Shown: in pieces, positions 1-64,000 of the stretch
How positions within the stretch are numbered: the stretch's first letter is position 1
Layout: every line of letters starts with the position of its first letter
Assembly (NCBI RefSeq): GCF_032191835.1
Contig: NC_083236.1
Span: forward strand, 44,764,001 to 44,828,000
Direction of reading: 5' to 3'
Length of the DNA stretch: 64,000 nucleotides
Source: Heteronotia binoei
Lineage: Eukaryota
Made by a program: the position numbers and the translations under genes
Notes under the pieces: model-generated
Seen by the model: only the letters and a program-made list of their open reading frames with translations
What the model was told of the DNA's origin: nothing
Databases searched by the model: none

Positions 1-358
1 TACAGAAGAGGCCCAGTTTAACATCTCTTCTGAAGGACAAGTAGGTAATTACTCCTTTAGGGGATGATGATTATAGTAAATAATTTGCTACTGCTGAAAG
101 CCAAATTATGAGACACCCATAGAATTCTCATAAGGATAATCATTTGCATCTATGTATGCTTTTCAAAAGACCCACCTTACAACTGGTATCAATAATGGCA
201 TTTTTCCTCTATAAGTTTTTAAAATTCTGATTCATATGTAGAAAATTATATGTTCATTCATAACAGAAGTTGCATAATTAGATCACAAATATGTAAGCTC
301 TTCTAGATCAGACCAATGGGCTCTCTAGTCCAGCATCCTGTTTCACACACTGACCAAC

Positions 359-1369
359 CAGGTCCTCTTGTGGATCAAAAACTGGCTGAGTAATAGGAAG
401 CAGAGAGTGAGTATAAATGGGCAGTCTTCACAGTGGAGGACGGTAAGCAGTGGGGTGCCGCAGGGCTCGGTACTGGGTCCCATGCTCTTTAACTTGTTCA
501 TAAATGATTTAGAGTTGGGAGTGAGCAGTGAAGTGGCCAAATTTGCGGATGACACTAAATTGTTCAGGGTGGTGAGAACCAGAGAGGATTGTGAGGAACT
601 CCAAAGGGATCTGTTGAGGCTGGGTGAGTGGGCGTCAACGTGGCAGATGCGGTTCAATGTGGCCAAGTGCAAAGTAATGCACATTGGGGCCAAGAATCCC
701 AGCTACAAATACAAGTTGATGGGGTGTGAACTGGCAGAGACTGACCAAGAGAGAGATCTTGGGGTCGTGGTAGATAATTCACTGAAAATGTCAAAGCAGT
801 GTGCGTTTGCAATAAAAAAGGCCAACGCCATGCTGGGAATTATTAGGAAGGGAATTGAAAACAAATCAGCCAGTATCATAATGCCCCTGTATAAATCGAT
901 GGTGCGGTCTCATTTGGAGTACTGTGTGCAGTTCTGGTCGCCGCACCTCAAAAAGGATATTATAGCATTGGAGAAAGTTCAGAAAAGGGCAACTAGAATG
1001 ATTAAAGGGCTGGAACACCTTCCTTATGAAGAAAGGTTGAAACGCTTAGGGCTCTTTAGCTTGGAGAAACGTCGACTGAGGGGTGACATGATAGAGGTTT
1101 ACAAGATAATGCATGGGATGGAGAAAGTAGAGAAAGAAGTACTTTTCTCCCTTTCTCACAATACGAGAACTCGTGGGCATTCGATGAAATTGCTGAGCAG
1201 ACAGGTTAAAACGGATAAAAGGAAGTACTTCTTCACCCAAAGGGTGATTAACATGTGGAATTCACTGCCACAGGAGGTGGTGGCGGCCACAAGCATAGCC
1301 ACCTTCAAGAGGGGGTTAGATAAAAATATGGAGCAGAGGTCCATCAGTGGCTATTAGCCACAGTGTGTA

Positions 1370-1402
<33 letters not shown>

Positions 1403-1485
1403 TTGGCCGCTGTGTGACACAGAATGTTGGACTGGATGGGCCATTGGCCTGATCTAACATGGCTTCTCTTATGTTCTTATGTTCT
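359..1485 (+). mobile_element. Young 5'-truncated CR1 LINE (RT C-terminal half + 3'UTR)
   Basis: Stop-free 329-aa frame with GVPQGSVLGP and FADDTKL motifs; 3' tail of (CTTATGTT)n. Confidence 0.95.
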
Positions 1486-1665
1486 AAAATCCTACCACAG
1501 GGACACAAAGGTCGTCGCCTATAACAACTGGTATCTGAAGGTATACTGCCTCTAAATATGAACATTCCAGTCAGCCATCACAGCTAACAAACTTTGGTGT
1601 ACCTATCTTCCATAAATGTGTTTAATCCCTGATGAAGCCAGCTAAATTAGTGGCTTTGACCACAG

Positions 1666-1820
1666 CCCTTAAAAAGGTAAAGGTAGTCCCCTATGCAAGC
1701 ACCAGTCGTTTTCGACTCTGGGATGACGTTGCTTTCACAACATTTTCACAGCAGACGTTTTACGGGGTGGTTTGCCATTGCCTTCCCCAGCCATCTATAC
1801 TTTCCCCCCAGCAAGCTTAG
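1666..1820 (-). mobile_element. Sauria-type SINE 3' fragment
   Basis: aaggtaaaggtagtcccc...cagcaagct. Confidence 0.8.
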
Positions 1821-2881
1821 CAAGTGACAATTCATTTACAAATTCCTTTTGTCTACCTTGCATCAATTGCCTATCAAGGTCAATATTGTCTATCTGGCAA
1901 TGTCTCCCCAGGGTCTCACAGCACAGATCTTTCACATTACCTATGAATTTATCCTTTCCAATGAAGATGCCAGGGATTGAACCTGGGATCTTCTGCATGC
2001 AAACCAAATGCTCTTACCACTGAGCCACAGCTCTGCCCATCCTTTTTGAGGTGAGGCAATCGGAACTGGATTAAGTACTCTAAATACAACTGTTCTATGT
2101 AGGCATCACAATAAGGGCCATTTCATTTTCAGTCCCTTTCCCAGTAGTCACTAGTGTGAAATTGGCCTTTTTTCGCTGCTGTCACACACTGTTTGCATTA
2201 GACTATTCCCCCATGACATCAAGACCACTTCCCTGGTAAGTCACCAACAGTTCATACATGGGATCTACCCTTAACCTTATTCTGTTAGCTTAAGAATTAT
2301 TTTCCATTATTGTGAACCCACTACTGAAAAGCACTGCCTTTGGCGGAGTCATGAAATATAAATCCTGTGTCTCCAATGATTGGTCCATCTGTGGTAGTTT
2401 GTTCACGTATACAAGCTGAAGTCATCATGTGCTAGAGGAGGGGGAAACACTTATATTTTGGTACCCTTAAGATTCTGCAATAGTTTGTGCATTTCTTGAG
2501 TATGGGAAATTTATTTATTTCTGTTTATAATTTGTATACTGCCCCTCTCTGAATTCACAGAGCTCAGGGCGGTTTCGATCCAAGGTTGAAGGGAACCAGA
2601 TCATCAAATCACAGCATAGATATTCTGGTAATTTATATCACAAAATGAAGTGGTGAACATGTATTTGTGAATATGTTCTTACATTAAGTCAACTCCGGGT
2701 TGGAAAATACCTGGAGATTTTGGGGGTAGAGCTTGTGGTGGGCAGGTTTGGTGGCATCATGCCATAGAGTCCAACTTCCAAAGCTGCCATTTTCTCCAGG
2801 CAAACTGATCTGTCACCTGGAGATCAGTCATAATAGCAGGAGGTCTCCAGCCATCACCTTGATGTTGGCAGCCCTATCTCA

Positions 2882-3147
2882 GAGAGCCAGTTTGGTGTAG
2901 CGGTTAAGTGCGTGGACTCTTATCTGGGAGAACTAGGTTTGATCCCCCACTCCTTCACTTGCAGCTGCTGGAATGGCCTTGGGTTAGCCATAGCTCTTGT
3001 AGTTGAAAGAGCAACTTCTGTGAAAGCTCTCTTGGCCCCACCTACCTCACAGGGTGTTTGTTGTGGGGGAAGAAGATAAAGGAGATTGTAAGCTGCTCTT
3101 AAGTTTCTGATTGAGAGAAGGGCAGGGTATAAATCTGCAATTCTTCT
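2882..3147 (+). mobile_element. tRNA-derived SINE with L2-like tail (Squam3-like)
   Basis: Box A/B-like head gagccagtttggtgtag...ggtttgatccc; tail gggtataaatct(tct)n. The family name is from recall. Confidence 0.75.
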
Positions 3148-5621
3148 ATTAAAGTTGCAATTCTGGCTTAGGAAACTCCTGGAGACTTGAGGGAGGAGAA
3201 TGGGGTTTGGAGAGAGGAAAGATCTCAGTGGAGTACAGTGCCACAGAGTTCATCCTCCAAAGCAGCCATTTTCTGGGTGGAGACTGTTCTTTGCGGCATG
3301 GAAATCAGTTATAATTCTGGAGGAGTTGCAGCCCCCACCCGTTCTTATATTCGCATCAAATCAAACAAATTTCTTGGGATGGAAGTACAATAGAAAAACT
3401 AGCACAGACTCATATCCTGTGCTGCAAGCATCAGCTCAGAAACAGCAATAAGATCCGTTCAAAACATCCCATTAGCCATTGCGCAATTTGAATATTTTTT
3501 TTACAGGAGATTATTTTTAATCATGATAAATAACAGTATTACATTGCTCAGAAATTAGGATCAACTCCATTCCAGAAATCAAGGGGTTTTTTTTCTTTGA
3601 ACAGTGTAATTTGTAATAAATGGCATGTCTACTTTCTAATTTTAAAGACGTTGCTGAGAAAAACTTTTAGTAAAGAATATGATACACAAATCACTGCTGT
3701 TGGTCGATTTTATCTCGTGTGCACCAAACTGCACTTCTTGATGTTTGGTTTGTGTTTTCGTGCGTGTTTTCTTTTCATTTGACTGGTACTTGGAAACTTG
3801 CAGCTCAGTTGGAACAGTGTTGATTTCTTTCCAGTTTCAAAGGAGGGCAGGCTCCCTATAAACTCAAAATGTGCATTGATAGTTATCTGAGAATTAGCAC
3901 TCTTTTTTAGTGTATGGTTTCTGAGGGGAAAGGTTTCATTTCAGAAGAAGTGCTTGGAATTACTAGCTGGAATTAGATCCAAGTGGGTAGCCATGTTGGT
4001 CTGAAGCGATACAGCAAAGCTGAAGTCCAGTAGCACCTTTAAGGCCAACTAAGTTTTGTTCAGAATGTAAGCTTTTGTGTGCCTGCACACTTCATCAGAC
4101 AATGAAATGGGGCACAGGGCTGTCACGTTCTCCCCCCACCCTTACCACCAGCATGGGATGCGGGGGGGGGGGGGCAGTATAGGAGTGGCAGAGCAGGTTG
4201 GGAAAGTTCTGAAGATTTGGTGATGGAGTCTAAGGAGGACAGGGAATTCCAGGGGGTACAATGCCACAGAGTCCCCCATCCAAAGCATCCATTTTCTCCA
4301 GGGGAACTGGTCTCTGTAGTCTAGAGATGAGCTGTAATTCTGGCAGATCCACAGGTCCCAATTGGAGGCTGGGATCCCTAGAACTGAAACTTAGGTACAG
4401 ACTTAACATGGGTGTGCTTAGCACAAGATGTTGCCTGTGCTTAATAGCAGGATCCAGGGGTGGGGATTAAGGATACGGCACCATGAAAGAATTGCATAAA
4501 TCAGCTATCACTTAAAAGCCAAATAAGCCACATAGCTGACTGATACAGGTGGAAAGAAATGAAGGGGCAGAGTGAAGATCAGAATTAAGCCACACCAGGA
4601 GGTGAAAGATTTCTGTTGTAAAACATTCACTGCCCGCATGTAGGTCCTCCATTGTGATTGCTAATGGTGTAGTTCTTTGGTGTTTCAAACAAAAACTTCC
4701 CAATTTCTAACCTCAGCTCTTCAGGTCTGCTATTGTAATTATTGTTGTTGTTGTTAGGCTTATCTAAACTGAGATGCAAACAGGAAGAAACCATAAAACC
4801 ATGAGATACAAACAGGAAGAAACCATGAGACCAAATCATAAAAAACAATACCAAGAGTGACATTTAACAATCTGTTACAAAACCAAGGTTGTAACTGCTA
4901 ATGGTGTGGTTCTTTGGTGTAACAAACAGAAACTTCCCCATTTTTAAACTCAACTCTTCCATTCTGATTCTCCCCCTTGCCTCATCCGCCTTCATAGCCA
5001 GGTGAGGTAGACCTTAATATTCTTTATAATATTTGTATCCCACCCCCACCCCCTGTTTCCTGGGATACTACCCCAGGCATAGGAAAATGTTACATGTAAA
5101 GAAAACAATTTAAACAGTAAATAACAATAAAATACAAGCCTTTTCAAACAGCCCCTTAAAAGAGCAGCTATGTCTAGTCTTGGATCAAACCTAATGTTCA
5201 GTTGGTGAAAAAGAGCAAAAGTGGTTCCCCACACAAAAAAAGGCCACACTGGGGTTCATAGGTAAGGTTGCTTCTAGGTGCTGCTTGGAGGTCTCCCAAT
5301 GTAACATCCAGATGACAGAGATCAGTTCCCATGGAGAAAATGGCTGCCTTGGAGGGTGGACTCCGTAGCATAATATACCAATGAAGTACCTCCCTTCTCC
5401 AGATTCCAACCCAAAAATATCCAGGTATTTCCTAACCCAGAGTTAGCAACCACCTTGCCAGGTGCATTCCGGACTGCAGTAACGAGGGTTTTTTTAAAGG
5501 GGTGGGCTAGATCCAACTCTAGCCAGTATATTTTTATCCCATCTATCCTTTACAGAGGTCAAGGATTCTCCTTTCCTTACTTCTTCCTTATCACAGGCCT
5601 GTGAGTCAGGCCAGTCTGAGA

Positions 5622-5832
5622 TAGGGCTGCCAAGCCCCCAGTCTGGGCAAGGGAACCTCCCCCGACATCATCAGCGCGTTGATGTCACCCGGAAGTGATG
5701 TCATCGCTCCGGTGCACAGCAGCCGCTCTAGGTGTTTCCAGGAAAACTCTGGTTTTCCCAGACGCTCTAGCCATTTGGGAGGGGAAACTCTATAGTACAA
5801 TAGGAGAGAGCGGAGGGGACTTGACAACCCTA
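5622..5832. mobile_element. hAT-type MITE (TAGGGTTGCCA TIR) inside a SINE remnant
   Basis: TIRs tagggctgcca / tgacaacccta; TSD GTCTGA(G/A)A. Related short copies at about 2695-2875, 4130-4380, 5270-5460, 6665-6960, 8285-8560, 36470-36688 and 41039-41230. Confidence 0.75.
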
Positions 5833-8045
5833 GTCTGAAAGAGTGTGATACTCAAGGTCACCCGGTGGGTTTTGTAGGGCAGCCAACCTCCAGGTGGTGG
5901 CTGGAGATCTCCTGGAATTACAGCTGATCTCCAGGTGACACTGATCAGTTCACTTGGAGAAAAATGACTGCTTTGGCATTATACTTCTATTGGAGGCAGC
6001 GTTGTTTAGTAGCTGGGCTGTCGGGTATGAGTGTGAGAAATTCAGATTATTCAGACTCACTGTGCAGTCCTTCTTTGGCCAACAACAGTTTCTGTACATT
6101 GTTCTGAGTTCTTCAGGGGTTACATAGATTGAAGCAAGTTTTGGTTTTATGAAATGCAGAAGTGATCGGTTTTGCAGGTAGGCACAGAAAGCATCCCACA
6201 AAACTGAATTTACAAAACAAAATATAAAAATTTGAATTAAACTTCATTGAAACTTGGACATTTGCTTTAGCTTTTATGTAATGTAGTTTGTAACCTTTCA
6301 GGGAGGGCAGCCTGTCAGCTCTGCACGGACACCTAGTGCATTCCCAGCAACGAAGCTTAGCTTCTGGCCAAAGCTACCCCAACTGGCCCCTCAGCAAATG
6401 TCATCCCAAGATTTCTTCATCGCATCTCTGACAACATGCCCATGCTTGGGCTCTGGCACACACCTCCAAAACAGTGAAGCTTCTTAGTCAGCAGGAAAAG
6501 ACATACCAATAGAAGGAAGGGTTGTTGGAGCTTGGGGACTTTAATTACGTTCAAAATAGGTCAAAGCTCCCTGGTGTCAGATCACTAAATGAAAAGCATG
6601 TTCCTTTTTAATATATGTATTTTTTTATTTTAAAAAAAATCTGTGATAGGACACCAGTCTGGGTTTCTAACCTCCAGGTTGGAGCCGAAGTTCTCCCAGG
6701 ATTATACGACTGATCTCCAGACTGCTGAGATCGGTTCCTCTCGAGAAAACACCAGTTCTGGATTCAACACAGCAACACATTCCCACAGGCAGGTATCTCA
6801 TTGAGTCCTTCAGTATCGAGCTCCTTTCCCTCATAGGAGTGTCAGCTCTGTTGGGAAATCCCTGATGATTTGGGGGTGAAGCCTGGGGAAGGTGGAGTTT
6901 GGGGAAGGGGAAGACCTCAGTGGGAATAATACCACAGAGTCCACCCTCCAAACCAGCCATTTTCTCTGGGGAATTGCTCTCTCTCAGGGCTTTTCTTGAG
7001 CAGGAACGCACAGAAACGCAGTTCCGGCATGCTTGGGTCAGGGGGTATGGCCTAACATGCAAATGAGTTTGTGCTGGGCTTTTGTAGAAAAAGCCCTATG
7101 CAAAACAATGGTGGCATCAGGGGTGCGGCCTAATATGCAAATGATTTCCTACAAAAAAAAAGGCCCACTCTCTCTTGGTCTAGAGATCGATTCTAATTCT
7201 GTGAGATTTCCAGTCCCCACCTGGAGGCTACAACCACAAAGAGATACACAGAACAGAAGATTGCAACCAGAACTACATCATGACAACATACAAATATTCC
7301 AAAAAACTTCAATAATGTTTATAACCACATCCAATAAGTCTCACTTGTCTTAGTATATAACATCAAGATGTAGTGTACAGTTTTTACAGTCTGAAAGTGC
7401 AAAAATTAGTTCACAAAGTTCATGAAGAGCCACATGGCTTCTGATGTCCAGTTCTCATTAAAGTGCTAGTGCTGGAAACATTAATGTTCATACGGTCTTG
7501 AATAACTCAGACTCGGAAATGGAATGGGGCCTTGAAGTCAAGCCTCTCAGATGCTATTCCAAAATAGTAAAGAATCCAGTAGAACCTTAAAGATTAACAA
7601 ACTTTATTGTAGCATAAGTTTTCAAGAAACAGCTCTCTTCCTCAGATCCTAGTCCAAAACTCTCAGCACATTGCCACACTAGCAATTCAGAACAGCATGC
7701 ATTTTTCTTCAAGGAAAACTTAAAAGTCTGAGGTTTTTAAGAGAAAAACTCCCCTGTCTTGATTTTCTGGAAGCCTGTGGTCTCTTGCTGAGGAAGCTGG
7801 GCCTTCCACTTTGAGCCAGTGTTTCTTGAAGGTCTCTCTCAGCCCTGAAAGCTGATAAACGGAATCAAATGCTTTTTGCATCCAAAGCATATGCTCCACT
7901 CCACTCCTTTCTTTGTGCTTGCTGCTTTGTGTTTGCAAGAAATGGGTGTAAAAGAGGGCAAAATGGTTTTCAACTTACTTGAATGCCCTTGGCCCTGGGC
8001 TGCCTAAACAGCAGGCTTTTGGATAGTGGAAGGACTGAAGCAGTC

Positions 8046-8281
8046 ATAAGAACATAAGCAAAGTCATGTTGGATCAAGCCAATGGCCCATCCAGTCCAAC
8101 ACTCTGTGTCACACAGTGGCCAAAAAACCAGGCGCCATCAGGAGGTCCACCAGTGGGGCCAGGAGGACACTAGAAGCCCTCCCACTGTTGCCCCCACTCC
8201 AAGCACCAAGAATACAGAGCATCACTGCCCCAGTCAAAGAGTTCCAGCAATACGCTGTGACTAATAGCCACTGATGGACCT
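8046..8281 (-). mobile_element. CR1 3'UTR fragment (long-UTR variant)
   Basis: cataagaacataag tail and conserved ggccaatggcccatccagtccaac block. Confidence 0.85.
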
Positions 8282-8529
8282 GTTGCCAGCTAATGGGAAA
8301 TACCTGGAGATCCTGCGGTGGAGTCCAGGGAGGGTGGGGTTTGGGGGAGAACAGAGTACAATGCATGTTCTGCAAGACAACTCATCTCTGTTACCTGGAG
8401 ATCAATTGTAATAGTGGGAGATCTCCGGGCCCCACCTGGAGGTTGGGAACCATACTCCCCAGGCTAAAAAGCCACAGCCCAGCTTACAATGCAGTCGGTT
8501 TTCTCCAGGAGAGCCGGTCTCCGTGACTC

Positions 8530-9260
8530 AAAATCTCCAGACGTCGCCTGGAGGTTGGCACCCGCATCCCACCGCCCGCTTTCCCTTTCGTTCTAACGCA
8601 CCCATCTCCCACTTCCTGGATTGAAAGAGGAACCGAGCCCTTTCCAAACTTGGAGCTTTGAGCGACGACCACGATGGCCATTGCCAACGCAGGCCGGGCC
8701 ACGAGCTGGCCAATGAGAGCCTCGGATGGAAGGGAGGGCGGGTTGAGTCAACCAAGAGGCCACGCCCGACCGACGGCGACTTCCTAGCTCAGATGAGTCT
8801 ATATTAGTGCAGGGTGAATTTCCCCCCCTAAAGGAAAGAGACCTGCCTATAAGTGGGGGGTGCAAAATGAGGAGACCCCCCCGGGCTGCTCTGCGGGTGG
8901 TCTTCCTGGACTACCTGGCCTTTTACCGCACCAACTGGTCGGAAGGGAAACTTTCCATCTGCAACGAGGCGGCCGTCAAGGCTCCCGCTCGGCGCTTCCT
9001 GGATGCCGAGCCGTGCCCTTCGGAGGGCTTCTGCCAGTTTGACGTGTACGGCGTCGCGGCCAGGTGTTTGCAGGTGAAGCGCCAGCCGGGGGGGTTCGTC
9101 TTCCGACAGCTCATCCGCGCTTTCGAGTTCCTGGAGCTGCTTTGCGTGAACCTCTTCCTCTCGCCTTGGAGGAAAGAAATCCGGTCCTTGAAGGTAAGGC
9201 AGCCGGATGAGAGGGGCAGGCGCAGGATCTTCGCTTGAGCCTTACTTAGGTGTTGGCTTA
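8530..9260. promoter_or_regulatory. CpG-island promoter/exon 1 of the SPATA2-family gene
   Basis: Locally GC- and CpG-rich against an AT-rich, CpG-poor background; CCAAT near 8710, GGGCGG near 8737, TATAAG near 8848. Confidence 0.7.
8867..9193 (+). CDS. SPATA2-family gene coding exon 1 (109 codons)
   Basis: ATG at 8867 (the track's 8807 start is GTG); donor gtaagg at 9194. Confidence 0.85.
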
Positions 9261-12200
9261 GAGATCTGTGACCCGCTTTCCTCTTCCCACCCACACCATG
9301 GGACCAGAAGAAATTTGCAGCGGGGTTCTCCTCTCCTCCTCCAGTCCCAACAACAACCCTGTGAAGCCAGCCAGATTGAGGCAAGAGCAAGTGGCCCAAG
9401 GGCGTGCAGCGAGCTACTGTGACAGAGTGAGGAGTCAACGCCAGCACACCAGACTTTCTCTCTTCTTAGGGCCGACCCTAGACTGTCTGGCAAGGCTAAC
9501 TTCTGCCCCTTGCACTGATAATGTCACCAAGTCACATGGGGGCACCCGATTTGGTGCCCCCAGAAGGCCGGCACCCTAGGCAATCGTCTAGTTTGGCAAG
9601 TGGCAAGGCCAGCCCTGTCTCTCCCCTGCCCCCCATTTCAAACTTTGTACCTACTGAAAGGTAAATAACAGCTTGCAGGCTGGTTAGATGCAGTGCAGTA
9701 AAATGTGTTTTAAGTATTTAAACCAAAGGATGCTGTGTGAATATTGAAGTGTGGAAGTGGCTTTACATGAAAGTGAAGCCAAAACATGTTTACTTGGAAG
9801 TAAGTTCCAATGGGACTTAGCCTGCAGTCGGTCACGTATATGTTTATCTTGCCAATCCTTCAAGGAGCTCAGAACGGTGTGCCTGCTCCCCTTCTTCATC
9901 CCAGTAACCCTGAAAGGTAGGCTAGGCAAGTGAAATGGGGATTTGAAGGCAGGCCTCTCAGTCCAACATTCTCAGCACACTGCCACACTTGCACTGAACC
10001 CATTCAGAATTCCAGTGTGTATTTTCCTCCAAGGAGAACTTAAAGCTTTCTGGACTTTCTGGAAACCTGTGTGGTCTCCTGCCTAGGAAGGTAGGCCTTC
10101 CACATTGATCCACTGTGGTTGTTGGAGGTCTCTGTCAGCTCTGAGAGCTGATAAATGGGACTGAAATGTGGGGTTTTCTGCAGGGTTTTTTTTTTCTGGA
10201 AAAAGAGGTGCTGGAACTCTCAAAAGGGAAATGAAGCAAAACCACACAAATACCCCCATGAACTTTCAAACATTTTTTTGAGAATTTTGTTTCTACAAGG
10301 AGGTTCTGGAACTCCACTCCACCACATTCCCTCAGGGAAAAAGCCCTGGTTCAAAACATTGAACACTCCTTCCCTGTGCTTGCCACTTTGTGTTTGTAAG
10401 GAATGGGTGCAAAAGAGAGCAATGTACAGGAAGGATTCTCAGCTTGCTTGTATGGCCTTGGTCCTGGGCTGTCTAAACAGCTTGCCAAATTAAAATTTAG
10501 AAGGCAACGCTTTTCCTAAGCCTCCCTGAAGAATCTAGGGCATGGCCAGTTTCAGTCTTGTTATCCATTTCTTAAAACTAGAATCCCTGTGATCTTCCCA
10601 TGTGTGGGTTACATTTATAAAGCCAAGGTCCTTTTAACAAGTTCAGTGGGTGGATGGAACAAAGTAGAGTCCCATGGCACCTTTAGGACCAACAGAGTTT
10701 AATTTGGTGTGCATGCACACTTCATCAGATTAATCAGTGTGCATGCACATGAAAACTTTTATCTAGAATTAAACTTGGCTGGACCTTAAAGGTGCCACTG
10801 GACTCACACTTTGCTGTGTTTCTTCAGACCAGCACAGCTACCCACCTGAATCTTTTCTTCATGGAAAGCAGGTGGATGGGTGTGACTTGAGACATATTGA
10901 GAAGCACTGCCTAAAGGCTAAGTTAATTACTAGACCATGCTGGCATATGGTTTCTCTCTGGAGGCTGGTTACACTCTCTCATTTATTTAGCTATATTTAA
11001 ATCCTGCAGTTCTTGCACTAGTAAAACTTGAGGCAGCATATCTGGGGGTCCCAGGACGATTTCCAGCCAGGCACTGATCAGACCCGCATCTGCTTCAGAG
11101 ATGTGTCTGCATCACATATTCTACTAAGATGAGCAGCGGACTCTAATATGGAGAACCGGGTTCGATTTCCCACTACATGAAGCCAGCTGGATGACCTTGG
11201 GCAAGTCACAGGTCTTTCGAATCTCTCTCAGCCTCTAAAAACAAGTTTGCCTTGCCACTAGTATAACATCAAAAGAGAGCCAGTTTGGTGTAGTAGTTAA
11301 GTGCATGGACTCTTATCTGGGAGAACCGGATTTGATTCCCCACTCCTCCACTTGCAGCTGCTGGAATGGCCTTGGGTTAGCCATAGTTCTCACAGAGGTT
11401 GTCCTTGAAAGGGCAACTGCTGTGAAAGCTCTCTCAGCCCCACCCACCTCACAGGGTGTCTATTATGGGGGGAGAAGATATAGGAGATTGTAAGCCGCTC
11501 TGAGACTCTGATTCAGAGAGAAGGGTGGGGTATAAATCTGCAGTCTTCTTCTTCAAAAGCTAGAACTTGCAGCTACCAGATAATCTTAGGATCTCCTGAC
11601 TGTTCCACATACAATGCCATACAATGCTTGTAGAGTATTCTTTTGGTTCATGTGGCTTCTCACAATGTTGCAAAGAATCCTCTGTGCCACATATTTGTGC
11701 TACTGTCTTTGAAAAAAAGATCCCATCAACTACAAAAGAGGTGAATTTAGCAACTAAACTACAGACAAAAAGAGGAACAATTGTAGTCTGTGATTGTCCT
11801 TGATTGTCCTCTCAGTAAGTCAGATTTATTTCTTGCTTACAAAAAGGTTACCTTCCAAGCAGTGTTCCCTCTAAGCTAGTGTGTTAGTGTGAGCTAGCTC
11901 AGTGTTTTAGCCTCTGGCTCACACATTTTTGTCATAGCTCAGGAAAAATGACCCCAGAGCAAACTGATTTATGCAGCAGCTCACAACTTTAAGGCCAGTA
12001 GCTCTCAAAGTAGAATTTTTGCTCACAAGCTTAGAGGAAGTATGGCTTCCAAGTATTTTAAAACTGGCACGCTCACAACAGTTTAAGATCGCAGTTTCCC
12101 TCTCTGAGGTTGAGAAAAGGTGTTCTGGGCTTTTCCCATCCATTTCCTGATGATACTTCCCTCCCCTTCTCCCAGACTTTTACAGGAAACTTTGTCTACT

Positions 12201-13657
12201 GCATGCAGTCAATTCTACCAGAATGCATCGTGGAAGAACTGCTAGCGAAAATAGGCTACGTTGCAACAACAGCAACGGAATTTTCCCTCATCAGGAAGCT
12301 GAAAGAGGAAGAAGCTGAACAGGCTGCCTTTGAAATATTTCTTGCAAGAATCGAATGCGAAGACCTCTTGGAAATCACAAAAGAAGTACGGGACAGTGAC
12401 TTGGAGGATGTCTTGCAGAAAAGAGCCCAAAAGCACTGGCGCCCAGAAGGAGAGGTAGACAGAACGTATCAACCCTCCCATGGAAATGGGTACATGTTGA
12501 ACAAAGGAAGAAATAAGAGACCAAGATACTTTGGTACTCCACAGATATGCTTGACAAATGACCAGCTGCCTTTTGAGAAAGCTGAAAATACTGGGCTTGG
12601 AGGGGACCTTAGTCTCACAATGACCACAGTCAATCCTCAACAGGTTCTTTCCGAATTCAGCAATGAGCAAAACTCAAACCAAAGCCAAGGAGATGGCACG
12701 ACACCATCTTGTGTCAAAAGCTCAGACAGTGAGGACTTCCTAATCAAATATAGTGACATTGTGATTGGGCAGAAGCCTCTCCACCTGACCAATCTCCCCC
12801 TGAAAGCATCAGAGGATAAGAGCTGGGCTACCAAATGCAGGAGGACCATGCTGGGACCACCACCCAACACATCACGCTCGCAAACGGCTCTGTCACCCAA
12901 TGCCAGTGGCCCACAGGCCTTAGCCATTCTGAATGACCCTGCTTTAGAAGGCAGGGAAGTCTCTTGTGACTACGGGACCCAAGAATCCTCCCAAGAGGCA
13001 ATTGAAGCGAATATCAGAGATGCCATGAATTGCCTGTCCATCTGCGGATCGTGTCCGGTGGACCAGCCCAAAGAACTGAAAGGAGAGAATGTTGTACCGC
13101 GCAGCAACAAATTACACATTGTGATGAGTTTATCTCGAGGAGAGGATCCTTATGCCTCTAATCAACGAAAAGTCAAGGAAGACAGTGAAGGTGAACTCAT
13201 TTATCCGATAGAAGAAACCACACAAGCAGAATCCATGAGATATGACACACCTCAGGAATTCAGTCCCTCTAGGGTGAAACATACAGCTGTACCTAGAGGA
13301 GATAAAGAGGATGTCAGCATCGATCTCTATTCATCAGATCAGTTTCCTAGCACCACCCAGAATGTTTATCCCACCACTCATTCGAAGTTTGATGGACATT
13401 TAGTGGGCACTTCAAGTCCACATCAAGCCCTTGAGTGCTACAGATATACAAGAGAGCCGCCTGGTTCAACCTGTGCCATCCTTCCAAGTAGTAATGAGTT
13501 TCAGTTTCCTAGAAGCATTCCAGATCTGCAGGGCAGGGGTGACCTTGAAGGACATTCTCTGCAGTCTTCTTTCACAGACGAGGTCAGCCTCCCGACCTGC
13601 ATTGTAAAAATGAATGAAACCACCCCAGAAGGCTATGTGGTCATAAGCAAAGAGTAA
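8867..13657 (+). CDS. SPATA2-family PUB-domain protein (probable third paralog), join(8867..9193,12176..13657), 602 aa
   Basis: Exon 1 ...LIRAFEFLELLCVNLFLSPWRKEIRSLK joins in phase 0 to TFTGNFVYCMQSILPECIVEELLAKIGY. This matches the SPATA2/SPATA2L PUB signature (SPATA2 recalled as [34 protein letters not shown]). Canonical AAG|gtaagg donor and pyrimidine-rich cccag|ACT acceptor; 1.48-kb stop-free exon 2; CpG island over exon 1. Confidence 0.88.
9468..9617. mobile_element. Short hAT-type MITE (CAGGGCCGGCCCT TIR); sister copy inverted at 29836-30006
   Basis: The two copies align in opposite orientation and have palindromic ends. Confidence 0.7.
10652..10852. mobile_element. Penelope-like element remnant, inverted pseudo-LTR pair
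   Basis: gagtcc..gcaccttta.gaccaac and its reverse complement face each other around gtgtgcatgcacac palindromes. Related pieces at ~3966-4101, 7565-7651, 27895-28000 and 45964-46047. Confidence 0.65.
11275..11554 (+). mobile_element. Squam3-like SINE in intron 1 of the SPATA2-family gene
   Basis: Same consensus. Confidence 0.75.
12176..13657 (+). CDS. SPATA2-family gene coding exon 2 (493 aa + TAA)
   Basis: Acceptor ctccccttctcccag ends at 12175; open to TAA 13655-13657. Confidence 0.9.
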   Translation, partial: TFTGNFVYCMQSILPECIVEELLAKIGYVATTATEFSLIRKLKEEEAEQAAFEIFLARIECEDLLEITKEVRDSDLEDVLQKRAQKHWRPEGEVDRTYQPSHGNGYMLNKGRNKRPRYFGTPQICLTNDQLPFEKAENTGLGGDLSLTMTTVNPQQVLSEFSNEQNSNQSQGDGTTPSCVKSSDSEDFLIKYSDIVIGQKPLHLTNLPLKASEDKSWATKCRRTMLGPPPNTSRSQTALSPNASGPQALAILNDPALEGREVSCDYGTQESSQEAIEANIRDAMNCLSICGSCPVDQPKELKGENVVPRSNKLHIVMSLSRGEDPYASNQRKVKEDSEGELIYPIEETTQAESMRYDTPQEFSPSRVKHTAVPRGDKEDVSIDLYSSDQFPSTTQNVYPTTHSKFDGHLVGTSSPHQALECYRYTREPPGSTCAILPSSNEFQFPRSIPDLQGRGDLEGHSLQSSFTDEVSLPTCIVKMNETTPEGYVVISKE

Positions 13658-14224
13658 TAACAAACAGGAGGAGGTTACACAGATATGAAAAAAAAAAAAT
13701 ACTATGCAAGTATCATAACCCAAAATAACTACATCAATAGGATGTTTTCAAAAGTTTCACAGAATTCATACAAAATCATACAAAACATGAATCATAAAGT
13801 CCCAAAATATTGAGAAAATTGAGAAGTCATTGCTCCTTATAATAACTTGTGGGAACTTTATCAGCTGGAAATCCTACATGGAGATTTTCGATTTGGAAAT
13901 TCTAATATTTGGACACTTCTGTAATTAGTGTTTGTCTTCCTTCTTGATGTTCTAAAAGACTTGTGGATATTTTGGGACTCCACATTGTAGTATCTGTGAC
14001 TCATGTTTTGTGTGGTTTTTTTTTGCTGAAACTTTCAAAATCATTCTAATGACATAGCTATTTGGGGTTACGATATTTGCATAGTATTTTTTCATCGTAA
14101 TAAGCAAAAGGCAAGCAGTAGATTGAATACGTCTCTTGATTTAAGTCCTTCGGAACCTCCCATAGCCAAACACCAGGCAGGCTTTCTAGAAGTGAGTATG
14201 ATGGAGATGTGCCAAACTTGCACC

Positions 14225-14406
14225 CAGGGCTTTTTTTGTAGCAGGAACTCCTTTGCATATTAGGCCACACACCCCTGATGTAGCCAATCCTCCAAGAGCT
14301 TACAATAGACCCTGTAACAAGAGCCCTGTAAGCTCTTGAAGGTTTGGCTACATAAGAGGGGGTGTGGTCTAATATGCAAAACAGTTCCGGATACAAAAAA
14401 GCCCTG
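14225..14406. mobile_element. Palindromic hAT-type MITE
   Basis: Same TIRs; TSD (C/G)TTGCACC. Confidence 0.85.
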
Positions 14407-15294
14407 GTTGCACCCAGCTGTTGTTTCCTTCTCCAACCATTTGTCCCAAGCGCAGTGGCAATTAGAAAAAGGGGAGCAGTAGCTACTCATTCAACCTCTG
14501 ATCTCCCATCCGCTCTGCAGTCTCTTTTGCTTGCATCCTATAGGCAGTGCCATATTTGTTCCAAGATGGGATGCCAAACAGAAGAGACAGCAGTGGAAAA
14601 GGTTCAGAAGACTACAAAAACTGGACCGAATGGGAATGCCCACATCTCTTTCAATTTGGGGCCCTGCACAATAGCAGAGAACCAACAGTATATCTCACAG
14701 AAGGGGAGATCTGAACTGATGGTATGTGAATAAAAAGCACCTTGCTCTACCTTGCTTCTTTAGGATTTTTTTTTCTACGATCCTAGCCTAAGCTAAGCAA
14801 AGATTATTTTCATCTTTCAGATCTGAGGTTATAGAAAGGATGTCAGTTTGGTGTAGCTTGCTTTTTTTGGTCGTCACTTCACACAAACATACTGAATCAC
14901 TGTTTCTGTATGCATTAAACGCTCCAGGGAAAAATGTGACTTGTATGGCATGGGATGGAATTGCATAGTTGCAGGACCCTCTACTGTCTTTAGGTTTATT
15001 GCATTCTTTAAATATTATTAGTATGTTGATTCCAAGCAGTGACATAAAAATCTCTTCCATTCTGAGCCTCTGATGGATAGTTACTATATTTTTTCTACAT
15101 ACCCTATGTGAGAATTATAGAAAGGAAATTTTGTATAAAGAAATAATCAGAAACTGGTCTGTATCTAACCAAATGGTTAATGTAGCATAAGGGTACTTGA
15201 GTGGGTCTTTTCATTGAGCCTCACAGAATTTGTTTTCCCTGGGGGCAGCAGTGGACAGAGGAATTGGTGGAACTCTCTACCCATTCACTGTACA

Positions 15295-15522
15295 ACCAGT
15301 TTGGTGTAATGGTTAAGAGCAGCAGACTCTAATCTGGAGAACCGGGTTCAATTTCCCCACTCCTCCACATGAAGCCAGCTGGGTGACCTTGGGTCAGTCA
15401 CAGCTCTCTCAGCCCCACCTACCTCACAGGGTGTGGAGAGGAAGGGAAGGAGATTGTAAGCTGCTGCAAGACTCCTTTGAGTAGTGAAGTGCGGCATATA
15501 AAGCCAGACCTCCTCCTCCTCC
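15295..15522 (+). mobile_element. Squam3-like SINE
   Basis: Same consensus, shorter variant. Confidence 0.7.
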
Positions 15523-15975
15523 AAGAAAACCTGAATCTTTCTGAGGTTGGATACAAATAACATTCTCAAAAACTCATCAACTACGGACATACTCATCTTG
15601 AGGGGTTTTTTATACACCACTTGTATCACAGCACATCTACAGTCCATTTTTACTGGTTCTTCCCCCCATTGCAAAGTTAACCAAAATGGCTTTGCACAGT
15701 GATTCCCCTGCAGAGTCCTATTAAAATCTGTTAAGAGTCTGCAGGTTCAAAGCTTTCAGTCCCTTCCCTCCGGCTCCCAAGCAAATGGAATGAAACTTCA
15801 ATTAGAACATGGCTCTTTTTTATAAGCTTGACAGGTCTCCAGCTTTTGTGTAAAGTGCAAGTGAGAACCCTTGTGGGAAAAATCAATTTCTGAAATATTT
15901 CTATATCAATTTGCGGAGGGGGGGGGGGAGAAAGTTTTCCAGAATAAAGTTTGCAAAAGGAACAAGACTTTCTTG

Positions 15976-16367
15976 CATTTATGCTAAGTGGATTAGGTTG
16001 CCAAGCATTCTCTCCCCCACCCAACATTTTAAAGACAACGTGTGGTGATAGAATGGAACATCAGCAAGCAGCGATGGGTTTGAGGAATCAAAAATATCAC
16101 TATTCGAGGCTGGAAGTTGCTGGGGCCTAACAGATGCACCACTTACTGAAGGAAGATGGCAAGAGGCATGCCATTTATGCTAAGTGGATTAGGTTGCCAA
16201 GCATTTTCTCCCCCACCCAACATTTTAAAGACAACGCGTGGTGATAGAATGGAACATCAGCAAGCAGCGATGGGTTTGAGGAATCAAAAATATCACTATT
16301 CGAGGCTGGAAGTTGCTGGGGCCTAACAGATGCACCACTTAAAGAAGGAAGATGGCAAGAGGCATGC
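15976..16367 (+). repeat. Tandem duplication, 2 x 196 bp
   Basis: Copies 15976-16171 and 16172-16367; 4 mismatches by manual comparison. Confidence 0.95.
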
Positions 16368-16426
16368 ATGTTTCAGGTAGCTGCTGAACAGGATGGAGGG
16401 AGGACTTTTACAGGATTGGGTAGTGC

Positions 16427-16764
16427 CAGGGCTGTTTTTCTGCTGGAGCCCCCAGAAGCAGAGCTCCGCCTGGGCCGGCCAGGGCTACAATTGGCCTGAC
16501 CTGCCATGCAGCAGCCACATGCTCCCAGGCCAGGCAGTGTGGCCTGATATGCAGGGGTGGTCTTGTAGGAAAAAAAGGAGGTCAGTAGCATATCTCACTT
16601 GCATATGCCCCAGGATCTGTGTGCAGTGGGGAGAAAACTCCCCATTGCATACAGACCCTGGCTGGAGGGTCAGGAGCTGTTCTCCTGCAAGCTCCTGCTG
16701 AACTGAAGCCCTGCTGATATGCAAATAAACTCCTGCTGGGCTTTTTCTACAAAAAAAAGCACTG
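16427..16764. mobile_element. Longer relative of the CAGGGC-TIR MITE (another at ~6985-7166)
   Basis: CAGGGCTG...AAAGCACTG ends; degraded TSD GGTAGTGC/GGTAACAC. Confidence 0.65.
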
Positions 16765-16782
16765 GGTAACACACAATACACA

Positions 16783-17081
16783 GGGCCCCATGGCACAGAT
16801 TGGTAAAGCTGCAGTACTGCCGTCCTAAGCTCTGCTCACAATCGGAGTTCAATTCCGGCAGAAGTTGGGTTCAGGTAGCCAGCTCGAGGTTGACTCAGCT
16901 TTCCATCCTTCCAAGGTCAGTAAAATGAGTACCCAGCTTGCTGGGAGGGAAAGTGTAGATGACTGGGGAAGGCAATGGCAAACCACCCTATAAAAAAAAC
17001 TGCCGTTAAAATGTTGTGATGCAACGTCACCCTAGAGTCGGAAGCGACTGGTGCTTGCACAGGGGACTACCTTTACCCTTT
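16783..17081 (+). mobile_element. Sauria-type SINE, full length
   Basis: tRNA-like head (gtggcgcagagtggtaaagctgcagtactgcag-like) and (ACCTTT)-type tail shared with Bov-B. Confidence 0.85.
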
Positions 17082-17224
17082 AATACAAAAAACTGAAGCT
17101 AAATTGTTGACAACTGATAAGATCACAATATGACTAAACTCTACAACACAACTAAACTTGACTGCTTAACATTACACCCACTTCAGTGCATTTGCATTTA
17201 ATGGTCTTTTCACCTGTGCATCTC

Positions 17225-17391
17225 TGTCGTGCAAATTCTAATGAAGGGGATGCTTGGGAGAAGTATTTATTTACTTTCTTGTTTAATACATCCTGTAAGT
17301 ATAATAACCTTTGATAAATATAAATTTTTATAACCCCTATAGCAATCCCTTCTGTATCTCTTTTGTGTTACTATTTTGTTCATAAAATTAT

Positions 17392-17426
<35 letters not shown>

Positions 17427-17676
17427 TATATATATAATTCATTTGGTTCAATGCCACTTTTGATATACATCTCTTATCAGCTCCCCCTCCCCTGCATCCA
17501 TACTCACTCTCCCTTGTTACTTGAGAACATTAGGCATGAATGGTCCAAAGGAGCCGCAGCTGATGATATAAGGGTTATAAAAATTTATATTTATCAAAGG
17601 TTATTATACTTACAGGATGTATTAAAGTAAATAAATACTTCTCCCCATTATCCCCTTCATTAGAATTTGCATGACA
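17225..17676. repeat. ~115-bp AT-rich inverted repeat around a (TA)n(CA)n microsatellite
   Basis: Arm 17225-17341 is the reverse complement of arm 17567-17676, with one small indel. Confidence 0.9.
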
Positions 17677-18283
17677 TTTATTACATATTTAATCATTCCG
17701 ACATACTAGCCAGAACTTTTAATATACTAACATCTGAAGGAAAAATCTATTCTCTATCTCACAATAAGAAATAATATTCTGTCCAAAATCCACCTCCTTG
17801 CACATTTATATTCAAAACTTCTTTTTCTGCATTATACATTTGTATACTTACATTTATAGAGCATGTTTAAACTGTTTATCATTCTAAGTTTATCTCCTGC
17901 TTTTGTAAAAGACACTCCATTTCTCCTCAAATTTTGAGATAGCTCTGTTCCTCAAATAAGTTAATTTTACCATTATTGTATAATCAGCAAGTTTGTTTTC
18001 ACATTCTTCTAAGCTTGGGCAGAGGTCTGTTTCTCATTTTGCTGCATAAATAATTCTAGCTGCTGTCTCCATATATTTAAATATCTCCCATTTTTGGACA
18101 ATATTCCTAGTAGGAAATTTTTATTTTAATATATTCTGGATTTTTACATGTATTTCCAGCCAATATCTTTTTTGCAAGTCCACCACATATGGTAAAAACT
18201 TCCATCTATGTCTTGACATTTCAGTATTTTTCCTTGTGAATTTTTGTCCACTTTCTCAATATCCTTTGGAGAGAGAGAGAGAT

Positions 18284-19914
18284 GGTAAAGGTACTGCCCT
18301 GTGCAAGCACCATAAGAACATAAGAACATAAGAGAAGCCATGTTGGATCAGGCCAACGGCCCATCAAGTCCAACACTCTGTGTCACACAGTGGCAAAAAA
18401 TGTTATATACACACATACACTGTGGCTAATAGCCACTGATGGACCTCTGCTCCATATTTTTATCTAAACCCCTCTTGAAGGTGGCTATACTTGTGGCCGC
18501 CACCACCTCCTGTGGCAGTGAATTCCACATGTTAATCACCCTTTGGGTGAAGAAGTACTTCCTTTTATCCGTTTTAACCTGTCTGCTCAGCAATTTCATC
18601 GAATGCCCACGAGTTCTTGTATTGTGAGAAAGGGAGAAAAGTACTTCTTTCTCTACTTTCTCCATTCCATGCATTATCTTGTAAACCTCTATCATGTCAC
18701 CCCGCAGTCGACATTTCTCCAAGCTAAAGAGTCCCAAGCGTTTCAACCTTTCTTCATAGGGAAAGTGCTCCAGCCCTTTAATCATTCTAGTTGCCCTTCT
18801 CTGCACCTTCTCTAAAGCTATAATATCCTTTTTGAGGTGCGGCGACCAGAACTGCACACAGTACTCCAAATGAGACCGCACCATCGATTTATACAGGGGC
18901 ATTATGATACTGGCTGATTTGTTTTCAATTCCCTTCCTAATAATTCCCAGCATGGCATTGGCCTTTTTTATCGCAAACGCACACTATCTTGACACTTTCA
19001 GTGAGTTATCTATCATGACCCCAAGATCTCTCTCTTGATCAGTCTCTGCCAGTTCACACCCCATCAACTTGTATTTGTAGCTGGGATTCTTAGCCCCAAT
19101 GTGCATTACTTTGCACTTGGCCACATTGAACCGCATCTGCCATGTTGACGCCCACTCACCCAGCCTCAACAGATCCCTTTGGAGTTCCTCACAATCCTCT
19201 CTGGTTCTCACCACCCTGAACAATTTAGTGTCATCCGCAAACTTGGCCACTTCACTGCTCACTCCCAACTCTAAATCATTTATGAACAAGTTAAAGAGCA
19301 TGGGACCCAGTACCGAGCCCTGTGGCACCCCACTGCTTACCGTCCTCCACTGTGAAGACTGCCCATTTATACTCACTCTCTGCTTCCTATTACTCAGCCA
19401 GTTTTTGATCCACAAGAGGACCTGTCCTTTTACTCCATGATTCTCAAGCTTTCTAAGGAGCCTTTGATGAGGAACTTTATCAAAAGCTTTCTGGAAGTCA
19501 AGGTAAACAACATCTATCGGGTCTCCTTTGTCCACATGTTTGTTCACCCCCTCAAAGAAATGCAACAGGTTAGTGAGGCAAGATCTTCCCTTGCAGAACC
19601 CATGCTGAGTCTTCCTCAATAACCCGTGTTCCTGAGTCTTCCTCAATAACCAGTTGTTTCCAACTCCGGGGTGATGTCGCATCTCGACGTTTTCACGGCA
19701 CTTTTTACAGGATGGTTTGCCATTGCCTTCCCCAGTCATCTATACTTTCCCCCCATCAAGCTGGGCACTCATTTTACCAACCTCGGAAAGATAGAAGGCT
19801 GAGTCAACCTTGATCCGACTACCTGAACCCAGCTTCCGCTGAGATTGAACTCAGGTTGTGAGCAGAGCTTAAGACTGCAGTACTGCAGCTTTACCACTCT
19901 GCACCATGGGGCTC
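18284..19914 (-). mobile_element. Sauria-type SINE split by the CR1 insertion (pieces 18284-18312 and ~19649-19914)
   Basis: The two pieces rejoin to the consensus gcaagcacca|gtcgtttcc. Confidence 0.85.
18313..19651 (-). mobile_element. Young 5'-truncated CR1 LINE, same subfamily as 359-1485
   Basis: LDFQKAFDKVPH and FADDTKL motifs; near-identical to the first copy; premature TAG near 18984; same tail. Confidence 0.95.
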
Positions 19915-20735
19915 CTTTGAAGTGATATACCATTTGAAAAACGTTTTATAGCAATTTTCTTTTTCTCTGGCTGTTGTTATGCCTGGACTTCTCCCTCAGG
20001 ACTAGCCTAGCACCTTGAAAAAGATGATGGCAGACAACTTTCTTTCTTAGCATAGAATCACTCTTCCCTGGTCAGCAAATAGGATAAAAATAGGTCCTAC
20101 AGTCACTTGGAATGCATGCTATCAAACATTAACCAGAGGTTTGTCTGGGAAAACTGATCCTAAAAGTGCATTGTGGAGGGGTCTGGTTTCTGGCAGCTCC
20201 CTTCCCTCTTTAAATCCATCAGTGTCAAAGACTTGACTTCTCAGAAAAGGCAGAAAACTAAGCAATTCTTACCTGACCTTTCCTGGTTACTCTAAATAAA
20301 TACCTAGTAAAAACCATTTTAACCTCATAATCCTTTGTATAGAATTGTCTTGTTCCATCTCTTGGAGGTCACCAAACACAACAGATGATTTTCCATTTTC
20401 ACATGTTACATTGCACTTGTTGGGGAAATTATGAAGCTTCCATGCTCAGGCCCATCATTTGACAATAGCCATCACCACATTGTTCTAGGAACAAGCATAT
20501 CATAGCACAAAGGAGTGTCTCCATCTGTGTCTATGTGTTTGGATGTCCACTAACTTATACCCCCAAAGTAAAATTGATTACCCCCCCCCCTTCCTTGAAT
20601 GAGACATTAGTTCGCCTCACTCATCTTCTCAGATTTCTGTTCTTTGGATAGGTAAATATTGTCCCATAGTATGTTCCTTCTTTGTCTCTATATAGCTACT
20701 CCCTTTTGTTTTCTGAACTTGTATGTGTGTTTATA

Positions 20736-21033
20736 GTAAAAAGGTAAAAGTAGTTCCCTGTGCAAGCATCAGTCGTTTCCGACTCCGGGGTGACACTGCT
20801 TTCACGTTTCCACGGCAGACTTTTTACGGGGTGGTTTGCCATTGCCTTCCGCAGTCATCTACACTTCCCTCCCAGCAAACTGGGTACTCATTTTACCAAC
20901 CTCAGAAGGATGGAAGGCTGAGTCATCCTCGAGCCAGCTACCTGAACCCAGCTTCTGCCAGGATCGAACTCAGGTCGTGAGAACGGCTTAGAACTGCAGT
21001 ACTGCAGCTTTACCACTCTGTGCCACGGGGCTC
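20736..21033 (-). mobile_element. Sauria-type SINE, full length
   Basis: Reverse complement of the same consensus. Confidence 0.85.
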
Positions 21034-24000
21034 TTCAATTAATGATTTTATTTTAAAAAATAAAAACCGTTTCATTAATAGTTTGAGTTTTACTGAGGGG
21101 AAAATCCCAGTATACATAGGTGGAGGCCCTACTTATCCACCCGCCTTTTGCATAGCCCAGGTTTCCTTGCTGATTTCCCCCTCTAAACTCAGGAGGCCCT
21201 CACAACCACGTAGGGTAGCACTGTGGGCTTCAGTTCCTTTTCCCATAACCATTCCCATAGAATGCGTGTTTTGATGCAGAGTGGTTTCCAATGGGAGACC
21301 GCACAGGTGGGGACACGCATTTGTGAACTAACTCTCAGAACCTAGTTGCACAAAAGAAAAACACAGAGCCCAGCATGGCCTATTTGGAGACTGCGACGCT
21401 GTTACTGACTAAAGTAAACAGTTCTGATTAGAAGATCGAAACTGATGGATAATACGTTTCCTTGAAAATGGACAATATTGTAGCAATGATTAAAATATGC
21501 TGTATGCACTTTTGAAGCCATTGTAACTATGTGTGTGTCACTTTTTCCTTTAAAAAAACCTCTCAAGTCCTAGATGAGTTTCCCTATGCAACCACTGGGG
21601 GAAACATATTGTCTCAAATACGCACAAACATTTATTTTGCTGTGATTGTAAACGCTCCAAAACCTCTACAGCCTTTTAAACCAAATGAAAGATCAGGGCA
21701 AGATTGCAGCTCTTCGGAGCTACCAAGAAATCAAGACATTTAAGCATCATGCTATTCAACTCATTATAAAGGTTCTCTGATGCATATCTGGGTTTTTATC
21801 CATCCTGTATTCCAGCCCAGGGTGCGAACGCCTTCAAATCAAACCTGATGAACATTTCCTTCTGAGGATTACCTTTTGGCAGTCTCTCATAAACTTAGTC
21901 CCGCAACTAAAAGGAGAGTAATGATGTGCAGTAACTTGGAAATCATGCAGTTCTCCAATGAGAATAAATTAAGCACAAGCAGTTTTAAAACGGCTCGATT
22001 TAATCTAAGTATCCGTACTCAAGAGAGTGAGCCACAAGATGTCTTTACAAAGCAGGAGAAATTTAATGAAGTAGTGACAGAGAAGGAATGGCAGAAGGCC
22101 TCTGAGATACTGTGCTCTCTTTTTTTCTTCTTCACCCTGACAAACTGCATCCCATTAAATACCAGGCGCTTTTCATGAATGCTCACAACAGTTGAGTTTC
22201 ACACATTACTTAGGATCATCTGTTCCAGAATGAATACATTGTAAGAAGTCAAACAACTACTACAATGTGCCTCACACATACATGTTTGGGACTAGAATTA
22301 TTTACACTCACAAGAGATTATTTCAGTTCAAGCATATATTGGAGGCAGTGGCTGGAATGTCAATAAAAGGCAATATCCTAAAACATTTCTATGCATGCTT
22401 TGTCACAGGGTCACATGGCACCAGGAGGACCAATCAGAGAGGGGACCCAAGGGGGCCATTGGCCTAGGCCTCAAGCTGGGGTGGGGGGAGGAAGACCTCA
22501 AATGTACAGGTTTTGGGGGGAGGGCTGGCATTTGACAAGGTTCCCTACTTGTTTTGATACGCATTGTGTCTTTTAAAAAAATTGTATTTATAGTTAGGGA
22601 CATCAAAAGCTGGAACAGGCCCAAGGCTCTTGGGACATCTAAAAGGGACTGGGGATGAATTCTTTTAAATGTGCTTAATATACAGCCATAGGGTGCTCTC
22701 TGCCACATGACATGCCTCGTTGTTAGAACCTTGCTCAAAATGGGATCTAACAGCCAAACCCCCATCAAGGACAGGTTTTGAACAGAAAATGTGCCCTTAA
22801 GACAGCAACTTATCCTGCATGTGATTACCCCCATACCATTGCTGCGCCTGCTACTGACTTCCATAAAAACTTAACTGGATAGGCTACTCTTGTTGCAAAC
22901 TTTGTCAGAACTCCTTTGAAGCCAAGGTCCAACTAGGAATGGCTCCTAGACAGGTAAAGCACCTCCCTCTCCCTCCACTATCCATGAAGCGTTCTTTCTG
23001 TAACTGGGGGAAAAAGCATGAAACCAGGGATTCCCAACATGGTGCCCATGGTCACCCAGTGGGTTTACTGTTGGTCCATTTGTTTCTTTCCCCAAGGGTT
23101 TCCTCTACCTCTCTGGAGCAGGAGAACCCAGAAACAACGGACTTCACATTAGGAGGACGTTTAACTTGCAACTTCCCAACTTTTTGTGATTGGTCCCCCA
23201 GGGCAGCCATTTTCTGTCTGACCCTGGCCCGCAGCCATTTTGGTAATGGCACCCATATCCTATTCTCAAAATTCTAAAAAGTGCCCACAGGCTCAACAAG
23301 GTTGCTGAACACCTGCACTAAAGGCATCAACCAAACTCTCTCGACCCTTTCAACTCCGCTAAGAACAATGGTTACAGCAAGATATGGCTGCACGCATGTT
23401 TTTTCTCTGGTCCTTCAAGGCCCTCAAGCAGGCAGTGAAACAAGTTGTTAAAAAGATGGGGAATAGCTGTGGATTTGCAAGGTTTATTCAGAGTTAAGTC
23501 TAGACAGCCCAGCTACAAACCAGTCAAAGGGGCAGGGAGGAGGAGCATACAAGCCCATCAGTACCTATAGTTTGGCAGTTAGCCCCAACTGACATACAAG
23601 CCCAACAGATTGCTGCAGTGAAGGATGGTCTATGCTTCAGTTTGTTCTCTTGGAGTGACTTTGGGTAACAAGCTGCTGAAATAAGCTTCTCTCAAAGAAC
23701 AACTTTCAGCGCATCCCATATGGCAACAAAGCTTTACCAGGCAACAGGTTGTAGTGTTATGAGGCCATCTAACTAGCTTCCTCAGGAGGTGCCCGAAGTC
23801 CTGGAAGAGCTGCCATCTTAAATCTGATTAGTAAATTTATTGTTAATCTGGATTATTATGGTTTTTAATGTTTTAATTCTATGTCTTTTATTGAAGCATG
23901 CAGGGGACAGCAGGATATCAATCAAATCATGCCCCTGCCAAGAAACACCACTGACATGATCTTGAGTAGAGACACTTGACTGTTTGATGGTCCCTATTCA

Positions 24001-24155
24001 CACTAAGAGGGGTACTCAGGGGTAAAAAGCAGGATGGGGCAGTCGCCATTGAGATGCCAACCATGTAGCGAGAGGGCTCTGAGCAAATATTCTGCAATGC
24101 TGGAGTGTAAACCCAGTGTTTTTTAAAAAGTACCCTGTTTACCTTAAAGAGGGCA

Positions 24156-24366
24156 TATATATGAACATATGAAACTGCCTTATACTGAATCAGACCCTGG
24201 GTCCATCAAAATCAGTATTGTCTACTCAGCGGCTCTCCAGGGACTAAAGCTGAGGTTTTTCACACCTACTTGCCTGGATCCTTTTTAGTTGGAGATGCTG
24301 GGGATTGAACCTGGGACCTTCTGCTTGCCAATCAGATGCTCCATCACTGAGCCACTGTCCCTCCCC
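24156..24366 (-). mobile_element. tRNA-derived SINE with CR1-like (TTCATATG)n tail
   Basis: tRNA-like box B ggttcaatcccc; tail resembles the CR1 3'UTR end. Confidence 0.7.
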
Positions 24367-24906
24367 TAGAGCCTTTAAACAAATACCTGTAAATTAATAC
24401 CTATAAAGTGTTTAAACAAATTAATACCTGTAATCTGTATGCAAAGTTAAGACAACCCCCATTATGGAACTCCAGGGTACAGGATGGAATTCCATTCTGG
24501 TAAACTGGGGAACCGCTAAAAGGGTACATTTATTTTCTTTCAGGTTTTGTGTAATTTCTAAATGCCTGTGTGACAAGAGAACTGCAGACAATTTTGAATA
24601 AAAACACAATACCATTTGCCTATTCGTACACAGGTAGTTTTCAACCCTTTTAAAAACATGTACTTTTGTCTCTTTCTGGATTAAGGGCAAATAAGATTTT
24701 GAACATACATGTATTTCAGAAAGAATCTCTCAAAACTATCCATGAAATAGCGAAGTAACAGCAGCACATTAGAGATAATATGTCATCAGAATATAACAAA
24801 AATTGAAGGGGAATTTTTTAAAGTTTCTAGTCTCTCATTCAAGGTCAATAGTACACTACACATAAAAATACCTGCTATATATTGCAGCTGTCATAATCAT
24901 TATTCA

Positions 24907-25087
24907 CAGGGCTTTTTTGTAGCAGGAACTCCTTTGCATATTAGGCCACGCACCCCTGATGTAGCCAATCCTCCTACAGCTTACAGGGCTCTTAGTACAG
25001 GGCCCACTGTAAACTCCAGGAGGATTGGCTACATCAGGGAAGTGTGGCCTAATAGGCAAAGGAGTTCCTGCTACAAAAAAAGCCCTG
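24907..25087. mobile_element. Palindromic hAT-type MITE
   Basis: Same family; TSD not recognisable. Confidence 0.8.
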
Positions 25088-26201
25088 GATCTGAGTCAAG
25101 GCTGAAGAGTGCAACAGACCTTCAACGTGTTCACCTGATTTCCCTCCAAAGATGTCACCCAACTGAGTGACCTTCAGATCTGTTCTTTCAACTGCTCCAA
25201 GTCCATGAAACAGTTCGGGGAATGAGTGGAAGAAATGTCTGAAATAGACCTCAGAAGAGAGGAGACAGAAGTATCTGACTGCCAAGCAGGCTTCGTTTTC
25301 CCTCGGGAAATTCTTCACGCTTATACCTCAAATTGCTTGGAAGAGTTATCAAAGGCCACACGGGGACTCAAAGTGGGGAATTCTTCCAGCAAGGAAGGGA
25401 AACTCTAGGATCCAGGACAACAGGAACAGTTCCTTTTCTGATTCCAGGTTGCATTCCAGATACATTTCAAAGGTCTTGCACTTAATGGTCTCGGGGCATC
25501 TCCTCCAACAGCACCTCACTGAAGCTCCTTCATGTTGCAAAAACCCCACCAGAGAAGAGGTAAACAGAGAGGACTATTAGGAGGAGGTGACAGAAGTCCC
25601 GTCATATATGCAGAGTTTACCACATAGCTCTGTTAACAGCTATGGGTACAGAATTCCTTTTCTGCATTAACACAGGCTACTTGATATATATATATTGTTC
25701 TATATTCTGTGCTATCTTTCAATAGTGCAAAAGCAGGAATTTATGCCAAATCCAATGTGTTATGGTGATTACTCTCCCCAGAAAAAGAACACTTGTGTTT
25801 TCTCCTTAGCGGGATATAACAGAATCAGAGGTGCCAATAGCAACAGCAATGACAGTGCACTCAAGACTGCGAGCAGCAGCACTTTGTAAAACGGGAGAGG
25901 ATTCTTCAACACGTGGCAAAGCAGCTGGCAGTGGAGAGGGAAGGATTATCTGCCTCCTGACACAGCACCTCCTTGCTCAGATGAACCAGGAACAGAGCTC
26001 CAGCAGTCTCTGCTTCAAAAACAACTTTCTTCTATAGCTCACGCAGAATCCTCTCTGGTCTGTCTGATCTGGTACTCCTTAACAGTACCCCCATATGTTT
26101 GCAATAAATATATTATGATTTGAAACTAAAAAAAAAAAGTAACAGCTACGACCTTAGGACTGGGTTCTGCAAACAAACCACACAATAACATGTACACGTT
26201 T

Positions 26202-43730
<17,529 letters not shown>

Positions 43731-44042
43731 GGCCCATGTCCTGCATAAAGCAATTGCTGCTAGTGTGCAAAACCAAGCGAGCGACGCTGCCGGAGCTTCC
43801 TCGCTTCCTTCCTTCTGGAGCAGCAAATGTTTTGCTTCCTGTGTGTAAAGCTGAGCGCCCCGCACCGGCAAGCGAGAAACGTGCTAGGAGAGAGGCGGCC
43901 TTAAAGGCGCAGAGTTTCCCGTTAGATAGGAAGCCGGCTGGGTTTGCTCAGCAGGGAGGGCTGACTCTCGCTCAGCAAAGTGTCCTTAAGCATGCAGCTT
44001 CATTTTCGTTTGGTTAATTCTTCCCGACGCACCCCTTGCAAC

Positions 44043-45040
44043 TAGGGCTGCCAATCCCCAGGTGGGAAACTAAGTGAAAACCGTGTTAGGAGAATTAAAG
44101 TTAGACCACTAGTTATTGTTACTCAGAAGTATCATCATAATTATTACTCACAATCTTGAAGTGGCACAGTGTACAATTACTTTTTTGCGAACACACAAAC
44201 AATGGCTCTGTAGACTGTACAAAATTTTATACAAATATATACATACAAAGTCCACGGACACAGGAATGATAATTTGCACACAATTAATTACAAAGGTGTG
44301 CCAGAGTGTCTTTCCCAGAAAATGCAATATGTAACACGTTTCCGGTAAAAATACACGTGTTTCAATGGCGACTCTCTTCGGCTGACAAAAGCTAATTTTT
44401 CTGGAACTAAATATAAAAAATAATATAAGGAAAAAAATAATGCCTCACTCTCAATAACAGTTGCAACATCAAACATTTTGGTCAATTAGAACTCACCCAC
44501 GGCTCAGATCATTATGTGTGTATGTCAATGTCAATGTGTGTAGTCAATCCTCAGGTGGGGGCAGGGGATCCCCCGTTTAGAGGCCCTACCCTTGCTTCAA
44601 GGTCGTCAGAAAGCACAGGGGGAAAATGTCTGCTGGGCACTCCATTATTCCCTATGAAGACCGATGCCCATTGAGAATAATGGAGAATTGATCCCCATGT
44701 ATCTGGGGCTCTGGGAGGGGGCTGTGTTTTGAGGTAGAGGCACCAAATTTGCAGCATAGTATCCAATGTTTCTCCTCAAAACACCCTCCAAGTTTCAGAA
44801 GGATTGGACCAGGGGGTCCAATTCTATGAGCCCACAAAAAAGGTGCCCCTATCCTTCATTATTTCCAATGGAGGAAGGCATTTAAAAGGTGAGGGGTCCC
44901 TTTAAATGTGATGGCCAGAACTCCCTTTGAAGTTCAGTTGTGCACTAGTCACAACCTTGCTCCTGGTTCCACCCCCAATGTCTCCTGGCTCCGCCCCTGA
45001 AGTCCCCAGATATTTTTTTGAATTGGACTTTGCAACCCTA
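44043..45040. mobile_element. Long TAGGGTTGCCA-TIR element with a 478-bp nested insert, upstream of TK2
   Basis: TIRs tagggctgcca / tgcaacccta; 6/8 TSD; the body matches 63455-63580. Confidence 0.7.
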
Positions 45041-46409
45041 CATGAAACTGGATTCCTTGAATTGTGAAAATGGCACAAACGTGCAACGCGCATCAACTGG
45101 CGTTTTTGCAAGCCCAGCTGCTTTTCCCTGTGAGCAAAAGCCAATGGATTATCCTGGCACTTGCTTCCAAGTAAACATGCAGGGGATCGGACCTCTCAAA
45201 CTCTTCCCTGCTACTTGTGGCTGCATGTGGAAAGCAAGAACAGACTTAGTTGCAAATGTAAATATGTATTTTAGTCGGAGGTCAGATTTTCCTGTATACA
45301 AATCAATGCTGGTGTTTTCAATGGGGACCTCTTCTTCTGACTACCTGCCTGAATGTTCATAAGCGCAGACATACTGCACAAAGGCAAAAAAGTAAAAGTC
45401 AGATCTACACAGATCCTCATGAATTCATATAATTTTTGAAACGAAATAAAATCACCATTGTACTGTAGAAAATATCTTAGTCTATAGGCAGCACAACAAA
45501 AAAACATGCCTCCACAGATTTGTGGCATCACAAATTGTGCAAAAACATTGTTCCAAAGCACGGATCCATGTGAATTCATATGATTTTTGCTCTTCAATGA
45601 AATAAAACCACCATTATACTGTAGACAATGTATTAGTCTATAGCAGGGGTGGCCAAACTGTGGCTCGGTGGCTTGGACAATGAATGCATTTAAAGCTGCT
45701 TTCTTTCCATCTCTCCTTCCCTCCCCCATCTATTTTCCTTCCTTCCTTCCGTTTGGCTGTCTTGTGGCTCTCAAACATCTGATGTGTATTCTATGTGACT
45801 CTTACATTAAGCAAGTTTGGCCACCACTGGTATAGATGGAACTATTTGTATGATGCTCTGTGTTCTTGGTACTTGGAGGGGGGCCAACAGTGGTAGAGCC
45901 TCAGTAGTGTCCTGGCCCCGCTGGACCTCCTGATGGTCCCTGGTTTTGGACCACAGAATATCCAGAATAAAACTTTGTTGGTATTAAAGGTGCCACTGGA
46001 CTCAAACTTGGTTCTATTGCTTCAGACCAGCATGGCTACCACCTGAAGTCACATTAAATCACATGGAATGGAACTCCATCAGCCTCATGCCTCATCCGAG
46101 AGGGCCAATACAGTTGACATCTTCTGGACATCTAAGTTGCCTGTGACACTTATGTCTTAATTTATGTGTTCACACCATCCATACTGCCTTAAATTAATTC
46201 TGATCTAATAGCTTAACTGTTTAATTGCTTTATTGCTGGTGTTAATTGTTTCACCATGTTGGAATCCGCCCTGAGCCCATTATGGAAAAGGGCAAACTAT
46301 AAATTTACAGAAATAAATAAATTCCACGAAATAAACGTTGTTAGTCTTTAAGGCGCTGCTGGACTCCTCCCCCCTTTTTTTCCTTTCCTTTTTTTTTGTT
46401 ACCACAGAC

Positions 46410-47124
46410 CAGAGGAGGCCAAACTGTGGCTCGGGACCCACATGTGGCTCTTTGACATATATTGTGTGGCTCTTGAAGTCTCCATTGCCCTATTGGCCTG
46501 CTTGGAGAAGCTATTTCTCTCTTCAAATCACTTCTCCAGGCTAAGCCAGTTGGTGGCTTGGAGAATGCATTTAAAGTTGCTTTCATTCCACCTCTCCGTC
46601 CCCCATTTATTTGCCTGCCTGCCTTCCTGTCTTGCGGCTCTCAAACAACTGATGTTCATATCTTGAGACTCTCAAACATCTCAAATCCATATCTTGTGGC
46701 TCTCAAACATCTGGCATTTATTCTATGTCAGTGTTTCACATTTGCAGGGTCACGACCCAGCACCGGGCCATGGAAGCCTCAATACCGCGTCACAAGAAAA
46801 GCCAAATCTAGCCCCACCCGCAGCAAAGCATGAGCTCTGCTCTGCATCCTTCCTTCCCCCATCTCTCTGTCCTGCAAAGAAAAGCTAGCCTTAAAGACTG
46901 AGACAGGCTGCAAAATCTGAGCTCCGTTTTCTTTCCTTCCTTCCCCCATCTCTGTGACATAATTCCTGTCCCCGGGCTCCACCCCAGTCTCCTGGCTCCA
47001 CCCTCAAAGTTTAGTGGGCCAGGAAGAAGAAGTGTAAAAATAACCGGGCCATGGGGGGGGGGGGGGGAGTTTGGGAAACCCTGTTCTATGCTGCTCTAAC
47101 ATTAAGCAAGTTTGGCCACCCCTG
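46410..47124. mobile_element. hAT MITE (GGCCAAAC family) just upstream of the CKLF CpG island
   Basis: TIRs cagaggaggccaaac / gtttggccacccctg; perfect TSD CCACAGAC. Confidence 0.8.
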
Positions 47125-47129
47125 CCACA

Positions 47130-47760
47130 GACTAACATGGCTACCCCCTCAATGGCCCGAGGAGCTCAGCCAGCAGCGAGGCGGAGCGGAGGAGGGCTGA
47201 GGTGAATGAAAACCCAACCAAATGAATAACCGAACATCCTCCACGGTCAGCTCGGCGAGAGGCGCCAACGCCTCCTGTCCCGCGGCTGTCATCCCTGAGA
47301 GTCTCTTCCATTCCACCCTCCGAAGAGGGGAGCTGGAGCGAAGACAAACTCCCCTTCTCACGACGCCGAGGAGGGCAGTAGCCCCGCCTTGGCTTCCGCG
47401 GCCCCCCGCGGGCTTACGGTGGGTGCGTGAGGCGGGGAGGGCGGCTGGTGAGGCGACTAACGGGCGCCCCTTCCGGCCGCGCCCGCTTGGCCTGAGTCTG
47501 GGCCGCCGCCGGCTTCTTCTTCCTCCGCCTCAGAGCCCACCATGGTGCAGCTGGATGTGAACGTGGATTTCGTGCGCTCCGTCAGGGGAGGCCTCAAGCT
47601 CGGCCGCATAGTAAGAGACGGGGGAGGGCTGGAGCTGGAGGGAAGGCGGGAGATGCAAGTCCAGGGTGGCCTCATCCTGCCCGTGTCCTACCTTCCCTAA
47701 CTAATCCCCCGAACGTACCATGTCTCAGAGTGCCTCTGAGCTGGTGCAGAGTGCATTGCC
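47130..47760. promoter_or_regulatory. CpG island promoter of CKLF
   Basis: Very GC/CpG-rich; GC boxes (GGGCGG-like) upstream of the ATG. Confidence 0.75.
47542..47610 (+). CDS. CKLF: CKLF exon 1 (MVQLDVNVDFVRSVRGGLKLGRI)
   Basis: Donor gtaaga at 47611. Confidence 0.88.
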
Positions 47761-50700
47761 TCTCAGGGCGGCTGGGGCAGAGGGTGGTGTTTCTGGACGG
47801 GCATCACTTTTCTAGAAATTAGTTTTAGTATTGTGTTTTAATAAAATATATAAATAATGGAAATGAGGGGGGGGGGGGTGTTTCCAGTGGCCAGCTTCGT
47901 GAAGGGGCACTCTGTCCTTCTCCAGGCACAACGCTAAATTCTCTATCGTTCCAGTTTTAGCATAGGTGCTGCCAAAGGGAGCAGATACATAAATGCTTTA
48001 AATAAATCCTTAAAGATGCTGGGGATCGAACCCTTTGAACTGATGCAGACAGCATTTACCCTTCCAGGATGTAAAGATGTGCAGACGAGATGCTGGTGTT
48101 TCCAGACAGGCTAGCATCTCTTTATTTCTAGAAACTTTTTTTAAAGAAAAAATATGAGATATAGGTATTTTAAATTAATCAGAAAAGTTTCAGGGCTCAA
48201 ACCCCTGGGCCCTCAGATCTTCTTGCTGTGAATAAGTCCATGAAAGTGTAAACCAGAATAAATACTGGTTAATGGGGGGGGGGGGATTTGCATGTTTTTC
48301 AAGTGCTGCTCTTAACTGTCTTATTTTCATCCTGCCCCACTCCTGAGGAGCTGAGAGGGGCATATGTTGCTTTCCCCCTCCATATTTTATTCAGACAACA
48401 ACCCTGCGAGGTAAGACAGAGTGAGCATGACTGGCCTAAAGCAAGCTTTCATGGAAGAGTGATGAATTTGAACCTGTAACTCCCAGATGCTGGTCCAACA
48501 CTAACCATTACACCATACTGGCGCTTCCTTCGACTTACTTAGAAAAATATATGCTGCTTCTTCAGAGAACTGTTCTTGTTCAAGAAAACTTCCCCTCTGC
48601 TACTCACAGTTGTCAGAGGTGTGGAGAAACGGTGCTCTGCATGTGCTCACAGACTCCATTGACCCTTGATTAGAATGAGCCATCCTTCGAATGCCTTTAA
48701 AGTTGGATTTTATCATAAAGATGCTTTCTGCTTCTGAAAGGAATAAGGAACAGGTGGCAACTCTAGCCTTTAGGCCTGATTTAAAATATGCTGCTGGTAC
48801 CCAGTTTAACGAGCCCTGTGCTGCAGAGTGGTAAGCTGCAGTACTGCAGTCCAAGCTCTGCTCATGACCTGAGTTTGATGCTGTGGGAAGCTGGGTTTAG
48901 GTAGCCAGCTGTCAGCCTTCCATCCTTCTGAAGTCGAAAAATGAGTACCCAGCTTGCTGGGGGGCGGGGGGGGGGGAGTGTGGATGACTGAGGAAGGCAA
49001 TGGCAAACCACCTTGTAAAAGTCTGCCAAAAGGATGTCCTGATGTGACATCGCCCCATGGGTCAGACTCCATGCTTGCACAGGGGACTACCTTTATCTTT
49101 TTACTTTACGCAGTTTAAAGGGGAAGCTGTGCAAATGCAAAATCCCACAGGTGAGTTGTTTGGGCCTGCAGCAGCAACATGTTTTAAATCAGCTCTCAGT
49201 TGAGCACATTCCCAGTTACACTTGGGGAGGGCTCTCTATTGAGCAAGGATTATAGATACCATCACGCACTTTGCTGAAAAGTTTGAGCATCCCCCTTGGG
49301 GAGGAAACAACTAGATCTCTGGTTTTCCCTGAGAGCCTCAGCTAACGGTAGCAATTAATAGGGCCTGAAACACACCATTAAAGTATTAGGGAAAAATGAG
49401 GATGAGGGGGTAACTTTTTCATGAACTGACATAGTCCATGCCAGAAAGGCTACTTTTCTAGCTGCCCTAAATCCCAATTATTTTATGACCCCTTTTCTCT
49501 TCTGTAGTTCATTACATTCTGCATTAGCTCTCCCTAGTGTTGTAATGCCCCCTTCCGCCATCGCCAAAGGGAAATTACCCAACTCTGTCAGACAGAAAAA
49601 AGGAGGACATGCTTATTTAAGTATTGGCAATGAAGGGGCTCTCAATATTTTGTGACTGCTGTTGTCACTTAGTTCTCCTCATTGGAAACCCTCCTTTGCT
49701 CTCCACTTGCTCATAGGGGAGGGAGCACCGAGGGGCTCCCCAAGTTCCAATCCCAGATCTTTGCATCGGGGCAGTAAAGTACAAACACTAGTGGAGAGGC
49801 CTTGTCGGTTCAAGTCCATTGATTAGAATAAGTCCTGGTCCACTTAGTTCAGAATAAGAGACCAAATAAACAGTAAATTCTGAATGTGTGCATTTTTTTG
49901 ATAGGGATATTCTGTTTGTTTTATATTTGGGAGCTTTGTTTAATTTTTATCCCACCATACCTCCAAGGAGTCCAGAGTAGCATACACTGGATTAGATCCT
50001 GCCAGCTTTTTGATACAGTCACCTAATTTCCTCCTTACTATGGTCTTCATCGCACACGAGTTTTTTCCATACAGGACTCATGATCTGCAGTATATGGGGG
50101 TGGGGTGGGGGGAGGTGTCAAGGGATCCAAGTGTTGTTCTCCCCATTTTATCATCACAACTATCACTAACATACAGGGTTCCTTCCTCAATTCTCCCCAT
50201 TGGATCTTTGAAAGTAGTAAATAGAGCTGAGTCGCCCCAGGGATGTTATGTTTGTGAGGCTTTTCAACCTCTCTTGTGGGGTTCGATTCTGGTACCAGCT
50301 AAAGACTTTGTTTCCCCAAGCCCCTCCAGCTGCCTTGGGTGACCTAGAAGGGGAATATTCATAGTTTATCAGCAGCCTTTGGCCAGTGGATAAGAATTCC
50401 AGTGCAGTCTCACACATCCAGGAGTGGATTGGGAAGTGTAAATAATCCTGGGATAAGATGAGCAGCTTGCCAATGAAGGATCTAAGCCAGGTGGGCCCTG
50501 CGACACGAGCAGAGTTGCTGGGGCTGAGTTCTACTAGCTCCGGGCCAACAGCAGCCCTCTAGGGCAGTGCCCCACCAGGAAAGTTCCTTGGAAAATAAAT
50601 GGCCTGTCTGCCATGTACGCAGCTTCTTTAACTAGCACATGTTCTACCAAAATGCTAACACAGACTAGCTAGGGTACACCAGTGTATAAAAGGTGCTGTT

Positions 50701-53700
50701 TCTAAGAAACAAAACCGAAAGAGAATAACTTGCTAATCTGCCACCCCCACTCACGCTGTGCCATTCTGTGTCTCTGTGCACCTTTTCCAAACAGGCTGTT
50801 TCAGCTCTTCCCAATTGCATGGATCTCTGCAAGGCCCATTGTAGCTTTATGGGCTATCTTGCCTCTCAAAAGTCCACCAATGTGTTGTTGCCCAGTCCTA
50901 CAACAATGATCTTGCAGCTGGGTTTATTTAAAACCTTTCTATCTTCCCCTTCTGACAGTGCAGCCCACATATTCCTGTCCTCACTGATATTTGTCACAAT
51001 TAAAATATGCGCTTCCTTCCTGAGTGCAACATAAGGCGTTTATGGCTGGTTTCACAAATTTGCGCATGTTTTCTTTAAAGCTGGCTACCTCTTGATTTGA
51101 ACAGCAACTACTCAGTGAAGTAGGCTAAGGAGAATGAGTAACACAACATCACCCAGGAATCTGCAGGGCAACTGCAAATCTGAACCCAGGTCTCCCCACA
51201 CCTAGTCCAAAACCCTAATGGTTACACTATGGTGGTGATGTATGGCAGTACTAAATTTTCCCATGTCTGTGATGGTACCAGTTTGATAGCAAATGTGTGT
51301 TTCATTTTCATTCCGACAGGTTTTGGCTTTCATGGCATTTGTCAGCTTTGCAGCCGTAAGAGGTCATGAAGCATTCGTAACGCTTGGAATCATGGAATTT
51401 GTCATTACTACGTTATTCTTTTTGCTGTACCTGCTGGGACTGCAAAAGAAAATGCATTGTTTCTTTTGGCCATTAGCTGTAAGTGTTAATTTAGCACCAG
51501 TTGCTAATCTTTATACACATTTTGTCACCAGGGCAGATGAAAATAGATATAAAGTTGTTTTGTGCATCATGATTAAAATAGTTTAAGGATGCATCTAAAA
51601 ATGTAAAAAGGGAATGGTTCGAGTGGGCGTTTGCCAACTCAAAGTATTTCAGAGAATATCAGTTTAAACTGATTTCTATTTTAAAAATACAACCAACTAC
51701 TTAGTATTGTAGACTGACTGAGCACATGTAAGATCACAATCTAAGCTTGAACTATATGCGAAGTGCACAACTCTTGTGACACTCAAGAGTAATCATTTGC
51801 TGTCTGTTCCTGACTGATGATACAATACATTTGCAAATGTTACAGGATTGATTCTAATAAATACATGTATTGGTCAGATTAAACTACATGGTGTATGCAT
51901 CTTTATAAGGCGTACTGAATTTGGATCCAAGCAGGGGTGGTTTTGTAGAAAAAGCGGTGCCAGAACTCATTAGCACAACTCATTTGCATAACTCATTTGT
52001 ATATACCACACACCCCTGACATCACCAGAAGGTGTACTACATTATATCAGCCCAGCATCTACCTTGAAATGCTTCTTGAATTATAATTGTCATAATAAAA
52101 CCTTCCTCCCATCGTACTTTTTAAATTACTTTCTCCTATGTGGCCACAGTGGGCATGATGAAGATTTTCATCTGTCTGTTTTATGTTTTGGTTATTTTCC
52201 CATTTTTGTGGGGAAAATAGTAGAATGTTTGTCAAATCTTTGAGTTCAGCAAAATTCTCACAAGGGGTTTGAACAAGCAAGGTTTTTTGGGGGGTGGGGG
52301 ATAAGAAAGCAGCATAAAATTTAGAGGCTCTGCAGCTCTGTTTGTGAGTGCCTGCCCAAAATGAGGCCTGGATCCAAGTATAGATATCTTTAGTACCTTG
52401 GCAGTTGTGGAGTGTGATACTAAAGTGCACTATTTGCTGCATTTTCCAGGATGTTTTCAACAGTCTTGTGGCAGCATTGTTCCTCATCATTGTGGGTCTG
52501 TGTGCCACATTAATCAAGACCAACACTGGAACTTTAGTTGGAGGAGTAAGTACAAGTCTTCAGTGGAAGTAACACATATAAATGAATCCTTTGGTGGGGA
52601 GGGGGGTGTCTCTGGAGGGTGGGGACAGACCATGCAGAGTGGGATTTCACCCTACCTGCAGCTTGGTTCCAACTGCTCTGCTTAGTTCTTCCCCAATGTG
52701 AAGGGGAACCATACACATTTATAATGCAAACCTAAAATGAATTACACCCTCCTATATCCATTGAAGGCAATGGATTTAAAAGGAAGTGACAATTTAGGAT
52801 TGCAGTGTTAGGAACTGAAAGATAAGCCTGTTTCTTGTCCCTGTTGATATCAGCGTCCAGGACAAAGCATATGTGAAGACCCCTTTAAACTGTGACCCAC
52901 ATCATCCATCATCTCATAAAGAGGCTGGATTTCGTTCCCAATTTACGATTATTATTATTACTTTATTTACATCATTTATTCCCACCTTGCTACCTAGTGA
53001 GGATCCAAAGCAGCTCACAGCGTTCTCATCTCGATGTTATTCTCACAACTTGTGAGGTAGGTTAGGCTAAGAGTATGTGACTGTCCCAAGGTCACTCTGA
53101 GCTTCCATGATATAGCGGGGATTTGAACCTGGATCTCCCAGATTCTAATCCCAACATTCTGGCTGGCACCTCAGACTAGCAGAGTTAGTTTTTGTATCAT
53201 CGTTACTTCCAAGCAAGGATGACATACAGCTTCAAAGGAATCTGAGAATCGCCCTCTAACACCTCACACTTATAAAGCACATTGCCTGGGATCCAAACCC
53301 CTCCTTCCACAAATGTTAAGCACTTCCACAGATTAATTGGAGGAGGGTGATGCTTTCTTCTGGTTGCACATTCATGGGTTGGAAGTCCACCTAGCCTTGT
53401 AGGCAGCACAATGGGAGGGGGTGCTAGAAGGGGGAAGTGTGCATAAGCATTATGTTGCACATGGTGGATTGGACCCCAGCTATTAGGTGGACATAAGTAA
53501 CAGAGAAACCCATGGAATATTGCAAAAGTAAACTCTATCCTATGTGTAATTAATTCTGAGTTATTGCAGCTAGTAGTCAGGGTCATGATTTACTAGTTCA
53601 AAGTATGTTTTTAATTTGTTTATATATTTGAGCATCTTTAGGCCACTGTTCTCTCTAGAGGGACCCCAAGAGGTTTACAAAAAGAGAACAGTTCCAAAAC

Positions 53701-54655
53701 AACAAAAACTAAAATACATAAATCTAGGTGGTATTGGTCTAGACGGCTGATATTCACAGGTCCCAGTCTGAAAGCTCCAGGCCATGAGCTCTTTGGAAAG
53801 AGAAAAAATGTTATTTATTTCCAGCATGAAGGCCCCAGTATGGCTAGTGAACAGAGTGGGGGAGTAGGATCCTGGGGGAGCTGGGTTCGAATGGAAGCTT
53901 GCTGGGTGACCCTGAGCCTGTCACAAACTTGCATTGCGGCCTACCTTACAGGGTTGTTGTGAGAAAATGGAGCAGGGGAGAATAATGTTCTAACTTGCAT
54001 TGAGTCCCAACTGTGATAAAAATACATGCATGTACTTCCAGGGCAGTAAACCTGAAAGTGCTCTTGGGTTGTGTCTAAGAAGCAAAGAAAGTCACTGTGA
54101 AGACCATCGAGATGTCTTTCTGTCTATCATATTCTTACTCCATCCTTCCAACAAGCTTGGAAACCCAACCCCATGATTAGGTTGAGAGAGAGTGCCTAAT
54201 CCAAGGTCACCCAGTAAGTTTCATTGTAGAGTAGAGATTTGAACCCAGGATCTCCAGATCCTAGCTGAACACTTCAGCCACTACATCACGCTTGCCTTTG
54301 GAGACTGCAGATAGTCTGTGACTGAGACAAGGCCCGAGTTTAAATGAACACTAGGAGAAACAATGGAAAATGACTTCTAGAAGGTGATACGGAAACAATT
54401 TATTTTCTCATTTATCACAAATAAAATATTTAAGCAGAAGATTTACAAACTAGAACCAATTCACAGAGCTATGGGAGTTGCTTAAAAAAAACAACCCAGC
54501 CAGAATTTCAGGGTAAGGTGGACTCTGAAACACTTTCTTTTCATTTGCAGGTGTTTTGTCTGCTGTCCTTTGTGCTTTGTATAGCAGATGCTGTAATCCT
54601 CTTCAAAATGATTACCTTTAACAAGGAGACAAGAAGGAATGCTCCTCAGAAGTAG
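47542..54655 (+). CDS. CKLF: Chemokine-like factor (MARVEL/CMTM family); join(47542..47610,51320..51478,52450..52545,54551..54655), 142 aa
   Basis: Strong Kozak gcccaccATGG; four phase-0 GT-AG exons (69/159/96/105 nt); four hydrophobic segments; FFWPLA|DVFNSLV resembles CKLF LFWPLLDIINSLV; head-to-head with TK2 as in mammals. Confidence 0.88.
48811..49100 (+). mobile_element. Sauria-type SINE in CKLF intron 1
   Basis: Same consensus. Confidence 0.85.
51320..51478 (+). CDS. CKLF: CKLF exon 2
   Basis: cag/gtaagt; VLAFMAF...HCFFWPLA. Confidence 0.92.
52450..52545 (+). CDS. CKLF: CKLF exon 3
   Basis: cag/gtaagt; DVFNSLVAALFLIIVG...TLVGG. Confidence 0.92.
54551..54655 (+). CDS. CKLF: CKLF exon 4
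   Basis: cag acceptor; VFCLLSFVLCIADAVILFK...PQK*. Confidence 0.92.
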   Translation: MFCLLSFVLCIADAVILFKMITFNKETRRNAPQK

Positions 54656-55126
54656 AATGTCCAGCTAACAACTTGGAAAGTCTATTGAGCAATATTCTTT
54701 CTGTGCTGCAATTTTCTATGTATTTTTCTTTTTTAAAAAAATTAAACATCAGGGCAAGATCTAGCCTGTCAGATACTTTCATGTCCCACTATTTTCAACA
54801 GGAGGAATCTAAGTATGTGCTTCCACTAAAACCAATGAGTGCTAAAGACCCTTTGGTTTGGCTGGAACATGCCCACACATTTTAATTTTTCTAGGATTTT
54901 TTCTTGTGCACTTTTTTGGATTAGTTCACTTTATTGACCAGTATGGTCAGTCTTTAAATTTTTTTAAAAATGGTCCTGTATTTTATAAAATACTTGTTAT
55001 GTACGGATATCTGTACAGTTATCATATAATACCTGTAAATGTTTGTCAGCCGCAAAATAGCAATTTAGCCAATGTTAAATTTCAAATGATTGTAAGTTTC
55101 TGTGCTGGTTTATGTTAAAGGTTTTC

Positions 55127-55132
55127 ATTAAA
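55127..55132 (+). terminator. Candidate CKLF polyadenylation signal ATTAAA
   Basis: About 470 nt after the stop, at the end of an AU-rich UTR-like tract, with a GT-rich stretch downstream. Confidence 0.4.
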
Positions 55133-55670
55133 AAGCCTTCACCTAGAAAAAAACACCGAGTTATATATGTGTGTGTGCGCATACGCAGCCTACTTTCCTA
55201 AATCTGGAGAACTGCAAAGGGATCCCCAAAGAGTTTCCAGCACCACCCTATAAGAAACCATCTTGACCACCCTTCTGTGTCCACTGATTTCAGTTGCATA
55301 CTGTTCATTTCCTCTGCAGACTGATGCTTTTATGACACTTGTTTTAAACAGCTGTGTACAAGCAAGCTGACTTTTCAGACAGGTAGCCATATTTATCATC
55401 TAGCATCAGATTCCCAGAAATAGTGGGAGCCTATGCAATAGACACACACATATTGCTGCTTCTGAGTGGATTAGATCCTAGTAGCTTTTGCACTCAACCT
55501 TGCCCTGTTCTTCTCTTTACTGCATCCTGCATAGCTTTAATGCAAGCCAGTGTGCTCTGAGCCCTGGCACAGCCTTCCCAATGATCTTAAAGCTATGTTT
55601 CCTAACCGGTGTGTCTGGACCCAAAAGTGGGTTTCAAAACTTCTGAAAGTGATTGTGGGCAAGCCCTCCT

Positions 55671-55938
55671 GAGAGCCAGTTTGGTGTAGTGGTTAAGTGC
55701 ATGGACTCTAATCTGGGAGAACTGGGTTTGGTTCCTCACTCCTCCACTTGCAGCTGCTGGAATGGCCTTGGGCCAGCCACAGTTCTCTCAGAGCTATTCT
55801 CTCAAGAACAGCTCTCTTAGGGCTCTCTCAGCCCCACCTACCTCACAGAGTGTCTGCTGTGGGGAGAGAAAGGGAAGGACATTGTAAGCCACTCTTGAGT
55901 AGACGGACCGGGTATAAATCCAGTCTCTTCCTCCTCCT
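55671..55938 (+). mobile_element. Squam3-like SINE
   Basis: Same consensus. Confidence 0.75.
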
Positions 55939-56242
55939 AATAGCCATCTCTGCCTTTTCCATTGCTCTCTTTTGTTTTGGAATCCAATAGCTGATTTTTT
56001 CCCCTTCACTGCATATACAAGTTGGTCAAGTGAAATATGTCATGATGATTACTAGAGTGAGTATTTTAAGAGTCATAGGGTAGATTAGAGAGAGTAATAG
56101 AAAAGGAGAGGGTGGTCAAAGACTGGAATGTAACTTCCATATGCAAAGACCCGCCTGAGCCCGCCTTGGCGGGGAGGGTGGGGTATAAATTGAATTAAAC
56201 ATAAAGACTGTGTATGTTGGAATGCCACTTGCCTTGGGGTTC

Positions 56243-56433
56243 ACAGCCACCTTCAAGAGAGGTTTAGATAAAAATATGGAGCAGAGGTCCATCAGTGGCT
56301 ATTAGCCACAGTGTGTGTGTGTGTATATATATATGTATATATATATAAATTTTTTGCCACTGTATGACACACAGTGTTGGACTGGATGGGCCATTGGCCT
56401 GATCTAACATGGCTTCTCTTATGTTCTTATGTT
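56243..56433 (+). mobile_element. CR1 3'-end fragment
   Basis: Matches the last ~190 nt of the two long CR1 copies, including the tail. Confidence 0.9.
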
Positions 56434-56820
56434 CACAGTGAGGCAGCTGTGCTTGTTGCATGATAGTTGTTGGTTTCTCCAAAACATCTGGGCAGCTGCT
56501 GTAGAAAATGCAATCCTGAACTAGATGGGTTCTAAGGTCATAGTTTGTCTAGGGTGTTCAAAAAAACCCCAAAATCAACAACCCTTGAGCCAGTTCTGGA
56601 TGGGTCACCATACCAAGTAAATTTGGACATATGGTTTACCATAGCATAAAGGCTGGGGAACCAGTGACATAAAAAAGGCACCCCTTGTCTTTTTCCAAGC
56701 GGAAAAACTGGCCAGGTCAAACCCGGAACCTCCAACTGCTTTGCTTTTTCTTCATACAAACTTGCAAACTGCAGATTACTAATCTCAGCCTATTTTGTAG
56801 ACTAATTCTAGACGGGAAAA

Positions 56821-56938
56821 GAGCCCCGTGGTGCAGAGTGGTAAAGCTGCAGTACTGCAGTCGGAGCCCTCTCCTCATAACCTGAGTTCAATTCCAGCGG
56901 AAGCTGGTTCAGGTAGCCAGCTCGAGGTTGACTCAGCC
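56821..56938 (+). mobile_element. Sauria-type SINE 5' fragment
   Basis: Intact head, truncated after gttgactcagcc. Confidence 0.8.
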
Positions 56939-57249
56939 ATGGAAACAGAAAATACTGCTATTTTCCCTGTGATTAAGGAGGACTATCTCTAACTGTTTAG
57001 GATTGCCTTGTGAATCACCTCTGCAATTTAAGGCTATATGCAGCTTGCTTCTGTGTGCAGTCTCTTAAAAGGTGAATGTTTGAATGCGGACAAGGAAGGA
57101 GCAGCAGTTTATCCATCACAGCCATATGGCACTTCCATGTACTGAAGCAGTATACCTTTTGGTTACAGAGTGGGCACCAGTTTCATGCCCAGCTTGGTAA
57201 AAGTATCTCTTTGGAGTGACGCTGGTTTAAAGGGGATGCTAAATTGATC

Positions 57250-58500
57250 GGCCACGATAGGGCTCTCATTAAGGGGAGCAAAAATCTGCTTCGTAATCTA
57301 ACAAAATGCAAGTCGCGGCTGCACCTGCGCTACGTGGATGGTTGTGTTGGGGAAGGAGGAGAAGGTGGCGGCGGGTCTTAAAACTTTGCTCCCTTTTGGC
57401 AGCGCGCACAACGTGGCCAAGCAGTCCTGCGCCGGAGCGCTTGGGGAGGAGCAAACAAACAAACAACCCGCCCCAGTTGCCCACTCGGGACTTCGTTCTA
57501 ACCATCCCCAGATTTGCAGATGCAAAACTGGCTCGTCTCTCTGTCTCTCCCCTCCCCGCTTCCGCAGTCTCAGGATTTCCGTTTCCCTCCTGTTGAAAAA
57601 GCCGTCGGGCTTTTCTTGCAAGCTCAGCAGCGCGCTCCCGGATCCCGAGCGCCGCGCAAAGGCAGGAGGGCGATCCTCGCCAGCCGCCCCGCTTCCAAGC
57701 CATGGACCGATCCGAAGCGGAAGATCCAGAGCGACCAGCAGCGTCGCAGTCCGGGATTCGCCTGCTCCTGCCCTCCAGGGAGTTCTTGCTGTCTCGCAAG
57801 GGGCTGCTGCTGCTAGCCGAGGCGGTAAGGGGGGCGGCGGCGGCGGCGTTGCTGGGCAGGCAAATGATCCGGGGGGCGGGGAGGGGGAGATGTGCTGAAC
57901 ATGAGCTCATCCCGCTCGGCCGGCCGTTTGCAAAAAGCCTCCACCGACCAGGATATCTAGCTATCCCTTCCCGCCGCTGGCTTGAAATCTGCCGGGCAGG
58001 AGAGGGGGAAGATCTGGGGCCCCCGCGGTGCAAACGTGACCGCCTGGAGTTTGCAAGATTGCCAGAGCGGCCGTGCCTTGCAGTTTAGCTTGTCTTGCAA
58101 CCGCCCGCAAAGAATGAAGCAACTCGGGGAGGCGAAGCCAGAATCCCGCCGCCACGCCCACAGCTGGGAAGGGGGGAAAAAAGAATTGAAGGCGAGGAGG
58201 GGGAAATCTCTCTGTGCTGGCACCTCCGCCAAGGAGAGTTTTCCGAATGCCGGAGAGCAACACCTCTTAGAAGAGCAACTGGGGGCTCTCCAACTTTCAG
58301 ATCACGGTGGTTTTGCGGGGGGGGGGGGATGGGCAAGAGGGGTTTGAGGCGGGGCCGTCTTTTGAATCAGATGGGGGGTGCACCTATCCTGTTAAAAAAT
58401 GTCTGCCCCCAAAGTGTCGCAAGATCACACTTGGCTACCAAAGGTCGTCTAAGGCTAGCGGCTCCTGGTGCTTCAAGAGATAAGCTGCTCCCAGCCCTCC
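57250..58500. promoter_or_regulatory. CpG island at the CMTM3 5' end
   Basis: GC/CpG-rich, with (GGC)n and G-tracts. Confidence 0.75.
57702..57824 (+). CDS. CMTM3: CMTM3 first coding exon (MDRSEAED...LLPSREFLLSRKGLLLLAEA); the rest of the gene was not found in the window
   Basis: Resembles human LLPARAFLCSLKGRLLLAES; Kozak gccATGG; donor gtaagg at 57825; syntenic position. Confidence 0.88.
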
Positions 58501-58850
58501 CACTGAAAACAAAGACTTATTTGATTTGCTCTCACAATGGGATGCTTTAGTCCAGAAACTGGCGCAAGTGCTCTGCCTTTCTCGCAACAGTGAGTCACTC
58601 ACCACAGTGACCAAGGGCTGTCCCCAGACTTAGCAGAAATGGAGCTCAATCAGTGTGGTATTCAGCCAGAGAGTTGGAACCCTTGGATGCGTGGTAGATC
58701 TTTTTGGAGTAGCTATTTTTAATTGTTGTTGCCTTTTGGAAGTACCCACTGCTAGTATGCATGCGCAGAGAGCCAAATCCCCACACACATGCCTTTCTTG
58801 CATGCCGAGAGGAACATCAGAATGGCAAGAAGAGATCACTGAGGTAGAGG

Positions 58851-59486
58851 GAATTCTTCCATGTATGGGCACTTGGGTTTGTGCCTCACTGTGGTGGAAT
58901 GTACTTCCTGTCCTCAGCTCCAGATCTTACCCATCTTCTGATTTCTTGTCATGGGCTTGCAGCTCAGTGGATTCTCTGGTCTTGAAAAAATGATCCACAT
59001 GGATCCAGATGATTGGCTTCATCCAATAATGTCTTGGGGTGGGATGGTGGCTCAGAAGTAGAACATCTGCTTGGTAAATAGACAGTCCCAGGTTCAGTCC
59101 CAGGCATCTCCACTAAAAAAGGGTCCAGGCAAATAGGCATGAAAAACCTCAGCTTGAGACCCTAGAGAGAATTCTTCCATGTATGGGCACTTGGGTTTGT
59201 GCCTCACTGTGGTGGAATGTACTTCCTGTCCTCAGCTCCAGATCTTACCCATCTTCTGATTTCTTGTCATGGGCTTGCAGTTCAGTGGATTCTCTGGTCT
59301 TGAAAAAATGATCCACATGGATCCAGATGATTGGCTTCATCCAATAATGTCTTGGGGTGGGATGGTGGCTCAGTAGTAGAACATCTGCTTGGTAAATAGA
59401 CGGTCCCAGGTTCAATCCCAGGCATCTCCACTAAAAAAGGGTCCAGGCAAATAGGCATGAAAAACCTCAGCTTGAGACCCTAGAGA
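58851..59486 (+). repeat. Tandem duplication, 2 x 318 bp
   Basis: Copies 58851-59168 and 59169-59486; 4 mismatches by manual comparison. Confidence 0.95.
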
Positions 59487-59571
59487 GCCGCTGCCAGTCT
59501 GAGTAGACAATACTGACTTTGATGGACCCAGGGTCTGATTCAGTATAAGGCAGCTTCATATGTTCATATGT
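59354..59571 (+). mobile_element. tRNA-derived SINE with CR1-like tail (5' part also duplicated at 59036-59168)
   Basis: Same family as 24156-24366. Confidence 0.7.
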
Positions 59572-62500
59572 CTGACCACTGCCTTAGTCACCTTACCCAA
59601 AAGAGTAAACTTGCTGCTGAGCTGTTACCCCAAATTGACTGGATTCAAAGATGGTTTTTCTAAAAGGGGTCTGATGCTTGTTTCTTTAAAACATTTAAAA
59701 TGTCTCTCCACTCCCCGGGCCAGGACAAGAATCAAGAGGTGCACTTCAGAGAGACTTGAGCACAGAGGAAGACAGAGATCAGTTCAGTGTGGTGGAGAGA
59801 GAGCAGTGAAGGCTGCATTATCTCCTTCCTGAGAAAATGTGTCAATAAGAAACTGGTAGGTTTACTGAGATCTAGGAGACTCTTGCTTTCGCTGAGAAGT
59901 CGACCTGCAAGAGCCATCGCTGTTTGACTCACTGAAAGGCCCATAAGTGATATTGCAGTCAAGAAAGATTTAAAAAAAAAATTCAGCCCAGTAGTGTTTT
60001 AAGTATTATGGGTCACCTTTAGAAGAATTCAGCCTGTGTTGATTTCAGATTACATGTTCTCTGTCTGCCAACAGTGGATAACTATTCCAAAGGCATCATA
60101 ACCAAGAATGTCTAGACTGGCCTCAAGAAATTTGAAATATAAGAAAAGCCCACCTTAGTTTGATGCAAGTCTAAGTTACACACAATTCCTCACCAGTGTG
60201 CACGAGCTTGCATCACTGTTAAGAGATGAATGAAAGGAAGACTGTAAACTGTCTTGCGTGCTAACACAGTGCTGTTGAAAAGAAAGATTTTTATTCAAGG
60301 CCAGAATTTGTATTTTGTCATCCCAGCAGTCCAGTTGCGATGCAACACTGCTTTATTTTAACGATGGCCAGCTTGTGAAACCAGGATTCAACTCAGAGCC
60401 AGTCAAACTCAGTGCTGCTGTGTTCCTCACAGCTGATATCCCAAGCTAGATATATTCATATTTATATATCATGTGAAAACAAGTTAAGGGCTGGATGGGT
60501 TAAACCAACTTCAAGCGATCCTGATTCAGATGACCATGCTAACTTTAGTTTATTAAATCCATGAGCCCATAAGGCTGCCTTTGACTGAATCAGACCCTTG
60601 ATCTGTCAGGTTGTCTACTCTGATTGGCGGCGGCAGCAGCTCTCCGGGTTCACAGGTAAGGGCCTTTCTCTCCTGACTGCCTTCTCTTCTTAACTGGAGA
60701 TGCAATGGATTGAACCTGGGACCTTTGAAGCCACAGTGCCTCCCAGTTTTGTGTGATCTCTGAATGAAGCCAGAAGGATAATTCTACAGCTACAGAAGAG
60801 CACTTCAGTGTGGTGAATTTAAGAGACCAGTGAACCTTTGCAGCCCACTCTTTCCTATGCTGGTCATTTCTTTCAACCTGATTATTCCAACTCTCCTTTC
60901 ACTTTCCCTTTTGTTTGTTCTCTTGTTTTCTTTCCAAAGCATGACTGAAGATAACTCTAGAAATTCCCTTTTTTTCTCCTGATCTCAGCAAGATCTTTTG
61001 TTTTTTTCCTATTTTGTTGTTGTTAGTTAGTTAGTTATTTCAATTTATAGCCTTTCCTTTCCCAAATGGGCTCCAAGCAGGTAACAACAGTCAGTAATAC
61101 AAGGTTAAAATCAGATATATATAATTAAACAATATACAATCTGAAAGCAATATAACAGTCTAAAAACAAACTCCAATTCTGCAGTTGGTGGTATCAGTTG
61201 CCTCCACTCCTAATAATAATAATTGAATTAATTGCCCCATCCCAGCAAGCGCCAGGCTCTGGAGCTACCCTTGAAGATAACCCAGAAACTTCATTACATC
61301 CAAACCTGCAAGCTCTGTGGTTTTTTTGCAGGGCAAAGATGTAATAGCAAATTAGGGCTTGCCATGAACCTAGAAGTAGCCAGTTGTCTCACTGTGAGAC
61401 CTGTCTGTATTCAAGATATGTTAATGTCCAAGGTAAAGCATGGTTTGCAGTTACCCCCTGAAGCAAGCATAGCTATTAACCGTTACTGGAAGCAATACTC
61501 CAGGGCTACAAGCAGAAACAGAAGTTTTTTCTCAGCATTCACAGCCTGAGATCCTTTAATGAAAGATGCCAGGAATCTACCTAGATAGCGCTTCCAAAAA
61601 AATCTATATAGCTGACATGACTTGTCCAAACATCCTAAATCCCAAACTTCTGTTTGAAGTTACAGGAAAAGGGGGGAGGGAGTTGGGGGGGATTTCTACC
61701 TGCAGGAAACTTGACTTTGCTTCTACCTTGCTCTATCTGTGTCTCTCTCTGTCTCTCTCTTTCAGTGTCCTTTCTGTGTCAGAAGCTTCCACCTTGGGGA
61801 AAATAATGCATGATGTCAGATCGCTTTCTGTGACCCAATGAAGGCAGACCAGTCTCTGGGAAAGGAGAGCTCCACCTTTGAGTCAGATGTGGTGGGGAGG
61901 TAAACATAGAATTAAGGTGGCCAACTTCGAGCAGTCAATAAAGCTTGAACCCAGTTTTAACTGAGGAGAGCAATTATAACTGATGCAGCTGTGTGTGCTT
62001 GGTTTTTTATTTTAAGTCTTGGTGAATCACTGTATAGGAAACAAAAAAGTGTAATAGTGAGTTAGAGGTAAATAAGTTATCTGCCCATTCTTACAGTAAT
62101 CTTTTAAAAAGGGAACTGCTTTTTTTTTTTGCCTTTTAACACACACTATTTAAAGACAGATGATACTCCACATGGCTGGCACCCCCCCTTAAAAGCACTG
62201 AGCAGAAATATTTATTGTATGTAGCCAAAAGCCATCACAATGAAAAATTAAGAACCATAATAATGAAAAGGTCAAACAAAACCAAAAGTATAATCAAAAA
62301 ATGTTATAAGATAAAATACAGACCAAGTAATATTGAATTACAGAAATACAATTACCATTAGACTCAACCATACAGACCTAATTATTTACAAACAGAAGTC
62401 ATTTTGTAGAAAAATAGATGGTGGAGCTCATCCAGGGATTGTTATGCAGCTGCACATACTATTCAATGGACAAGGAGGTGGAACTCTCAGAAGGAGGAGG

Positions 62501-64000
62501 TGGAACTTTCAGAAAGGTTCAGGAGCTGCGCTCCTGTGAGCTCCCACTGAATCTGATACCTGCTTACAAATATTGATATACAATGAAGTTATAAACACCA
62601 AAAATTAAACCAGTTAGTCATAAGATTTATTTACTGAGACAGCAGTCATGACCTTAATTTTTCTTTTTGCAGCCAGGGTTTTTTAAAGCAATAATGATTA
62701 CAAACATACAGGAACCGGAAATTGTTACAAGACTGGCAAGTTTACACTAATTTATTTATTTACTTGACTTATGTCCCGCCCTCCCCGCCGAAGCTCAGGG
62801 CGGCTTACATTCACAGAGTCATAAAAACCAGTATTGATAACCACTTCTCACGTACAGCTTCTAGCTTATAAATTAGCATCTGCTATGAGAACCAGTGTGG
62901 TGTAGTGGTTAAGGTTTCAGACAAGGATCTGCAAGACCCAGGTTCTAATCTCCACTGTGCCATGGAAGCTTGCTGGGTGACCTTGGGCCAGTCACGCACG
63001 TTCAGCCTAACCTACCTCACATGGTTGTTGTGAGGGTAAAATGGAAAGAGGAGAATGACATAAGCCACTTTGGGTTTCCCAAAGGTGGGCTATAAATGCA
63101 GAAAATAAAATGAAACGGGCCGTGGCAGGTGCTGGAAGTCCCATCCTACTGTGGTCAGTCAGAATCTTCTCTGGATAACCTTCTCTGATCTGTAACCCTG
63201 ACAATTCCACCTTCCCCCCAGAACATCAGTGTGGGCAGGCAGACTGAGCAGTGACTTCCCTGTTTTTTCTGAATTAGCTTTTAAAACACTGACAACTGCA
63301 GAGGCGGCCCTGCTGCTGTTAGCAAAACCTAGCAGGAAGGAAGTTGAAAAGTGAAGTGCCCTCTTCTTCACCCCAAGCAGCAAGGAGAGAAACAGAGATC
63401 CACCGTCATTGCTGAATCCATAGCAATGGCCCTTATTGGCACTTCTGGTTTATATAGGGTTGCCAATCCCCAGGTGGGGGCAGGGGATCCCCCGGTTTGG
63501 AGACCCTCCCCCCACTTCAGGGTCATCAGAAAGCAGGGGGAGGGGAGGGAAATGTCTGCTGGGAACTCTATTATTCCTGTATAAACAATTTTATTAGTAA
63601 CATATGGTAGTAGAACTATTTCTACAGCTTATAAAAAAAAACCTTAAGATGAAAGCATCATTCTACCCCACATCTTACTTTCCTCCCACCCCACCCCCCA
63701 ATAATTGACCCCCGCCAGTGTTATTTTTTAGAAAACAGATATTAAAGGTACCTTTAACTATCAAGAAAAAACAAAAATTGATTAAGAAAGAGGGAAAAAA
63801 AACCCTTCAAAAGTTATATTCTTGTCTTAAAGGTCTTAATCTTCAAAAATTGTCCAGTGTCCTTTTATTTTCCACTCTTTTTCTACATATCTTCTGAATT
63901 TCTTCCACTCCCGATTAAAGAGTTCTAAATCGCAGTCTCTTAATTTTCTTGTTAGCTTATCCATTTCACTCCATGACATAACTTTTAAAGTCCAGTCCCA

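Follow-up and report, generated by a model that had tools for sequence, protein, structure and literature searches.

The Locus and Its Gene

The window analyzed here, meaning the whole stretch of 64,000 nucleotides from the gecko Heteronotia binoei, holds zero N stretches. A 515-codon open reading frame (ORF) listed at 12110-13657 is the last exon of the H. binoei gene LOC132582798, and over the matched part its product is 100% identical to the corresponding NCBI protein (P0001, 602 aa). Placed on the window with tblastn, residues 1-110 of that protein align to 8867-9196 and residues 109-602 to 12173-13654. The GT..AG junction between the two blocks (9191|12174) is spanned by RNA contigs from two runs, with both exons covered, and the resulting two-exon model amounts to 1809 nt, or 602 codons and a stop (Table 1). 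LOC132582798 is a spliced, expressed gene. ARAGORN, run on the intronic repeat, gave no match.

Table 1. Coding exons of LOC132582798 and features of its encoded tail, in coordinates of the window.
Feature	Position	Strand	Residues	Content	Basis
Coding exon 1	8867..9191	+	1-108 and first base of codon 109	N-terminal half of PUB-like domain	tblastn, spliced RNA contigs
Coding exon 2	12174..13657	+	109-602 and stop	Remainder of PUB-like domain to ~12448, then predicted disordered tail of ~400 residues	Exon: ORF list, tblastn, RNA contigs; content: PF21388, AlphaFold2, 5LJM fold match
Site 1	12725..12763	+	293-305	D-S-E-D-F-L-I-K-Y-S-D-I-V	Translation, family alignment, BLASTP
Interval of the original prediction	13307..13336	+	487-496	E-D-V-S-I-D-L-Y-S-S	Hand reading, translation
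Squamate conservation island	13319..13345	+	491-499	I-D-L-Y-S-S-D-Q-F	Column conservation in 32 squamates, outgroup comparison
PIM-like core	13322..13336	+		D-L-Y-S-S, inside the squamate island	

A Third SPATA2 Paralog

The sole Pfam match of the protein is PF21388 (SPATA2 PUB-like), which scores 56.1 bits against a cutoff of 27 with the exon 2 part alone, and its closest solved relative by sequence is the PUB domain of human SPATA2 (5LJM; E = 1.2e-10). Modeled by AlphaFold2 with 67 orthologs, residues 1-200 fold with confidence (pLDDT of ~85-95 over most of 10-190) and the rest is left unstructured; when Foldseek was run with this model, the top match was again 5LJM (E = 4.6e-8, TM 0.68), followed by the PUB domain of HOIP. 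For paralog assignment, we combined a profile search of 1.8 billion representatives with source names and a tree, in which LOC132582798 groups with orthologs of si:ch211-189a15.5, outside both SPATA2 and SPATA2L. By this phylogenetic placement, LOC132582798 is the third SPATA2 paralog, which goes by the name si:ch211-189a15.5 in zebrafish. SPATA2 proper is ruled out by the tree; the C terminus of the gecko protein reads GYVVISKE and is without the Cys-rich end of SPATA2. The third paralog is present in sharks, coelacanth, ray-finned fishes, amphibians, sauropsids, platypus, marsupials, armadillo and tenrec, and our literature search found si:ch211-189a15.5 mentioned in no paper.

The stretch of SPATA2 that contacts CYLD, termed the “lower wall,” includes human Tyr114-Thr115 in K-T-Y-T-G (PMC5031558). 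The gecko third paralog reads K-T-F-T-G in this stretch, identical to fish SPATA2, and CYLD binding by the third paralog is therefore plausible. The N-terminal SPATA2-type PUB domain, which would probably bind the USP domain of CYLD, is followed by a tail of ~400 residues, predicted to be disordered and dotted with short conserved motifs.

A DLY Motif in the Disordered Tail

The original prediction placed a motif resembling the PUB-interacting motif (PIM) in this tail, reading E-D-V-S-I-D-L-Y-S-S with DLY at 13322-13330. Counting codons from 12176 (residue 110) in the frame of the ORF assigns these nucleotides to D492-L493-Y494, and both coordinates and residues proved exact by hand reading and translation. 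The translation of 13307-13345 is EDVSIDLYSSDQF. RNA carries a synonymous C>T change at 13321 (Ile491); other animals thus have the motif unaltered. The predicted location in a disordered region was likewise borne out by the AlphaFold2 model, in which residues 396-514 have pLDDT <50 and no secondary structure. A single occurrence of DLY nonetheless counts for little by itself, since D[LM]Y is expected in 5.8% of shuffles of the 387-residue tail (0.23% for the longer pattern [VILM]D[LM]Y[ST]); the weight of the case rests on conservation.

We took the definition of a HOIP-type internal PIM, with its core Asp-[Leu/Met]-Tyr, from published work on OTULIN and SPATA2 (PMC4017264; PMC5031558). In the HOIP-OTULIN structure, only OTULIN residues 54-58 (D-M-Y-R-A) touch HOIP, mostly by backbone contacts, with Tyr and Met filling the HOIP pocket and Asp holding a kink (PMC4017264). 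The M55L variant of OTULIN binds HOIP equally well, Y56A abolishes binding, and Y56F and D54A weaken it by >400-fold and 60-fold, respectively (PMC4017264). SPATA2 D-L-Y-T(-D) binds HOIP identically to the OTULIN motif, at ~300 nM, and HOIP is lost upon Y338A/F substitution (PMC5031558). The gecko D492-L493-Y494 has the Asp-[Leu/Met]-Tyr core. Its position is internal, with 108 residues to the C terminus: the Tyr is followed by S495 and S496, at the positions of the backbone-contacting OTULIN residues 57-58 and SPATA2 residues 339-340, and then by D497. It also lies in an accessible, unstructured segment, given the low pLDDT at 396-514. As an internal D-L-Y-S-S-D in disorder, the segment thus agrees, at the level of sequence, with the published five-residue definition of such a PIM. 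Positional descent from the SPATA2 PIM is what it does not have, as judged from gaps in the alignment and chance-level flanks (see below).

Conservation Within Squamata

The original prediction suggested asking whether DLY forms a conservation island among orthologs, and the answer differs by clade: it does so within Squamata, and DLY is absent from every non-squamate ortholog aligned. Exact DLY is found in 28 of 32 squamate orthologs, representing Gekkota, Scincoidea, Lacertoidea, Anguimorpha, Iguania and Serpentes, in spite of diverged flanks. The four exceptions are two Anolis species (N-S-Y), Hemicordylus (H-P, a gap and then C-S) and one other sequence (D-I-Y); in Anolis and Hemicordylus, the motif was lost and the gene kept. 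Column conservation across the 32 sequences is 0.91 for D, 0.88 for L, 0.97 for Y and 0.94 for each of the two S residues, compared with a mean of 0.40 for the nine residues upstream and of 0.57 for the whole tail. Among non-overlapping five-residue windows of the squamate tail, DLYSS ranks seventh by conservation, and the island as a whole has the consensus [VIM]-D-L-Y-S-S-D-x-F. Stray matches to [DE][LM]Y elsewhere in non-squamate orthologs each belong to a single species, and being unconserved they serve as an internal control for chance motifs in the third paralog; E-L-Y of snakes is a further stray match limited to a small group. Judged by these alignments, DLY at 492-494 is a real, lineage-specific short linear motif.

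Origin of the Motif

At the aligned site, DLY is absent from 71 birds, 6 turtles, alligator, tuatara, 4 marsupials and 3 frogs. The motif is therefore not general to the third paralog, given that bird, turtle, crocodilian, tuatara, mammalian and amphibian orthologs are all without it. Squamates read F-S/N-V-D-L-Y-S-S-D-x-F-C at this site, turtles F-S-V-G/D-Q-S-S-S-N-L-L-G, the alligator V-D-P-S-S-S-R-Q-L-C, birds I/T-E-P-S-S-D-L-C-C, and tuatara A-N-P. Turtles, alligator and birds thus share a conserved sauropsid island, V-[DE]-[PQ]-S-S-[SD]..[LF]-C, without Leu-Tyr, which indicates that the Ser-rich island predates DLY. DLY is common to Gekkota and every other squamate group sampled, which places it in their common ancestor. 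Its gain dates to ~200 million years ago or earlier. From this distribution, we conclude that stem squamates made DLY by two substitutions, P/Q to L and S to Y, in the older Ser-rich island; one nucleotide change suffices for each. Ancestral presence of DLY at residue 492 is ruled out by the outgroups without it. Compared across the family, the residue-492 DLY was gained independently in one lineage and not inherited as a SPATA2-like PIM.

Other DLY Sites in the SPATA2 Family

SPATA2 itself carries its PIM near residue 335 from sharks to mammals, with the pattern [DE]-[VL]-D-L-Y-T-[DEA], and in squamate SPATA2 the sequence is an invariant D-L-D-L-Y-T-D, which implies, indirectly, that the HOIP pocket is still used in squamates. 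When 59 family members were aligned with E-INS-i, this PIM fell within an insertion found in SPATA2 alone, opposite gaps in the other paralogs. With the SPATA2 PIM segment unaligned in the other paralogs, the residue-492 DLY is not its counterpart. We also compared flanks, scoring them alone against a position matrix derived from 52 different 13-mers of the SPATA2 PIM. Similarity to these 52 PIMs was at chance level (P = 0.95 for the gecko; P = 0.14-0.88 for other squamates), and the residue-492 motif is without the acidic run that precedes known PIMs. The flank result weighs little against reading the motif as a PIM, because residues before the Asp make no HOIP contact in the crystal structure.

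A further site, which we call site 1, is the most conserved element of the third-paralog tail, located ~90 residues past the PUB domain and ~195 residues upstream of the residue-492 motif. In the gecko, D296-F297-L298 (12734-12742) is aligned to the D-L-Y of sharks and coelacanth, and the Tyr is gone. Third paralogs of sharks and chimaera read D-S-I/L-D-L-Y-x-E-Y-x-D-I here and that of coelacanth V-D-L-Y-S-A-Y-P-S-L; every tetrapod third paralog reads D-S-E-[DE]-F-L-x-x-Y-S-D-[IL]. The site extends to the other paralogs, with S-V-D-L-Y in coelacanth SPATA2 and [VIL]-D-L-Y in SPATA2L of bichir, catfish, turtle, crocodile, birds, opossum and a gecko. The gecko tail matches that of shark only weakly in pairwise BLASTP (E = 0.66), and homology of site 1 consequently rests on three other observations: an ungapped register, D-S-x-D-x-x-x-x-Y-x-D-[IL]; islands after site 1 that recur in the same order and at equal spacing in coelacanth (BLASTP E = 1e-5); and a sturgeon intermediate, S-I-T-D-I-Y-A-A-Y-P-D-L-A-I-G-Q-K-P-I-F, that bridges the fish and tetrapod forms (E = 0.004). 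On the strength of this alignment, [VIL]-D-L-Y just past the PUB domain is ancestral to all three paralogs. The site 1 DLY is likely to have been the original LUBAC-docking site of the third paralog, and because its Tyr became Leu, canonical HOIP docking of this paralog was probably lost in early tetrapods. The family-wide layout, comprising an ancestral DLY in all paralogs, a second, separate site in SPATA2 and D-F-L in the tetrapod third paralog, is new relative to the literature searched.

Comparison With Known PIMs

The SPATA2 PIM (human Asp336-Leu337-Tyr338-Thr339; PDB 5LJN) resembles the gecko motif in setting: in both, an internal DLY is preceded by V, I or L and followed by a small hydroxyl residue, and the host proteins, of one family, each have a SPATA2-type PUB domain upstream of the disordered region that carries the motif. 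The two differ in that their positions are not homologous (a SPATA2-specific insertion vs. residue 492), in that the gecko motif has no acidic pair before it, and in their reach, the gecko motif being restricted to Squamata and only a putative HOIP binder while SPATA2 retains its PIM all the way from sharks to mammals. The original prediction held that a PUB domain with a downstream PIM reproduces the design of SPATA2. Its architectural part stands, as a SPATA2-type PUB domain (PF21388, 5LJM) is followed by a DLY core in disorder; correspondence with the SPATA2 PIM itself fails, the motif being Squamata-only and the SPATA2 PIM a SPATA2-specific insertion.

The OTULIN PIM (Asp54-Met55-Tyr56-Arg57-Ala58; PDB 4OYK) has the same five-residue internal core, D-[LM]-Y-x-x, but it belongs to an unrelated host protein, and the Arg that follows its Tyr, stacked on HOIP Tyr94, is Ser in the gecko. 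The ancestral site 1 DLY, as retained in shark and coelacanth third paralogs and in SPATA2L from fishes to marsupials and geckos, shares the family and a [VIL]-D-L-Y-[STR] core with the residue-492 motif; it differs in lying ~195 residues upstream, and in the gecko, as in other tetrapods, the third paralog's site 1 is without the Tyr. The p97/VCP PIM (Asp-Leu-Tyr-Gly-COOH) has an identical Asp-Leu-Tyr core, but it is C-terminal and binds PNGase and UBXN6 via its free carboxylate, and HOIP weakly, whereas the gecko motif is internal.

A Putative HOIP-Docking Motif and Its Alternatives

The reading that we favor is that the residue-492 DLY is a functional, re-acquired HOIP-docking PIM, to which we assign a probability of roughly 40%. 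As an internal PIM, it would be expected to act as SPATA2 D-L-Y-T and OTULIN D-M-Y-R do, with Asp492 kinking the peptide and Leu493 and Tyr494 entering the PIM pocket of the HOIP (RNF31) PUB domain. The new DLY would then restore the LUBAC docking that was probably lost when the ancestral DLY became D-F-L in tetrapods, and the third paralog of squamates would become a second or third CYLD-to-LUBAC adaptor and a rival of SPATA2 and OTULIN for the pocket. The fuller scenario of PIM turnover, in which an ancestral docking motif was lost at the base of tetrapods and a working PIM was re-invented ~195 residues downstream in squamates, is more demanding, and from the family comparison we consider it tentative and rather unlikely. 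If it is true, lizards and snakes alone have an extra CYLD-LUBAC bridge that competes with SPATA2 and OTULIN. This would matter in that the HOIP PUB pocket is the single docking point for the control of linear-ubiquitin signaling by OTULIN and by SPATA2-CYLD. [quoted passage not shown] A fourth that arose independently would be a clean natural case of the loss and rebirth of a short motif in an immune-signaling adaptor, and would offer a natural minimal sequence, I/V-D-L-Y-S-S, with which to ask what suffices for HOIP binding. If HOIP is not bound, the finding becomes that of an ordinary lineage-specific motif in an uncharacterized protein.

The most serious alternative is that an older Ser-rich motif was remodeled, with a partner different from HOIP, and resembles a PIM only by coincidence. 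On this account, a docking site, phospho-regulated or otherwise, would be found in the sauropsid island V-[DE]-x-S-S-[SD]..[LF]-C, of which squamates would have fixed a variant with L-Y. We regard it as quite possible, though short of even odds. Turtles, alligator and birds conserve the island well with no Leu-Tyr in it, and because it is older than DLY, constraint at this site does not require HOIP. Moreover, conservation of S495 is at least 90% over 67 orthologs from vertebrates, and among the 32 squamates conservation runs past the PIM core to D497 (0.78) and F499 (0.97), which hints at a different or additional partner. Flanks unlike those of the SPATA2 PIM and the chance occurrence of a bare D[LM]Y in ~6% of such tails fit a coincidental likeness as well. 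Coincidence accounts less readily, however, for Leu (0.88) and Tyr (0.97) having been held for ~200 million years as neighboring residues drifted, or for the presence of exactly the three side chains needed for HOIP binding. It must also contend with the host family, which is the one known to dock HOIP by DLY and in which DLY is ancestral to all three paralogs.

That the motif arose by chance and has no function of its own, with drift and squamate kinship mimicking conservation, is in our judgment improbable. The shuffle expectation of 5.8% and the two lineages that dropped the motif and kept the gene are what such an account would lead one to expect, but in the same 32 sequences the upstream flanks are conserved at 0.28-0.56 and D-L-Y-S-S at 0.88-0.97, and the stray [DE][LM]Y matches of other orthologs are limited to one species or a small group. 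It is less probable still, indeed very much so, that the motif binds another PUB domain, such as that of PNGase or UBXN6, or the PUB domain of its own protein. D-L-Y is also the p97 motif recognized by PNGase and UBXN6, but the internal PIMs of OTULIN and SPATA2 did not bind the PUB domains of those two proteins, nor did any PIM peptide bind to the PUB domain of SPATA2 (PMC5031558). In the AlphaFold2 model, residues 490-500 are likewise not docked onto the protein's own PUB domain, at a pLDDT of ~40. Finally, the notion that the motif descends from a site shared with the SPATA2 PIM (human 336-339), which squamates retained and every other lineage lost, draws on the hydrophobic residue and D-L-Y-[ST] common to both ([VL]-D-L-Y-T in SPATA2) and is contradicted to the point of being barely tenable, as the SPATA2 PIM stretch has no aligned counterpart in the other two paralogs, the ancestral DLY of the third paralog is at 296-298 and not at 492, and separate losses would be needed in tuatara, turtles, crocodilians, birds, mammals, amphibians and fishes.

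The ancestral DLY bears on the remaining member of the family in addition to the third paralog. A PIM in SPATA2L was not mentioned in the literature on SPATA2L and HOIP. The presence of the ancestral DLY across the family suggests that SPATA2L, too, may dock to HOIP, and gecko SPATA2L keeps its own DLY.

SPATA2L and the tetrapod third paralog at site 1

In SPATA2L, the family position downstream of the PUB domain that we call site 1 keeps the motif [VIL]-D-L-Y-[RTSQ], approximately 220-235 residues into the protein, in orthologs from a gecko (Euleptes, P0245), a turtle (P0226), a crocodile (P0252), the opossum (P0223) and fishes (P0217 and P0232). No report of a PUB-interacting motif (PIM) in SPATA2L was found in the literature examined on SPATA2L and HOIP. 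Given this retention of a motif that has gone unreported there, SPATA2L may also, judging from its sequence, dock to HOIP.

In the third SPATA2-family paralog (LOC132582798), site 1 is the most conserved element of the tail across all tetrapods, where it is without the Tyr of the ancestral DLY that sharks and the coelacanth have. Residues 293-300 form a short helix in the AlphaFold2 model (pLDDT ~66). The tetrapod site presumably serves a new partner.

Features of the third-paralog locus, by window position
Feature	Window	Residues	Location
Site 1, D-S-E-D-F-L-I-K-Y-S-D-I-V	12725-12763	293-305	third paralog tail
Repeat copies	11136-12179		intron
Clustered A>G differences	13709-13750		3'UTR

Distribution of the third paralog in mammals

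The third paralog is present in monotremes (platypus, P0124), marsupials (P0113-P0116), Xenarthra (armadillo, P0147) and Afrotheria (tenrec, P0156). Because no boreoeutherian sequence stands among the 150 best profile matches, loss of the gene in that clade is suggested.

Additional observations

A second motif, E-E-L-Y-H-P, is specific to snakes and lies about 20 residues upstream of the squamate DLY (D492-L493-Y494) of the third paralog. It occurs in pythons, boas, vipers and part of the elapids and colubrids (P0020, P0021, P0025, P0032, P0058, P0079 and P0105), and the remaining snakes have E-R/H-Y-H-P in its place.

The intron repeat copies reach very high depth in RNA runs, and many chimeric, backward-running and opposite-strand RNA joints occur there; ARAGORN found no tRNA-like gene in this stretch, and the copies are probably abundant interspersed repeats. 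In the 3'UTR, RNA contigs from two runs carry approximately 12 A>G differences clustered within 45 nt, the subset differing between the runs, and these could reflect either ADAR-type hyper-editing or allelic variation.
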